From Candidatus Aenigmatarchaeota archaeon (lineage in GTDB: Archaea > Aenigmatarchaeota > Aenigmatarchaeia > QMZP01 > QMZT01), in NCBI GenBank assembly GCA_043808015.1, contig JAZDFI010000029.1:40537-104536 (forward strand): 64,000 nucleotides of DNA, given 5' to 3'. A program made the translations under genes and the position numbers. The notes below the pieces were generated by a model. The model had not been told where the DNA came from. It did not search any database and saw nothing but the letters and a program-made list of their open reading frames with translations. Below are positions 1 to 64,000 of the stretch, piece by piece (positions within the stretch are counted from its first letter, which is position 1; each line of letters begins with the position of its first letter).

Positions 1-1
1 A

Positions 2-598
2 TCGTTTTACCTGTATCCGGTTCAGAAGGAGCGGTCGAGACAAAAATCGATTGATAACAACCTGCCTTTCGCTATAACTCACATGGCCGCTATTTCATCG
101 TCCGGCATACCCACAGAGTTCATGTTCGAGCTGCTGACTGGTTTCAAGGAATACGGGGAGATAACACAAGACGCGAAGCTCATAATGCGCAACATAAAAA
201 CGTTCGGCATGAGCTCGGTCGACGCGATGAAGGAAGTCGCCGATCGTACGCCATCGCAGGCTTTCAGGGAATTACTGCTTGGCATAGTCAACACCACAGA
301 AACCGGTGGGGATATGATAGAATATCTCCACGGCATGGCGGAGAAGGCGCTTTTCGATTACAGAATAAAAAGGGAGAAATACCTCAAAACGCTTTCTACG
401 TATGCCGACATATACACCGCCCTGCTCGTGGCGGCGCCTCTGATGATGCTGTCGATGTTGGCATCGATGAGTATAATAGGTGGCAGTATAATGGGCCTTA
501 CCATAGAAGAGCTGATATTGCTCATGACGTGGGTTTTGCTGCCCGTGATGAATATGGGATTCCTGGCATTCATCCATGTCACATATCCCGGTGTGTAA
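2..598 (+). CDS. Type IV pilus/archaellum platform protein (TadC/FlaJ/T2SSF family), 5'-truncated by the window edge
   Basis: Frame is open from base 2 (…IDNNLPFAITHMAAISSSG…). T2SSF-like pattern (FRELLLGIVNTTETGGD) and two C-terminal TM helices. Confidence 0.85.
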   Translation, partial: SFYLYPVQKERSRQKSIDNNLPFAITHMAAISSSGIPTEFMFELLTGFKEYGEITQDAKLIMRNIKTFGMSSVDAMKEVADRTPSQAFRELLLGIVNTTETGGDMIEYLHGMAEKALFDYRIKREKYLKTLSTYADIYTALLVAAPLMMLSMLASMSIIGGSIMGLTIEELILLMTWVLLPVMNMGFLAFIHVTYPGV

Positions 599-599
599 A

Positions 600-1457
600 A
601 TGGAAATAAGCAAGACGTTCGTGCTTGAAATGATGTTCATATGCGCAGGGTCAGCAATACTGCTGCTGAATTTTTTTGTAATCGGTAATATATTTCCTTT
701 CATAATGCCCCTGTTCAATGTCCTTGGGGCGCTGGTGGCGATAGTGCCGCCCTTTCTCATTTTCTACGGGCGCTACCGCGTAAGCAAGGAAATAGAGGAG
801 CAGTTCATCATCTTCATAACCGACCTGACTGAATCGATAGATTCGGGTATGACGCTACCCATAGCCCTCAAGCACATAGGCAAGAAGGACTTCAGATCCA
901 TGTCCCCCTTTGTTCATGAGATAGCCAGCAAGGTGGAATGGGGCATACCTTTCGAGAAGGCACTGAAAATATTTTCCGAGAAAGTGAAGTCGACTCCCAT
1001 CAGGAGGTCCGTCAGCACCATAATAGAAACATACAAGGTCGGCGGTAAGATATCCGACACGCTGAGAGCTATAGGCCAGTCTCTTATCGAAATAAACAAA
1101 ATACGCCAGGAGCGCTCTGCATCGGTGCAGTCGCAGCTCGTGACCTCATACCTGATATTCTTCGTCTTCATTTTCATTCTGGTGGTGCTGAAAACGTTCC
1201 TGATACCCAGTTTCGGCACCATGCAGACGACACCATCGCTTCTCGGTGAAGAGCAAGCGCCGACATCTACTCCGGCCGAGATGTATAACCAGGCTTTCGT
1301 CAACTTCATCATCGTCCAAGGGTTTTTTGCCGGCCTCGCTACCGGCAAGATGGCAGAAGGCTCCATCATTGCCGGGTTAAAACACAGCATAGTGCTGATA
1401 GTGGTAGGCTACACTATATTCTCCCTTCTGGGCCAGATGCAAATATCAATGTTTTAA
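600..1457 (+). CDS. Second TadC/T2SSF-family membrane protein
   Basis: IEEQFIIFITDLTESIDSGMTLPIAL, WGIPFEKAL, GGKISDTL and C-terminal FFAGLATGKMAEG…GLKH. ATG at 600 follows the previous stop. Confidence 0.85.
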   Translation: MEISKTFVLEMMFICAGSAILLLNFFVIGNIFPFIMPLFNVLGALVAIVPPFLIFYGRYRVSKEIEEQFIIFITDLTESIDSGMTLPIALKHIGKKDFRSMSPFVHEIASKVEWGIPFEKALKIFSEKVKSTPIRRSVSTIIETYKVGGKISDTLRAIGQSLIEINKIRQERSASVQSQLVTSYLIFFVFIFILVVLKTFLIPSFGTMQTTPSLLGEEQAPTSTPAEMYNQAFVNFIIVQGFFAGLATGKMAEGSIIAGLKHSIVLIVVGYTIFSLLGQMQISMF

Positions 1458-1496
1458 ATACTTATAGTGAGGAATAAGTAATATTGCGGTGAAATT

Positions 1497-1697
1497 ATGG
1501 GAAGGATAAAAACGATTCCTATCAAGTCACTTGGAGACCGTCTCCTTGAAGAACATGCTGACAAATTCACGACTGATTTCGAAAAGAACAAGAAAGTCAT
1601 TGACAGCCTGAAGGACATGCAATCCAAGAAAATGAGGAACATACTTGCCGGATACATAACCAAAGAAGTGAAGAAGATGAAAAAGGCCGGTCAGTGA
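1497..1697 (+). CDS. rps17e: 30S ribosomal protein S17e
   Basis: MGRIKT…FTTDFEKNK…SKKMRNILAGYIT signature; GGTGA RBS upstream. Confidence 0.97.
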   Translation: MGRIKTIPIKSLGDRLLEEHADKFTTDFEKNKKVIDSLKDMQSKKMRNILAGYITKEVKKMKKAGQ

Positions 1698-1701
1698 TTT
1701 T

Positions 1702-2796
1702 ATGAAAATAGAAGAAATACTGGAAAGCGCGTTCGTGGTCAAGCCAGATGACACACTTTCTCACGTGGTTGCTAGAATGACCGAGGAGAAGCGCTACGAG
1801 GCTTTTGTTTTCGACGGCGAGAACCACGGCATCGTCACCATGGACGACATAATAAGGAAGAACGTCAGTGAACCACAGAAGATGAAAATATCATATTTCA
1901 TGAAGCCCATAAACGTCTTCTCAGCAGAGACGCCGGCCGAGGACATAATAAACTACATGCTCGTGAGCGAATACAGGTCGCTGCCAGTCGAGAAAGACGG
2001 CAAAATATATGCAATAACCAAGCCTAAGCTTCTCGGCTTCATAAAAGACGAGGTATTCGAAGGCAAGAACGCCGGGGATATAATGCAAAAGCCTTTCTGC
2101 GTGAAAACAGATGACTCGCTTAACATGGTGCTTTCCGTGATAAAGGACGGCGGCAACAACAGGGTCCCTGTAATAGATGATAAAGGCAAGTTCGCCGGTC
2201 TAGTCGATAGTCTCAGCCTTTCTGGCATAATAATTGGCAGGGAAAGGCTAAGTCTTGGGGCGCGCAGCGACGGTGAAAAGAGCAGGATAGGCGACTTGGA
2301 TATAAGCAAGTTCGCTACCAGCGATGTCGTCAGAGTGGGCCCTGAAGAAAGCGTCAAGAAAATCGTCAAGAAGATGTCAGATAAAGAAGTTTATAATGTC
2401 GTCGTCGAAGATGACGATAAGTTCATTGGCATAATAACCATAAAAGACATTCTCAAGCTAATAGGCAAGTCGCTCGAGACTGTGTACATACGAGTCAGCG
2501 GCCTCGGGGACGAGGATGAATTCGTCAGGGAAAAGATAGACGAACTCATTGAAAAAAGCATACAAAAGGTTCTCAAGGTCGTGAGAGTTTCGTATGTCGT
2601 CATACACGTCGAGATACACAAGAAAAAGGAAAAAAGCGATAGGAAAAAATATTCGGTCCAGGGACGTTTCGTCACTGACAAAGGCAACTTCTACGCCAGC
2701 GACCATGAGTGGGAACCGATAAGCGCCGCCAAAATTTTCCTGGAAAGAATGGAAGGCGAAATATTCAAACAGGTAAGCAAAGAACGCGGACGCTGA
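1702..2796 (+). CDS. Four-CBS-domain protein with C-terminal HPF/RaiA-like domain (archaeal Hib-type ribosome hibernation factor candidate)
   Basis: Two CBS pairs (GIVTMDDI, RSLPV, NRVPVID, GIITIKDIL), then a ~100 aa beta-alpha-beta-beta-beta-alpha segment resembling the HPF fold. Confidence 0.75.
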   Translation: MKIEEILESAFVVKPDDTLSHVVARMTEEKRYEAFVFDGENHGIVTMDDIIRKNVSEPQKMKISYFMKPINVFSAETPAEDIINYMLVSEYRSLPVEKDGKIYAITKPKLLGFIKDEVFEGKNAGDIMQKPFCVKTDDSLNMVLSVIKDGGNNRVPVIDDKGKFAGLVDSLSLSGIIIGRERLSLGARSDGEKSRIGDLDISKFATSDVVRVGPEESVKKIVKKMSDKEVYNVVVEDDDKFIGIITIKDILKLIGKSLETVYIRVSGLGDEDEFVREKIDELIEKSIQKVLKVVRVSYVVIHVEIHKKKEKSDRKKYSVQGRFVTDKGNFYASDHEWEPISAAKIFLERMEGEIFKQVSKERGR

Positions 2797-2799
2797 AGC

Positions 2800-4269
2800 T
2801 TAAAATGTTTTTTTGCCGGAAAAAAATTCATTCGCTGTTTTTTCCAGATCCTTTATTTTGACGCGTATCTGCTTCATCGAGTCGCGGTCGCGGAGTGTGA
2901 CATCGTCATTCGTCAGCGAATCGTAATCCACGGTTATCGCCAGAGGGACGCCGAGCTGGTCGTATATGACGTAGCGCTTTCCTATCGACTGTTTTTCATC
3001 GTATTTGGTTTCGAAAAGCATTTTCAACGTCTCGTTTATTTCTAATGCCTTTTCGTCTATGCCATCTTTTCTGACGAGGGGCAGTATGACTACGTCTAAT
3101 GGCGATAGTTTGCGCGGGAACTTGAGCACAGGCTTGCCTTCTCTTTCCGAAACGGAATTCTCGAGCACGGTGTAGAAAATCCTGTCGAGACCCATGGAGA
3201 GTTCGAATACGTGGGGTGTGAATTTTTCCTCATCCTCCACGACGGACAGGTCGACGCCCGAAACCTTCGCGTGCGAAGATAGGTCATAATCGGTCCTGTA
3301 ATTGCACGCTACCAGCTCCAGCCATCCAGTGCTCGTGTTAACCTCAAGGTCCCAGGTTTCCTTTGAATAGAAAGCCCTTGCGTTTTCCTCCAGTTCTCGG
3401 AAGCGTATGTCCTTAGGGTCGAAACCGCATTTCTCCATGAATTCCTGAGCAACGGCGAGATAATAAGCGATAAGCTTGCCCGACACGAGTTTTTTCTCCA
3501 CGGCATCCTGGACGCTTATGGAATGCGTTTCCTTGTCGACAAGTTTGAGCCTGAGCTTGAAATCTTTATACTTGTCGAAATCGTGGAAGTCGTTTATTTT
3601 TTTCGGGTTGAAAAACACCTCAGTCTCTAGTTGGGTGAATTCCCTGGTGCGTATGAGACCCTGGCGCGGCGAAATCTCATTACGGAATGAGCGCCCGGTC
3701 TGGGATATGCCCAACGGGAGCGAGACTCTTGCCGTCTTGTATATCTTGAGAAAGTCGGCGAATATGTTCTGGCACGTCTCCGGCCTCAGGTATGCGTTTT
3801 TTTCGTCCGTGAGCGGGCCTATTGAGACTCCGATCATCATGTTGAATTTCTGGACCTTCGCTAGCGTTCCCTTGCATTCCGGGCATTTGACTTCGTGTTT
3901 GTCTATGAACACGTCGAATTCGCCGGATGACATGGCTTCCGGAATCGTCTCGCCGGTCGCGTCTTCTATGATTTTGTCGGCGCGGAATATCTTGTGACAT
4001 TTCTTGCACTGCACGAGCGGGTCCACGAAATTTTTCAGGTGGCCTGACGCTTCGAAATTCTTTTTGGGCAGTATGAGACAGCCGTCGATTTCAAGCGAAT
4101 CCGTTTTCCTAACGACTTCCGCACGCCAAAGTTCCGTGATTTTTCTCTTCATCACGGTTCCCATGTGGCCGAAATCCATGAATCCCGAAAGTGAAGAGTG
4201 AATTTCAGCCGTGGGGAAGAATATGCCACGCTGGTCGGCAAGTTGCTGTATATGAGTGAATTTGTCCAT
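2800..4269 (-). CDS. glyS: Glycine--tRNA ligase (alpha2 type)
   Basis: ASGHL..FVDP, YLRPETCQNIF, FRNEISPRQGLIRTREFTQ, ELSMGLDR and an anticodon-binding domain. Confidence 0.96.
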   Translation of the reverse strand: MDKFTHIQQLADQRGIFFPTAEIHSSLSGFMDFGHMGTVMKRKITELWRAEVVRKTDSLEIDGCLILPKKNFEASGHLKNFVDPLVQCKKCHKIFRADKIIEDATGETIPEAMSSGEFDVFIDKHEVKCPECKGTLAKVQKFNMMIGVSIGPLTDEKNAYLRPETCQNIFADFLKIYKTARVSLPLGISQTGRSFRNEISPRQGLIRTREFTQLETEVFFNPKKINDFHDFDKYKDFKLRLKLVDKETHSISVQDAVEKKLVSGKLIAYYLAVAQEFMEKCGFDPKDIRFRELEENARAFYSKETWDLEVNTSTGWLELVACNYRTDYDLSSHAKVSGVDLSVVEDEEKFTPHVFELSMGLDRIFYTVLENSVSEREGKPVLKFPRKLSPLDVVILPLVRKDGIDEKALEINETLKMLFETKYDEKQSIGKRYVIYDQLGVPLAITVDYDSLTNDDVTLRDRDSMKQIRVKIKDLEKTANEFFSGKKTF

Positions 4270-4314
4270 AAAATCACATATAAATTTATTGCGAGAGTGC
4301 TTTTATAAGATATT

Positions 4315-4974
4315 ATGACAGGCAGAAAAGGTCTGAAAATCGATTTTCATGTCCATTCACATTTCTCTTCCGATGGCGACATGACGCCGGAAGAAATAAT
4401 AAGATATGCCAAGAAAGCCGGGCTGGACGCGATAGCCGTTACGGATCATAACAGCCTGCGCGGAGGCAAGGAAGTGGAGAAGCTTTCAAAAGATCTTATT
4501 GTTCTCGTCGGTTCTGAGATAAAAACCGATGCCGGGGAAATCATAGCTCTCAATATAAAAAAGGATATAGAACGTGACCTGGGGCTCGAGGAAACGTGCA
4601 AGCTGGTCAAAGAGCAGGGCGGTTTCATAATAATTTCACATCCATTCGACAGGTTCAGAAGCGGTATAGGAAGCGAGGCTGAAAAAATAGTAAAATACAT
4701 AGACGCGGTCGAGGTTTTCAACGCGAGGACTATGGTCGGAAAATTCAACGACGATGCGCTCGCTTTCGCCAGGAAGCACAACCTGCCATGCGTCGCTGGT
4801 TCCGATTCCCACTTCGCCTCAGAACTGGGTTCTGCCTACACTCTGGTCATGGCCGAAAATAAAAAAGACATATTCAAGGCCATACGTCAGGGCAGGACTG
4901 AAATAGCAGGCAGGAAAACAGGCATAATGCCACACTGGAGAACCTTCATCAAGAACATGAACAGAAAATTATAA
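4315..4974 (+). CDS. PHP-domain metal-dependent phosphoesterase
   Basis: DFHVHS, AVTDHN, SHPFD, GSDSH motifs. Confidence 0.9.
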   Translation: MTGRKGLKIDFHVHSHFSSDGDMTPEEIIRYAKKAGLDAIAVTDHNSLRGGKEVEKLSKDLIVLVGSEIKTDAGEIIALNIKKDIERDLGLEETCKLVKEQGGFIIISHPFDRFRSGIGSEAEKIVKYIDAVEVFNARTMVGKFNDDALAFARKHNLPCVAGSDSHFASELGSAYTLVMAENKKDIFKAIRQGRTEIAGRKTGIMPHWRTFIKNMNRKL

Positions 4975-6000
4975 TCACTTGTTCACTGTCGCATTTGTGA
5001 TATTCCCTATTCCGGTTTCTATTTCTGACTGTATGTCGTCGATTGTTTTGTATTTGCCAAGGCCGCCAGTCAGGTTGTCCACAGGCTTCATGATATTTTC
5101 AGGTATTTCATTCGCCACAATCTCCTTGTAGTTGTCTATGGTGTCGGCAATTCTCTCGTTCGCCTGGCCGACGAACGGCACCATGAGAACGAGAAATGAA
5201 ATTATCACCACCGGGAGAAGCAGGTATTCTATCACTATCATGTTGTTTATCTTGTGAAACTCGATGTCTATTTTTTTCATGAGCAGAAGTATTGAAAGGG
5301 GAATGACTATCAGCAGTATCATGCTCAGCGGGAAGCCGTACTGCAGCAGTGAAACCACGTAAGAGAATGCGCCCAGAAGGCCGATCGCCACGAACATCTT
5401 TTTGTTGCCCTTTATGATGCTGCCCTTGAACTTGAATTTGTATATGAGGTAACTGGCCATGTAAACCAGGGAAAACGCCATTATTATCCAGAAGGGGAAT
5501 TTTGAAATGTCGGACGTGAGGGCGAACCATCCGCACGAATATTTTAGGAACTCTATGACCGTCATGTTGACCGCTGTCTTGCGCAGGCTTTTCTTGAAGC
5601 GCGCGCGCGGCGACGAGTGCAGCAGGTTGAGAAAAAGCATGGCAGTTATCATCAGGAAAAACCACTTGCTTATGAAAAACGACATACCCATTCCGACTAC
5701 GATGAAAGTGGCAAGTATTATTTTGGCCTGCTTGAGGTTGATCATGTCCCCTGCCACGAGCTTCCATTTCCTCTTCTCGGCGTCTTTCCTGTCTTCGTCG
5801 TGGTCGACGATGTCGTTGTAAACATATACAGCCGAATAGGATATCAGGAAGGCCGCCAAAGACGCGAGCGTCAGAAAGATATCCGGAACTCCCAGCAAAA
5901 ACCAGAACAGTATTATTCCAAGAAGGAACTGGACCATGTTCTTGGGGAGGCTTATGGTTATGCTGTTGAAAAGGATTTTCTTTATTTTCATAAGCATCAC
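4975..6000 (-). CDS. UbiA-family prenyltransferase with soluble C-terminal tail
   Basis: YNDIVDHDED aspartate-rich motif and multiple TM helices. Confidence 0.8.
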   Translation of the reverse strand: MMLMKIKKILFNSITISLPKNMVQFLLGIILFWFLLGVPDIFLTLASLAAFLISYSAVYVYNDIVDHDEDRKDAEKRKWKLVAGDMINLKQAKIILATFIVVGMGMSFFISKWFFLMITAMLFLNLLHSSPRARFKKSLRKTAVNMTVIEFLKYSCGWFALTSDISKFPFWIIMAFSLVYMASYLIYKFKFKGSIIKGNKKMFVAIGLLGAFSYVVSLLQYGFPLSMILLIVIPLSILLLMKKIDIEFHKINNMIVIEYLLLPVVIISFLVLMVPFVGQANERIADTIDNYKEIVANEIPENIMKPVDNLTGGLGKYKTIDDIQSEIETGIGNITNATVNK

Positions 6001-6009
6001 ATATAGATT

Positions 6010-6774
6010 TCAGGCCGGCTCCTTTTTATGCATTTCCCGCACCTTTCGTGCGCGGAATATTATGGTTGAGGCAAAGGTTGTTTTCCTGGCGAACGCGGAG
6101 TCGACGGCATTCCATAGTCTTTCCTGCCATTTTTTGCGCGAGCCGTCCGCCATCACCGGAGTACCTTTTATCTTTTCAATAGAGAAGCCATGCATCTCCA
6201 GCAGCTCTTTAAGAGAACGCTTTGTGAAGGCGTGTATGTGGCCTACGCCCTCCTTTATGAAAGGGTTGCCAGTGTACGTTTTCAGGGACGACTCTATCCA
6301 CGTCGGCATGAAACCCAGGAAAAGGAAGCCGCGGTTATACCATGAGGCTATGTTCGGCACGGAAATGACCAGGCAACCATTCGTCTTAAGCGAACGGTTT
6401 ATGTTGGTGAGAAGGTTCTCGGTATCATAAATATGCTCTATCACGTCACCGCAGAAAACGGCATCGAAGCTGTTTTTTTCGAACGGAAATTCCTTGTCTA
6501 TGTTGGCGGTCTTGGCGTCTATCCCTTTTTTTCCGGCCTCGGCCACGGCATCCGCGCTTATGTCTATGCCATAAACCTTCGCCCCGGTTTCCTTGGATAT
6601 GATCGCAGAAATGAAGCCGTCACCACAACCCACGTCCAGGATTTTTCCGTTCTTCTGGCCGCTGAAAAACTCCAGGACTACTTTTATTTTTTTCTCCTGT
6701 ATTTTGTAGTATTTTCCGGATTCCTTGGCGAAAATATTGGAGTAGAAATTCTTGTTGTATTCGTTTGTGTCCAT
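6010..6774 (-). CDS. Class I SAM-dependent methyltransferase
   Basis: ILDVGCGDG, YGIDIS, FDAVFCGDVIEHI. Confidence 0.9.
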   Translation of the reverse strand: MDTNEYNKNFYSNIFAKESGKYYKIQEKKIKVVLEFFSGQKNGKILDVGCGDGFISAIISKETGAKVYGIDISADAVAEAGKKGIDAKTANIDKEFPFEKNSFDAVFCGDVIEHIYDTENLLTNINRSLKTNGCLVISVPNIASWYNRGFLFLGFMPTWIESSLKTYTGNPFIKEGVGHIHAFTKRSLKELLEMHGFSIEKIKGTPVMADGSRKKWQERLWNAVDSAFARKTTFASTIIFRARKVREMHKKEPA

Positions 6775-6835
6775 GGTAAAGGATTGTGGCCTCCAGTTAT
6801 AAAAACGTATAAAAACGGAACGTCATTATAATTGT

Positions 6836-8344
6836 ATGGATTTGGTGAAAGCGCTGGAATCGCTGAGTCCCATTGAAAGGAGCGTGCTGCCGCACATCAA
6901 AGACGGCATGGAGCTCCGTGCAATAGCAAGGGACGCTAAATTGCAGGAAATAGAAGTCATGCGCGCCATCCAGTGGCTCGAAAACAAGGGCATGATAAAA
7001 GTTTCATCTTCCGCAAAAGACGTCGTTGTCGTTGGAAGCAACGGAAAGCTTTACATGAAAACCGGCTTACCTGAAAAGCGGTTTCTGGAGGCGCTTTCAG
7101 GAAAAATGAGCATTGATGACATCAAAAAGGTGACCAAGCTCGACGACAATGAAATAAGGATATGCCTTGGTCTGCTGAAAGCCAGATACGCGATTTCCAT
7201 AATTGGTAATGTAATAGAACCGACCAGCGAGTGTGAGCGCATACTAAAAGAGGGTTTTGCGGAAGAAGCATTTCTCAAAAGCCTGCCGAAAAACTTCGAT
7301 GGGCTGAGCGATGACGAAAAGATGCTTTTCGCCAGGCTTGCTAAAAGAAGGGACATCGTCCTGAAAGAAACGGCGAAACTGAGATTCGTGGAACTCACTG
7401 AGCTCGGCAAAAAACTTGCTGCCGGCTCAAAAAAAATAAAGATGGACCTCATAGAGTCGCTAACGCCGCAGATGCTCAGGGAAAAAACATGGAGCGGCAA
7501 GAAGTTCAGGAGATATGACATAAAGACAGGTGTGCCGAAAATAAACCCGGGCAAGAGGCAGCCGTACAGCGAATTCCTGCAGGACGTGCGAGAACGACTG
7601 GTGTCGCTCGGATTCGAGGAAATGCACGGGCCTGTAATAGAGACTGAATTTTTCAATTTTGATGCGCTTTACCAGCCGCAGAACCACCCGGCAAGGGACT
7701 GGAGCGCCACTTACAGAATCAGGGAACCGAAATACGGCGACCTGCCTGAAAAAAGCATAGTTGCGTCAGTCAAAAAGGCCCATGAAAGGGGTATCGGTGG
7801 CTCTAGCGGATGGGGTTATAAGTGGGACAGCAAAATCGCGGCCCGTCTGATGCCAAGGGCGCATGATACTGCCATATCACCCAGGTTTCTTGAGAAGGGT
7901 GTCAAGATACCAGGCAAATATTTCAGCCTCGTCCGCTGTTACAGGCCGGATGTCATCGACGCGACCCATGGCGTCGAATTCAGCCAGCTTGGCGGTTTTG
8001 TCATAGGCAATGATCTTAATTTCAGGCATCTGCTCGGCCTGCTGAAACAATTCGTATTCGAAATAACTGGCATAGAAGACGTGCGCTTCTCGCCGGACTA
8101 TTTTCCTTTCACGGAACCTTCGGTCCAGATTGCCGCAAAACACCCGAAGCTTGGCTGGATGGAGCTTGCCGGGGCTGGTATTTTCAGGCCGGAACTCACT
8201 CTGCCCATGGGTGTCAAAGAGCCGGTAATAGCGTGGGGCTTCGGCATAGACAGGCTTGCCATGATAAAGCTCGGTATAAAGGACATACGCGACATATTTT
8301 CGAATGATATAGAATTCTTGAGGAAAGCCGGAAAGGTGTTTTGA
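6836..8344 (+). CDS. pheS: Phenylalanine--tRNA ligase alpha subunit (archaeal long form)
   Basis: NFDALYQPQNHPARD, YRPDVIDATH..EF.Q, YFPFTEPS, GAGIFRPE, AWGFGIDR. Confidence 0.97.
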   Translation: MDLVKALESLSPIERSVLPHIKDGMELRAIARDAKLQEIEVMRAIQWLENKGMIKVSSSAKDVVVVGSNGKLYMKTGLPEKRFLEALSGKMSIDDIKKVTKLDDNEIRICLGLLKARYAISIIGNVIEPTSECERILKEGFAEEAFLKSLPKNFDGLSDDEKMLFARLAKRRDIVLKETAKLRFVELTELGKKLAAGSKKIKMDLIESLTPQMLREKTWSGKKFRRYDIKTGVPKINPGKRQPYSEFLQDVRERLVSLGFEEMHGPVIETEFFNFDALYQPQNHPARDWSATYRIREPKYGDLPEKSIVASVKKAHERGIGGSSGWGYKWDSKIAARLMPRAHDTAISPRFLEKGVKIPGKYFSLVRCYRPDVIDATHGVEFSQLGGFVIGNDLNFRHLLGLLKQFVFEITGIEDVRFSPDYFPFTEPSVQIAAKHPKLGWMELAGAGIFRPELTLPMGVKEPVIAWGFGIDRLAMIKLGIKDIRDIFSNDIEFLRKAGKVF

Positions 8345-10017
8345 TGCCAACGATAGAAATTTCGCTTAAGGACATGAGCAGGCTGGTGCGCAAGAAATTA
8401 TCATTGACGGAGCTAGCGACTGCGCTGCAATACGTAAAAGGCGAAATCGAATCTTCGGACGGCGACAGGTTGAAAATAGAGATAGCTGACAGCAACAGGC
8501 CTGACCTCTGGTCTGCCGAGGGCATAGCCAGGGAGTTGCGGTCGAGGTACGTCAATGAAAGGGGTCTCGCTAAATTCAAAACCAAAAAGTCAGGCCTCAA
8601 GGTAATAGTCGAAAAGAGCCTCAGAAACATAAGGCCGAGAACCGTCTGTGCGGTTGTCCGCGGTCTTCGCATAGATGATGAAACGCTTTTCCAGATGATT
8701 CAGCTGCAGGAAAAAATATGCGAGAATTTCGGCAGGAGAAGAAAGGAAGTGGCGCTGGGAATATACGACTACAGCAGGATTTCACCGCCAATTTATTTCA
8801 GGGCGTACGGCCCGGAAGATATAAAATTCGTACCGCTCGACTTCAATGTGGATATGAGCCTCAAGGCCATACTTGCAGAGCATCCGAAAGGTAAGGAATA
8901 CGCGCATCTTCTCGCCGGTATGAAAAAATATCCTATCTTCATAGATTCGATGGACCACGTGCTTTCCATGCCGCCGGTCATAAACTCCGACTTCAGCGGC
9001 AAGGTCACGAAGGCGACGAAAGACGTGTTCATCGAATGCTCGGGATTCAGCATGAAATTCCTCCTGCCCGCACTCAACATAATGGTCGCGGCCCTCGCCG
9101 ACAGGGGCGGGCGCGTCGAGACTGTCGATGTCGTTTTCCCGGACGGCAAAATGCAGACGCCGGATTTCACCTCGAAAAAAATACTGGTAAATCCTGATAG
9201 AGCAAGGCATATTTCAGGTTTGCATTTAACCGATGCCGATATTGCAAAGCTTCTGATGAAAGCAAGATACGGCGTGAAAAAAGAGCGTGGCGCGCTGGCC
9301 GTTCTCGTCCCGTCATACAGGCAGGACGTGATGCACGAAGTTGATGTGATAGAAGACATGATTATATCATACAGTTACAATAAAATAGAGCCCATCACGC
9401 CTTCCCTGGCCAGCACCGGAAAGCTGACGCCGGTTAATAATTTCGTTAAAAAAATAACCGAGCTTATGGTCGGCCTCGGCAACCAGGAAGTCCTTTCATA
9501 CACTCTTACCAACAGGGAGAACATGATAAAGAAGATGAACCTCGAAGGTATGAAAATCATAGAAATAAACAATCCGGTTTCAAAAAACTGGAGCGTTTTC
9601 AGGACATGGATAACACCTTCGCTAATCGAATTCATGTCGAACAACACCAACAAGGAATACCCCCAGCGCGTGTTCGAAATAGGCGAGGTCGTCGTTTACG
9701 ACGCCAAAGCGGAAACCAGAAGCAATAATCCCGTGATGCTCGCGCTGGCCTGCGCCGGGTCTGACGCCAACTTTACACTGGCCAGGCAGCAATTGGACTT
9801 CGTGCTGAGAACGATAGGCATTGAATACGTTGTAGAGGAAACCGAGCACTGTTCCTTCATAACAGGAAGGGTTGGAATCGTTTATGCTAAAGGCCGGGAA
9901 ATCGCATGCCTGGGGGAAATACACCCCAAAGTCCTTTCTAATTTTGGCATAGAACAGCCGGTATGCACTTTCGAAATGAACCTTAGCGAAATTCTCGCGC
10001 TGGTCGAAAAAAAATAA
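8344..10017 (+). CDS. pheT: Phenylalanine--tRNA ligase beta subunit
   Basis: MPTIEI, NRPDLWSAEGIAR, SMPPVINS, PSYRQDVMH..DVIED, GEIHP; TGATG overlap with pheS. Confidence 0.97.
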   Translation: MPTIEISLKDMSRLVRKKLSLTELATALQYVKGEIESSDGDRLKIEIADSNRPDLWSAEGIARELRSRYVNERGLAKFKTKKSGLKVIVEKSLRNIRPRTVCAVVRGLRIDDETLFQMIQLQEKICENFGRRRKEVALGIYDYSRISPPIYFRAYGPEDIKFVPLDFNVDMSLKAILAEHPKGKEYAHLLAGMKKYPIFIDSMDHVLSMPPVINSDFSGKVTKATKDVFIECSGFSMKFLLPALNIMVAALADRGGRVETVDVVFPDGKMQTPDFTSKKILVNPDRARHISGLHLTDADIAKLLMKARYGVKKERGALAVLVPSYRQDVMHEVDVIEDMIISYSYNKIEPITPSLASTGKLTPVNNFVKKITELMVGLGNQEVLSYTLTNRENMIKKMNLEGMKIIEINNPVSKNWSVFRTWITPSLIEFMSNNTNKEYPQRVFEIGEVVVYDAKAETRSNNPVMLALACAGSDANFTLARQQLDFVLRTIGIEYVVEETEHCSFITGRVGIVYAKGREIACLGEIHPKVLSNFGIEQPVCTFEMNLSEILALVEKK

Positions 10018-10782
10018 TCATCTGCCATGAAGCCAGTTGAAAAGCCTGTAGCTTAACTGTATTTTCGGTGTGTAAGTTTCTCCGATGAGGCTGGCCGCTA
10101 TGGCCCTTATGTGCTGCGCGGCTGGGGAACGCGGATTGTAAACGACAACCGGCTCTTTCATGGCAATCGCCTTTCGCACTTCTCTGTCCTCCGGCACTGT
10201 ACCTATTATGGGAAGGCCTATCATCCTCTCTATGTGTTCTGCCGGGAGCTCGTGCGTTTCGTTTTTCACCCTGTTGAGAATTATGCCGAGGTTGTGTGTT
10301 GAACACTTGTTTGACATCATGGTAAGCTTGAAGGCGTCCGTGACTGCCGGGAGCTCCGGATTTGTAACTGTCAATAGCTCGTCGGCCGCTTCCATGGCCG
10401 CCACGGATTCCTTGCCCAGTCCGGCTGGCGTGTCGATGAGTATGAAATCATGGCCTTCGAGCAGCTTGTAAAGCACATCGATATAATGATGGGATTTTAT
10501 ATTCTTTGTTTTTCTCATGGATATGTCCGCAGGTATGACCTTGAAGCCGGTTTTATGTGTGTAAAGAACGTCGCTGACCTTTGCCCTGCCTTCAAAAACG
10601 TCATGTATTGTTTTGGGGTACAAATGCATGCCGAGATGCAGTGCCAGATTCGACGTCGTCAGGTTGGCGTCGATGGCCACTACCGATTTGCCATATTGTG
10701 CCAAAGCCGCGGCGAGATTCGCGACGAGCGTCGTTTTGCCCACCCCGCCTTTACCAGAAGAAATTGCTATTATGCGTGTCAT
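10018..10782 (-). CDS. minD: MinD/ParA-family ATPase (archaeal MinD)
   Basis: Deviant Walker A SGKGGVGKTT, DTPAG, and a C-terminal amphipathic tail (SYRLFNWL). Confidence 0.85.
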   Translation of the reverse strand: MTRIIAISSGKGGVGKTTLVANLAAALAQYGKSVVAIDANLTTSNLALHLGMHLYPKTIHDVFEGRAKVSDVLYTHKTGFKVIPADISMRKTKNIKSHHYIDVLYKLLEGHDFILIDTPAGLGKESVAAMEAADELLTVTNPELPAVTDAFKLTMMSNKCSTHNLGIILNRVKNETHELPAEHIERMIGLPIIGTVPEDREVRKAIAMKEPVVVYNPRSPAAQHIRAIAASLIGETYTPKIQLSYRLFNWLHGR

Positions 10783-10835
10783 GCTATAGTCTTGTCTTCA
10801 AAAAGTTATAAAACTATCCTGTCAGAAACGCGGAG

Positions 10836-10942
10836 CGGACCTGGGGGGATTTTCGCTTAAGCCTTTTAGTTAAAAGACTTGTTTCGAACCCCCGACCTTT
10901 AGCTTAGGAGGCTACTGCTCTATCCAACTGAGCTACAGGCCC
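10836..10942 (-). tRNA. tRNA-Arg(CCT) with 33-nt intron in the T-loop (position 59/60; intron 10850-10882)
   Basis: GGGCCTG/CAGGTCC acceptor stem, anticodon loop CT-CCT-AA, T-stem GGGGG/CCCCC. Removing 10850-10882 restores TTCGAAT, and the junctions form a BHB. No encoded CCA. Confidence 0.93.
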
Positions 10943-10962
10943 GTCGCTAGCGCTGTTTAATG

Positions 10963-12507
10963 TTATAGTTTGAACAGGTTTTTAAAGAAGTTTATCACGC
11001 CATCGAGCGCCGAAGAGAACCAGTCATCATTCGTTTTCGAGATTATTTTTCCGGTGGGTATGTTTATTGATTCATCATTTTGTGCGTCGTTTTTTGAGCC
11101 ATTTTTATCCAGAACATTTTTTGTATTCCCGTCATCCTTTGCCTGTCCCGTGTTATTAAGAAAATAATTTTTCAGTGCGACGCCGTCATTGTTTGTATTT
11201 CTTGCGTTCGTTACGCCGGTTGCATTGCACGTTGTCTTGTTTTCACACTTGCAAGCCTGACACGGCGGGCAGGAGCATGGCTTGGATGTTTCGATTGTTT
11301 TTGTTTTGCATAAAGAAGTTGCTTGGCCTTCTATTTTCAGTTCGCCATAATCCCGCGAATCGAGGCCTTCGGTCCTGACCGCATAGCTTCCGTTCGCATA
11401 ATTGCCGTCGCAGTTGGGGTTTATTTGCAGCGGGATTGTAATTGTCTGGTTGGAAAATTTTTCATAAACGTTAAGGTTCGCCTTTGCTATTTTTGTTCCG
11501 GCTGCATTTTCTATCCAGACATCTATTGAACTCTTTGTCGTGTCGCCTTTGTAAACATTGACAACGACATCAACCATGTCGCCGAACTTCGCTTTTTTGT
11601 CGGAGCCTACGTCGATTTCCAGTATTTTTATTGATGATTCTTTTACCGGTGGTTCGCCGCCGACCACGACGATTTTGTCCGCATGGTTGTTGGAAGCGCC
11701 GGTGTCGTTGCATCCGAAAACATAAAGATGCGCCATGATGCGATACGCTTCAGTCCCCTTTGTCGCTGGTGGTGTCCACTCCCTGGAGATGTTTTCATTG
11801 CATTCCATGGCCGCAGACGAATTGTGTTTTGCTTTGATGGCCGCGCCGAACAAATCCTCTATCCAGTATTCTACGACAACGTCTTTTTTCATACACGACG
11901 CGTCTTTTAAAACCAAAAAATAGTTCTGTTTTTCACCTGAATTAAAAAATTGCTCTGATGCTATTGCGATTGATATGTCGCACGCATCCGCAACGGTCTC
12001 GTTGGTCTGGTTGTACGGTTCGCCCGCGCACGCGTTTTCGCGGCCGGGGGTCGATACATTCTGCTGGACTAATGCATCCGCGCAAATACCATAAGAAACA
12101 TTCGCATCAGACCCCGAGTATATGATACTCTGGAGAGCGACTGAATTTTTGTACAGGGTGATGTTGCTCCCGGTGTTAGTCAGCCTCAGCGACTTGCCCT
12201 CCAGCAGTTTAACGCCTTCTGTATTCCACATCTCGCCAAATACGCTGGCGTTTCTTGTGATTAACAAATATTCTCCGGCTGAAAGCGAACTGTTGATTAT
12301 CGTCTGGTATTTTCCAGTCTCCAGCAAGAGGCTCTCCGCTTCGACTGGCTCGCTTATAAAAATTTCCAGCCATTCGGAGCAGTCGGAGCAGTTATCGGCC
12401 GGGTCTGGCATGAATTCGCTCACGAAAATCGCCTGTGAACTTCCTGCTAAAATCAGAAACAACAACGACATTATCGATAAAATAAGCAGTTCAGAACCAT
12501 GCTTCAT
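10963..12507 (-). CDS. Secreted lamin-tail-domain (LTD) protein with Ig-like and Cys-rich regions
   Basis: Signal peptide, then LTD motifs IFVSEFMPDP…EWLEI…LTNTG…STPGREN; CSCPPCQACKC segment; many N-x-S/T sequons. Confidence 0.75.
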   Translation of the reverse strand: MKHGSELLILSIMSLLFLILAGSSQAIFVSEFMPDPADNCSDCSEWLEIFISEPVEAESLLLETGKYQTIINSSLSAGEYLLITRNASVFGEMWNTEGVKLLEGKSLRLTNTGSNITLYKNSVALQSIIYSGSDANVSYGICADALVQQNVSTPGRENACAGEPYNQTNETVADACDISIAIASEQFFNSGEKQNYFLVLKDASCMKKDVVVEYWIEDLFGAAIKAKHNSSAAMECNENISREWTPPATKGTEAYRIMAHLYVFGCNDTGASNNHADKIVVVGGEPPVKESSIKILEIDVGSDKKAKFGDMVDVVVNVYKGDTTKSSIDVWIENAAGTKIAKANLNVYEKFSNQTITIPLQINPNCDGNYANGSYAVRTEGLDSRDYGELKIEGQATSLCKTKTIETSKPCSCPPCQACKCENKTTCNATGVTNARNTNNDGVALKNYFLNNTGQAKDDGNTKNVLDKNGSKNDAQNDESINIPTGKIISKTNDDWFSSALDGVINFFKNLFKL

Positions 12508-12539
12508 GAAATGATTGTGAAATATATGTTAAAATAGTT

Positions 12540-12563
12540 ATGTTTAAACATATGTTTAAACAT
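12540..12563. promoter_or_regulatory. Tandem palindrome ATGTTTAAACAT x2 (putative operator)
   Basis: Two perfect abutting 12-bp palindromes, 33 bp upstream of the LTD gene start. Confidence 0.65.
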
Positions 12564-12574
12564 TTTTCAGGTTT

Positions 12575-13105
12575 TCACACACAGTCGGAACAAATCCATC
12601 TGCCGTTCGTGTTTCTAAGTTCCTCGGAAAATTCACTGCACTTCTCGCAAATGCCGGATATTATTTCGTTGGGGCGCGCGACTATTTCTGCCCTGGCTTT
12701 CAGCCTCTCCGAAAGGATTTCAACAAGCTCAGGCGAGACAGTTATTATTTCCCTTGTCGAAACTATGCCTTTCAGCTCGCCGTTCTCCACTACCGGGAAT
12801 CTTTTGTAGCCGGTCTTGAGCATTTTTTTGGCGACCTTCATCATGCTCTCGTCCGAAGAAATGGTGATGAAAGGTCTTTTCATGCTGGCCCAGTAATCCC
12901 CCGCCTTGACTTTCTTGAGGTCCTTCTCCTTTGCGACCAGCGTAACGATATCGTTCGTTGTTATGAGGCCGATGGGTTTGTTTTCGCTGATTATGACCAC
13001 GCAGCCGATCTTGTTGTTCGTAAGGATTTTGGCTATGGTCGACATGTTCATTTTAGGGTCAATGGTGACCACGTGCTTCTTCATCACGTCTCTTACTCTT
13101 ATCAT
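12575..13105 (-). CDS. CBS-pair protein with C-terminal zinc ribbon
   Basis: Two CBS domains plus CEKC…CSDC; GGGGTG RBS before ATG 13105. Confidence 0.85.
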   Translation of the reverse strand: MIRVRDVMKKHVVTIDPKMNMSTIAKILTNNKIGCVVIISENKPIGLITTNDIVTLVAKEKDLKKVKAGDYWASMKRPFITISSDESMMKVAKKMLKTGYKRFPVVENGELKGIVSTREIITVSPELVEILSERLKARAEIVARPNEIISGICEKCSEFSEELRNTNGRWICSDCV

Positions 13106-13180
13106 CGAAAACACCCCGATTATATTCGTCGAACAGACTTTTTAAGCGTGTTTTATGGCATCGTAGCTGGCGCGATTCAG

Positions 13181-15916
13181 CTACTTTTTGGCTTTTTCCC
13201 TTATCTTCGCCTGTGCAGCTGACAATCTTGCTACCGGAACCCTGAAAGGCGAGCAGGATACGTAGTCCATACCTATTTTATGACAGAATTCTATAGTCCT
13301 TGGGTCGCCGCCATGCTCACCACATATGCCGATTTCCAGGTTTTTCTTTGTTTTCCTGCCGCGCTCTATGCCTATCTTCATGATGTCGCCAATACCCTGC
13401 TGGTCGATTGTCTGGAACGGGTCTTCAGGTAGTATGCCTTTCTTCAGATAGTCCTGCAAAAAGCTGCCTATGTCGTCGCGGGAGAATCCGAAGCCCATCT
13501 GCGTCATGTCATTCGTTCCGTAGGAGAAGAACTGCGCGATCTCGGCAAGCTTGTCCGCGACGAAAGCGGCTCTGGGTATTTCTATCATCGTGCCGAACAT
13601 GTACCTTATCCGTTTCAGCTTGTATTTGGCAAGCACATTTTTGTAAACCCTCTCCGCAATTTCGAGCTGGTTCTTTAGTTCCTTTGGTTCAGAAACGACT
13701 GCTATCATTATCTCCGGGTATGGTTTCTTGCCTTCTATTATCAGCTCTGCGGCCGCCTCAAAAATGGCGCGTATCTGCATCTCGGAAATCTCAGGGTATG
13801 TTATGCCCAGGCGCACGCCACGATGGCCCATCATGGGATTCGACTCGTGCAGATCGTCTGCGCGTGCTTTCAGCTCTTCCACGGTTATGCCAAGATTGCT
13901 GGCCAGGTGCTGCAGTTTTTCGCTGTCTTTTGGCACGAACTCGTGCAGCGGCGGATCAAGAAGACGTATGACGACGGGTAGATTATCCATCGCCAGAAGC
14001 GTTTCCTTTATGTCTTTTTTGACATATGGGTAAAGCTCGTCCAGCGCCTTTCTCCTCTCGCTCTCTGTTTTCGAAACTATCATTTTGCGCAGCCTGAAAA
14101 GCGGCTCTTCGGAATTCTTGCCGTAGAACATGTGCTCGGTCCTGAAAAGTCCGATGCCTTCTGCGCCGAACTGCCTTGCCTTTGCAGCGTCTTCCGGCGT
14201 ATCTGCGTTCGTGCGGATGCCGAGCTTTCTCACCGAATCGCAAAGCCTGAGGAAATCGTTGAATATTTTATTTTCCTTCAAGGCATCCATCATGGGCAGT
14301 CGTCCTTCGTACACGTTGCCTTTCGTGCCGTTGAGCGTCAGCCAGTCGCCTTCCTTGATGACTATGCCTTCCGCATGAATCTCTTTTTTGGCTGCGTCGA
14401 CATGCAAAGCCCCTGCTCCGACGATGCAGCATTTGCCCCAGCCTCTCGCCACGAGCGCCGCATGGGATGTCATGCCGCCGCGGGCGGTTAGAATCGCCTG
14501 CGCTGCGCGCATTCCTTCGACATCTTCTGGATTCGTCTCCTCGCGGACGAGGATGACGCACTTGCCCTGCCTGGCCCATTCCACCGCGTCTTTCGCTGTG
14601 AAAACTATCTGTCCTGAAGCGCCACCGGGCCCGGCAGGAAGGCCTTTGGCGATGATTTTGCATTTCGCTTCCACCTTGGTGTCGACTACAGGATGAAGCA
14701 GCTCATCGAGCTGCGACGGCGTCACCCGCATGATGGCTTCCTCTTTTGTGATGAGTTTTTCTTTTAGCATATCCATTGCCATGCGCACAGCGGCCGGGCC
14801 GTTCCTCTTGCCGATGCGGCACTGCAACATGTAAAGTTTGTCGCGCTCTATCGTGAATTCGATGTCCTGCATGTCGCGATAGTGATTCTCGAGTTTTTTC
14901 TGATACGTGAAAAGCTCCTTGTAAAGATGCGGCATGGTTTTTTCCAGCGTGACGAGCGATTTGTTGTGCTCCGATGTGGAATATACATTTATCGGGGCCG
15001 GCGTGCGGATGCCGGCAACGACGTCCTCGCCCTGCGCATTTATCAGGTATTCTCCGTAAAAATCGTTTTCACCGTTGCCTGGATTTCGCGTGAATGCCAC
15101 TCCAGTTGCCGAATCGTTGCCCATGTTGCCGAAGACCATGGACTGCACGTTGACTGCTGTTCCCCATTCGTCAGGTATCCCTTCTATGCGTCGGTAACTG
15201 ACGGCGCGCTTGCCGTTCCATGACGAGAAGACCGCACTTATCCCGCCCCACAACTGTTCGTCCGGGTCGTCCGGGAAATTCTTGCCGAGAACGTCCTTGA
15301 CCCTGGTCTTGAAAAGCCAGCAGAGCTTCTTCAGGTCCTCCACAGTAAGGTCTGTGTCGCTTTTGTATCCATTTTCCTTTTTAACCTTGTCCATTATCTT
15401 TTCGAACTGTTTGCGTATGCCTTCATCGTCTTTTGGCTCGATACCAGCGGCCTTCTCCATCACGACATCCGAGTACATCATGATAAGGCGCCTGTATGCG
15501 TCATAAACGAAGCGCTCGTTGCCGCCGCTCTGCTTGATCATGCCGGATATGGTTTTTGTGGTAAGGCCGACGTTAAGGACGGTCTCCATCATGCCAGGCA
15601 TCGACTTGCGCGCGCCCGAACGAACTGAAACCAGCAGCGGGTTTGCCGGGTCGCCGAATTTCCTGTGCATGAGCGCCTCGATTTTTTTCATTGCCTTGCT
15701 GACTTCGCCCTTAAGCTCCTTGGGATATTTCCTGCCGTTCTTGTAATAATGTGTGCATACTTCTGTAGTAATCGTGAAGCCCGGAGGGACCGGAAGCCGC
15801 AAAGCGGGATGACCAGCCATCTCTGCGAGGTTCGCCCCTTTGCCGCCCAGCAGTTCCTTCATCGTCTCGTTGCCGTCAGCCTTTCCTCCGCCGAAAAAAT
15901 AAACATTTTTTTTCAT
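13181..15916 (-). CDS. ppdK: Pyruvate, phosphate dikinase
   Basis: LLGGKGANLAEM, SVRSGA, AQGEDVVAGIRTP, phospho-His motif GGMTSHAA, GICGEHGG. Confidence 0.97.
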   Translation of the reverse strand: MKKNVYFFGGGKADGNETMKELLGGKGANLAEMAGHPALRLPVPPGFTITTEVCTHYYKNGRKYPKELKGEVSKAMKKIEALMHRKFGDPANPLLVSVRSGARKSMPGMMETVLNVGLTTKTISGMIKQSGGNERFVYDAYRRLIMMYSDVVMEKAAGIEPKDDEGIRKQFEKIMDKVKKENGYKSDTDLTVEDLKKLCWLFKTRVKDVLGKNFPDDPDEQLWGGISAVFSSWNGKRAVSYRRIEGIPDEWGTAVNVQSMVFGNMGNDSATGVAFTRNPGNGENDFYGEYLINAQGEDVVAGIRTPAPINVYSTSEHNKSLVTLEKTMPHLYKELFTYQKKLENHYRDMQDIEFTIERDKLYMLQCRIGKRNGPAAVRMAMDMLKEKLITKEEAIMRVTPSQLDELLHPVVDTKVEAKCKIIAKGLPAGPGGASGQIVFTAKDAVEWARQGKCVILVREETNPEDVEGMRAAQAILTARGGMTSHAALVARGWGKCCIVGAGALHVDAAKKEIHAEGIVIKEGDWLTLNGTKGNVYEGRLPMMDALKENKIFNDFLRLCDSVRKLGIRTNADTPEDAAKARQFGAEGIGLFRTEHMFYGKNSEEPLFRLRKMIVSKTESERRKALDELYPYVKKDIKETLLAMDNLPVVIRLLDPPLHEFVPKDSEKLQHLASNLGITVEELKARADDLHESNPMMGHRGVRLGITYPEISEMQIRAIFEAAAELIIEGKKPYPEIMIAVVSEPKELKNQLEIAERVYKNVLAKYKLKRIRYMFGTMIEIPRAAFVADKLAEIAQFFSYGTNDMTQMGFGFSRDDIGSFLQDYLKKGILPEDPFQTIDQQGIGDIMKIGIERGRKTKKNLEIGICGEHGGDPRTIEFCHKIGMDYVSCSPFRVPVARLSAAQAKIREKAKK

Positions 15917-15996
15917 ATTATCACCCTCAAACTAGATTAAACCTTTTGGTCTTTTTAATTTAAAAATATATATTAGACCCGGCCCAACGTATATAT

Positions 15997-16479
15997 ATGG
16001 GCAAGAAAGGCATATCGCCAGTTATAGCCAGCGTCCTTCTCATAGGCATAACTGTCGCGGTTGGTGTGATGCTTTCTTCATGGATAACGCACTGGATAAG
16101 CAACAAGACGCAGGACATAAGCAGTGCCTGCGCCACGAGCACCAACTATAAGATAGATTCAATCATCTATTCATCAGCCACAAAGAACATGACCATAATG
16201 CTGACGAACATGGGAAGCGTCGAACTTTACGGCTTCAGCGTCCAGATTCTGAACGGGACCGAGGTTATAGTTTATAACTACACTGATACTAAATTTAAAA
16301 TAAGTCCCAACATAACGCAATCGAATCCGTTGAAACAGCAGAGATCTGCAATAATAATAGTTTCGCTCGACGCAAGCGGATACGAAGCCGGCCTCGGCGA
16401 GACAGCCGATATGGTAAAGGTTCTCAACAGCGCCTGCCCGGCGTTTTCGCTTGAAACGAGAACCGTGACAAGGGAGTGA
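15997..16479 (+). CDS. Archaeal type IV pilin (class III signal peptide)
   Basis: MGKKG/ISPVIASVLLIGITVAVG. Confidence 0.9.
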   Translation: MGKKGISPVIASVLLIGITVAVGVMLSSWITHWISNKTQDISSACATSTNYKIDSIIYSSATKNMTIMLTNMGSVELYGFSVQILNGTEVIVYNYTDTKFKISPNITQSNPLKQQRSAIIIVSLDASGYEAGLGETADMVKVLNSACPAFSLETRTVTRE

Positions 16480-16484
16480 TGTGC

Positions 16485-16922
16485 ATGATGAGAAAAGGTA
16501 TATCCCCATTGATAGCGACCATAATGTTAATAGCTTTTACTATGGTTGTTGCAGGCATAATCGCCGGCTGGGCGACGCAGTTTGTGACGCAGAGCCGTTC
16601 GGAGCTGCAGTTCTGCTCCAAAGCCCAGATGCTGATACAGAGGGCATATTACGACAACGTGTCAAAAACGCTCACTCTTGCACTTTTTAACACGGGTGAC
16701 GTTCCTCTCGATGGTTTCTCCGTAAGGATTACATATAACAACGAGACCATAACATCCGAGAAGTTCGAGGATCTTAACATATCATATCAGGAAATAAAGA
16801 CTGCGGTCGTGCTTACTGACGATACGCTCAAACAGATAGCGGTCCAGTCCCTGCAATGCAGGGGTGCGCAGGATATGATAAACAGGTATGACGTCCAGGG
16901 CATAGGCTTCAAGTCGTTCTAG
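16485..16922 (+). CDS. Archaeal type IV pilin (class III signal peptide)
   Basis: MMRKG/ISPLIATIMLIAFTMVVAGII. Start could be 16479, 16485 or 16488. Confidence 0.9.
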   Translation: MMRKGISPLIATIMLIAFTMVVAGIIAGWATQFVTQSRSELQFCSKAQMLIQRAYYDNVSKTLTLALFNTGDVPLDGFSVRITYNNETITSEKFEDLNISYQEIKTAVVLTDDTLKQIAVQSLQCRGAQDMINRYDVQGIGFKSF

Positions 16923-16962
16923 CGCTCTTGCGCCCTTTTATTTACCTTTCACAATTCTTTTT

Positions 16963-17373
16963 ATGAAATTCCAGTTTATCAAGGACATGACTTCGGATGT
17001 CGTGTTCGAGGCATTTGGAAAGGATAAGAAAGAGCTTTTCGAAAACGCAGGATTTGCCCTGATGAGCGTCATATGCCAGGTGGATAAAATAGCGCCGCTG
17101 CTTTCCAAAGAAGTCGAAGTCTCGGGTGAGAACGAAAAAGACCTGCTGTTCAACTGGCTGCAGAAGCTCATAGAGATGGTTGACATCGAAAACATTTTCT
17201 TCTCCAAATTCGAGATCAAAAAAATCAGCGGCAAACACATGATTGTCAAGTGCTTCGGCGAAGGCTCCGACCCCGGCAGGGGCGGCACGCTCGTCAAAGC
17301 GGTGACTTATTACAAGTTCAACATTGAAAAGACGAAAGACGGTCTCAAAGCGACTGTCAGCCTGGATATATGA
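16963..17373 (+). CDS. Archease (RtcB activator)
   Basis: TSDV.FEAFG…ELFENAG.AL, LLFNWL, VKAVTYY, C-terminal LDI. Confidence 0.93.
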   Translation: MKFQFIKDMTSDVVFEAFGKDKKELFENAGFALMSVICQVDKIAPLLSKEVEVSGENEKDLLFNWLQKLIEMVDIENIFFSKFEIKKISGKHMIVKCFGEGSDPGRGGTLVKAVTYYKFNIEKTKDGLKATVSLDI

Positions 17374-17377
17374 GTGC

Positions 17378-18790
17378 TTAGCCTTTGCAGACGCCGATCG
17401 GCAGCGCCTTTGCGACCTTGAGTGAGATGCCCATTCCATGGACGGATTCTATCACGTCGTCTACGTTCTTGTAAGCGCCTGGCGCCTCTTCTGCGAGGAC
17501 TTCTGGGTGCGTTGACTGGGCAACGATGCCCTTCTTCGCGAGGTCGTCCTTGACATTGCCTCCCCAGAACTTCTTTATCGCGTCGTTCCTTGACATCGCC
17601 CTGCCGGCGCCGTGCACGGTCGAGCCGAACGTCTTTTCCAGCGACGCTTCAGCGCCTTTGAGTATGTAACTCGACGTTCCCATCGTGCCCGCGATGAGCA
17701 CCGGATCGCCCGGGAAGCTGCGCGTCGACCCCTTCCGATGGACGTACACTTTTCGCTTCTTGCCGTCTATTTTGTGTTCCTCCACCTTCACTACGTTATG
17801 GCAGAGGCCGTAAAGCGTGTGCATGCCCATCGCTTCCCACTCGCGATTGAATACCTTCTCGAACGTTTCGCGTATCCACTGGGTCATTACCAGACGATTG
17901 GTGAAAGAATAGTTCACGGCACATTTCATAGCGGAAAAATAATCCAACGCTTCCGGCGTCTTCGCCGGCGCGCACGCGAGCTGCCTGTCAGGGAGCCATA
18001 TTTTGTATTTGTCGACCGCCTTCTCCTGTATTTTCAGGTAATCGGTCGCAACCTGATGGCCGAGCCCGCGCGAGCCGCAGTGCAGCATTATGAGGACCTG
18101 ATCCGGACTCTCGATTCCCCATTTGCTGGCGACCGGCGCATCGTAAATTTCCGAGACCTTCTGTATTTCCAGAAAATGGTTCCCGGCACCGAGCGTTCCC
18201 AGCTGTTCGAGGCCGCGTTTCTTGGCAAGGTCTGAAACCTTTTTCGGGTCGCCGCCTTCCATGCATCCCTTTTCTTCCATGTGTTCCCTGTCGCTGGCGA
18301 CGCCGTAGCCATTTTCGATAGCCCAGTTAACGCCGTGCGTGAGGACCTGCGCGAGCTGATCCTGCGTCAGCTTCAGCCTTCCATGAGCTCCGACGCCGCA
18401 TGGTATGGTCTTGAAAAGGGCTGATATGAGTTCGTTGAGCTTCGGCTTCACTTCATCATAAGTGAGGCTGGTGCGTATGGAATTAACTCCGCAGTTTATG
18501 TCGAAGCCGCACAGGCCTGAAGAAATTATACCATCGTCAAAATCGAATGCAGACACCGCGCCCATGGGAAGACCGTAGCCCCAGTGCATGTCCGGGAGGC
18601 CGATAACTGGTTCTATCACACCCGGCAGGCAGGCGACATTGGTGAGCTGTTCGATGGCAGCGTCTTCGATACCATTTATGATCTGGCTGTTGCCCACGAT
18701 TTTTGCCTTCACGTTCATCTTGGGCCTGACGTTTTTTTCGAGTTCCCACTCGTAATCTGAAACCTGTTTCAGCTTGCTTTTCATCGTCAT
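17378..18790 (-). CDS. rtcB: RNA-splicing ligase RtcB
   Basis: PDMHWGYG, GFDINCG, GTLGAGNHF, HCGSRG, HN, VHRKG, HGAGR, EEAPGAYK; no intein. Confidence 0.96.
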   Translation of the reverse strand: MTMKSKLKQVSDYEWELEKNVRPKMNVKAKIVGNSQIINGIEDAAIEQLTNVACLPGVIEPVIGLPDMHWGYGLPMGAVSAFDFDDGIISSGLCGFDINCGVNSIRTSLTYDEVKPKLNELISALFKTIPCGVGAHGRLKLTQDQLAQVLTHGVNWAIENGYGVASDREHMEEKGCMEGGDPKKVSDLAKKRGLEQLGTLGAGNHFLEIQKVSEIYDAPVASKWGIESPDQVLIMLHCGSRGLGHQVATDYLKIQEKAVDKYKIWLPDRQLACAPAKTPEALDYFSAMKCAVNYSFTNRLVMTQWIRETFEKVFNREWEAMGMHTLYGLCHNVVKVEEHKIDGKKRKVYVHRKGSTRSFPGDPVLIAGTMGTSSYILKGAEASLEKTFGSTVHGAGRAMSRNDAIKKFWGGNVKDDLAKKGIVAQSTHPEVLAEEAPGAYKNVDDVIESVHGMGISLKVAKALPIGVCKG

Positions 18791-18892
18791 GCGCTCCCTC
18801 CAGAACTATGATGTGTTATTAATATTTAAAATAGTTTTTCTTATATAGGGTCATCAATTAATATATTAATGATGTTGAAGGTAGGTGGATAA

Positions 18893-19147
18893 ATGAGCAG
18901 TAAACAATTTTACAAAAGAGGATGGCATCACAATAAAGGCAGGGGAAGGGAAACGTCTGTCACATGCGGTTTCTGCGGAAGGATTGTCCCTAAATACAAA
19001 ACCTTTGCAGTTTACAGAGGATTTTCCATCACTGATCCTGCACTGAGACAGGAACTCGGCGGGAGAGGCGGTTCTTTGTTTTCTACCAAATTGTATGCGT
19101 GCCCTGGCTGTGCAAGGCACAGACAAATCGTAAAGAAAAAAAGATGA
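18893..19147 (+). CDS. rps26e: 30S ribosomal protein eS26 (S26e)
   Basis: Basic 84 aa protein with V.CxxCGR.VPK.K, DP.L..EL and Y.CxxCA.H..I.K, the eS26 Zn-finger pattern. Confidence 0.78.
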   Translation: MSSKQFYKRGWHHNKGRGRETSVTCGFCGRIVPKYKTFAVYRGFSITDPALRQELGGRGGSLFSTKLYACPGCARHRQIVKKKR

Positions 19148-19157
19148 TGGTGCATTG

Positions 19158-20843
19158 ATGGGCCTGAGGGGATTGCTCAGAGATAAATTAGAAAAGAGGA
19201 AAAACGCAGATGAAAATGTATATCCCAAGATTGAAATAAAGGAGCCCAAGAATCTGATAATATTTCCATCGCTGAAAAAAGCGACGGAAATCGACATACA
19301 ATACCCGCTTCTGGAGCCGTTCGTATATGCCCACGTGAGATGGGATCAAAAAAAGAAAGGCCTTTTTTATGAAATAATAGAGCCTTCCCTTTCGAATACG
19401 GAGAAGGAAATCCTGGAAACCATTAAGAAAGACCTTCTGGAAATAATTGACGTCGAGTTATCGGCCATAAAGGCGGAGGGAAAGGTTTTCGAATACATAC
19501 AGGAAAAACTGCAGAAAATACTCGAAGACGAGAATATGAAACTGCCTACGGAGGCATACATAAAGATAACTTACTTCATCTACCGCGATTTCGTGGGCTA
19601 TAATGAAATCGAGGGGCTGCTTCATGACCCTTACATTGAAGATATAGGGTGCCCGGGCCTCAGTATGCCTGTCTTCGTGGTCCACAGGAAATTCGGCTCC
19701 ATCGAGACGAACATCACGTTCGAAGACAGCGGCTACCTTAACAATTTTGTCATAAAGCTCGCCGAGCGCAGCGGTAGATATATATCATACGCGAAACCTC
19801 TGCTCGACGGCTCGCTTCCCGATGGCTCGAGGGTCCAGGCAACGCTCGCGAAAGACGTCACGACCAAAGGTCCGACATTCTCTATAAGGAAGTTCAGGGT
19901 CGAGCCATTCACCCCGATAGACGTCATAAACTTCAACACGGCGTCCAGCGAAATCATGGCTTATTTGTGGTTAATGGTGGAATCGCGCGCCTCGGCCCTC
20001 GTATGCGGCGGCGTGTCGACTGGAAAGACCACGTTCCTGAACGTTATGAGCATGTTCATCCCGCCCGAAGACAAGATCGTTTCGATAGAGGATACGCGAG
20101 AATTGAACCTGCAGCACCAGAACTGGATACCGAGCGTTTCAAGGATCGGTTTCGGCGTGCCTGAAATAGGCGGCAGACGCTATGGCGAGGTTACGCTTTT
20201 CGAACTGCTCAAGGAATCTTTCAGGCAAAATCCGGATTATGTGATAGTCGGAGAGGTGAGGGGTAAAGAGGCATACGTCATGTTCCAGGGTATGGCAAGC
20301 GGCCACGCATCTTTGGGGACGATTCACGCAGGCTCAGTAGATGACGTGATAAAGCGCCTCGAAATGCCGCCAATCGAGCTATCGCCGACGCTGATAGAGA
20401 CGCTGGACATGGTCTTGGTCATGATACACGCGAAGGAAAAGGGTAAATCCGCCAGACGATTGAAAGAAATAGACGAGATAGAGTCAATAGATCCGAAAAC
20501 CGGAACGCCCCACACTGTAAAGGCGTTTGCGTGGAGCCCGTCATCCGATACTTATTCCTCAAATCTTGAGGAATCATACTTGCTTAAGAAAACTGCTTTC
20601 GAGAAGGGAATATCATACGACGACATGGTAAAGGAACTCAAGAAACGCCAGAAGATACTCGACTGGATGAGAAAATTCGGCGTGACGAATTTCGATGATG
20701 TTTCAAAGCTGATAAACCTGTATTACAAAGAACCGGGCATAATAACAGACTGGGTGGAAAAGGATGTGCCGCCGTTCAAAACGAAAATGAAAGAGGTAAA
20801 AAAGGTGCTTGAATCGTACACCGGCCTCAAAGTAATCGAATAA
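19158..20843 (+). CDS. Type IV pilus assembly ATPase (FlaI/PilB/TadA family)
   Basis: LLHDPYIEDI, LPDGSRV, SIRKF, Walker A GGVSTGKTT, SIEDTREL, RQNPDYVIVGEVRG.EA, GH…TIHA. Confidence 0.93.
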   Translation: MGLRGLLRDKLEKRKNADENVYPKIEIKEPKNLIIFPSLKKATEIDIQYPLLEPFVYAHVRWDQKKKGLFYEIIEPSLSNTEKEILETIKKDLLEIIDVELSAIKAEGKVFEYIQEKLQKILEDENMKLPTEAYIKITYFIYRDFVGYNEIEGLLHDPYIEDIGCPGLSMPVFVVHRKFGSIETNITFEDSGYLNNFVIKLAERSGRYISYAKPLLDGSLPDGSRVQATLAKDVTTKGPTFSIRKFRVEPFTPIDVINFNTASSEIMAYLWLMVESRASALVCGGVSTGKTTFLNVMSMFIPPEDKIVSIEDTRELNLQHQNWIPSVSRIGFGVPEIGGRRYGEVTLFELLKESFRQNPDYVIVGEVRGKEAYVMFQGMASGHASLGTIHAGSVDDVIKRLEMPPIELSPTLIETLDMVLVMIHAKEKGKSARRLKEIDEIESIDPKTGTPHTVKAFAWSPSSDTYSSNLEESYLLKKTAFEKGISYDDMVKELKKRQKILDWMRKFGVTNFDDVSKLINLYYKEPGIITDWVEKDVPPFKTKMKEVKKVLESYTGLKVIE

Positions 20844-20855
20844 ATGTTTAAACAT
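20844..20855. promoter_or_regulatory. Palindrome ATGTTTAAACAT just upstream of the rpa-radA TATA box
   Basis: Perfect 12-bp palindrome, followed by TTTATAAT at about 20861. Confidence 0.6.
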
Positions 20856-20897
20856 AATCTTTTATAATTTATTCTCAATCTTTATGCAGGGTTTGAT

Positions 20898-21926
20898 ATG
20901 TTCTCGCTCAAAGAGATGGTAAAGGAAATTTCGCTCTCTTCCGGTCTCAGCGAAGGTGATGTGGAACTGAGAATAGAAGATAAACAGCTGGAGCTTTCCG
21001 GCCTTGTATCGCCTGAGGGGGCTGCATACATAGTCGGAAAGGAGTTGGGCGTCAGCCTGTTAAAAGAGTCACCGAAGAGGGGGCTTAAGATAAAAAACGT
21101 TGTCCCTGGCATGAGATCGGTCGACGTTGTCGGGCGTATAATACGAATTTCTCCCAGAAAGGATTTCCAGAGGGACGGACGCCTTAAAGGCGTTATAAAC
21201 GTCACCCTGGGCGATGAAACCGGCGTTCTCAGGCTTTCATTATGGGACAGCGAAACAGAAATTGTCGAAAAAGCCGACATGAAGGAAAATGATGTAATGA
21301 GCATAATGAATGCCTACGTTAAGGAAAACAACCGCGGCGATATCGAGCTCCGCCTCGGCAGGAGCGGCAGGATAAACAAGTCCGACGAAAAAATACCCGA
21401 GATTAACGAGATAAGGAAGGACGTCGAGTCCGTGAATGCTAAGAGCATTGCCGACCTCAGAGAGGATGAGTTTAGCGAAATAAAAGCCTCGCTTATACAA
21501 GTGTTCAAAAGAAATCCATTCTACAGCGTCTGCCCGTTATGCGACTCGCGGCTGGAGAAGGATGGTAATGATTCAAAATGCAAGGATCACGGCAAGGTCG
21601 AACCTAAATACAATCTCGTGATTTCAGGCGTCGTTGACGATGGCACGGGAAACGTGCGCGTCGTGTTCTTCAGGGACATGGCCGAGAAGATTTGCGGTAA
21701 AAACGCTGACGAACTCAGAAAAATCGCATTAAGCCAGGACCCGTCATCTTTATGTGAAGACGTGAAGCTGGGCCGTGAATTTGTGATAAGAGGCCGCGTG
21801 AAGAAAAATGAATACGCCGACAAGATTGAACTTGTCGCCAGCAGCGTCGAAGACGTCAATCCCAGGAGAGAATCCGAGAAACTGGTGCAAAAAATAGAGA
21901 CGTTGAATATTAAAAATACGAAATGA
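20898..21926 (+). CDS. rpa: Replication protein A (OB folds plus Zn finger)
   Basis: GLVSPEGAA N-terminus, LGDETG.LRLSLW, CPLC…CKDHG, VDDGTG.VRVVFF. Confidence 0.9.
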   Translation: MFSLKEMVKEISLSSGLSEGDVELRIEDKQLELSGLVSPEGAAYIVGKELGVSLLKESPKRGLKIKNVVPGMRSVDVVGRIIRISPRKDFQRDGRLKGVINVTLGDETGVLRLSLWDSETEIVEKADMKENDVMSIMNAYVKENNRGDIELRLGRSGRINKSDEKIPEINEIRKDVESVNAKSIADLREDEFSEIKASLIQVFKRNPFYSVCPLCDSRLEKDGNDSKCKDHGKVEPKYNLVISGVVDDGTGNVRVVFFRDMAEKICGKNADELRKIALSQDPSSLCEDVKLGREFVIRGRVKKNEYADKIELVASSVEDVNPRRESEKLVQKIETLNIKNTK

Positions 21927-21953
21927 ATATTTAAGCCCTAGTGAGGTGTTGGT

Positions 21954-22937
21954 ATGGCAAAAGAAGTTGAAGTGAACAAAGAGAATAAGGATATTGAAAA
22001 TCTTCCAGGAGTTGGGGAGAAAACCCTTGAAAAATTCATAGAAGCTGGTTATGATAATCTCATGGCTATAGCCGCAGCTTCTGCCAGCGAGCTTGTAGCT
22101 TCAACGGGCATAGGCGTCGAAACCGCCAATAAAATAATCGCTGGTGCGAGGCAGAAACTCAAGATGGGTTTCGAGACGGCAAAGGAAGTCCTTGTCAAGA
22201 GGGAAAACATTGGAAAGATAACAACATGCGCGAAAGAACTCGACAAGCTTCTTGGCGGCGGCGTGGAAACGCAGGCCATCACTGAGATGCACGGCGCTTA
22301 TGGCTCCGGCAAATCGCAGCTTGCACACCAGCTTTCCGTTTCTGTGCAGTTGCCGAGGGATAAAGGCGGCTTAGACGGGAAAGTGATTTTCATCGACACC
22401 GAGCAGACGTTCAGGCCTGAAAGGATAATACAGATGGCTGAAGGCCTTGATCTGGATTCTGATAAAATTCTCGAGAACATATTCTTTGCCAGGGCTTACA
22501 ACTCTGACCATCAGGTGCTTTTGATAGAAAAGGCCGAGGAAATCATAAAGAAGGAAAACGTCAAGCTTATAGTAGTCGACTCGCTTACATCGGCATTCAG
22601 GTCGGATTACACTGGCCGAGGCACGCTTGCTGACCGCCAGCAAAAGCTTAACAGGCATATGCACAAGCTTCAAAGGCTCGCCGACGTCTACAATCTGGCC
22701 GTTTACGTGACCAACCAGGTCATGTCAAGGCCCGACGTCATGTTTGGTGACCCGACCGCTCCAATCGGCGGGCACATTGTAGGCCACCAGGCGACATATC
22801 GCGTCTATCTGAGAAAGTCAAAAGAAGACAAGAGGATAGCCAAGCTTATAGACTCTCCTAACCTACCAGAAGGCGAGACTATCTTCAGGGTTCTGCTCGA
22901 GGGCGTGAGGGACGCAGAAGAGGGCTCTAAAAAGTGA
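21954..22937 (+). CDS. radA: DNA repair and recombination protein RadA
   Basis: N-terminal HhH (LPGVG), [33 protein letters not shown]; no intein. Confidence 0.97.
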
Positions 22938-23229
22938 GACTTCTAAGCTTCAAAAACCTCAACACGTGCTCTCTTGTCATGTTTTTGTTTTTCAGGCGCA
23001 CGAATTTTATTTTCAGCCCCACATCGTCGAAGCCTTCAGGAACGGTAATTTCGACATAGGGCGACATATAGAGGTCCAAAGTCCGGGAAACCGTCCATTT
23101 GTGGAGACCAGTCGCCTTCGCTATTTTTGATACCGTAAGCAACTGCCCGTTCTCCGCGGTCTCTTTCAGCAGACTGAAGATCCGTATAACGTTTTTTACG
23201 GTATTCTTGTAGAATTCCCTTTCAGCCAT
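22927..23229 (-). CDS. Small helix-turn-helix DNA-binding protein
   Basis: [24 protein letters not shown]. Confidence 0.75.
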
Positions 23230-23237
23230 GATAATAT

Positions 23238-23254
23238 ATTTGACCGGGTCAAAT
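23238..23254. promoter_or_regulatory. Palindrome ATTTGACC-G-GGTCAAAT (putative operator of the HTH gene)
   Basis: Perfect 8-bp arms, lying between a TATA-like TTAAATT (minus strand) and the ATG at 23229. Confidence 0.6.
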
Positions 23255-23301
23255 TTAAGCCTATGGCTAATGTAAAAAATGAAAATAAGAGAGAAAGGTA
23301 T

Positions 23302-23565
23302 TTAGATTATATCTTTCTCTGAAACGATTACGAAATCGCCTACAGACTTGACCGCCGAGAAAGGCACAAGAGTTCTGCCCTTGTCGTCTTCCTGGAGATT
23401 AAGTTCGCCTGCATGCTTTGTGGGCTGAACCAGAACCAGATTTATTAACTCCCCAGATTCAACGATGTAATCAAGGTCGCCAACGACACCGAATTTCTTG
23501 CCACTTTCTTCTGAAATCAGGATCTTGCCTATAAGGTCCCTGCTTCTTACTCTTTCATCTGCCAT
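23302..23565 (-). CDS. PRC-barrel protein (CdpB-like cell division protein)
   Basis: LIGK.LISE.SG..FG.V.DL…VPFSAVKSVGDFVIV. Confidence 0.85.
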   Translation of the reverse strand: MADERVRSRDLIGKILISEESGKKFGVVGDLDYIVESGELINLVLVQPTKHAGELNLQEDDKGRTLVPFSAVKSVGDFVIVSEKDII

Positions 23566-23616
23566 AAAAACCCTCCCGCTAGTGATATTTATATTATGAA
23601 AGAATCTATTTAAAAT

Positions 23617-24711
23617 TTATGCGTGGACCATTAACGTTCTTATTTTGTCAGATAAGACGTATTGGAAGCTCTTGCCGCGCCTTTTTCTGATGATTGTGCC
23701 GTCTTTCACCAGCCTTTTGAGTATGTTGTTTATCGATCTAATCGCGTTGTCCTTGCTCTTGTAATCTTCCATGTCCATCTTTTCAACAATCTCGGTTGGT
23801 GTCATCTCACCATATTTCCACAGTGTTTCGATTATGTGTTTCTGTTTCGATGGCAAATTGTCAAGCGAACCGAGTGAAATTCTTTTTGGTGAATGATGCA
23901 TCACGTGTGAAAACTCGCTTTCTCTCAGGAAGTTGTGGTCTATTGTGGATACGTTATTTTCCATCGCCTTCTGAACAAGATCGTTGCACAGTCTTATGAC
24001 TTCCCTCGGGAAGCCGCCGCTTTTTTCGTATATCTCTTCCACAGTTTCCGATGTGAATGGCTTTATATCTTCGCCGCCGGCCCATTCTATGCGTCTCTTT
24101 ATCAGTTCTCTGGTTTCGGTTTTGGTGAGATTTGTGAGCTCAATTTTCGTGCTCATTCTACGAATGAATGTTTCAAGCTTGTCTCTCAGTACGTTCTCTA
24201 GAATAGGAAGGCCTGCAATGACCACTGTGAGGTTTTCTATCTGATCCGTCAGCGTCCGCAGCCATTCAAGCGTTTCTGTGCTGGCTTCGTGACTTTCATC
24301 GACAAAAAGCGCTATCTTTCTGTTCTTTGTTTTTTTGTTCACCCATTCACTAAGGTTGTATATGTTAACTTCACTTCTGCGTGAAAATAGCCTTTCGAAC
24401 GTTCCTGTTCCTATGAAGTTGGTGAAGATCTTCACCCAGTCGTCCTGATTGCTCGGTGGCTTTGACAAATAGAAAACCTTTCTCTGTTTTTCGAAAGATT
24501 TTGCGAGAAATTTGAGAAGGGTCGTTTTGCCTGAGCCCGTGGGGCCTATAAGAAGGGACATTTTATCCTCGCTGCTTATGCTAGAAGCGAGTTTTTCCAG
24601 TTCCTTGCCATGTCCCACGTACAGACCGGGCATTATCTTGAAATTGAATGGATTTTCTTTCCACTTGAACATCTTCATGTATTTTTCATCCAAGTTCATG
24701 CTGAAGTTCAT
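23617..24711 (-). CDS. AAA+ ATPase (ExeA/GspA-like N-terminus) with C-terminal winged helix
   Basis: Y…F.WKENPF, Walker A GPTGSGKTT, Walker B LFVDESH, SGGFPREV, C-terminal wHTH (MTPTEIVEK…INNILKRLVKDG.I.R). Start placed at ATG 24711. Confidence 0.85.
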   Translation of the reverse strand: MNFSMNLDEKYMKMFKWKENPFNFKIMPGLYVGHGKELEKLASSISSEDKMSLLIGPTGSGKTTLLKFLAKSFEKQRKVFYLSKPPSNQDDWVKIFTNFIGTGTFERLFSRRSEVNIYNLSEWVNKKTKNRKIALFVDESHEASTETLEWLRTLTDQIENLTVVIAGLPILENVLRDKLETFIRRMSTKIELTNLTKTETRELIKRRIEWAGGEDIKPFTSETVEEIYEKSGGFPREVIRLCNDLVQKAMENNVSTIDHNFLRESEFSHVMHHSPKRISLGSLDNLPSKQKHIIETLWKYGEMTPTEIVEKMDMEDYKSKDNAIRSINNILKRLVKDGTIIRKRRGKSFQYVLSDKIRTLMVHA

Positions 24712-24834
24712 AATTTCATATAATTCGTGAATGAATTTAAAAGCTTTTCGTGAAGGTCGTGTAAATCGTGTGAAAATGTAGTGTGATATATGTGAAATGA
24801 CAAACAATTTATATAATGGCGGCATATTCATCTA

Positions 24835-25383
24835 ATGAGATGCTTTATATCAATAGATGTTGATGATCGCCTCAAAGAAAGCATTTTGCAGATTCAGAAA
24901 AATATTTTAAATTTGGGCGTTGATGTGAAAATGGTAGAACCACAAAACCTCCATTTCACCGTCAATTTTTTGGGTGAACTGGATGAAAATAAAATAAGCA
25001 ACGTGAAGAAGCAACTTGACTACGTGAAGGGTGCATGTGAATTTGAAGTGAATGTCGCGGGTCTGGGATATTTTGGAAATGAAAATAACATAAGAACGCT
25101 TTGGTTGGGCCTGAAAGCTGGTGAACGTGAATTATCTGACTTGATGTCGGATGTAAATGAATGTGTGAAAATCGGCGAGAAATGCACAAAACCTCATCTT
25201 ACAATAGGAAGGGTTAGAAGTGGTTCCGGCAGAAAGGATTTGCTCGACTTTATAAAAAATCACTCAGATGTGAACATAGGTGAAATGAACGTGAAGTGCG
25301 TGAAGTTGAAAAGAAGTGATCTTGGCGCCAGTGGGCCGATATACGATGTTTTGTACGATGTTAAGTTGGTTTCGCATGAATGA
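24835..25383 (+). CDS. thpR: RNA 2',3'-cyclic phosphodiesterase (2H family)
   Basis: MRCFISI plus two HxT motifs (LHFTV, PHLTIGR). Confidence 0.92.
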   Translation: MRCFISIDVDDRLKESILQIQKNILNLGVDVKMVEPQNLHFTVNFLGELDENKISNVKKQLDYVKGACEFEVNVAGLGYFGNENNIRTLWLGLKAGERELSDLMSDVNECVKIGEKCTKPHLTIGRVRSGSGRKDLLDFIKNHSDVNIGEMNVKCVKLKRSDLGASGPIYDVLYDVKLVSHE

Positions 25384-25762
25384 AAAGACGCTGACAAAAA
25401 TATCAGTAGTTGGATCTGTGTTAAGTATAATTTTACTGTATTTTATGACTCTGAACATCATTCCTGAGGGAATGGCTATCGGTAATCTTGATCGATCATT
25501 AATTGGCAGAAGCGTTAGCATAACCGGAAAAATAACTTCACTCTACGTGAACAACGGTAACATGTTCATGAACGTCGCTGACGAAAGCGGTGAAATAAAG
25601 GCAGTGTTATGGAAAGATACTCTGGAGATGATCCGTATCAATGACATTAATCCTGATACATTCGAAGTCGGTAAAAAAATAGACATAACAGGTGAAATCC
25701 AGGAATATAAAGGGGAACTTGAAATAGTGCCTGTGAAAGGCGTTGTGAAGCTGGCTGATTGA
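25376..25762 (+). CDS. Membrane-anchored OB-fold protein
   Basis: N-terminal TM helix, V.ITG.I, DESGEIKAVLW, ITGEIQEYKGELEI. Confidence 0.8.
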   Translation: MNEKTLTKISVVGSVLSIILLYFMTLNIIPEGMAIGNLDRSLIGRSVSITGKITSLYVNNGNMFMNVADESGEIKAVLWKDTLEMIRINDINPDTFEVGKKIDITGEIQEYKGELEIVPVKGVVKLAD

Positions 25763-25763
25763 A

Positions 25764-26795
25764 TCATATGCTAGTGCTGGCGCTCTTCACGAGCTCGGTC
25801 ACCAATATCACGGCATTCTTCACGTCATTCATGTCTGCTACCTCTGTTGGTGTGTGAAGGTAACGTGAAGGTGTCAATATTGCGATGGATGGTATGCCTT
25901 CCCTTATCATCGGTGTAACAGACGCGTCGGTCGCTCCTCCTGAAAGGATGTCGAACTGGATTTTTATTTTGTTCTTTTTAGCTACATCTTCAACCCATTC
26001 CTTCATCTCGCTTTGTATTATGCTGATAGCATCTTTCACTACAAGGACTGGACCCAAACCCATTCTGGCAGGGGCTTCGTATGGCTTTAACTCGGGCGTG
26101 TCGCCAGATGTGGTGGTATCGAGTGATATTACTACATCCGGATTTATGCTGAAAGCCGAACCCCTCACGCCAACAAGGCCTATTTCTTCCTTGACCGTGC
26201 CGACGGCGTAAACCGTGCCTTTGAATTTCTTCAGATTTTTCATGACTTCTATCATGACTAGGCAGCCAATTCTGTCATCAAAGCCGTGAGCTGTTATCCT
26301 AGAACCATTTAGTTTGTTGAACTCTCCATAAATCGTTATGAAGTCCCCCAATCTTATGCCAATTGCTGCAACTTCTTTTTTGTTTTTGGCGCCTATGTCT
26401 ATGAACATGTCGTTCAACTTCACGATTTTGTTCACGTCTTCTCTGTCCTGCAGATGAATCGGTTTCGAGCCAATGACACCTATGACCGGGCCTTTCGTGC
26501 CATGTATTTTGAACTTCTGCGAAAGCAGAACTTTCGGGTCCCAGCCACCGACTGGCTCGAATTTTATGAAACCGTCTTCATCGATGTATTTGACCATCAG
26601 GCCAACTTCGTCCATGTGGGCGGTGAGCATGACTTTTGGCGAACCAGACCCCTTCTTGCAAATCAGGTTGCCTATCTTGTCAATCTTTATTTCATCAACA
26701 TAAGGTTTGATTTCTTTCGATATCAAATCCCTTATATTTTTTTCGTAACCCGAAATAGATGCTGAATCGACAAGTCTTTTTAATAAATCTTCCAT
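25764..26795 (-). CDS. M42-family (TET-like) aminopeptidase
   Basis: AHMDEVG, FDDRIGC, TVKEEIG, GATDA, RYLHTP; GGGTGA RBS before ATG 26795. Confidence 0.93.
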   Translation of the reverse strand: MEDLLKRLVDSASISGYEKNIRDLISKEIKPYVDEIKIDKIGNLICKKGSGSPKVMLTAHMDEVGLMVKYIDEDGFIKFEPVGGWDPKVLLSQKFKIHGTKGPVIGVIGSKPIHLQDREDVNKIVKLNDMFIDIGAKNKKEVAAIGIRLGDFITIYGEFNKLNGSRITAHGFDDRIGCLVMIEVMKNLKKFKGTVYAVGTVKEEIGLVGVRGSAFSINPDVVISLDTTTSGDTPELKPYEAPARMGLGPVLVVKDAISIIQSEMKEWVEDVAKKNKIKIQFDILSGGATDASVTPMIREGIPSIAILTPSRYLHTPTEVADMNDVKNAVILVTELVKSASTSI

Positions 26796-26855
26796 TTTCT
26801 CACCCACATAAGTCTAATAATAAAATATTGTAAGGCGTCCTATAAATCTGTTGTT

Positions 26856-28130
26856 TTAAACAATATCCTCTTTTGACAGGATGCCCACCGGCGTTGACTT
26901 TATCATTTCCTTTTCCATGCCTATGAGGAACTTCACGCCTTTCTTTCTGGCTATCATATCCAACCTGTAGTCGACTTTTCCGTCGAATATGACCGCATAC
27001 GGGTTATCGAGCGTTTTCAGCGTGTTCTGCAGTTCCTTGGTAGGAACCTTTCCTAGCAGGTTGAATGATGAATCGAATATGCAAGCCGCCCTGGTGCCGA
27101 TGAGCTCATCAAGTGTTTTTTTGAAATTCTTTTTCTGCTCGTCGGTTATCATCACTTTTCTCACAAGCGATGACTGCTGCGTTCTGAAGTCCCTTTCCCT
27201 GTTGTCATCGATACTCCTATCAATATTCCTTTCCTGTATGTGTTCCGGTCGCTCTTGCGGCCTGTCGCGCCTTTCGAAATTGTTATTGCTTTGGGGCCTG
27301 TCATTCTTGCCTTCTACCTTGAACTGCGAGGCCGATACTTTGTCCCTCAATGCCTTGAAAACTTCCTTCTTTGAAAGCTCCTCCACTTCCTTGCCTTCCG
27401 GGGCAATGGCGACAAAGTCGACTTCCGATGTTTCCAGTAGGCTCTTCAGGTTAAGGCTGCCGCCCCTGTCTCCGTCGAAGAACGCGGTTAACGTCTTCTC
27501 TCTGGAGAGGCTCACTATCTGAGGCGGTATTGAACTGCCCTCTATTGCTATTACATTTTTTATGCCGAATTTGATGAGGTTTATTACATCCGCTCGCCCT
27601 TCGACGACTATTATTTCCTCGGACTCCATTATGCCTGGACCGCATGGCAATCCCTGCCAAGTCGTTATTTCATAAGCCTTTATTTCCTGCTTTATTTCTT
27701 CCGCCATTCTGCTCGTGTCAGGAATGCCTTTTTCGAGAAGTTCTTTCAGTATCGCCTTCGCCTTTTCGATGACAAATTTCCTTTTAAGTTCTCTTGTGTC
27801 CTCAACTGATTTAAGTATAATTTTAGCTATGCACGGGCCTACCCTTTCTATAGTTTCCAGCGTAGCCGCTATCAGAGCGGTCTCGGCCGAATCAAGAGAT
27901 GAAGGTATTATCACTTCACCGTGCGATTTGCCCTTTTCCGAGTTTATGTTGACTTCTATCCTGCCTATCCTGCCTGTCCTCTGCAACTCTCTCAAATCAA
28001 GGTCTGGACCGAGCAATCCTTCTGTCTGCCCAAAAATAGCTCCTATCACATCAGGCTTTTCTATTACTCCCTGAGCATCTATCTCTGCTTTTACCACGTA
28101 TTTTATCGAAGTTGGTGCAAGTTTTGACAT
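26856..28130 (-). CDS. dnaG: Archaeal DnaG (primase / exosome subunit)
   Basis: KPDVIGAIFGQTEGLLG.DLDLRELQ.TGRIGRI, IIVVEGRADV, FFDGDRGG. Confidence 0.96.
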   Translation of the reverse strand: MSKLAPTSIKYVVKAEIDAQGVIEKPDVIGAIFGQTEGLLGPDLDLRELQRTGRIGRIEVNINSEKGKSHGEVIIPSSLDSAETALIAATLETIERVGPCIAKIILKSVEDTRELKRKFVIEKAKAILKELLEKGIPDTSRMAEEIKQEIKAYEITTWQGLPCGPGIMESEEIIVVEGRADVINLIKFGIKNVIAIEGSSIPPQIVSLSREKTLTAFFDGDRGGSLNLKSLLETSEVDFVAIAPEGKEVEELSKKEVFKALRDKVSASQFKVEGKNDRPQSNNNFERRDRPQERPEHIQERNIDRSIDDNRERDFRTQQSSLVRKVMITDEQKKNFKKTLDELIGTRAACIFDSSFNLLGKVPTKELQNTLKTLDNPYAVIFDGKVDYRLDMIARKKGVKFLIGMEKEMIKSTPVGILSKEDIV

Positions 28131-28509
28131 GAAAATCATCCTCCACTACTGACATCTTCTCCGGGCTGTTTAAAGCTCCGAAGTCTTCTATCTTGTTTTT
28201 GCCAAATTCCATTAGTTTACACCTTAGCTTTGTGTTTGGCTGTTTGCCAAATCTCTGGAGCAGGGTTTTCAGTTTCCTTTCCAGCATCCTGCCCTTTTTA
28301 TCGAAATCCGTCAATATTACTATTGGCTTTTGTGAGTTCGACGCGACCTCTGCCACTTCGTAAAGTGGCCTGCCATTGATCGCAATAATATCTTTCAGGC
28401 CAAGGCTTTTTAAAGCTTTTTCATCCCAGCCACCCTCGACAATAACTAGCGCGTCTTTCAGGTCGTCCAGTATATTTTGCAGTCTCTCTTCATCGATTTT
28501 TGTTTTCAT
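28051..28509 (-). CDS. Small TOPRIM-domain protein
   Basis: VIVEG..D..AL and ILTDFD.KG; overlaps the dnaG start by 80 nt. Confidence 0.85.
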   Translation of the reverse strand: MKTKIDEERLQNILDDLKDALVIVEGGWDEKALKSLGLKDIIAINGRPLYEVAEVASNSQKPIVILTDFDKKGRMLERKLKTLLQRFGKQPNTKLRCKLMEFGKNKIEDFGALNSPEKMSVVEDDFHVKTCTNFDKIRGKSRDRCSGSNRKA

Positions 28510-29333
28510 GCAAAAGCATCCACTATATCCCTTTGCGTTATTATGCCCACAAGCTCCTCGTCGTCTATCACCGGCAGCCCGCCCACGTTCATGCTAGTCA
28601 TGAGGCTTACTGCATGCGCGACGTCCGCGCCGCCGCTGATAGTGACTGTTTTTCTCTTCATTATGTCTTCGATTCTTGTTTTATCCGAAAAGAAGCCTGA
28701 ATATTTGCCCTTCAGCTTAAGGTATGACAGTATATCGACAGGCGTGACCACACCCAAAAGGATGTTATTCTCCACGACCGGAAGGCGCCTGGTTCCGCCT
28801 TTACACATCATCCTAGCCACGTCATAAACAGTGTAATCTCTCCTGACGAATGTTGGCCTCTCTACCATGACTTCACGCACTTTCACGCCGGTATTTTCTT
28901 TCACTAGCTTCATGAAATCCCATTCTGAAACTATCGAAACTAATTTTTTAGAGTCGACTACCGGGAAGAAACCCATTTTTTCATGCCTGAAAACATTCAG
29001 CGCCTTTCTTATGCTGGTCGTGTGATGGATCGTCCTGACGTGTCTGGTCATTATGTCGCTTATCTTCATGTCAATCCTTTCCCTGTTAATTTTGAAGATG
29101 CTGTGCTTTTCACCGCCGCCGAAGAGGTCGAGAATGTCAATCGAAGAGACGATACCCTTCAGATGGCCACTTTCGTCTATTACCGGCATTTTCCTTATGT
29201 TTTTGCTTATCATCGCCCCCAGGACATCGACAAGTTTGGCATTTTCATGAGTAGCCAGGGGTTTGGATGATATTTCGGTTACCGGCTTGCCGGAATCTAT
29301 GATGTTTTCCAAACTTATTCTATTCCCACCCAT
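28506..29333 (-). CDS. Four-CBS-domain protein
   Basis: RKMPVID, GIVSSIDIL, RRLPVVE, GGLPVID…GIITQRDIV. Confidence 0.9.
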   Translation of the reverse strand: MGGNRISLENIIDSGKPVTEISSKPLATHENAKLVDVLGAMISKNIRKMPVIDESGHLKGIVSSIDILDLFGGGEKHSIFKINRERIDMKISDIMTRHVRTIHHTTSIRKALNVFRHEKMGFFPVVDSKKLVSIVSEWDFMKLVKENTGVKVREVMVERPTFVRRDYTVYDVARMMCKGGTRRLPVVENNILLGVVTPVDILSYLKLKGKYSGFFSDKTRIEDIMKRKTVTISGGADVAHAVSLMTSMNVGGLPVIDDEELVGIITQRDIVDAFA

Positions 29334-29385
29334 GCGACCACCCACCAGACACTTTATTTTAAGCCGGCCTTAATAAATAATTTAT

Positions 29386-30771
29386 ATGGCATGCGAAAGT
29401 GTGATTGCGGCGGTTCTCTCGGAAATAACTCCAAGCCAAAAGGAAAGGGATGAGTTTTCGGACGTTCTGGGTCTGATAGAAAACGCAGCCGACGTGATCA
29501 TAAAACCCCTACGACTAGAAAAAACAATAGCCGGCTCTTTCATACGCGATACGTGGCTTGCCGACAAAAAGGAAATGGACCTTTTCATCATGTTTCCTGT
29601 TTCATATTCAAGAGAGCGGCTGGAAAAGACGGGTCTTGAGGTGGGCAAAAAAATAATCAGGAAACTCAGAGGGAAATATGCGATTGCATATGCTGAGCAT
29701 CCATACGTGAAAGGCGTCGTTAAAGGATTTTCTGTCGATATCGTTCCATGCTACAAAGTGGAGTCGGCAAGCAAGATAAAATCCGCGGTTGACCGCACTC
29801 CTTTTCATAACATGTATATATTGGAAAACCTGAAGCCTGCGATGGCGGCGGACGTGCGTTTACTAAAACAACTCTGCAAGGCGATGGATGTTTACGGCTC
29901 GGATATAAGAACGCTGGGTTTTTCCGGATATCTCTGCGAATTGCTTGTCATAAATTACAAAAACTTCACTGGCCTTGCAGCCGCGGCCAGCAAATGGAAA
30001 TACGGCACATTCATCGACCTCCAGAAGCACGGCGCTCCGCCTTCGTCTGAGCGCTTCAAAGGTCAGCCACTGGTTGTCATAGACCCGACGGATCCTAAAA
30101 GAAACGTCGCTGCCTCTTTATCCGAGGAAAACTTCCTGAAATTCATTGATGGCTGCAGGAATTTCATAAAAAAGCCGTCGAAAAGCTTTTTCCAAATAAA
30201 AAAAATTCCGCTTAAACCATCGGAACTCGTAAGGGCGCTGAGAGCCAGGAACACTGAAGTCCTGATTGTAGAATTTAAAAGGCCGGACGTGGTGGATGAC
30301 ATACTCTGGTCCCAGATGAGGAAAACTGCATCGCGTCTAAAAAAACTCATGCAAGAGAATGATTTCAGCGTTACTGGTCATGACGTTTGGAGTGATGAGA
30401 AAAAATCGTATTTTATGTTCGAGCTGAATAAATGGGAACTGCCGGAACTGATGAATCTGGTTGGGCCGCCTGTGACGTCGGAACAGCATTCCGCAGAATT
30501 CAGGCGAAAATACAAGGCGCTCAACGTCTATGATGAAAACGGCAGATGGGCTGTCAATGTCCGGAGAAAATACAGGATACCGGACATGCTCATCAGAGTT
30601 TTCCTGAAAAAAAACAGGAAAATGCTGATTAATGAAGGCGTGAGGTCTTATGTAGCGAGCGGCATTTCAAAAGGCTTCAGGCTGCTTAAAAAAGACGAAG
30701 CGGTAAAACTGGCCGGAAAAAACGAGGGCTTCGCGGTTTTTCTAAAGAAATATTTCGAGCGTGAAGCATGA
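29386..30771 (+). CDS. cca: CCA-adding enzyme (class I)
   Basis: GSF.RDTWL…EMDLF, YAEHPYV, DIVPC, SAVDRTPFH, GFSGYLCELL, DPTDPKRNVAA. Confidence 0.96.
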   Translation: MACESVIAAVLSEITPSQKERDEFSDVLGLIENAADVIIKPLRLEKTIAGSFIRDTWLADKKEMDLFIMFPVSYSRERLEKTGLEVGKKIIRKLRGKYAIAYAEHPYVKGVVKGFSVDIVPCYKVESASKIKSAVDRTPFHNMYILENLKPAMAADVRLLKQLCKAMDVYGSDIRTLGFSGYLCELLVINYKNFTGLAAAASKWKYGTFIDLQKHGAPPSSERFKGQPLVVIDPTDPKRNVAASLSEENFLKFIDGCRNFIKKPSKSFFQIKKIPLKPSELVRALRARNTEVLIVEFKRPDVVDDILWSQMRKTASRLKKLMQENDFSVTGHDVWSDEKKSYFMFELNKWELPELMNLVGPPVTSEQHSAEFRRKYKALNVYDENGRWAVNVRRKYRIPDMLIRVFLKKNRKMLINEGVRSYVASGISKGFRLLKKDEAVKLAGKNEGFAVFLKKYFEREA

Positions 30772-31235
30772 ATCTGGCATTTCACTTCCTGTTCAATTAC
30801 ATTTTTCTAAATGCACTTTTTGGCGGCGCGTGGCAGTATCTGCCGGTCATATTGGTTTTTTCAGTGATTATCGATTTTGACCATCTACCATATATGTTAA
30901 AAACCGGTAGGGGTGTCGTCAAAAAAAGGTTTGGCTCTGCATGCAGGACCAGATTTCATGAGATATACGGCCTGGCCATCTTTTCGCTGGTTTCGTGCGC
31001 GCTTTACTTTTTTGCGGACGCCAGACTAGTCGCGTTTGCAATGGGATGTCTGGTACTGCATCTATCTATTGATTTCATTACCGGCAAATCCGTTCCTTTC
31101 AAACCATATTCCACCAAAGAGACGTTCCTTGACATAACACCTTCCGGCTACTGGAATAAGATATTGTTCGAAATAACAGCAACTGCTATAATGGGGGTGC
31201 TTTTCTGGCTGCAAATAGCAAGCTTGGTTTTGTGA
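30768..31235 (+). CDS. Membrane metal-dependent hydrolase (YdjM-like)
   Basis: N-terminal H, IDFDH, RTRFH, HL..D and TM helices. Confidence 0.7.
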   Translation: MNLAFHFLFNYIFLNALFGGAWQYLPVILVFSVIIDFDHLPYMLKTGRGVVKKRFGSACRTRFHEIYGLAIFSLVSCALYFFADARLVAFAMGCLVLHLSIDFITGKSVPFKPYSTKETFLDITPSGYWNKILFEITATAIMGVLFWLQIASLVL

Positions 31236-31651
31236 ACAGGATGAGAAACGGCATAGATAAGATAGGCATGGCCATGCCGTTGCCGAACGTCAGTCCCAAT
31301 GCGCTCTCGGGCTTGTCCATAGTTTTCTCCCTGCTATTTGTTTTGATGCTTGGCCAGCCGTTCGTGGCGCTGGCGCTCTTGGCATGCGTCCTGCTGTTAG
31401 ACTGGCTGGATGGCATGGTAGCCAGAAAATACAATAAAACGTCAGAAGAGGGGTATTTGATCGATGTCGCCAGCGACAGGCTCTCGGAGGCGGTTGTGTT
31501 TTTGCCGTTCTTCTTCCCGTGGTTCTTCCTGTTCAGCTTCAATTGCATGTTGGCGCTGCTGGCGGTTAAAAAAAACAAACACATAATACTCCCGCTGAGG
31601 CACGTTTTCCTGGTTTTTTACGCTTTTTTGGCCTTGACGGGCCAGGCCTGA
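31232..31651 (+). CDS. CDP-alcohol phosphatidyltransferase family protein
   Basis: SPN.LS and D..DG..AR…S..G…D…DR motif. Confidence 0.9.
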   Translation: MNRMRNGIDKIGMAMPLPNVSPNALSGLSIVFSLLFVLMLGQPFVALALLACVLLLDWLDGMVARKYNKTSEEGYLIDVASDRLSEAVVFLPFFFPWFFLFSFNCMLALLAVKKNKHIILPLRHVFLVFYAFLALTGQA

Positions 31652-31698
31652 CGCCCGCTATATATTTAAATACTTTCACGAGTAAGAATAAAGAATCT

Positions 31699-31727
31699 CG
31701 ACCGTTTACTGCGTAAGCAGGAGGTTG
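31699..31727 (+). promoter_or_regulatory. Putative uL1-binding translational operator overlapping the rpl1 Shine-Dalgarno
   Basis: CGACC-GUUUA-CUGC-GUAA-GCAG-GA-GGUUG: two helices flanking an asymmetric GA / G(UUU)A internal loop, closed by a GNRA tetraloop. Confidence 0.7.
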
Positions 31728-31732
31728 CAACA

Positions 31733-32368
31733 ATGGAAGAAGAATTTTTAAAAGAAATCAGGGAAGCCAGGGAAAAATCCAAGAAAAGAAAGTTTTCACA
31801 GTCTTGGGATCTAATTATCAACCTCAAGAATCTTGACCTGAAGAAACCCGAAAACAAGCTCAACCTTGAGTTCTCGCTGCCTGAGAGCAGGGGCAAGGAA
31901 ACCAAAGTCCTTTTCATAGTTGACACGCTTCTGCCTGAAGCAAAGAAGACTGACGGCATGGTCATAGGAAAGGGCGACCTAGAAAGGCTAGGCAAGGAAA
32001 AGAAAATACTGAAAGGCTACGCCGACACGTATGACTGGTGGTTCTGTGAGGCGCCTCTTATGCCTCTAGTGGGTAAGACGCTTGGCGTCGTGCTCGGTCC
32101 CAGAGGCAAAATGCCGAAGCCCATCCCGCCAAAGGGGAGCGTCATGCCGTTTGTCGAACTGGCCAAGAGGCTTGTGAAGATAAGGGTGAAAGATTCGCCT
32201 GTCATACAGGTGCCCGTAGGAACGGAGAACATGAAGGAAGAGCAGGTAATGAAGAACGTTATCGCTGTCATGAACTTCGTGAAGGAAAAACTACCGAAAG
32301 GTAAAATAAACATAAAGGATGCGTACATTAAGCTTACGATGGGTCCGCCCGTGAAGCTCAAGGTGTAA
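31733..32368 (+). CDS. rpl1: 50S ribosomal protein L1
   Basis: KRKFSQSWDLIINLKNLDLKKPEN, LG.VLGPRGKMPKP, KLTMGP. Confidence 0.97.
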   Translation: MEEEFLKEIREAREKSKKRKFSQSWDLIINLKNLDLKKPENKLNLEFSLPESRGKETKVLFIVDTLLPEAKKTDGMVIGKGDLERLGKEKKILKGYADTYDWWFCEAPLMPLVGKTLGVVLGPRGKMPKPIPPKGSVMPFVELAKRLVKIRVKDSPVIQVPVGTENMKEEQVMKNVIAVMNFVKEKLPKGKINIKDAYIKLTMGPPVKLKV

Positions 32369-32370
32369 AC

Positions 32371-33222
32371 ATGGTATCAGAAAGAAAGAAGCTGGCTGTG
32401 GAGCAACTGAAGGCCGACTTTAAAAAATACCCGGTAGTGGGCATAGTAGACATGTATAAACTGCCCGCAAAACAGCTGCAGGAAATAAAGGACAGCCTTC
32501 GCGGCAAAGCCGTCATAAAAATGGCCAAGAAGAGCGTCATAAAGCTCGCCATGGAGGGCGCCGTAAGCGGCCTGGAGAAGCTCGAGGAAAAAATAAGAAA
32601 CCAGCCGGCCATACTGCTTAGCGACGTAGACCCTTTCGAGCTCGCAAGGGTTATTGATGCTTCAAAATCCAGCGCCTCGGCAAAACCGGGCGACATAGCA
32701 CTCAGGGATATCGTAATCAAAGAAGGCCCGACAAGCCTCAAGCCAGGCCCTGTGATAGGAGAGCTGCAGAGGGTCAAACTGCCTGCAGGCGTCGACGGCG
32801 ATAAAATCGTCATAAAGAAAGACGCGGTCATAGTCAAAGAAGGCGAACACATAACAAAACCCGTCGCCGACGTGCTCATGAAGCTTGGAATCCAGCCAAT
32901 GGAAATCGCGCTCACGCTCATGGCAGTTTACGACAGGGGCATGATATACGGCAGAGACATACTATTCATACCTAGGGAGAAGTATGAAAGCGACCTGATA
33001 AACGCTTACAGGTGCGCCTTCAACCTCGCCCTGACCATAGGCCTTCCGACAGAGGCAACGCTTCCGATATTAATAGGAAAGGCTTGCAGGGAGGCCATGA
33101 GCCTTGCTCTCGAAGCGAATATCATGACGAAAGACAACGTTGAAATCATGCTGGCAAAAGCCAACGCGCAGATGGTGGCGCTCAAGGACACAGTAGGCGA
33201 TGTGAGCGCCGTTAATGCTTGA
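32371..33222 (+). CDS. rpl10: 50S ribosomal protein L10 (P0)
   Basis: LPAKQLQEI, AKPG.IA..DI, GPT…PGP, L.KLGIQP. Confidence 0.96.
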   Translation: MVSERKKLAVEQLKADFKKYPVVGIVDMYKLPAKQLQEIKDSLRGKAVIKMAKKSVIKLAMEGAVSGLEKLEEKIRNQPAILLSDVDPFELARVIDASKSSASAKPGDIALRDIVIKEGPTSLKPGPVIGELQRVKLPAGVDGDKIVIKKDAVIVKEGEHITKPVADVLMKLGIQPMEIALTLMAVYDRGMIYGRDILFIPREKYESDLINAYRCAFNLALTIGLPTEATLPILIGKACREAMSLALEANIMTKDNVEIMLAKANAQMVALKDTVGDVSAVNA

Positions 33223-33238
33223 AAGAAGGAGGGATAAC

Positions 33239-33538
33239 ATGGAAATGCTATACGCGGCCTTGCTTCTTCATTCACTGGGCAAGGAAATAAACGAGGCACA
33301 CGTAAAAAGAGTGATGGAAGCCGCAGGCGGCAGCGCAGACGAAGCGCAGATAAAGGCTCTTGTATCGAATCTGAAGAACGTCAACATAGCAGACGCGATA
33401 AAGGGCGCTTCATTCATGCAGGCTGCAGCACCGTCATCCGACAAACCCAAGGAAGAGAAGGCAGAAAGCAAGAAAGAAGAGAAGCAGGAAGATAAAGCAG
33501 AAGAAGCAGCAGCAGGGCTTGGCGCGCTTTTCGGTTAA
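33239..33538 (+). CDS. rpl12: 50S ribosomal protein L12 (P1 stalk)
   Basis: ME.LYAALLLH, acidic hinge, GLGALFG terminus; GGAGG RBS. Confidence 0.97.
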   Translation: MEMLYAALLLHSLGKEINEAHVKRVMEAAGGSADEAQIKALVSNLKNVNIADAIKGASFMQAAAPSSDKPKEEKAESKKEEKQEDKAEEAAAGLGALFG

Positions 33539-33541
33539 GCC

Positions 33542-33560
33542 TTTCACTTTTTTTATTTTG
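33542..33560 (+). terminator. Oligo-T terminator after rpl12
   Basis: TTTCACTTTTTTTATTTTG immediately after the stop codon. Confidence 0.55.
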
Positions 33561-33644
33561 TGAAAAGCGCGGCCCTTCCTAATTCTAATTAGGCCGGACG
33601 TCGGACTATCTAATTTAAAGCAACAGACGGAGAAATAATAAATT

Positions 33645-36479
33645 ATGAAACCGGATAAGGAAATCAAAAAGGAGTTCAGGCCCAAATTCTGGGCAGATCC
33701 GGACAAATATTATGCGACTTCCGTTCTGAAAGAAGAGGGATTCGCCAGAAAAATCTGCCTCAAATGCAAAAAGCCCTTCTGGGCCATCGCTTCCGAGCGT
33801 AAGGTGTGCGGCGATCCCGCGTGCAGTGGCGAGGGATTCGCCTTCATAGGCAACACCCCGGCCAAGCGAAAGCTCGGCTATGTTGACGTCTGGATTGAAT
33901 TCTCAAAGATGTTCCAGCGTCTGGGCTATACGCCGATAAAGCGTTATCCGGTCGTCGCGAGATGGAATCCCACCATGGAATACACGAACTCGTCAATCGC
34001 CGCGTTCCAGCCTTACGTCATTTCCGGTGAGGTCGAGCCGCCAGCCAACCCGCTGGTCATACCACAGTTCTGCCTCAGGTTTAACGACATAGACAACGTG
34101 GGCATCACACAATCGCATCACACGGGTTTTGTGATGATTGGCCAGCACATGTTCGTCAAGCCTGAGAATTGGGACCAGAACAAGGTATTCAGGGATATCT
34201 ACACTTGGCTGTGCAAAGGCCTTGGCCTCGGCAAAGATGACATAATATTTCACGAGGACGCATGGGCGGGCGGCGGCAATTTCGGTCCGTGCATGGAGTT
34301 TTTCTCGCGTGGCTGCGAGCTTGGCAACCAGGTTTACATGCTATACGAGCAGACGCCTTCCGGCAATAAAGAGCTCGGCATAAAAGTCCTTGACATGGGC
34401 ATGGGTCACGAGAGGAATGCATGGTTCTCGCAGGGATGCGAGACGATTTATGACGCAGCATTCCCTGACGTCGTCAGCAAGCTGATTGTGAAGACGAGAG
34501 TCAAAATAGACAAGCATCTCATGAAAAAATACATACCCCACGCCAGCCTGCTCAACATCGACGAGACTGACGATATCGAAAAGGCGTGGAAGACTGTAGC
34601 GGTGAATGTCGGCGTCGATGTCAACGAATTGCGAAATTTCATACTACCGCTGTCAGGCGTATATTCAATAGCCGAACACACCAGAACGCTGCTTTTCGCC
34701 TTGACGGATGGCGGATTGCCAAGCAACGTGGGAGGCGGATACAACCTGCGCATGCTAGCGCGACGAGCGATGGCCTTCAATACAGAATACGGATGGAATA
34801 TCGACTTGCCAAAGGTCTGCGAATGGCACGCTTCTTACCTTAAACCCATATTTCCCGAGCTTTCCGAGAACATAGACGACGTTGTGAAAATACTGGAAGT
34901 CGAGCGCGTCAAATATGAAAGCACCAGGGTAAATTCAGTCAGAATAGTCGCGGATCTGCTGAAGAAAGGCGTGGACGAGCGCGAATTGCTCAAGCTCTAC
35001 GACAGTCAGGGAATCCCTCCAGAAATAATAAAAGAAGAGTTTGAAAAACACGGCAAGAAAATAAAGATACCCGACGATTTCTACTCCAAGGTTTCCAGTA
35101 TGCACGAAAAGCAAAAACAAATCGCAGAAACCGGAGCTGGCGAGAAGCTGCCGCTGAGCGGAATAGAAGACACGGAAATACTATACTACAACGATTACAG
35201 AGTTTCCGAGTTTGACGCTAAAATTGTGAAGATTGTCGGCGACAATGTCATCCTCGACCAGACTGCTTTCTACCCGACATCCGGTGGGCAGCTGCATGAC
35301 AAGGGAAAAATAAACGGCAAAAACGTCATTGAAATTTTCAAGCAGGGTGGCGTTATTGTTCATAAGATGGAGCCGCACCACGGCCTGAAAGCTGGCGAGT
35401 CTGTTGTATGTGCGATTGACAAGACGAGACGTCTGAAACTGTCGCAGCAGCATACGGCGACGCACATATTGAATGCCGCCGCGCGAGCCATTCTTGGAAA
35501 GCACGTCAACCAGGCGGGCGCGAAAAAGACCGAGGATAAGTCTCATCTTGACATAACGCATTACCTGCCGATAACCAACGACGAGATAAAGAAGATGGAA
35601 GAGCTCGCGAATAGTATGGCTGCCAAAGGCATCGCAATAGAAAAGCTGCTGATACCGCGCAACGAGGCCGAGAAGAGGTTCGGCATGAGAATATACCAGG
35701 GCGGCGCCGTTCCCGGAAAGCTCCTGAGAATCGTGAACGTGCCCGGAATCGACGTGGAGGCATGCGGCGGGACGCACCTCAACAACACGAGCGAGGTCGG
35801 CAGGATAAAGATACTGAAAGTCACGAAAATACAGGACGGCATAGACCGGATAGAGTTCACTGCCGGTGCAGCTGCAGAAAAAGTCGGTGATATGGAAACC
35901 GCAATGCTGAATGACGTCGTTAAAGGCCTGCAGCGCTTCGCCAGTTTTAAACATGACAAAAACCCGTCCAAAGACCTCAGGGACTGCGCCGACGTTTTTT
36001 CTGTTTCAGTCGACCAAGTCGGCAAAACCGTTGAGAAATTTTCGGATGAAATAAACACTTACGGCAAAAAGCTCGGCAAGAAAATTGCGGTCAAACACGT
36101 TAAAGATATCAAAGAAGCGTGCGAACATGTTTTCGAACTGTACAAAACGATGAAAAAGGACTGCGAAAATTTGGCTAAAGAGAGAGCTGGCTCTGAAATT
36201 GAAGCCTTTCTGCTGAAAGCCAAGAGCAACGAAATAATTGAAAGTGTGAACATGGAGAGAAAAGAGATGATACAGCTTTGCGACTCGCTAGTCTCAAAGC
36301 ATCCTGAAATCACCGTTATCCTCGTCAACAAACAAGGCGAAGTGGTCGGCGCAAGCGAGCGCAAGGACATTTCAAAGGAAGTCCGGCGCCTGTGCGAGCG
36401 CTGCTGCGGCTCGGGCGGCGGCAAGGGGCGAATGGCGCAGGGCAGGCTCGATATAGCCAAGTTTGAAAATGAAAAATAA
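33645..36479 (+). CDS. alaS: Alanine--tRNA ligase (archaeal type)
   Basis: N-terminal Cys knuckle, RYPVVARW, PANPL..PQ.CLRFNDIDNVG, W.GGGN.GP, editing motifs HTATH and CGGTH. Confidence 0.97.
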   Translation: MKPDKEIKKEFRPKFWADPDKYYATSVLKEEGFARKICLKCKKPFWAIASERKVCGDPACSGEGFAFIGNTPAKRKLGYVDVWIEFSKMFQRLGYTPIKRYPVVARWNPTMEYTNSSIAAFQPYVISGEVEPPANPLVIPQFCLRFNDIDNVGITQSHHTGFVMIGQHMFVKPENWDQNKVFRDIYTWLCKGLGLGKDDIIFHEDAWAGGGNFGPCMEFFSRGCELGNQVYMLYEQTPSGNKELGIKVLDMGMGHERNAWFSQGCETIYDAAFPDVVSKLIVKTRVKIDKHLMKKYIPHASLLNIDETDDIEKAWKTVAVNVGVDVNELRNFILPLSGVYSIAEHTRTLLFALTDGGLPSNVGGGYNLRMLARRAMAFNTEYGWNIDLPKVCEWHASYLKPIFPELSENIDDVVKILEVERVKYESTRVNSVRIVADLLKKGVDERELLKLYDSQGIPPEIIKEEFEKHGKKIKIPDDFYSKVSSMHEKQKQIAETGAGEKLPLSGIEDTEILYYNDYRVSEFDAKIVKIVGDNVILDQTAFYPTSGGQLHDKGKINGKNVIEIFKQGGVIVHKMEPHHGLKAGESVVCAIDKTRRLKLSQQHTATHILNAAARAILGKHVNQAGAKKTEDKSHLDITHYLPITNDEIKKMEELANSMAAKGIAIEKLLIPRNEAEKRFGMRIYQGGAVPGKLLRIVNVPGIDVEACGGTHLNNTSEVGRIKILKVTKIQDGIDRIEFTAGAAAEKVGDMETAMLNDVVKGLQRFASFKHDKNPSKDLRDCADVFSVSVDQVGKTVEKFSDEINTYGKKLGKKIAVKHVKDIKEACEHVFELYKTMKKDCENLAKERAGSEIEAFLLKAKSNEIIESVNMERKEMIQLCDSLVSKHPEITVILVNKQGEVVGASERKDISKEVRRLCERCCGSGGGKGRMAQGRLDIAKFENEK

Positions 36480-36500
36480 GATAAAATAAGCGGAAAAAAA

Positions 36501-36947
36501 TTAACCCGTGCAATAGACACTCGCTGACTGGGTTCTGCTGGCCACCACGAAGTCGTAATTGCATGTTTTGGCGACGCCTGGCGTTGTGCAACCGGTTATT
36601 ATGACCTTTCCAAAACCACCAGCCGGTACCGCAGTTAATGTGTCCGAAGCGCATGTTTCATTGACCATGCACCAATTAAATGCTGCTGCAGCCACAGGAA
36701 TTCCGTTTGAAAGAATCGTCACGTCGTTCGTCAGGCTGACGCTCTCCGTTCCCATGTTGTGGAGTATGATCATTACATTTGTGGCACCACTTGCGCCACT
36801 TATGCACTTCTGCGTGGGAATCTCGATGGTCTTTGCCGTGAGCGACGAGAAGAAGTTGCCCATGTATGTCCATGCCGCGGCTGCCAAACCCACGGTTATC
36901 AGCAAAAGTATTATGACGGATATTATTGGCGTTATTCCCTTTTTCAT
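36501..36947 (-). CDS. Archaeal type IV pilin (possibly the major pilin)
   Basis: MKKG/ITPIISVIILLLITVGLAAAAW; strong GGGAGGT RBS. Confidence 0.9.
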   Translation of the reverse strand: MKKGITPIISVIILLLITVGLAAAAWTYMGNFFSSLTAKTIEIPTQKCISGASGATNVMIILHNMGTESVSLTNDVTILSNGIPVAAAAFNWCMVNETCASDTLTAVPAGGFGKVIITGCTTPGVAKTCNYDFVVASRTQSASVYCTG

Positions 36948-36986
36948 GTTTTACCTCCCTCAATATATTGACGTGTGAACATCGAC

Positions 36987-37490
36987 TCAAACTCTGTATT
37001 CAGAGGATGGCGCTCTCATCGGCATGCCTGGCGACGGGGCCGGCGCGTAGAAGCGCTTGAGGCGCTTTTCGATTATGCCCAGCGTCGTAAGAACGGCCTG
37101 GTTGGTTTCGGAATCTTTCTTGTTCTGGTTTATCAGCTCGCTCAGCTTGTCGACAAGCGGTGACATTACTTCCTTTGAGACGTTGGATACTTCCTCTTCT
37201 TCCGCGGATATCTTGAGAAGTTTCATGAACTCCCTCATCTCGAGGATGAGATCGTCCATCTTCTTCGGCAGCTTCGAAACTTCTCCGATGAGGTCGTTGT
37301 TGGCCTTTATAGAGCTGTCTATGATCTTCTGGTTTGATTTTATAAGGTCCACTACCTGCTCTATGAGCCTGTTGACCTCGGAAGAATAGGAACCTCCCTC
37401 CACCTTTTCGATCCTTTTCTCGAGCCTTCTGAGAGGCGATGTTGGTATTATCTCGAATTCGTCATCTGAACCGGAACTTTCTGGTGTCAT
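36987..37490 (-). CDS. Coiled-coil protein of unknown function
   Basis: FEIIP.SPLRRLEKRIEK.E followed by long heptad helices. Confidence 0.75.
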   Translation of the reverse strand: MTPESSGSDDEFEIIPTSPLRRLEKRIEKVEGGSYSSEVNRLIEQVVDLIKSNQKIIDSSIKANNDLIGEVSKLPKKMDDLILEMREFMKLLKISAEEEEVSNVSKEVMSPLVDKLSELINQNKKDSETNQAVLTTLGIIEKRLKRFYAPAPSPGMPMRAPSSEYRV

Positions 37491-37530
37491 AATAAATAGT
37501 TGGCAGTCTCCATATAAATATTTTCACAGG

Positions 37531-37557
37531 AAAAAAGGGGGTAGGCCGTTGCCGGCC
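37531..37557 (-). terminator. Hairpin plus U-tract terminator after the thermosome gene
   Basis: GGCCG-GCAA-CGGCC, then CCCCCTTTTTT on the minus strand. Confidence 0.6.
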
Positions 37558-37566
37558 ATTGCTATT

Positions 37567-39204
37567 CTAGTAGTCTTCAGGCATGCCGCCTGCGCCTGGC
37601 ATGGGCGGCATTTTGCCGCCACCGGAACCCGATGATATGATGTCGTCTATTCTCAATATCATTTCCGCGACTTCGCCGGCGCTCTTTATTGCCTGTATCT
37701 TTATTTTAAGCGGCTCTATGACGCCGAGCGCGAGCATGTCGCTGACTTCGCCCGTCATGACGTTAAGGCCCATCGTAAGCTTGTTCTTGTCGTGCTCAGC
37801 CCTGAGCATCGCGAGTTTGTCTATCGGGTCTAGGCCTGCGTTCTCCGCAAGGCTTTTGGGCACGACTTCCATCGCGTTCGCGAAGGCGTTTATGGCCAAC
37901 TGCTCGCGGCCTTTGAATGATTCTGCATATTTCCTGAGTTGCTTGGCCAGCTGAACCTCTATCGCTCCTCCGCCGGGCACTATCTTGCCGAGCTCGAGCG
38001 ACGCGGCTATGCCTTTTACGGCGTCTTCCATCGCGCGTTCGACTTCGTCAATCACGTGTTCGCTGCCGCCGCGGATGAGTATCGTTACGGCTTTCGGGTC
38101 CTTGCATTTTTCGACGAATATCATTTCCTCGCCGGCGATTTTCTTTTCCTCAACCATGCCTGCAAAGCCGATGTCGTTTTTGCCTATGTCCTTGATGCTT
38201 GTGATTATCTTCGCTCCGGTCGCCCTGGCCAGTTTGTCCATGTCGGATTTTTTGACCCTGCGGGCCGCCATAACGCCCGCTTTAGCCAGGTAATGCTGGG
38301 CCATGTCGTCTATGCCCTTCTGGCAGAAAACGACGTTCGCCCCTGTTTTTATCACGATGTCTGTCATATCGCGTATGGTGCGCTCTTCTCCGTCCATGAA
38401 TGCCTGAAGCTTCTCTGGCGAATCGATGCTTATCTTGGCGTCGCCTTCCAGCTCCTTAACCTCGAGTGCGGAATCCATGAGCAGTATCTTCGCCTTCTCG
38501 AATTTCTTGGGCATTGACGAATGGACAACTTCCTTGTCGAGCACGATGCCGTCGATGAGCTCGGTGTCCGACATGGAGCCGCCTGATTTTTTCTCGATTT
38601 TTATGTTTTCAGTGTCCACCGTGACTTTGCCGTCCTTCGCTTCGGCTATCCTCTTCACGGCCTTTACCGCGAGCTCGGAAAGCTTGTCTGAAGCGCGCTC
38701 GGCGGACTTGCCTGTCATGGCCGTGTTAGCGATGTTTCTCAGCGTCTCTTCGTTCTCGATTGTGACGCTCTTGGCGAGCTTCTCGACCAGTTCTAGCGCC
38801 TTGGTTTTAGCAAGCCTGTAGCCCTTCGTCACGACTGTCGGGTGTATCTGCTGCTCCAGAAGCTTTTCTGCCTCAAAAAGGAGTTCGCCCGCGAGTATGA
38901 CTGCCGTCGTCGTGCCGTCGCCGACTGCTTCGTCCTGCGTTTTCGCGACCTCGACCATCATCTTCGCTGCGGGATGCTCTATCTGCATCTCTTTGAGTAT
39001 GGTGGCACCATCGTTGGTTATCGTAATGTCTCCTAGCGAATCGACCAGCATCTTGTCCATGCCTTTTGGTCCAAGTGTGGTGCGAACCGCGTCAGCGACA
39101 AGCTTCGCCGCCGCTATGTTGTTTTTATGGGCTTCCCTGCCCTTCGTCCTGAGCGTTCCTTCAGGTAATATAAATATCGGCTGAATCGACTGCGCTCCGT
39201 TCAT
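37567..39204 (-). CDS. ths: Thermosome (group II chaperonin) subunit
   Basis: [28 protein letters not shown]-like tail. Confidence 0.97.
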
Positions 39205-39282
39205 AAAATCACCTCATTCCTTCCCTTAAATTCATCATCAATCTATACCGGTTTATAATGAGTCAAGAGATATACTCTTTAA

Positions 39283-39314
39283 TATAAGGGTTATTTATAA
39301 ATTTTTCCCTTATA
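39283..39314. promoter_or_regulatory. Inverted repeat TATAAGGG-N16-CCCTTATA bracketing the thermosome TATA box
   Basis: Perfect 8-bp arms; the spacer reads AAAAATTTATAAATAA on the minus strand. Confidence 0.5.
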
Positions 39315-39440
39315 CACTGTAACTATAAGTGGCATGCAAGCAATTTAAAAGGCCACCCCAATATACATAAATCGGCAGCTGTTTTGCGTATTTGGCTGTC
39401 GTTACGCGTGACACAGGTGTGACCTGTGTCTTTCGAACGC

Positions 39441-39570
39441 GGGCTCATAGCTCAGCTGGTTAGAGCGCCGGTCTTATAAGACCGTCAGGCGACATGCCTG
39501 ATAGCTTTGAACCAACACTCATTGGTTATATGAAAGCCGGAGGTCTGGGGTTCGACTCCCCATGAGCCCA
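39441..39570 (+). tRNA. tRNA-Ile(TAT) with 56-nt intron at canonical 37/38 (39479-39534)
   Basis: GGGCTCA/TGAGCCC-A acceptor, D-arm GCTC/GAGC, anticodon stem CCGGT/GCCGG, loop CT-TAT-A^A, T-arm TGGGG-TTCGACT-CCCCA. Confidence 0.9.
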
Positions 39571-39610
39571 TTATTTTAACACTTTTAATGACAATGGCGA
39601 CTGTATTCTT

Positions 39611-40870
39611 ATGAGAATCGTATCCGATCTTCACATCCATTCGCGCTATTCGAGGGCTACAAGCAGTGAGATGAACATAAACAACCTCGTCAAATATGCC
39701 AGAATCAAAGGCGTCACTCTTCTGGGAACCGGCGATTTCACCCATCCTTCATGGCTGGACGAGATAAGAAGTTCGCTTTCGGAAGACGCCAGCGGCATAC
39801 TGAAGACGAATGACGGCTTCCCTTTCATTCTGAGCGGCGAGATATCGAGCATATACTCGCAAGATGGGAAGTTGCACAGAATCCATAACGTCGTGCTCGC
39901 GCCGGATCTGGAGACAGCGGAACAGATAAACTCGGCTCTCATGCGCAAAAAAGTCAAGATCGAGTCCGACGGCAGGCCCATATGCGGAATACCGGCGCCT
40001 GACCTGGTCGAAATGTTCAAGGCTATAAACACGAGGATCGAGATAATCCCCGCGCACATATGGACGCCGTGGTTCTCGCTGTTCGGCTCCAAATCAGGAT
40101 TCGATCGCATCGAAGACTGTTTTCATGACCAGACGAAACACATCCATGCGCTTGAGACCGGGTTGTCTTCGGACCCGGCGATGAACTGGCGGCTATCGCA
40201 ACTGGACAAATTTTCCATGGTTTCTTTCTCTGACTCGCACTCGTTTTGGCCATGGCGCATTGGAAGGGAGGCGACGCTTTTCGAGTTGAAAAGCCTGACG
40301 TATGATAATCTGTTAAAAGCGCTGCGCACGAAAGAAGGCCTTGTGGAAACGATAGAGGTCGACCCCTCTTATGGCAAATACCATTTCGACGGCCATCGCG
40401 TTTGCAACGTATCATTGGAACCGAGCGAAAGTAAAAAAATGAAAAACGTCTGCCCGGTGTGCAGGCGCGAGCTTACTATAGGTGTCCTTCACCGTGTGGA
40501 GGAGCTGGCAGACAGGGAGCACGGCTTCGTCCCGAAAGGAGCGAAACCCTTCCGCTCGCTTTTGCCGCTTTCCGAAATAATATCCGCTGCGACCGGCGCT
40601 AGCGTCAGTTCTAACAAAGTCTGGGAAGAATACAACAAACTCGTCGCAGCTTTCGGCTCAGAACTAAAAGTCCTGCTGGATGCAAGTGATGATCAGCTGA
40701 AAGTTTCGACTTCTGAAAGAGTTGCCAATTTGTTGTTATCTGTAAGAAACGGGAAGGTTAAAATAAAGCCGGGATATGACGGCGTATACGGCGAGATAGA
40801 AAATGCAAAAAAGAGTAAAACTGAAAATGCGCCCTTTAAGAAGCCGCAGAAAACCCTCGGCGAGTTCTGA
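39611..40870 (+). CDS. Endonuclease Q family protein (PHP domain plus Zn motif)
   Basis: DLHIHSRYSRATS, GTGDFTHP, PAHIWTPWFS, ETGLSSD, SDSHS, GKYH…C…CPVC, PGYDGVYG. Confidence 0.9.
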   Translation: MRIVSDLHIHSRYSRATSSEMNINNLVKYARIKGVTLLGTGDFTHPSWLDEIRSSLSEDASGILKTNDGFPFILSGEISSIYSQDGKLHRIHNVVLAPDLETAEQINSALMRKKVKIESDGRPICGIPAPDLVEMFKAINTRIEIIPAHIWTPWFSLFGSKSGFDRIEDCFHDQTKHIHALETGLSSDPAMNWRLSQLDKFSMVSFSDSHSFWPWRIGREATLFELKSLTYDNLLKALRTKEGLVETIEVDPSYGKYHFDGHRVCNVSLEPSESKKMKNVCPVCRRELTIGVLHRVEELADREHGFVPKGAKPFRSLLPLSEIISAATGASVSSNKVWEEYNKLVAAFGSELKVLLDASDDQLKVSTSERVANLLLSVRNGKVKIKPGYDGVYGEIENAKKSKTENAPFKKPQKTLGEF

Positions 40871-40878
40871 TATAAAAT

Positions 40879-41802
40879 TTAATCTCTGCCGACGACCTCA
40901 ATGCTGGTCGAGGCGTCCACGAAATAGTCATACCCGGCTTCGAAGCTGAGACTCTTTTGCACGAAGCCCGTCGTCTGCCCGACATTTATTCTGACCTCGC
41001 ATGTCACGGTCCTGCTCTGCCCCTTCCACAAATCAACTTCCATCTTCCCTGTTTGAAGGTCGCACGATTCCAGTGTAGCTGTCCCTTTTTCGTTTTCGAA
41101 CGTCAGTATTATTTTATTCCAGCTTTTGGGGTCGCTGCATTTGAGGCACGCTATGCCGCCGCCGTTATTCTGAAGGTTTATGTTTATGGGGAACGTTACT
41201 GTGTTTTCCCCCTCCCAGTATCTTATCGGGCCGTTGACCACGACGTCGAGCTGCACCGGACCTTCTGTCGTGCTTACTGTCTCGCTGGGTAACGCACCCC
41301 CCTGGGTTTGCAGTGCCCTGAGTTCGTTCTGCGATGCTATGTTTATTGATTTTATCGTGGTCGTCCTGTAAAGATAATAAAGTCTTAGGCTTGGATTGAA
41401 TGTAACGCTGAGGCCTTTTGGTATGTCATCTGGCGCTTTGCAATTCCATATGCATGTTTTTGATTCGCCTTCGGTACCTCTGTCCGCGTCTTTGGCAAGC
41501 ATTTTTATCGTCTCGCCGCAGCCGTTTGCGCACGATATGGCTATATTCACACCATTCAAATCTTTATCGATGTTGTAGAGTTCTGGCATGATAAAATCCG
41601 CATCCACGGAGCCGGTATTTTTGGCTTTCATCTGCAGCTTGAACGTCTCGCCTGCGTATATTTTCTGGAAATCCGATTCAAAATTTTCTATGACGATGCC
41701 CTGGCCGCTGGACGTCTGGCCACCGAAACTTGTGCAACCGGAAGAAAAAACGACGATGAACAAAGCTAATACTGGCACCAGAGCGCATATTTTGCTATTC
41801 AT
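40879..41802 (-). CDS. Predicted lipoprotein, paralogue 1 of 4
   Basis: Hydrophobic signal ending SSGC; shared family motifs (see findings). Confidence 0.8.
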   Translation of the reverse strand: MNSKICALVPVLALFIVVFSSGCTSFGGQTSSGQGIVIENFESDFQKIYAGETFKLQMKAKNTGSVDADFIMPELYNIDKDLNGVNIAISCANGCGETIKMLAKDADRGTEGESKTCIWNCKAPDDIPKGLSVTFNPSLRLYYLYRTTTIKSINIASQNELRALQTQGGALPSETVSTTEGPVQLDVVVNGPIRYWEGENTVTFPININLQNNGGGIACLKCSDPKSWNKIILTFENEKGTATLESCDLQTGKMEVDLWKGQSRTVTCEVRINVGQTTGFVQKSLSFEAGYDYFVDASTSIEVVGRD

Positions 41803-41834
41803 GATTATAACATACCGAAGAACACTTTTATTTG

Positions 41835-42839
41835 TTAGGACGTCGTTTTTGGTGTCATCGGTTCCGAAGACGGGTAAACAACCACGCCAGTTGTCTTGTC
41901 TATGAAATATCCGTATTCGGCGGTCGCCTCTATTTGTCTTTGCGAAATACCAACCTGGCCGGCAACATTCGCTTTAAGCTTGCATGAAAAAGTCTGCGGG
42001 TCGTTACCCACAAAAGTTATCGTAGTCTCAGCGCAAGACTGGTCGGAAAAGCTGAGCTGGTCATTCAGATATATTTTTACGATGACCGTGTTCCAGTTGT
42101 CATTTTCACCGAGGCCGGACGGGTTCTTCTTTTTGCAGTCGTAGCTGTTAAGCTTGCATACCGTTCCGCCGCCGATGTTTTTAACCGTGAAAACGACCGG
42201 GAATTCCACTTCATCGACGTATGTCCTGATGGGCGTCGCGGTTTCTATATCAACTGAAATCGGCGAGTTTGTTTTGGAATACGATTCTGATGGCACGGAT
42301 TTACCCTGTTGCTCGAGCGCTTTCAACTCTTCCCTGGAAGCGATCGTGATGGTTTTGACTGTGGATGATTTGTATGAATAATAAAATCTCACCCTTGGGT
42401 TGGCGGTTATACTGAGTCCGGATTCGACATCCGGGGTCTTGTATTTCCAGGTGCATACCGTCTCGCCTCCAGTCGTCCCGCGTTCCGCGTCCGCTGGTAA
42501 GAGTGTGATTTTTCTCGTATCATAGCGGCAGTTCTGTTCGACCGGATAAACTTCACCCACATTCCCACGGTCGTCTGTCCAGACCTGGTCGATGCCAAGG
42601 ACCTCGGCAAAGCCTTCTTGCAATGTGAGCGAACCAGTGTTCTTGACTTTCATTCTGAAAGTCACTTCCTCACCCGAATGCACGTTCGCATAGTCCGGGC
42701 TGAATTCTTCAATGATAGCTCCAGTCTGGGCAGGTGTGTTTGAGTTGAACGGGTCAGATCCCAAAAAAGGTATTGTGCAGCCAGATGCTGCTACGACAAG
42801 CAGAATTGGCAAAACAGCGATATAGTTTTTGTATTGCAT
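41835..42839 (-). CDS. Predicted lipoprotein, paralogue 2 of 4
   Basis: AASGC lipobox; KNTGS, YYSY, KNIGGG, EYGY. Confidence 0.8.
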   Translation of the reverse strand: MQYKNYIAVLPILLVVAASGCTIPFLGSDPFNSNTPAQTGAIIEEFSPDYANVHSGEEVTFRMKVKNTGSLTLQEGFAEVLGIDQVWTDDRGNVGEVYPVEQNCRYDTRKITLLPADAERGTTGGETVCTWKYKTPDVESGLSITANPRVRFYYSYKSSTVKTITIASREELKALEQQGKSVPSESYSKTNSPISVDIETATPIRTYVDEVEFPVVFTVKNIGGGTVCKLNSYDCKKKNPSGLGENDNWNTVIVKIYLNDQLSFSDQSCAETTITFVGNDPQTFSCKLKANVAGQVGISQRQIEATAEYGYFIDKTTGVVVYPSSEPMTPKTTS

Positions 42840-42882
42840 GTTATATAATTTGAAAAAAACAAATAAAAAAGGATAAAGTCGG

Positions 42883-43845
42883 TTAAAACTCTTCCGTGCC
42901 CTTTACTGTCAGCTGCGTAACCCCATCTACGGAGTATATGTAGCCGATGTGGACTTTGAATTCTCCGGATGTCCTGCTGGAAGGCGGGTCGAGAATGCTG
43001 AACTCGCACGTGACGTCTGTCGACTTGCCGTTCCAAAGTGTCACGAACGTTCCTGCCGGCTGCTGTAGACCCATGGGCACGTCGTTGTAAAGAGGCGCTA
43101 TCCACTGCGTCTGAGACGGGCAGTAACCGCCTACGGGTATGACCCACTGCGGCCACTCGACCGATATCGCTACCGGATAATCTTCTCCTCTCACCTGTCC
43201 GCCGCCCACGTTGTCGAGCTTTATCTGCAGCTGGAACTTCGAGTCCTTGAATTCATTAGCCTTCACGAAATTTCCTGTCGTAACTGTCACTGAGACCGGG
43301 CCGTTTGATTGTGTCTGCGCTTCGCTTGAAAGGGCATCTCCGGACTGGACTATCCTTCTGAGTTCTTCGGACGTGACGAACCAAACCGGCTTCCTCACGT
43401 TGGTCTCATATGGATAGAAGACTCTCGCCCTGAGCTCGTATGATTTGTCATTTCCTCTTTTGAGCATCGGTGCGATGAGCTGCCAGTTCGCCTTGCCAAG
43501 TCCGCCCTGTGTCTGGGAATCGGTATCGGGCATGAGCAGTGAACCGAGGTCCACGACCATCGAGGGCGTAACGCCCCATTCGACTGGGTCGATGGACATG
43601 AGCTCAGCAATTACGGGCACTCCGTTGCCCAGCTGGCCGTTGTAGCCGCCCTGGTTTCTGACTTCTAATTGCAGCCCAACTCTTTCTCCGGAATCTATAC
43701 TATCAAGCGATGTTTTGAATGTTTCTATTGCTAATCCTGGCCCTCCTGTGCTGACGTTATTCCCTCCAATACAACCGGAAATTGGCACTATTGCTATTAC
43801 GCATAACAGCAAAAGGAATTTCGCATATCTGAATGTGTCGGCCAT
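42883..43845 (-). CDS. Predicted lipoprotein, paralogue 3 of 4
   Basis: PISGC lipobox; RNQGG, FYPY, GPVSV, DNVGGG, GYIY. Confidence 0.8.
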   Translation of the reverse strand: MADTFRYAKFLLLLCVIAIVPISGCIGGNNVSTGGPGLAIETFKTSLDSIDSGERVGLQLEVRNQGGYNGQLGNGVPVIAELMSIDPVEWGVTPSMVVDLGSLLMPDTDSQTQGGLGKANWQLIAPMLKRGNDKSYELRARVFYPYETNVRKPVWFVTSEELRRIVQSGDALSSEAQTQSNGPVSVTVTTGNFVKANEFKDSKFQLQIKLDNVGGGQVRGEDYPVAISVEWPQWVIPVGGYCPSQTQWIAPLYNDVPMGLQQPAGTFVTLWNGKSTDVTCEFSILDPPSSRTSGEFKVHIGYIYSVDGVTQLTVKGTEEF

Positions 43846-43879
43846 ATTTATTTTATGCAAGATTAGGCTTTTATACCTT

Positions 43880-45040
43880 TCAGAGCTTCACGGTCGGCTG
43901 AACCGTGAGCGTGAGCTCTTTTGTGAACTTGTAGAAATAGCCGATTTCTGCCTTTATCTGGTACGTGGTCTCCTGTTTGAGGTCCCCGGTATTAGCAAGC
44001 GTTATGGAGCAGGAGTATTTGGGCGTTTCTGTGCCTATGAAATTAAGGCTGTATTTAGCCGAGTCCGTAGCAGTCGCTATGTGTTTTTTTATACAATCCT
44101 CTATTGGCTTTTTTGATTCCGTTGCACCTGCGTTATCCTTGACAATAGCATCTATTCTTTCCTGCGCACCGCCTGATTGCATGCTTGTTATTTTGAGGCA
44201 CATCTGCTGTGGTCCTATGGCATTACTTGCCGGTTTATCGGGGCATGATGCCGTTCCTGTAACCACATTAACGTTGCCGTCTTTGGATGCCTTCAGGTCC
44301 ATTATACCGCCGCCCTTGTTTTCAACCCAGAAGCTCATGATGCCACCACCAACTGCTCTTATGTCATTTTTCGCTCCATCACTGGCGTCTATGATCAGCG
44401 GCTGGCTAAGGACTTCTATGTATGGTTTCACCGGACCCTCGCCAACCACAAGCGTTCCAGTCTCGGAGAAGCTTTTGCCCTCGTTGACCAGGCGCTCGAC
44501 TTCAGCCTTGTTGACGAACGTCACCGAACCCGAAGCGTAAGTCTTGTAATAGTATCTTGCCATGACGCCTATCTTGCAGGGCGTTTCGACATTGATATCT
44601 TTCGCCGTAAGCTTCCATTCAACCAGCGTTGTCGACTGCGGGTACATCTTCACCGTGCAGGAGCTGTAGCCGTTAATGTCGCTGCTTTCCCAGCCATTTG
44701 TTTTTCCGCTGCACGATTCTCCTTGGACCGTGAACATGCCGCACGTGTTGTAAAGGCCTATCTCCACCTCGTCAATCGCGCTGTATTCCGGTTTTTGCAG
44801 GTCTTTCGCCACAGCTCGCAGGCGTATGGACTGGCCGGAGCGCACGGTCGCCGATGGTATCGCGTCCAGGCGCTCTATGGATATGACGTCATGCCTCTGT
44901 TCCTGCACGTTCATGCCTCCGCCGAAAAGGCTAAGTATGTCAGACAAGAAAGGTATATCGCTGCCGAGTCCGGATGACGTACATCCTGAGCTGAAAACTA
45001 TCAGAAGCAGCGCAGCAATGGCAAAGGCCTGGTTTTTCAT
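43880..45040 (-). CDS. Predicted lipoprotein, paralogue 4 of 4 (longer, more divergent)
   Basis: MKNQAF…FSSGC lipobox; YYYK, EGPVK, ENKGGG, GYFY. Confidence 0.78.
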   Translation of the reverse strand: MKNQAFAIAALLLIVFSSGCTSSGLGSDIPFLSDILSLFGGGMNVQEQRHDVISIERLDAIPSATVRSGQSIRLRAVAKDLQKPEYSAIDEVEIGLYNTCGMFTVQGESCSGKTNGWESSDINGYSSCTVKMYPQSTTLVEWKLTAKDINVETPCKIGVMARYYYKTYASGSVTFVNKAEVERLVNEGKSFSETGTLVVGEGPVKPYIEVLSQPLIIDASDGAKNDIRAVGGGIMSFWVENKGGGIMDLKASKDGNVNVVTGTASCPDKPASNAIGPQQMCLKITSMQSGGAQERIDAIVKDNAGATESKKPIEDCIKKHIATATDSAKYSLNFIGTETPKYSCSITLANTGDLKQETTYQIKAEIGYFYKFTKELTLTVQPTVKL

Positions 45041-45098
45041 AATACTATATTTAACGGTCGAGCATTTATTTTTATTGACAGCGCTAAAAGTATAGATT

Positions 45099-45572
45099 AT
45101 GAAGGGCCAGCTGGTTTTCGAGTTCATAATCGCGGGTCTTATATTTTTCATGATATTGATTTATACGATAAATTACCTCAGCGTCAACGTGTCGGACTAC
45201 AGGAGCAAATTCTACCAGAGCAGGATGCAGAGCAAGGCTATCCAGGTTTCGGAGATTCTCATGGCCGGCCAGTCGAATCTTAGCATCGCTGACGGGAACG
45301 GATTCAATAAAACAAAAATCGGTTTTTTCAACTCGACATACTGCGGCCTTTACAATTACACAAAACTCGCCAAGGATTTTTACATGTATGAAAATCTGAA
45401 TTATGCCATCGTGCCGAATGACATCAGGATAGAGCTGATGATTCCGTCGAGCGGCGAGATTATTCTTAACTGCGGCAGTGCCAATACACCGCGCAACGTG
45501 ACGAGAGCTGAAATTGGCAGGGTTGGCATCTACGATGGACAGGCTGCAAAACTTAGCATTATCGTATGGTGA
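45099..45572 (+). CDS. Minor pilin-like protein (class III signal peptide, Q..xEF type)
   Basis: MKG/QLVFEFIIAGLIFFMILIY. Confidence 0.75.
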   Translation: MKGQLVFEFIIAGLIFFMILIYTINYLSVNVSDYRSKFYQSRMQSKAIQVSEILMAGQSNLSIADGNGFNKTKIGFFNSTYCGLYNYTKLAKDFYMYENLNYAIVPNDIRIELMIPSSGEIILNCGSANTPRNVTRAEIGRVGIYDGQAAKLSIIVW

Positions 45573-45616
45573 CTGCCGACTGGACGGGTTTAAATTATAA
45601 GAGATAATGTATTATC

Positions 45617-46258
45617 ATGAAAGTCATTGTGGTGGGCGGCGGCAGAATTGGCGAAGCGCTTTCCAGGGTTCTCGCCAAGGAGCGGCATGACGTGGTTCTC
45701 ATAGAAAAAAACGAGCGCGTCGCCGAAGAGCTGGCCGATAATCTCGATGCGCTTGTGTTGCATGGCGACGGCTCGGATAAAAACCTGCTGAGAGATGCCA
45801 ACATAAGCTCGACTGATGTTGTGATAGCAGCGACTAATGATGATCATGCGAATGTCATTGTGTGCACCACCGCGAAAGACGCGAAAGTCCCGACTGTCGT
45901 CGCCAGGATAAACCAGCGTGAAAACGAAAAGGATTTTTCAAAAGTTGGCGTGGAAAGCCTGGTTGACGCGACATCGACGGCTGTGCTCGCATTCAAAAAA
46001 GCCATTGAGAGGCCCGGCCGGCCAATAGTGGGCTTCGTCGCCGGCGGCAGGGCTGAAGTGTTCGAAATCGCCGTGAAAAAAGAATCGAAGTTGGCCGGCA
46101 AAGCCATTGGCGAAATCGCAAAAGACTTCTCAGTTGCATGCGTCTTCCGCGAAGATAAATTTCATCTTCCAAAATCAGACATGAAAATCAGGGAAGGCGA
46201 CATCCTGACTGTTTGCGCGCCGGTTGATGAAGTCAAAAAAATAGAAGCTGTGTTTTAA
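45617..46258 (+). CDS. trkA: TrkA-family potassium uptake regulatory subunit
   Basis: IVVGGGRIG, HGDGS, AATNDD..N and an RCK-C domain. Confidence 0.92.
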   Translation: MKVIVVGGGRIGEALSRVLAKERHDVVLIEKNERVAEELADNLDALVLHGDGSDKNLLRDANISSTDVVIAATNDDHANVIVCTTAKDAKVPTVVARINQRENEKDFSKVGVESLVDATSTAVLAFKKAIERPGRPIVGFVAGGRAEVFEIAVKKESKLAGKAIGEIAKDFSVACVFREDKFHLPKSDMKIREGDILTVCAPVDEVKKIEAVF

Positions 46259-47589
46259 ATTTTGTTTTTGAAATTTTTGGTAAAACTTTTCATGACGTCC
46301 GTCAGGTCCGGCTTGCCTTTTTCTTCGAGGCGGTATGTTACACGGGCCACTGGCTTGTTTACCTTTATCAGTCTCGTGAGGTCGAACGGCGTCGCGATGA
46401 TGACTGAGTCGCAGGGTATTTTGTTAATCGTTTCTTCCAGTTCGCTGGTCTGATGCTCGCCGTAGCCGAGCGCCGGCAGCACGTCGGAAATCTGTTTGTA
46501 TTTCTCGTATGCCTCTTTTATGGTGCCGATGGCGTATTGCTTCGGCTTGACGATGGACTTCGCTCCGAATTTCCGGGCCGCGACCCAACCAGCGCCGTAG
46601 GCCATTTCTCCATGTGTGAGCGTCGGGCCGTCTTCCACGACGAGCACGTTCTTGCCCTTTATTTTCGCCGGGTCGTCAGTCGAGACTTCCGAGTCCGCGT
46701 GCATTATTTTAGCCGCGGGGTTGACTTTCTTTACGTCTTCAAGCACCTTTTGAATGTTTTCAGGCTTTGCCGTGTTTTCCTTGTTTATTATAACAATGTT
46801 TGCCATGCGCAGGTTGGTTTCGCCTGGGTAATACGCGAGCTCATGCCCCGCACGATGCGGGTCCGTTACGACGATGTGCAGGTCCGGCTTGTAAAAAGGC
46901 GTGTCGTTGTTGCCGCCGTCCCATAGTATGATGTCGGCTTCCTTCTCGGCCGCCCGCAGAATCGCTTCGTAGTCCACGCCGGCATAAACCACGATGCCGT
47001 TCGCGATGTGCTGCTCGTATTCTTCCCGCTCTTCGATGGTGCACTCGTTTTTTGCGAGGTCGTCATACGAAGCGAAGCGCTGGCATGCCTGTTTTCTCAG
47101 GTCGCCATAAGGCATTGGATGACGAATCACGACGACTTTGCGGCCCATGCCTTTCAGTATCATGGAAATTTTGCGCGTGGTCTGCGATTTGCCGCAGCCT
47201 GTCCTTACCGCGCATATGGAAATGACCGGTTTTCTGGACGGCAGCATCGTCTGTGACGCGCCAAGCATCATGAAATTGGCGCCGGACGCATTCGCAATGC
47301 TGGCCTTGTGCATCACTTCAACGAAAGACAGGTCGGAATAAGAAAGGACCACAGTGTCCGCGCTGTATTTTTTTATGAGATTCGGAAGGTCTTTCTCGTC
47401 GAATATCTGTATGCCTTTTGGATAAAGCCTTCCGGCGAGCTCTTTGGGGTACATTCTCCCAGATATGTCAGGTATCTGCGCTGCCGTAAAACAAACCACG
47501 TTGTATTTTTTGTTGTTGCGGAAGAAGACGTTGAAGTTGTGGAAGTCGCGGCCTGCGGCTCCCAATATTATTACGTTACTTCTTGCCAT
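46255..47589 (-). CDS. Probable arginine synthetase (ArcE; COG2403 'GTPase/cDPG synthetase-like')
   Basis: GAAGRDFHNFN, AVRTGCGKS, RHPMPYG, TIEEREEYE, WDGGNND, VEDGPTLTHG. ATG at 47589 overlaps the acd stop. Confidence 0.7.
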   Translation of the reverse strand: MARSNVIILGAAGRDFHNFNVFFRNNKKYNVVCFTAAQIPDISGRMYPKELAGRLYPKGIQIFDEKDLPNLIKKYSADTVVLSYSDLSFVEVMHKASIANASGANFMMLGASQTMLPSRKPVISICAVRTGCGKSQTTRKISMILKGMGRKVVVIRHPMPYGDLRKQACQRFASYDDLAKNECTIEEREEYEQHIANGIVVYAGVDYEAILRAAEKEADIILWDGGNNDTPFYKPDLHIVVTDPHRAGHELAYYPGETNLRMANIVIINKENTAKPENIQKVLEDVKKVNPAAKIMHADSEVSTDDPAKIKGKNVLVVEDGPTLTHGEMAYGAGWVAARKFGAKSIVKPKQYAIGTIKEAYEKYKQISDVLPALGYGEHQTSELEETINKIPCDSVIIATPFDLTRLIKVNKPVARVTYRLEEKGKPDLTDVMKSFTKNFKNKI

Positions 47590-48976
47590 TTTTCTTGCGC
47601 TTTTTATCATTTTTCGTTTCTGTGCCGAATTCATAAAGAACCTTCATAGCTTTTGCAGCGCTCTGCGGGTATGAAAATGTCGGGATGCCTATGTCTTCCA
47701 GCGTTTTCTTCAGGACTTCCGTGTAGTCGCCTCCCGCTGAAATCACGAATATGGGCTTTTGGCTTGTTTTGAAAGCGTTTATTATCGTGTCCACGATTTC
47801 TCCACCGAGTCTCGGCACCTGGAGAAGGACTATGAGGCCTATCATATCGACATTCGGATCTTCTATCGCCGCGGTAATCGCATGCTGGTATCGCTCCGAA
47901 TCCGCGTCTCCTGTGAGGTCGATCGGATTTTTCAGTACCACATAAGCCGGCATTTTTTTGCGCATCTCTTCTATTTTTTCTTCCGTCATCGCCGCCAGAG
48001 AAAGGCCGTCTTTTATGATGTTGTCCGTGAGCAGGACACCAAATCCGCCGCCGTCCGTTATTATCTGCACCCTGTGACCTTTAGGTTTCGGCAGCGTTGA
48101 AAGCGTGCGTGCATAATCGAAAAGTTCTTCCATATCATTCGCCTGTATGATGCCTGCCTGCTTGAAAGCGGCCGAATAAACTTCAAACGAGCCGGCGAGC
48201 GAGCCTGTGTGAGACGAGACGGCTTTCGTTCCAGCCGACGTGGTTCCGCCTTTTAGGACGATTATCGGTTTTATGCCGGCGAACTTGCGCGTTATTTCGA
48301 AGAACTTCCTACCCTCTTTCACGCCTTCGAAATATGCGCATATGACTTTCGTCTTCTTGTCGTTTATCAGGTATTCTATAAGATCCGCTTCGTCCACATC
48401 GGAAGCGTTGCCATAAGAGATGAACTTGGCCATCTTGTATCCCTTTCTGGCCATCCAGTCGATAACGACGGAGCCAACCGCGCCGGACTGCGTTATGAAT
48501 GATATTTCTCCGCCTTTGGGCCTGGCGAGCTTATAACGGGGGAGGAATACCGTGTCGACTCCGCTGTCCGGATCGAAAACTCCAAGGCAGTTCGGGCCGA
48601 TGACCCTTATCTTATGTTTTTTGGCGATGACGCTGAGCTTTTTCTCAAGTTCGACGTTGCCTATCTCCTTGAAACCGCCTGTGATTATTATCACGTTTTT
48701 TATACCTTTTCTGCCACATTCTTCCAGCGCCTTCGGAACGAGTTCGGCCGGGATTGAAATGACTGCCATGTCCACTCGCTCTCGTATTTTTGTGACGCTT
48801 GGGTAGCATTTGAGGCCGAGAATCTGGCTCGTGTTGGGGTTTACGGGGAACACTTTGCCCTTGTAATCGCCTTCGACCATGTTGCGCATGACCACGTGGC
48901 CTATTTTGCTCTGGTCCCTGGACGCGCCGATGATGGCGATTGATTTTGGAACGAAAAACCCGTCAAGACTTCCCAC
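47576..48976 (-). CDS. acdA: ADP-forming acetyl/acyl-CoA synthetase alpha subunit
   Basis: IAIIGAS, PVNP, GPNCLG, QSGA, SHTGSLAG, GGG.GV, NPIDL.GDA; GTG start with GAGGGG RBS. Confidence 0.93.
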   Translation of the reverse strand: MGSLDGFFVPKSIAIIGASRDQSKIGHVVMRNMVEGDYKGKVFPVNPNTSQILGLKCYPSVTKIRERVDMAVISIPAELVPKALEECGRKGIKNVIIITGGFKEIGNVELEKKLSVIAKKHKIRVIGPNCLGVFDPDSGVDTVFLPRYKLARPKGGEISFITQSGAVGSVVIDWMARKGYKMAKFISYGNASDVDEADLIEYLINDKKTKVICAYFEGVKEGRKFFEITRKFAGIKPIIVLKGGTTSAGTKAVSSHTGSLAGSFEVYSAAFKQAGIIQANDMEELFDYARTLSTLPKPKGHRVQIITDGGGFGVLLTDNIIKDGLSLAAMTEEKIEEMRKKMPAYVVLKNPIDLTGDADSERYQHAITAAIEDPNVDMIGLIVLLQVPRLGGEIVDTIINAFKTSQKPIFVISAGGDYTEVLKKTLEDIGIPTFSYPQSAAKAMKVLYEFGTETKNDKKRKKNGKK

Positions 48977-49019
48977 ACTTTCCCCTCAGAGATATTATTG
49001 ACGAAGATAATATATTATT

Positions 49020-50225
49020 ATGCTAAGAAAAGTGATTTCACGCAAGATAATCGCCGAGCGCGAAGAAGAGCTGCCGCTTTCGACTATGGGCGAGCTCATA
49101 AAAATTGCCGAAGAGAACAAGGGAATAATTTCCCTGGGCCCGGGCGAGCCGGATTTTAGGACCCCAAAGCACATAATCGATTTCGCATGCAAGAAGCTGC
49201 GTGAAGGCTATACTCACTATTCGCCGCCGGCAGGCAGGCACAGCCTGCGCGAGGCAATAGCCAAAAAGCTCAGGAGGGACAACAAGATTGACGTTTCCCC
49301 AGACCAGGTCATAGTCACGGTCGGCTCCACCGAAGCGATATTGCTGGCTCTCATGTGCACGACCGATCCGGGCGAGGGTGTACTTCTGCCGGATCCCGGG
49401 TTCCTTGCATACAGGCCGATCGTCGAGACGCTCAGCGGCATGCCTCTCAACATTCCTCACCACGAAGATGCTGGATTCCAATTCGAGGTGGAGGAGGCAG
49501 AGAAAGCTATATTACCGGAAAAGACGAATGTTTTGATAATAAATTCGCCGTCGAACCCGACTGGTGTGGTTTACAGAAAGAAGACGCTCGAGAAGATAGC
49601 TGACTTTGCATGCGAACACGACCTGCTCATTGTATCAGATGAGGCGTATGAAAAGCTTGTTTACGGCGGCGAGAAACACGTGTCCATAGGCTCGTTTAAC
49701 GGCATGGAAAACCGCGTTCTGACGCTGCACACGTTTTCGAAGACGTATGCCATGCCTGGTTTCAGGGTTGGTTATGCCGCCGGGCCTGAATGCCTGATAA
49801 ACGCCATGAAGAAGCTGCATCTGTACACGACGGTCTGCGCGCCCACGGTTTCACAGGAGGCCGCCTTAGCCGCGCTCAAAGGACCGCAGGTTTGTGTTTC
49901 CAAAATGGTAAAGGAGTATGACCGCCGCAGGAAACTGATAACAGAACGCTTGAACAACATCCCGGGTATTTCATGCATCGAACCAAAGGGCGCGTTCTAC
50001 GCGTTCCCCAATATAAGCAGTTTTGGTATGAAATCCTTTGATTTTACAATATGGTTGCTGAAAAACGCGCGCGTCGCTACCACACCCGGTACAGAATTTG
50101 GTAAGCTGGGCGAGGGTTATGTGCGTTGCTCTTTTGCAACATCTTATGAAAAAATAAACACCGCCATGGACCGGGTTGAAAAGGCAACCAAGGTACTGAA
50201 TAAAAAGAAGAAAAAGACCCGGTGA
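49020..50225 (+). CDS. PLP-dependent aminotransferase class I/II
   Basis: GEPDF.TP, NSPSNPTG, SDEAY, SKTYAMPGFRVG, PKGAFY.FP. Confidence 0.93.
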   Translation: MLRKVISRKIIAEREEELPLSTMGELIKIAEENKGIISLGPGEPDFRTPKHIIDFACKKLREGYTHYSPPAGRHSLREAIAKKLRRDNKIDVSPDQVIVTVGSTEAILLALMCTTDPGEGVLLPDPGFLAYRPIVETLSGMPLNIPHHEDAGFQFEVEEAEKAILPEKTNVLIINSPSNPTGVVYRKKTLEKIADFACEHDLLIVSDEAYEKLVYGGEKHVSIGSFNGMENRVLTLHTFSKTYAMPGFRVGYAAGPECLINAMKKLHLYTTVCAPTVSQEAALAALKGPQVCVSKMVKEYDRRRKLITERLNNIPGISCIEPKGAFYAFPNISSFGMKSFDFTIWLLKNARVATTPGTEFGKLGEGYVRCSFATSYEKINTAMDRVEKATKVLNKKKKKTR

Positions 50226-50401
50226 CCTTTCTTTCCTGTGGAGGTTTGTTTTTTTATACCAAAGCTAATTTTGTTCGTAACTATTGTTGTTATAACAATG
50301 TTATATATTTCCATAAGAAATCTAAAGGTCTTTCCATGAGAAATGATGGTGTCATGGTATTGGAAAAGAAAAGGCATTTAAACCCCAGTTTCAAATGGAA
50401 A
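50224..50401. other. Replication origin candidate 1 (ORB cluster upstream of cdc6)
   Basis: ORB-like boxes: minus 50224-50243 CTCCACAGGAAAGAAAGGTC; plus 50308-50330 TTTCCATAAGAAATCTAAAGGTC; plus 50331-50352 TTTCCATGAGAAATGATGGTGT; minus 50381-50401 TTTCCATTTGAAACTGGGGTT. A ~65 bp AT-rich spacer lies between the first inverted pair. Confidence 0.8.
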
Positions 50402-50404
50402 AGC

Positions 50405-51613
50405 ATGGCGCAAAAATCATTGGGGGAAATATTCCAAAATTATGTTGAAAAGAAGTCGGTTTTCAAACAAAAAGACACACTTTCCACCCATTTCACACCA
50501 GACACAATACCCCACAGGGGCGCGCAGATAAACCAGATCGGCCTTATCCTGGCGCCCGTCCTGCGCGGTGAAAAACCATCCAACATATTCATTTACGGCA
50601 AAACAGGCACGGGCAAATCGCTTTGCGTCCAGCACACCACAACAAAGCTGCTAGAGGTTGCCAAAAAGAATGCGAGCGAAAACATCAAAACCATATACGT
50701 GAACTGTAAGATGAGCAAGGTTTCGGACACGGAATACCGCATGCTCTCGCAGCTCATATCCAATTTTGGCGTCGAAGTCCCTTTCACCGGCCTGCCCACA
50801 AACCAGCTTTACAAACAGTTCTACAAACTGATTGACGAAAAAAAACAAAACATCATACTCGTTTTGGATGAAGTCGATGCTCTCGTCAGCAAGATAGGCG
50901 ACGGCGTTCTGTACAACCTCACAAGGGTCAACCAGGACCTGAAAAACTCGAAGCTCACGGTCATAGGCATTTCGAACAACATATCATTCATAAACGATCT
51001 CGATCCGCGCGTCAAGTCGTCGCTCTCGGAAGAGGAAATCGTCTTCCCCCCGTACAACGCCAACGAAATAAAGGACATATTAACCGAGCGCGTGGGCATG
51101 GCATTCAACGATGGCGTCATTTCGCCTGCCGTCATAGCCAAATGCTCGGCGCTCGCAGCGCAGGAGCACGGCGACGCGAGGAAAGCCCTCGACCTGTTAA
51201 GGGTTTCCGGTGAGATAGCAGAGCGTCTCAACAACAGCATTGTTTCCGAAGACCACGTGGACATAGCCGAACGCAAGCTGGACGTAGATAAGACCATAGA
51301 AATCGTCCAGAACCAGCCGAAGCAGTCGCAATGCGTCCTCATGGCCATAATCAGGCTTTTCAAAAGCGGCAAAAACGGCGTGCAAACCGGCGACATATAC
51401 GACGTTTACGTGGAGATATGCAGAAAGAACAACATGAAGCAGCTGACGCAACGGCGAATATCCGACCTCATATCAGAGCTGGATATGTTCGGCATCGTCA
51501 ACGCGAAAGTCATATCAAAAGGCCGCTACGGCAGGACGCGTGAAATAAAGGTCGGGTTGTCCAGGGAAATAATAGAAAAAATAGAAAGGCTTTTCGGGTC
51601 CGATTTTGCCTGA
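50405..51613 (+). CDS. cdc6: Orc1/Cdc6 replication initiator
   Basis: P..IPHR..QI, IYGKTGTGKS, YVNC, LDEVD, LDPRVKSSL..EEIVFPPY, HGDARKALDLLR, wing SKGRYGRT. Confidence 0.96.
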   Translation: MAQKSLGEIFQNYVEKKSVFKQKDTLSTHFTPDTIPHRGAQINQIGLILAPVLRGEKPSNIFIYGKTGTGKSLCVQHTTTKLLEVAKKNASENIKTIYVNCKMSKVSDTEYRMLSQLISNFGVEVPFTGLPTNQLYKQFYKLIDEKKQNIILVLDEVDALVSKIGDGVLYNLTRVNQDLKNSKLTVIGISNNISFINDLDPRVKSSLSEEEIVFPPYNANEIKDILTERVGMAFNDGVISPAVIAKCSALAAQEHGDARKALDLLRVSGEIAERLNNSIVSEDHVDIAERKLDVDKTIEIVQNQPKQSQCVLMAIIRLFKSGKNGVQTGDIYDVYVEICRKNNMKQLTQRRISDLISELDMFGIVNAKVISKGRYGRTREIKVGLSREIIEKIERLFGSDFA

Positions 51614-51647
51614 CTACCTGCTATAATTTGCTCATGAAGGAACTACT

Positions 51648-52529
51648 ATGGAAAAAAGGGACATACTGGAGCTTTTTTTGAAGAGCGACGTCATGCTCTC
51701 ACCGGAAGAGTTTGAAACTATCGATGAAAAAAATTACATGCGCATACTCGAGGAAAAGAAGAGCGCTTCCTCCAAAGACGACACGATAGTATCAAAGCCC
51801 AGAAACGGCAGGATATCATGCGACCAGTTCGTCAGGGCATCGGTCAATAAATTCGAATTTTTGCGGGGCATCATACTCAAAAAAACGGAAGCGGTTTCGA
51901 TAAACAAGGCCAAGAAAGTCTTCTCCGAAGTCACCATAATAGGCCGTGTTAAGGAGACGTCGCAGCGCGGCTTCATCATCGAGGACGTTACCGGCGAAAC
52001 TGAAGCGGTCTACGAAGGCAGGGACATAAGCGTTGGCGATGTCATCGGCTTGAAGGGGTATTTCAAGGAAAACAGTCTTTTTCCGGGCCAGGTCGTATGG
52101 CCTGACATACCATTGGATAACGTTCCGAAGCCGCCCGGCATCAGAATGACGCTGACCACGAAGGTAAAGGACGGCCGCATGCCGGGCCTGATAGTGTGCC
52201 CGGATTCTGAGAAGGCATGCAACGTGGTCACTGGTTTCGGCCGGTCAGGCTCGGTCAGCATAACAAAACACGGATCAAGCCTCCTTCTCACGGCATATTC
52301 CAGAACGAATGAAATCAAGGAGGAAGATGCTGTAAAAATTCTGAAAAAACGCTCGTTGCCTGCGGATGGGCCGGTAGAAAACGTTATTGAGGAAATACCG
52401 CACATAATCTGGCTCTTCGACAACAAAAGGAACTGGGTCAAAAACTACAGGGGCGTCATTATAATATCGACAGACAGCGAAAGCTTTGCCGACTACGACG
52501 GTCAGGAGGTCGGCTTCGGGAAGCTTTAG
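51648..52529 (+). CDS. Degenerate PolD small-subunit (DP1)-like protein lacking exonuclease motifs
   Basis: DP1-like OB fold (EVTIIG.V, IEDVTG, DVIGLKG, WPDIP) and C-terminal LKKR.LP…VIEEIP…YRGV; no DxH, GDxxD, GNHD, HG or GHxH motifs. Confidence 0.8.
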   Translation: MEKRDILELFLKSDVMLSPEEFETIDEKNYMRILEEKKSASSKDDTIVSKPRNGRISCDQFVRASVNKFEFLRGIILKKTEAVSINKAKKVFSEVTIIGRVKETSQRGFIIEDVTGETEAVYEGRDISVGDVIGLKGYFKENSLFPGQVVWPDIPLDNVPKPPGIRMTLTTKVKDGRMPGLIVCPDSEKACNVVTGFGRSGSVSITKHGSSLLLTAYSRTNEIKEEDAVKILKKRSLPADGPVENVIEEIPHIIWLFDNKRNWVKNYRGVIIISTDSESFADYDGQEVGFGKL

Positions 52530-52567
52530 CACAACCGTATTTAATAAAAAACACACAAAGGATTATT

Positions 52568-53242
52568 ATGCTGAAAATACTTGTGGTAGCAGACATACAT
52601 GGTGAATTCGAGAAGTTTTCTAAGATGATCGACAAATTGAAGAGATGTGATTTCGACGTCGTCGTCTGCCCGGGCGATTTTACGGACATGTACAACATAC
52701 CCGAAGGATTCAACCAGACAGACATCGCCGAGCTGATAATACAGAAGCTTCTGTCTTTAGGCAAGCCGGTTCTTTGCATACCGGGCAACCATGAACCATA
52801 TGAAATAATAGACCTGTTTGAGGAATACGGGGTTAACGCGCACGGCATAATGAAAAAAATAAAGGATTATGAGTTCATAGGCTTCGGAGGCGCTGCGACG
52901 CCATTCAACACGAAGTTCGAACCTCCGGAAGAGGAAATAAAGGCGTCGCTGGAAGCGCAGGCAAAAAAAGCAAAGGGTGGTTTCATCCTGCTCGTTCACA
53001 ACCCGCCGTTCAACACAAAAATGGACAAAGTCGAGACAGGCGAACACGTCGGCTCGAAAGTCATAAGGGAGTTCATAGAAAAAACCAAACCCATTTTAGT
53101 GATATCGGCGCACATACACGAGGCAGTAGGCACGGATAAAATAGGCAGGACGACGCTCTTCTACCCGGGCGTTTCTTATGAAGGCAATTACGGCATAGTG
53201 GAAATCGGAAATGAAGTTAAATGTGAAATGAAAAAAGCGTGA
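52568..53242 (+). CDS. Calcineurin-like metallophosphoesterase (Icc-related)
   Basis: ADIHG, PGDFTD, PGNHE, HNPP, SAHIHE. Confidence 0.92.
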   Translation: MLKILVVADIHGEFEKFSKMIDKLKRCDFDVVVCPGDFTDMYNIPEGFNQTDIAELIIQKLLSLGKPVLCIPGNHEPYEIIDLFEEYGVNAHGIMKKIKDYEFIGFGGAATPFNTKFEPPEEEIKASLEAQAKKAKGGFILLVHNPPFNTKMDKVETGEHVGSKVIREFIEKTKPILVISAHIHEAVGTDKIGRTTLFYPGVSYEGNYGIVEIGNEVKCEMKKA

Positions 53243-53273
53243 AAGCGGGTTTCACACGTTCATATTATTCATA

Positions 53274-53993
53274 TCATTGTATTGTTTTCAGCTTGCCCAG
53301 TATTTCTTCTATTGATTCAATACGGCAAAGGGCGACCGGTATTGATTCGACTTCGGCTATGTTCATCGCGACCTCATTCACCTTGTCTATGCCGTGAAGC
53401 ACGACAAGCCCGGGCTGCATGCCCGTGAGCTTGATGGCCACGAGCGGTGTTTTGCCTGTCGTCACACCCGTGAATAAAAGCGCCCGCTGCGTTGTGGCTC
53501 CATATAGCTGTATCAGCTGGTTATGAGAAAGCTCCAGTATCGCTTTCACGGAGTCGACGACCGTGTAGCCGTATATGAACCTGTCGGCTGGCGCGCCTTT
53601 GGTGATTATGGGCGCGTTTATTCTCCTGCAGAACTCATCGACGCGTATGCCGGCGGCGAACTCGCGTATGTCTATAATGGCTTTCGAGAGCCCGGCCGGG
53701 CCTGAAGGCTGTGTGAATGTCTTAAGTACGGTGCCGCCTCTCTTAATGTCTATCGAAATGAGCGCATTGACGTAACGTTTTATGACGTTTATGCCCGGCG
53801 ATTTCCTACGGCCGGACTCGTAATCGGATATGACGGATGACGTAATGCCAATATGTCCAGCCAGCTTCTTCTGGGAGAAGCCGAATATGACCCTCCATTT
53901 TTTCAGAACCTGCTCTGGCGTTTCAGATAGTATAATCTCTCCTATTATATCCTTGGCCAGCTTATCCATTGAAAGGCGAAGTTCGTCAACCAT
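53274..53993 (-). CDS. XRE-family HTH transcriptional regulator (conserved archaeal type)
   Basis: I.GEI.LS..P…LKKWR..F..SQ..LA…SVISDYESGRRKSPG, YGYTVVDS.KAI, RALLFTGVTTG. Confidence 0.88.
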   Translation of the reverse strand: MVDELRLSMDKLAKDIIGEIILSETPEQVLKKWRVIFGFSQKKLAGHIGITSSVISDYESGRRKSPGINVIKRYVNALISIDIKRGGTVLKTFTQPSGPAGLSKAIIDIREFAAGIRVDEFCRRINAPIITKGAPADRFIYGYTVVDSVKAILELSHNQLIQLYGATTQRALLFTGVTTGKTPLVAIKLTGMQPGLVVLHGIDKVNEVAMNIAEVESIPVALCRIESIEEILGKLKTIQ

Positions 53994-54033
53994 AGAAACA
54001 ATTTACGTTGAATTACTTAAAAACGTTTCTTCG

Positions 54034-54057
54034 ATGTTTAAACGGATGTTTAAACAT
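54034..54057. promoter_or_regulatory. Tandem ATGTTTAAACGG-ATGTTTAAACAT (putative operator)
   Basis: Same 12-bp unit in tandem, between divergent HTH and tctA-like genes. Confidence 0.65.
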
Positions 54058-54090
54058 AACTTCTTAAGCCGCTATCGGAAAATTTTTAAA

Positions 54091-55308
54091 ATGTTCATAG
54101 GATTGCTGCTGGCCGTGGCGTGCGGCCTGGCGCTCGGAATAGCGACGGGCCTGGTACCGGGCATACATCCGAACACCGTTTTTGCGCTGGTTCTGGCCGC
54201 TCCGCCAATTTTTACCATATTTTCACCTTATGCCGCCATGGCGTTCATAGTCAGTCTTGCCATCTCGAATACGTTTTTCGATTTCATCCCGTCCATCCTG
54301 TTTGGCGCGCCAGAAGAGGACGCGATACTTTCAGTCCTGCCCGGACACAAAATGCTCCTCGAAGGAAGGGGATATGAAGCCGTGTTTCTCACGGTCATGG
54401 GCGGCTTGGGCGTGGTTCTGCTAACGATAGCGACGCTGCCTTTGCTGTTCATGATGGTCCCGGCCATCCACTGGCTGCTGAGGCCGGTCATACACCTAAT
54501 ACTAATAGCCGCGGTCTCGTGGATGGTCCTGACAGAAAGACGCCGGTTAACGGCGCTGGCGGTGTTCCTGCTGGCCGGTCTGTTTGGGTTCATGTCACTC
54601 AACTCATTCCCGTCAGATTTCGCATTATTTCCCGCTTTGACGGGTCTGTTCGGCATTAGCACGATCCTGACAAGCCTGATGTCGAAAGCTACAATACCGG
54701 AACAAAAAATAGAAAGCAACATTAAAGGAAACTGGCTGAAGGGCAGCCTTACGGGATGGCTTGCTGGCCTGCTGTCGGGTTTCCTGCCGGGTCTCGGCTC
54801 TTCCCAGACAGGCATACTGGCATCACAGGTTCTGAAAACAAAGACTCAGGAATTCATGATCGCGCTTGGGGGCATAAACACATCGAACATTTTCTTCACG
54901 TTCATAGTTTTCTATTCCATTGGAAAAACCAGATCAGGCGCGGTCTGGGCCATATCCAGGGTAATGGAAACCCTGAGCGTAACAGACACCCTCCTCATCG
55001 TGGTGATAGGCGTTCTGGTGACATTGATTTCAGCGGTTTTGACACTCAAAATCAGCAAGTTCATGGTAATGAAACTGAAACACGTGAATTACATGAAGTT
55101 GTCGCTCACTGTCCTTTTTTTGCTGATTTTCCTTGTGATTTTACTGGGCGGCATATATGGCATAGTCATAGCAGTAGCCGGCACTTTCCTGGGTTTGCTG
55201 GCCACCCGGGTGGGTGTGAAAAGAACACATCTGATGGGTTTCCTCGTCCTGCCGACCATTCTATACTTTTCAGGGCTCGATCCATTTCTCATAGCAGCTT
55301 TATGGTGA
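54091..55308 (+). CDS. Archaeal TctA-family membrane protein
   Basis: TGLVPGIHPN, FFDFIPSI..GAP, SVLPGH.MLLEG.G, GFLPGLG, G.TRSGA. Confidence 0.88.
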   Translation: MFIGLLLAVACGLALGIATGLVPGIHPNTVFALVLAAPPIFTIFSPYAAMAFIVSLAISNTFFDFIPSILFGAPEEDAILSVLPGHKMLLEGRGYEAVFLTVMGGLGVVLLTIATLPLLFMMVPAIHWLLRPVIHLILIAAVSWMVLTERRRLTALAVFLLAGLFGFMSLNSFPSDFALFPALTGLFGISTILTSLMSKATIPEQKIESNIKGNWLKGSLTGWLAGLLSGFLPGLGSSQTGILASQVLKTKTQEFMIALGGINTSNIFFTFIVFYSIGKTRSGAVWAISRVMETLSVTDTLLIVVIGVLVTLISAVLTLKISKFMVMKLKHVNYMKLSLTVLFLLIFLVILLGGIYGIVIAVAGTFLGLLATRVGVKRTHLMGFLVLPTILYFSGLDPFLIAALW

Positions 55309-55309
55309 A

Positions 55310-55530
55310 TATAGCGGTGTTATGAAAATCACGTGAAACAAACAACCCCCCTGTTTCCTATGAAGATTCTAAAAACAGTTATATATAGACACTATGAACG
55401 AAATAAAATTCCATCGGAAATGAAGGATAAACCAACTTCACCGTGAAACACATAACGTCCGAATGAAGATTCTCTTCGGGAACTTCACACAAGATTCCAT
55501 AAGAAACGAGGGGGTTCATGGCTGGACGTG
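55310..55530. other. Replication origin candidate 2 (ORB cluster between convergent tctA and polB)
   Basis: Minus 55344-55365 CTTCATAGGAAACAGGGGGGTT; plus 55409-55428 TTCCATCGGAAATGAAGGAT; plus 55495-55516 TTCCATAAGAAACGAGGGGGTT. AT-rich spacer 55366-55408. Confidence 0.72.
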
Positions 55531-55533
55531 AAG

Positions 55534-58179
55534 CTAGCACACAACGCTTTTGGCGGGGCCTAATGGCGACGAGAAAGAGAAGGAGCCGCCACATTCACAT
55601 ATGCCGGTGAGCGGTGGAAGCGTATACGTCCTGAAACACTTCTTGCATATGATGCCGGTAATCTGGTCTGCCGGTATTTCTTTCAGTTCATCAGTCTTTT
55701 TTGGCGCGCTCACGTTAAACGCCCCGAAAAGGCCAATCTGCTTGCCCTTTCCGAGAAGCTCTGTTTTCGATATGCCAAGCGCGTCGAATATCCTTTCCAG
55801 GGGCGGAAGAAGCTGGTTTTCCAGATAGTATTTCGAATCTATTTCCAGGCCGTGCTCCGTCACGTATGCCGGATCTTCAGACCTCCTGGACAAAAGGTCC
55901 AAACCCTTGATTATAACATAACCTATCCTGTCACCAACACCGGGCGCTTCGGCCGGACTGCGCTTTCTTATTTTTTTCACGAGTTCGGCATGCGGCTGTA
56001 CGCCATCATAAAAGTCGGCCTTTTTCGTCATGGTTTTGGTTATTACCAGCTTCTGGATGGGTATTTTTCCGGCTACCATGTCATCGACTACGCCTTTGAA
56101 ATGTTTCACCGCCTTCTTGATGTCATTGGTCTTCAGGATTGTGTCGAGGATGTGACCAATCGTTTCTGATGTCAGGCTGCACCAGTCCCTGCGGACAGTC
56201 TCGATTCCTTTCGTCTCGATGCGCTCTTTCCAGCCGCCGTTTGCAACTTCGAAAGACCATGCGGCATAGCGTTTCTTCGTGAGCGGTAAAAAGCGTTTGA
56301 AAACCTTCTCGAATTCGAGTTCCATAACACCTTTGAGTATTGCTGTCTTCGTGCCTTCCGTTACTTTCTCACCAGCTTTACGCATGTCCTCAAGGTCGTC
56401 GAAAGGGACTTTTATCATAACAGAATCCGTATCACCATAAACGACCCTGTAACCATACTCCCTTTCTATGAATTCCTTGGTGTTTTTTATCGTGTCCCTG
56501 CCGAACGCGGTCACGGAATTGGCTATTTCAAGCGAATAAAGCTTTGAGCGGGGATAGCCGAAATAGCCGTAGAAAGCATTTGACATTATCTTGAGCGCCA
56601 GCTGCTTTGCCTTGAGCTCCCTGGCGCGGGCGGGGTTGGTTTCCTTTTTCATGTCCCTTTTCACGATCTGCCGCTCTTTTGTGAGCCGCTCCAGTATTCT
56701 CGGTATTATGCCGCACTTCAGGCTCTCAGGCACGAACTTCACTCCGACCGGCGACACATTTTCGCCATCCACATCACCCTCGAGAAGGAGCGTCGTGGGG
56801 CACATGTTGTAGGTTCTCATGAGCGACGGATACATCGACTTGAAGTCCAGGACGATGATGTTGGAATGCAACCCCTTGTCGGGCTCCAGGACGAAACCGC
56901 CTTTTAGCTCGACTTTGCGCGCATTGTCCCTTTTCGCGACGTCGGAACTATTCGGCTTGCACGGAACTATGTAGCCGTCCTTGTTGAATTCGCGCAGGAC
57001 GAGATTTTCGATGCGTGTAGTCTCGCCGGAATCCAGTATGTCCTGCAGCAGTATACCTGAAACCCTGGAAAGAGCTATGTATTTGTCAAGAAGGTTGAGC
57101 TTGATTATCAGGTCGAGCGCGAGCTTCGCATCTTTCCTTGAATAATTCACCAGAAGCCTGTAGTCCTCGTTATTGCCGTGCCACAATTTTTCAATCTGGG
57201 ATTTTTTAACCGGCTCTTTGCACTCCTTCAGCAGCTCCGTGGAAACACTGTTGAGATCGTAACGTTTCATGGAGAAGCCCTTTTTCACGAGCTCGAACGA
57301 ATCCACCACAATCCTGCCGGTTATGTTTACCCTGTGCCTGTTCATGACCTGGTTCGTGGTCACGCGCTTGTTGCACCGCCCGAAGCCCGGATACACGTCT
57401 TGGGACTTCATTCTTTCAAGGATGTACGGAATGTCGAAGTTGTTTATGTTGAAGCCCGTTATGAAGTCGGGGTCGTATTCCAATATTATTTCGTTCATGC
57501 CCTGCAGCATTTCCTTCTCGTCCTCGTAGTATGCGACATCCTTTTCGGAGCGCGTGCTCAGGACCATGTCCTTGCGGCCCTTGTAAGGCTCGCTGAAGGC
57601 GAGGGAAATCATGATTATCGGGTCTTTCGTGCTGACAGGCATTTCGCCTTCCTTTAGCGAGACGCATTCAATGTCGAGCGCGAGAAACTTGAGCGGAGCT
57701 AGCCCTTCCTTCTCGACGGGCTTGAAGGTTTTCATCTTTATTTTTTTGCCGGTGCTGACCGTCGCCGTCGACACGCCGTTCGTATCCTCGACTTCTATCC
57801 ACCCCATCCCAAAGAGGCCTTGGTCCGCCATGAACCTGTATTTGAAGGGAATGTCGGCTTCGAATACGCGGCAACCCCTCGCAAAGAGCTTTTCGCGGAG
57901 TTCCGGAGTCTTGGCCGGATTTTTTGTTACGATTTTAATAACCTCTTTCTTCTCGGTCTGGTAGCCGGACGGTAAAAATCGCAGGACTTTATCGACTCTC
58001 GCTACGTTCGCCTCGTTTTTAACCAGCTCCTCTACGTTGTTGCCCGTGGCGTAGAAATAAGGTTCGAAGCCCTCGTAAAAACAGCAGACAGTCTCGCCTC
58101 GTTCGCTCTTGCCGAAAATCCTTATTATGGGCTTGTCCCCAACCAGCGTGTAGTCTGCATCGAGTATCTGCAAAAGCAT
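55534..58179 (-). CDS. polB: Family B DNA polymerase, Pol-delta-like, with PIP-like box and C-terminal Cys4 zinc finger
   Basis: Exo DIE, FN…FD, Y…D; Pol DFKSMYPS, K…N..YG, YGDTDS, KKRY, KGIETVRRD. C-terminus QIGLFGAF then CKKC-x12-CEC. Confidence 0.95.
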   Translation of the reverse strand: MLLQILDADYTLVGDKPIIRIFGKSERGETVCCFYEGFEPYFYATGNNVEELVKNEANVARVDKVLRFLPSGYQTEKKEVIKIVTKNPAKTPELREKLFARGCRVFEADIPFKYRFMADQGLFGMGWIEVEDTNGVSTATVSTGKKIKMKTFKPVEKEGLAPLKFLALDIECVSLKEGEMPVSTKDPIIMISLAFSEPYKGRKDMVLSTRSEKDVAYYEDEKEMLQGMNEIILEYDPDFITGFNINNFDIPYILERMKSQDVYPGFGRCNKRVTTNQVMNRHRVNITGRIVVDSFELVKKGFSMKRYDLNSVSTELLKECKEPVKKSQIEKLWHGNNEDYRLLVNYSRKDAKLALDLIIKLNLLDKYIALSRVSGILLQDILDSGETTRIENLVLREFNKDGYIVPCKPNSSDVAKRDNARKVELKGGFVLEPDKGLHSNIIVLDFKSMYPSLMRTYNMCPTTLLLEGDVDGENVSPVGVKFVPESLKCGIIPRILERLTKERQIVKRDMKKETNPARARELKAKQLALKIMSNAFYGYFGYPRSKLYSLEIANSVTAFGRDTIKNTKEFIEREYGYRVVYGDTDSVMIKVPFDDLEDMRKAGEKVTEGTKTAILKGVMELEFEKVFKRFLPLTKKRYAAWSFEVANGGWKERIETKGIETVRRDWCSLTSETIGHILDTILKTNDIKKAVKHFKGVVDDMVAGKIPIQKLVITKTMTKKADFYDGVQPHAELVKKIRKRSPAEAPGVGDRIGYVIIKGLDLLSRRSEDPAYVTEHGLEIDSKYYLENQLLPPLERIFDALGISKTELLGKGKQIGLFGAFNVSAPKKTDELKEIPADQITGIICKKCFRTYTLPPLTGICECGGSFSFSSPLGPAKSVVC

Positions 58180-58320
58180 AATGAGAATTGCCGACTTAAT
58201 ATTAAAACCATTTCGTTATCCAAAAGTATACTTTCCAAAATGAGTTTCAAAACAACACGTTTTTACGCACCAAACACATTTAAGAATGACCGCGACAATA
58301 ACCATATTGGTTGGTCAGGC

Positions 58321-58644
58321 ATGAACGTGAATCCTAAACAGATGGAAAAGATGATGAAGCAGATGGGCATGAACGTGACGAACATCGATGCAGAGGAAGT
58401 CATCATCCGCACGGCAGAAAAAGATATAATTATTATGGAGCCGCAGGTATCGAAGATAAAAGCCATGGGTCAGGAGACGTTCCAGATAAGCGGAGGCGAA
58501 ATTTCGGAGCGCGCCCGCGACGACGAAGGCGACGACGATGTTGAGATGGTTGCCGACCAGGCCGGCGTCTCGAAAGAAGAGGCCAGATCAATGCTTAAAG
58601 AGACGGGCGATATCGCCGAGGCCATAATGCGCCTGAAAAAATAG
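58321..58644 (+). CDS. nac: Nascent polypeptide-associated complex protein
   Basis: NPKQM..MMKQMG…AEEVII…GQETFQI; UBA-like C-terminus (VADQAGVS.EEA…GDIAEAI). Confidence 0.95.
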   Translation: MNVNPKQMEKMMKQMGMNVTNIDAEEVIIRTAEKDIIIMEPQVSKIKAMGQETFQISGGEISERARDDEGDDDVEMVADQAGVSKEEARSMLKETGDIAEAIMRLKK

Positions 58645-58692
58645 TAACTTCAGCGACGATTATTTTTTATACAATAACAGCATAACTAACTT

Positions 58693-61425
58693 ATGGATTC
58701 CACTGCCGAGTGGCACGAGCTGCATGCCAGCGACGCACTGAAAAAACTCGAAACTACTGAAAAAGGGCTCAGCCAAAGCGAGGCGGAAGCGCGCCTGAAA
58801 CAATACGGCTATAACGAGCTGCAGAAGAAAAAAGGCATAAGCAAGCTGCAGATTTTTATCCAGCAATTCAAAAACATTTTGGTTCTCATACTTATCGCGG
58901 CGACGATTTTCTCGGCTTTCGTCGGCGAGTTCATCGATGCGGCCGCTATTATAATAATTGTAATATTAAATGCGATTTTCGGCTTCGTGCAGGAGTTCAA
59001 GGCCGAAAAAACCATAGAGGCGCTGAAGAAGCTCACATCACCCGAAACGGTCGTGATACGCGATGGCATTGAAAAAAAAATAGACAGCCACCTCGTCGTG
59101 CCTGGTGATATCGTCGTTCTCGATGAGGGAAGCCGCGTGCCGGCGGACATGCGCTTAATACGCATCGCAGAACTGAGAATCGATGAAGCAATGCTTACCG
59201 GGGAATCGCTCCCGGCAAGAAAACAGACTGAGCCGCTGAAGACTGCGTCCATTGCCGATAGGAGAAATCTCGCCTACATGGGAACGCTGGTCACTTACGG
59301 GCGAGGGACAGGCGTTGTGATAGGCACGGGCATGGCGACTGAAATGGGCAAGATAGCAGGCGCCGTCCAGGAGCAGGAGGAGCAATCAACACCTCTCCAG
59401 AAAAAACTGAGCGACTTCGGCAGAATTCTGGGCATTATAATTCTGGTCATATGCGCCATCGTGATAGTCATAGGCATAATCAGGGAAGGCCCTCTGGCAG
59501 GCCAGCCAATAACAGAGACGCTGCTAATAAACATGATTATCATGGGAATCGCCCTGGCAGTAGCGGCCATACCGGAAGGTCTCACAGCCGTCCTTACGAT
59601 AACCCTGGCGCTAGGCCTGCAGAAGCTGGCGAAACAGAACGCCCTCATGCGCAAGCTGCCTGCGGTCGAAGCGCTGGGCTCGACGACTATAATATGTTCC
59701 GACAAGACAGGCACGCTGACAAAAAACGAGATGACCATCAGCGAGATATGGTGCTCCGAAAAGACGATAGATGTGACAGGCAACGGCTATGACCCTGACG
59801 GAAAGTTCATGTTCGAGGGCCGCGAAATAAGCGGCAAAACTTCGGAAGAGGTTGAATTTTTGTTCAGAACAGGAACATTATGCAACAATGCGAGCCTGGT
59901 CAAAAACGAAAACGACTATGGCATAATAGGCGACCCGACTGAAGCGGCGATTGTCGTGGCTGCAAAAAAGATCGGCATAGAAAAATCAGTAATAGAAAAC
60001 AAAATGAAAAGAGAGCACGAGATACCTTTCTCTTCCGAGAGGAAGATGATGACCACGATAAACGCCAGCGATAAAAAATACATTTCATGTGTGAAAGGCG
60101 CTGCCGAGATCGTGCTCAATCGCTGTGATAGCATGCAGCTCGACGGCAAGCACGTGAAACTGACGAGTGCTCTCAGGGAAAAAATAATTCAGAAGACCAC
60201 GGAGATGACGGGCAAGGCTTTACGCGTCCTTGCGGTCGCGTATAGAGACCTGGATTCGGTTGATATTGAAGCCGCGGAGAAAAACCTTATTTTAATCGGA
60301 CTCGTCGGAATGATAGATCCGCCGAGGGACGAAGCAATAGAAAGCGTGAAAGTCTGCAAAGAGGCAGGCATACGCGTGATCATGATAACAGGCGACCACA
60401 AAAACACGGCTGCCGCCGTGGCGAAGCGTCTTGGCATACTCGACGAGCACGGAAAGGTGCTGGTGGGTGAGGAGCTCGATGCGCTGTCCGACACCGACTT
60501 TGAAAAAATCGTGGGCGAGGTCTCCGTGTATGCGAGGGTCAACCCATTGCACAAACTCAAGATTGTGGACGTGCTGAAGAAAAAGGGCGAGATAATAGCC
60601 ATGACAGGCGACGGAGTGAACGACGCGCCGGCGCTTAAGAAGGCGGACATAGGCATAGCCATGGGCATAAAGGGAACGGACGTCTCGAAGGAGGCGTCCA
60701 ACATGATACTGAGCGACGACAACTTCGCATCGATAGTCAGCGCCGTGCACGAGGGCCGCGTGATTTACGATAACATAAAGAAATTCATACAGTATCTGCT
60801 CTCATGCAACGTCGGGGAAGTCATGCTGATATTGTTTGCCATTATCATAGGCTTTACAGACCCTACAGTCAAAGATCCCGTGACCGGCCTGAGCCCGATC
60901 GTATTACCGCTTACGGCAATACAGCTTTTGTGGATAAACATACTAACCGACGGGCTGCCGGCGCTTGCGATAGGCGTCGACCCCGCGGCGCCGGGCATAA
61001 TGAAGCGCCGCCCGCGCGACCCGAAGGAGGGCATACTCACAAAACACATGATGGTGGAAATCATGTTCTTCGGGTTTGTCATGTCTGTCGTGACGCTGGT
61101 CATGTTCAGCATCGACCTCCAGTTCGGCAGCACCAGGGCGATAACCACGGCCTTCACGACAGTTGTGATCATAGAAATGATACGGGCGCATCAAGTGCGC
61201 ATGAAATACAAGATAAGCCTGTTTGCCAACAAAATGCTGCTGCTGGCGATAGCTTCGTCAATAGCGCTGCACCTGTTCATCGTCTACACGCCTTTCATGC
61301 AGCCGATATTCGGCACTTCGGCGATGGAGCTGTTCGACTGGATAGAAATTTTAATTGCATCATTCTTTGTACTGGTCGTCATGTGGCTTTTCAATAAAAT
61401 ATACAAGGGCCGCGGCTACGATTGA
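58693..61425 (+). CDS. P-type cation-transporting ATPase (type IIA, Ca2+-like)
   Basis: [54 protein letters not shown]. Confidence 0.95.
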
Positions 61426-61477
61426 TAAACAAAATCTTATTTAATCATGAAACCAACAAAATCACGAAGTGTATAGC

Positions 61478-62485
61478 ATGCTCACCCTCATACTCGCCGT
61501 GATGATATCATTTTTTACAGTGTTCTTTCTAACGCCTTCCGTGAAAAAATTCCTTGAGCGCGCCGACATAGCAGGCGTCGACCAGCAGAAACCCACGAAA
61601 CCAAAAATGGCTACATCAGCCGGCATACTCATCATGGTCAGCGTCTTACTGGGCGGCTTCTTTTTCATAGGCGCCAACACATTTCTCATACACGAACACG
61701 TGAATCTTACATATCTTCTGGCCGCATACTGCTCGATATTCATGGTTGCTTTCATAGGCTTCCTGGACGACCTGAACGTCGCCAAAAGGCCGAAAAAAGT
61801 CAAAGGAGTCGATGACATAAGAATCGGCCTGAAACAGTGGCAGAAGCCGCTCCTGACGCTTCCTGCAGCAATCCCTTTAATGGCCATCATGGCGGGCACG
61901 ACAACAATGAGCGTACCATTTATTGGAATCGTGGATTTTGGCATACTATACCCGCTCGTCCTCATCCCCGTTGCAGTCGTGGCAGTGAGCAACGCGACCA
62001 ACATGCTAGCGGGCATGAACGGCCTTGAAACGGGCATGGGCATCGTCTCGATGTTCTCGCTTGGCCTTTACACCTTCATGCTCGGCAGGACAGAAGCGAG
62101 CGTGATAGCATTCACATTATGTTTCGCACTTCTCGCGTTCCTTAAATGGAACTGGTTCCCGGCCAAATTCCTGCCAGGCGATTCGCTCACGTATCTGATA
62201 GGAGCGACTTTCGCCGCGGTCGTCATAATAGGCAACGTCGAGAAGTTCGGCATTTTCGTTTTCCTGCCGTGGATAATAGAGGCCTTCCTCAAGCTACGCT
62301 CTAAATTCAGGGCCAGGAGCCTCGGCAACCTTCAGAAAGACGGGACGCTCTCCCCGCCTTATGAGAAAGTTTATTCGCTTACGCATTTGGCCATGAAAAT
62401 AAGGCCCATGAAAGAAAAACAAATTACAACGCTGCTGATACTTTTCGAGATAATAGTCTGCATGCTGGCTTTCATGCTGGTTTAA
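61478..62485 (+). CDS. Polyprenyl-phosphate GlcNAc-1-phosphate transferase (AglH/Alg7/MraY superfamily)
   Basis: G.DQQK, GFLDD, NATNMLAGMNGLE, NWFPAKFLPGDS. Confidence 0.88.
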   Translation: MLTLILAVMISFFTVFFLTPSVKKFLERADIAGVDQQKPTKPKMATSAGILIMVSVLLGGFFFIGANTFLIHEHVNLTYLLAAYCSIFMVAFIGFLDDLNVAKRPKKVKGVDDIRIGLKQWQKPLLTLPAAIPLMAIMAGTTTMSVPFIGIVDFGILYPLVLIPVAVVAVSNATNMLAGMNGLETGMGIVSMFSLGLYTFMLGRTEASVIAFTLCFALLAFLKWNWFPAKFLPGDSLTYLIGATFAAVVIIGNVEKFGIFVFLPWIIEAFLKLRSKFRARSLGNLQKDGTLSPPYEKVYSLTHLAMKIRPMKEKQITTLLILFEIIVCMLAFMLV

Positions 62486-62496
62486 AATAGTCCAAT

Positions 62497-63999
62497 TCAT
62501 TCCCTTTTCATGACGTTGACATACTGGCCTGTCACGTTTGCAGGGAAGTTTTCGTATTTCACCTTGTATATTTTCATGCCAAGGTTGTCGTAAACTTTCT
62601 CGAAATAATTTTCCAGGCCGGAGCCGTCATAAAGATAAAGCCTTACAAACACGCAGTCCTGCACGGCTTCAGGCAGGAACAGCACGGCGTTGCCCGCGAA
62701 GTAAACCGTCCCTGGTATGGCGTTTGATTTGTTCGTGCTCACAATCCTCCCGCCGATTGCCACGTTCTTTATGTATGCCTGTCCCTGGGGCATCTTTATG
62801 ACTGCAGTTATGTTTTCAAGCGTCGTTTCGTTCTCAGTCTGCGTTGCAGTGTAAGCCACCAGTATTGACTGGTCCGCGCCGCCATATTCCAAAAGGTATC
62901 TGTTGCCTTCCTGGTAGTTCTTGGCGAGATTGAACACAGGCAGCACGTCTATCTTTTCGCCCCAGTTGGCTATTTTCGACATGGCCCCGAATTTCGGCAC
63001 GAGGTCAGACGAGACCATGACGTAGTCTATGCTGTAGTTTTTTATGAAATTAAGGCCGCTATAAGGCGAGTCGCCATCGGCAAACGGCTCGGTGTAGAAT
63101 TTCGCGACGTCCCTTATGGGCGGGTCATCGTGCCATCCGCCATCCATGAGAGTCGTGCGCTTGGCGATATACTGGAACCACCATCCGAAATCCCACCATT
63201 CCAAAACTATCGAATCCGTTGGCGTGTTGTCGCGTATCCAGAAAAACGCTTCCTTCCAGTCGTCCGTGAGCGAGCTGGTTATGTTCTGCGCCATCACGTA
63301 TGCTGCCAGCGCGTTGGTCACGACTATAAGCACGACCAGCGCCAGGCCTGCAATTTTCAAACCGGTATACAACTGGCCTTTGGCGTATTTGCCGCCATAC
63401 TTCAAAACAAAATGGCCACCCCTGCATATGAAATACGCGGCCGTTATTGCAGCCGGGAAAGCGAATATGAAGGCGAGCCTAGCAGCGCCTACCGCAAGCA
63501 CCATGAACGTGAAGAAAAGCACGCCGAGCATGAGGTATTCGAAACCCTTTTTTCTGAAAACGAATTCATAAAACAGCAGCAATCCGCCGAGCACGGCGAA
63601 ATATATCGCGGAAAGGTAAATGAGCGGTTGCGGCAGTTGATACACATTTAAGGCATACTCGTTGCCGAAGCTGATGGTGCTGCCCCTGAAGAAATCACCG
63701 ACCGTCTGGCCCTCGGCCACGGTCGAAGAAACAACTCCGACGCTAAGCGGGTTTGATATCCTTTGTATGCTGATAGAGACCCATGCGCCTACATCGACGA
63801 ACATGTAGGACACTATGCCGACGAGTATAACGGCCACAACTACCAGTGCGGGGATAACGACCGGTATGTAGCTTTCTTTCACCAGTTTGAATCTTTCGAC
63901 CGCGTATCTTATCGCCAGCAATCCAATAGCAATGAGCGACATTACAGTATCCTGCGATGCGAAGTCAGGGGAGACTGCAAACGCCCTTGATAAAATGAA
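62497..63999 (-). CDS. aglB: Oligosaccharyltransferase AglB/STT3, 5'-truncated by the window edge
   Basis: STVAE motif, W.EA..WI..NTP, WWDFG, DLVPKF.AM; frame is open to the window end. Confidence 0.92.
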   Translation of the reverse strand, partial: FILSRAFAVSPDFASQDTVMSLIAIGLLAIRYAVERFKLVKESYIPVVIPALVVVAVILVGIVSYMFVDVGAWVSISIQRISNPLSVGVVSSTVAEGQTVGDFFRGSTISFGNEYALNVYQLPQPLIYLSAIYFAVLGGLLLFYEFVFRKKGFEYLMLGVLFFTFMVLAVGAARLAFIFAFPAAITAAYFICRGGHFVLKYGGKYAKGQLYTGLKIAGLALVVLIVVTNALAAYVMAQNITSSLTDDWKEAFFWIRDNTPTDSIVLEWWDFGWWFQYIAKRTTLMDGGWHDDPPIRDVAKFYTEPFADGDSPYSGLNFIKNYSIDYVMVSSDLVPKFGAMSKIANWGEKIDVLPVFNLAKNYQEGNRYLLEYGGADQSILVAYTATQTENETTLENITAVIKMPQGQAYIKNVAIGGRIVSTNKSNAIPGTVYFAGNAVLFLPEAVQDCVFVRLYLYDGSGLENYFEKVYDNLGMKIYKVKYENFPANVTGQYVNVMKRE

Positions 64000-64000
64000 A

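Follow-up and report, generated by a model that had tools for sequence, protein, structure and literature searches.

The locus very probably encodes both subunits of an Aenigmarchaeal PolB-DP1 replicase, the successor to PolD in most of the phylum. As its catalytic subunit it would have a Pol-delta-like family-B polymerase whose own 3'-5' exonuclease does the proofreading. Placed behind a PIP-like motif in this polymerase is a single Cys4 zinc finger, probably derived from Zn-III of DP2, whose PPLxG loop would, together with a short tail, dock on a reduced DP1 at its OB side. The DP1-like protein would be a non-catalytic B subunit, acting as a scaffold or adaptor in the manner of the second subunit in eukaryotic Pol alpha, delta and epsilon. 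That a finger-bearing PolB recruits a dead DP1 was the original prediction, and as a whole it is supported by homology, gene linkage, a model of the complex and the failure to find DP2.

Gene order and the family-B polymerase

The window, which is the whole stretch of 64,000 nucleotides analyzed, belongs to an Aenigmarchaeota genome of 934 kb. The DP1-like gene (positions 51648-52529, plus strand) starts 35 nt behind a cdc6/orc1 initiator gene on the same strand (50222-51613, 463 aa), whose product matches the Pfam families Cdc6_C (E 1.4e-30) and Cdc6_lid (E 1.5e-24) as well as AAA domains; cdc6 and DP1 do share one locus, as had been proposed. The aminotransferase gene upstream overlaps cdc6, and therefore there is no intergenic space beside the latter. 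The ORB clusters also ascribed to the locus were not recovered: scattered weak matches were all that came up when repeats were sought across the whole window (seed 12, length at least 20) and within 44-60 kb (seed 9, length at least 15). A gap of 38 nt separates the DP1-like gene from that of an intact calcineurin-like metallophosphoesterase (52568-53242, plus strand, 224 aa; Pfam Metallophos, E 3.6e-22). Two intervening genes follow. One encodes an XRE-type HTH protein of 239 aa (53274-53993, minus strand; Pfam HTH_19 and HTH_3) and its position is kept in 11 related loci. The other encodes a TctA-family membrane transporter (53830-55308, plus strand; Pfam TctA, E 5.5e-51); many related loci likewise have it next to the PolB 3' end. 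Because the TctA reading frame overlaps the HTH gene, its true start is probably downstream of 53830; the Pfam match starts at residue 93.

The PolB gene (55534-58179, minus strand, 881 aa) has its 3' end about 3 kb from the DP1-like gene. Its product contains the Pfam domains DNA_pol_B (PF00136, E 6e-110) and the associated exonuclease (PF03104, E 6e-43). By its sequence profile, PolB is Pol-delta-like among solved structures. In the Protein Data Bank it comes closest to the catalytic subunit of human Pol delta (E 5.5e-125), with the Thermococcales PolBs ranked behind (E 3.6e-111), an order that holds among PDB structures. The exonuclease residues of motifs I, II and III (D169/E171, D249 and Y346/D350) are invariant in 46 aligned full-length relatives, in line with the claim that the proofreading motifs are intact, and so are the polymerase residues of motifs A and C (D445, Y450 and D583/D585). 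The PIP-like motif QIGLFGAF (residues 814-821, positions 55717-55740, minus strand), which probably binds PCNA, has an invariant glutamine, Q814, among the 46 relatives, with variation at the later positions. It is situated where canonical archaeal PolBs end. The genome has one other PolB, of 822 aa, which is without a Cys-rich tail.

Past the PIP-like motif PolB ends, as claimed, in ICKKCFRTYTLPPLTGICECGG (residues 844-865, positions 55585-55650). The finger, its PPLxG loop and a tail strand together occupy residues 844-881 (55537-55650, minus strand). The four cysteines, C845, C848, C861 and C863, are invariant in the 46 relatives and are likely to bind zinc. Only 16 residues, with no helices, lie between the finger and the stop codon. 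Profile comparison indicates, as had been suggested, that finger and DP2 Zn-III are homologous: the finger aligns with the C-termini of Aenigmarchaeal DP2s with an hhalign probability of 96.7% (E 4.4e-10), and its three best matches in the Protein Data Bank are all DP2 Zn-III (6knb_B, E 1.3e-7; 6hms_B and 6t8h_B, E 1.6e-5), whereas the fourth match has an E-value of 0.15. DP2 had been described as ending in such a finger. A related finger is indeed found there, but more sequence comes after it. Five Aenigmarchaeal DP2s continue past the finger with about 55 aa of helices and close with a PIP box, whereas the PIP-like motif of the window PolB precedes the finger; in solved DP2s the finger lies 110-160 aa before the C-terminal end. 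In PolD, the two arginines in the KxRRxP loop of DP2 dock in DP1 (PMC6355029); the window PolB has T-L in their place.

The reduced DP1-like protein

The DP1-like protein, 293 residues long, has N-terminal helices and an OB fold, and of a phosphoesterase domain it retains a stub of about 130 aa. A Pfam search with it gave no match, and the NCBIfam match to the PolD small subunit covers the OB part only, far under the cut-off (E 1.2e-13). A profile search of the Protein Data Bank identified DP1 (E 9e-10), with the sequence match again confined to the OB region. The AF2 model (pLDDT 87.9) retrieved DP1 with Foldseek at an E-value of 5.7e-14 and a TM-score of 0.59 (query), and eukaryotic B subunits at 5e-9 to 1e-6. 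As modeled, the protein has the DP1/B-subunit fold, with the OB domain followed by a calcineurin-like phosphoesterase.

Active DP1 carries five metallophosphoesterase motifs: DxH, GDxxD, GNH[DE], H and GHxH. None of the five was found in the DP1-like proteins of the window's group when these were aligned with four full-length DP1s from DP2-bearing Aenigmarchaeota, each of which has all five. The region of motif I is deleted, and about half of the phosphoesterase domain, approximately 120 aa, is gone. Because all five motifs are missing, the description of the DP1 in this locus as inactive is correct; by its sequence the protein is catalytically dead. The loss of the nuclease motifs together with half of the domain is also what points to a probable role as a non-catalytic B subunit. 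PF04042 had no match in the window genome or in any of 34 further genomes from its order. The graded erosion of DP1 across the phylum is a modest addition of this work.

The erosion has not left the gene free of constraint. At E ≤ 0.001 the family counts 45 of 906 candidates as relatives, and 21 positions are invariant among 30 relatives with identities down to 31%. The dN/dS ratios of the DP1-like gene, 0.20 and 0.35, show that it is under purifying selection.

Distribution, predicted complex and alternative readings

DP2 (PF03833) was not found in the window genome by a search that was positive in three control genomes. This answers the question of DP2 raised with the original prediction, although the assembly is 90.7% complete and in 39 contigs, so that DP2 could lie on unassembled DNA. 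A sample of 151 genomes of the phylum was searched for the DP1-like gene, the finger and DP2; close relatives of the window genome carry the source names Aenigmarchaeota or Aenigmatarchaeota. The DP1-like gene is present in 143 of the genomes, as open full-length frames with no stops in the listed matches, and the finger in 125. DP2 was detected in eight, namely all seven of one family plus one other, and not in the remaining 143. Two of the seven genomes of that family have finger matches, in frames of 203-224 aa and not in PolB. PolB-DP1 would probably be the main replicase.

The expected co-occurrence of finger PolB and dead DP1 extends to linkage. Both genes could be located in 118 genomes, and in 106 of these they are on one contig at most 6.5 kb apart. 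They are co-directional, with the DP1-like gene leading to PolB, in 76 of the linked pairs, convergent in 27, and in the order PolB to DP1-like in three. In the window's order the genes are convergent and 1.5-5 kb apart, and therefore do not form one transcript. Cdc6 is directly upstream of the DP1-like gene in all 12 loci of the window's order that were examined, and the arrangement cdc6, DP1-like, PolB, which is that of most linked pairs, also occurs in loci of other orders. A comparable cluster, cdc6-DP1-DP2, lies at the origin of Pyrococcus.

The predicted interaction of the PolB C-terminus with DP1 was reproduced by a model of the complex, which scored 0.79 compared to 0.00 for the best of three controls. 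Of 80 solved complexes 58 reach the mark used, as do two of 110 mismatched pairs, counts that are only rough for a model run with custom alignments and zinc included. At least 97% of contacts are shared between runs, and the partner has a pLDDT of at least 73. The modeled contacts of PolB involve residues 834-843, 853-859, 866-869 and 876-881, and take in the PPL loop of the finger and the invariant E112/D113 of the DP1-like OB fold. The interface must differ from that of solved PolD because the helices that bind the phosphoesterase domain are absent. The model may pass through its likeness to the solved complexes of DP1 with DP2 and of Pol alpha and epsilon CTDs with their B subunits. A yeast two-hybrid study reports that an Aenigmatarchaeota DP1 binds PolB-DP2CTD and not canonical PolBs, and AlphaFold3 predictions for the same kind of pair are given there as well (PMC12680538, Nat Ecol Evol 2025). 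The DP1 used in it, as far as the accessible part of the paper indicates, is perhaps a longer form from another order. The model and this published binding suggest that PolB and the DP1-like protein associate in the present organism.

The phosphoesterase domain is so heavily eroded that Pfam does not recognize it, and the protein evolves faster than its neighbors (dN/dS 0.20 compared to 0.055 for cdc6 and 0.11 for the adjacent phosphoesterase), as in a decaying relic of a lost PolD. The finger would then serve, for instance, for contact with DNA or PCNA, and in PolD Zn-III is also near the nascent duplex (PMC6355029). Decay is nevertheless improbable in view of the open frames across the phylum, the invariant positions, a dN/dS well under 1, the conserved linkage with PolB, a confidently predicted fold, a complex model that passes its controls, and the reported two-hybrid binding. 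We give even less credence to the possibility that DP1 was split and that the metallophosphoesterase is its separated nuclease half, working with the 293-aa protein. In 11 of 12 loci of the window's order the metallophosphoesterase gene comes next after the DP1-like gene, on the same strand; conservation of its product is high (61-93% identity), and the metal-binding motifs seem intact. However, among solved structures the product comes closest to Aquifex aq_1956 (E 3.5e-5) and not to DP1, and it matches Metallophos and Metallophos_3, not PF04042. Part of the phosphoesterase domain's C-terminal end survives in the DP1-like protein, and the DP1-like gene has therefore been eroded, not cut. The metallophosphoesterase is also absent from one locus (L013) and from other orders, where PolB is the next gene. 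An intact metallophosphoesterase beside a dead DP1 is a modest addition here, and its membership in the replicase is putative.

It is unlikely, if somewhat less so than decay, that the DP1-like protein, as an adaptor of the B-subunit kind, works mainly with a partner other than the finger-bearing PolB, for which the second PolB, primase, GINS/CMG or Cdc6 would be candidates, and that its link with the finger-bearing PolB is purely genomic. Its constant place behind cdc6 fits such a role, eukaryotic B subunits bind other parts of the replisome (PMC6355029), and complex modeling covered one pair only. On the other hand, the element grafted onto PolB is the very finger that binds DP1 in PolD, the second PolB is without it, canonical PolBs showed no binding in the two-hybrid report (PMC12680538), and the modeled pair is clearly separated from its controls. 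A PolB-DP1 replicase is the preferred reading, and the DP1-like protein may have further partners besides PolB.

Relation to known polymerases

The system is not novel, contrary to the original prediction, as both it and the same idea were put forward by Kazlauskas et al. 2020 in NAR (PMC7544198). These authors described a 'B6-aenigma1' PolB with one DP2-ZnIII-like motif, reported that most Aenigmarchaeota lost DP2 and have an inactivated DP1, and proposed that a proofreading PolB afforded this inactivation. The window is regarded as an instance of that system, from which, by the available parts of the paper, nothing essential differs. B6-aenigma1 and its 'Aenigma_GB_GCA_002789635-like' DP1 share with the window the phylum, a putatively Delta-like PolB with one C-terminal Cys4 nearest to DP2 Zn-III, a dead DP1, the failure to find DP2 and the proposed mechanism. 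The example OIN85950 is absent from the accessions retrieved for comparison. In PMC12680538 the Aenigmatarchaeota pair is named a PolB with a 'degenerate DP2CTD' plus DP1. The accessible parts of PMC7544198 and PMC12680538 contain no description of the cdc6, DP1-like, PolB linkage or of the extreme shortening of DP1, to about 290 aa, in the window's order, although Figures S15 and S16 of the former may show the shortening. The linkage of the DP1-like gene with PolB is a modest addition here.

Archaeal PolD, for example that of Pyrococcus abyssi (PDB 6hms, 6t8h, 8ppt), shares the DP1 fold of OB domain plus phosphoesterase, and the docking element of the window PolB is homologous to Zn-III of its DP2. 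The catalytic subunit, however, is a two-barrel DP2 in PolD and a family-B polymerase here, the DP1-like protein has lost all the nuclease motifs and about 120 aa compared to PolD DP1, and the window PolB has no counterpart of the helical bundle with which the DP2 CTD binds the phosphoesterase domain. The Baldrarchaeia likewise have a PolB with a DP2-derived CTD (PolB3-DP2CTD), no DP2 and a retained DP1, with two-hybrid binding reported (PMC12680538). As described there, the Baldrarchaeia have a full-length CTD that resembles those of DP2 and the eukaryotic enzymes, whereas the Aenigmatarchaeal one is shorter and has a different predicted structure.

Eukaryotic Pol alpha, delta and epsilon (PDB 4y97, 5vbn, 6tny) also combine a family-B subunit with an inactive DP1-type B subunit, tethered by a C-terminal metal-binding module whose counterpart is predicted in the window PolB. 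The eukaryotic CTD has two Cys motifs, CysA and CysB, and a helical bundle (PMC7544198), whereas the window PolB has one Cys4 and no bundle. The B subunit has 293 aa here compared to 430-570 aa in the matched eukaryotic chains. We know of no accessory subunits for the window PolB-DP1, unlike eukaryotic Pol alpha, delta and epsilon. With a borrowed finger on PolB, a dead DP1 and the apparent loss of PolD, the arrangement would mirror that of the eukaryotic polymerases.

The polymerase and its four-cysteine finger

The finding spans five genes of a 934-kb genome that is assembled in 39 contigs and estimated to be 90.7% complete. The family-B DNA polymerase, PolB (881 aa), is encoded at 55534-58179 on the reverse strand and matches PF00136 with an E value of 6e-110 and the exonuclease family PF03104 with an E value of 6e-43. 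The solved structure closest to its core is the catalytic subunit of human Pol delta (E 5.5e-125), the PolBs of Thermococcales being somewhat further away (E 3.6e-111). The end of the thumb is followed by QIGLFGAF (residues 814-821), a 22-residue linker, the four-cysteine finger ICKKCFRTYTLPPLTGICECGG (residues 844-865) and 16 more residues before the stop. The original prediction had described this polymerase, its finger at about 55585-55650 and an inactive DP1 3 kb away; the observation is accurate, and the finger position is exact. The catalytic residues of the exonuclease and the polymerase and all four cysteines are invariant in an alignment of 46 full-length relatives.

The finger was compared with the C-termini of five DP2 genes from f8, the one family in the phylum to have retained PolD. 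These C-termini have the form FRCxxCNxIYRRPPLSGKCxKCxG; helices of about 55 aa come after it, and a PIP box closes the protein. Over 34 columns they align with a profile of 29 PolB tails at a probability of 96.7% and an E value of 4.4e-10. When the profile was run against all PDB sequences, the top three matches were all to the Zn-III region of the DP2 proteins of Thermococcus kodakarensis and Pyrococcus abyssi (E 1.3e-7 and 1.6e-5), and the next match had an E value of 0.15. Thus, as judged by sequence, the PolB finger is homologous to Zn-III of DP2, but PolB lacks the helices that come after the finger in DP2.

The genome encodes a second PolB (822 aa, G000:C3:17928-20396; 349-2817 of the fetched locus L003), which was rejected as a finger bearer: it ends in a PIP-like QRSLNMFM and a lysine-rich basic tail that contains no cysteine motif. 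In a few genomes of the phylum the finger closes a much longer open frame, of 1300-1730 aa (G118:C16, locus L040; G105:C2; G064:C4; G022:C67; G115:C96), a sign that these PolB genes may contain inteins or be fused to other genes.

The small subunit and its neighbourhood

The DP1-like gene (51648-52529, forward strand, 293 aa) begins 35 nt after a Cdc6/Orc1 gene (50222-51613, forward strand) and is followed after 38 nt by a gene for a calcineurin-like metallophosphoesterase of 224 aa (52568-53242, forward strand). The latter, an HTH protein and a TctA transporter separate it from PolB. The DP1-like protein has no Pfam match, and its match to the NCBIfam PolD small subunit is below threshold and confined to the OB region. 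Among 906 candidates, 45 relatives were found at E <= 0.001, mostly of 278-313 aa, and 21 positions are invariant across 30 aligned members of the family. The family profile matches the OB fold of P. abyssi DP1 with an E value of 9e-10 and the C-terminal end of its phosphoesterase domain weakly. An AlphaFold2 model of the protein (pLDDT 87.9, pTM 0.77) finds DP1 chains as its best solved matches (E 5.7e-14, query TM 0.59), followed by the B subunits of Pol epsilon, delta, alpha and zeta (E 5e-9 to 1e-6). The nearest relatives of both PolB and the DP1-like protein carry the source labels Candidatus Aenigmarchaeota or Aenigmatarchaeota. The dN/dS ratios of the DP1-like gene in two close pairs are 0.20 and 0.35, compared to 0.055 for cdc6 and 0.11 for the neighbouring phosphoesterase. 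The gene is under purifying selection, which is more relaxed than that on either neighbour.

The metallophosphoesterase is intact, with the motifs DIHG, GDFTD and GNHE, and directly follows the DP1-like gene in 11 of 12 loci examined from the window's order, the identity being 61-93%. The possibility that it is the missing half of a split DP1 was rejected because its best solved relative is aq_1956 of Aquifex, not DP1, and because part of the C-terminal end of the phosphoesterase domain survives in the DP1-like protein itself.

The ORB clusters that the original prediction placed at this locus could not be confirmed, as searches for repeats, both over the whole window and over its 44-60 kb part, gave nothing convincing. 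The 225-nt spacer between the convergent 3' ends of TctA and PolB (55309-55533) contains the 9-mer TGTTTCACG twice. These are the only two copies in the window; they are on the same strand, 110 nt apart, and one is inside the short dyad TTCACGGTGAA. At least two matches of TGTTTCACG occurred somewhere in the window in 13 of 100 shuffles. The lowest G+C content of the window, 0.408, is at 24001-26000, and the sole 20-nt direct repeat at the stricter search setting, CTGTGTTAAGTATAATTTTA, has copies at 25416-25435 and 27806-27825, 2390 nt apart. This region could be an AT-rich control region or an origin.

Predicted docking and conservation in the phylum

A complex of the DP1-like protein, PolB residues 806-881 and a zinc ion was modelled in three runs with three controls, a check that the original prediction had proposed. 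The model scored 0.79 in the three runs, and the best control scored 0.00. The runs share at least 97% of contacts, and the pLDDT of the partner is at least 73. By the tool's own figures, this mark is reached by 58 of 80 solved complexes and by 2 of 110 mismatched pairs, counts that are a rough guide only, given the custom alignments and the ligand. Resemblance to complexes already solved may account for the pass. The predicted contacts on PolB are residues 834-843, 853-859 (the PPLTG loop), 866-869 and 876-881, and those on the DP1-like protein are the helix 53-69 and the OB residues 100-114, including the invariant E112 and D113. In PolD the Zn-III loop lies in an acidic groove at the junction of the OB and phosphoesterase domains (PMC6355029). 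The interface predicted here is of the same kind. The two arginines of the Zn-III loop are replaced by T-L in PolB.

Of 151 sampled genomes of the phylum, 143 match the DP1-like profile and 125 have the 67-aa PolB tail at E <= 0.01, the tail almost always standing at the end of a frame of 870-960 aa. The N-terminal domain of DP2 (PF03833) is present in eight genomes, namely all seven of f8 and one other, and the tail matches of f8 are only in small frames (203-224 aa) that are not PolBs. PF04042, the DP1/B-subunit family, matches in 23 genomes, and in none of the 34 of the window's order. The window's genome has no match to PF03833 or to PF04042 in searches that do match in control genomes.

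Both the DP1-like gene and the PolB tail were located in 118 genomes, and in 106 of these they are on one contig, at most 6.5 kb apart. Of these 106 pairs, 76 run in one direction with the DP1-like gene immediately upstream of PolB, 27 converge, which is also the arrangement in the window, and three have the reverse order. The presence or absence of DP2 and the co-occurrence of the two genes, both checks named in the original prediction, have come out in its favour. The tally uses the best row per genome on the DP1-like side (141 of the 143 matching genomes, two having no printed row) and rows for all 125 genomes on the tail side; in G039 the row of a 901-aa frame was taken over a slightly better one of a 383-aa frame. 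In 12 of the 118 genomes the two are on different contigs. These include G005 and G027, where the finger matches are in frames of 203-224 aa that are not PolBs, and G089, G091 and G101, where the frames, 400-481 aa long, have probably been truncated at contig ends. A gene for Cdc6 immediately precedes the DP1-like gene in all 12 loci examined from the window's order, and the order cdc6, DP1-like, PolB was found in four loci of other orders. The sampled genomes are related and cannot be treated as independent; the counts are a description of conservation and do not amount to a statistical test.

G073, a genome of the window's genus, gave no finger match at E <= 0.01; its DP1-like gene ends up some 1.5 kb short of the limit of the retrieved stretch, on a contig whose reported length of 97,736 nt suggests that PolB may be off the contig end. 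G091, which is outside f8, carries DP1 and DP2 together on a contig of 3 kb (C64; loci L015 and L058) and, on other contigs (C30, C47), a finger match in a 481-aa frame and, separately, a DP1-like match with three TGA stops. Either the bin is mixed or this genome has both systems.

Erosion of DP1 and relation to published work

The DP1 proteins of the phylum fall into three length classes. Those of the family that keeps DP2 are about 460-520 aa long (G016, G060, G005 and G027; loci L056, L057, L059 and L060), and these full-length proteins have all five metallophosphoesterase motifs in an alignment with the DP1-like protein. In other orders the length is about 340-440 aa and four of the five motifs remain (G015, G044, G071 and G111; loci L062-L065): DxH, GDxxD, H and GHxH are kept, and the histidine of GNH is lost. 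In the window's order the protein is about 290 aa long and has none of the five, about 120 aa being missing in the same alignment, including the whole motif I region. The phylum may preserve graded intermediates of DP1 erosion, of which the window's order would be the most advanced.

The classical archaeal gene cluster has the order cdc6-DP1-DP2, and in the order cdc6, DP1-like, PolB the polymerase would occupy the slot of DP2, which would point to replacement in place. A tentative reading, to which we give slightly less than an even chance, is that the window's order has the most reduced polymerase B subunit known, that the partners were trimmed together, that the phylum retains the graded intermediates, and that PolB replaced DP2 where it stood. 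DP1 is shorter by about 120 aa and has none of the five nuclease motifs, and the PolB tail retains the Zn-III finger alone, the helices to which the phosphoesterase domain binds in PolD being absent. Of the ancestral interface, only the finger-in-the-OB-groove half would then remain.

The system of PolB and DP1-like protein is already known. Kazlauskas et al. (2020) described the 'B6-aenigma1' PolB with a single motif like Zn-III of DP2, reported that DP2 is missing from most Aenigmarchaeota, defined an inactivated 'Aenigma_GB_GCA_002789635-like' DP1, and proposed that a proofreading, CTD-bearing PolB afforded the inactivation of DP1, offering this to explain how eukaryotic polymerases may have originated (PMC7544198). 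A 2025 paper terms the tail of the Aenigmatarchaeota PolB a 'degenerate DP2CTD', reports by AlphaFold3 and yeast two-hybrid analysis that DP1 binds PolB-DP2CTD in both Aenigmatarchaeota and Baldrarchaeia and does not bind canonical PolBs, and attributes the two-finger 'B6-aenigma2' sequences to Baldrarchaeial contamination (PMC12680538). The eukaryote-like replicase of the original prediction is well supported, but it is already in print and has some experimental support; proposed in 2020 and two-hybrid-tested in 2025, the hypothesis gains no new concept from the window. OIN85950, the example PolB of the 2020 paper, is absent from the accessions that 10 clusters returned; assignment to B6-aenigma1 is therefore based on features and not on identity to the published example. 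The linkage of cdc6, DP1-like gene and PolB is not mentioned in the available text of PMC7544198. The available passages of both papers do not describe the conserved intact phosphoesterase gene beside the dead DP1, the co-trimmed PolB tail with in-place replacement, or the graded erosion with the window's order at its extreme, the last of which the supplements may cover.

There is also a point of annotation, as the small subunit, which Pfam misses, is named 'hypothetical protein' in the public records seen. The phylum-wide linkage strengthens the functional link between the DP1-like gene and PolB, and the window offers a clean, compact example for structural and biochemical work, with a B subunit of 293 aa and a predicted docking element of 38 residues. 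The system bears on the origin of the eukaryotic replicative polymerases, in which, likewise, a C-terminal metal module links a family-B catalytic subunit to an inactive B subunit of the DP1 type. The example of the Aenigmarchaeota shows that archaea can evolve such an architecture themselves, by the grafting of the docking finger of DP2 onto a proofreading PolB.
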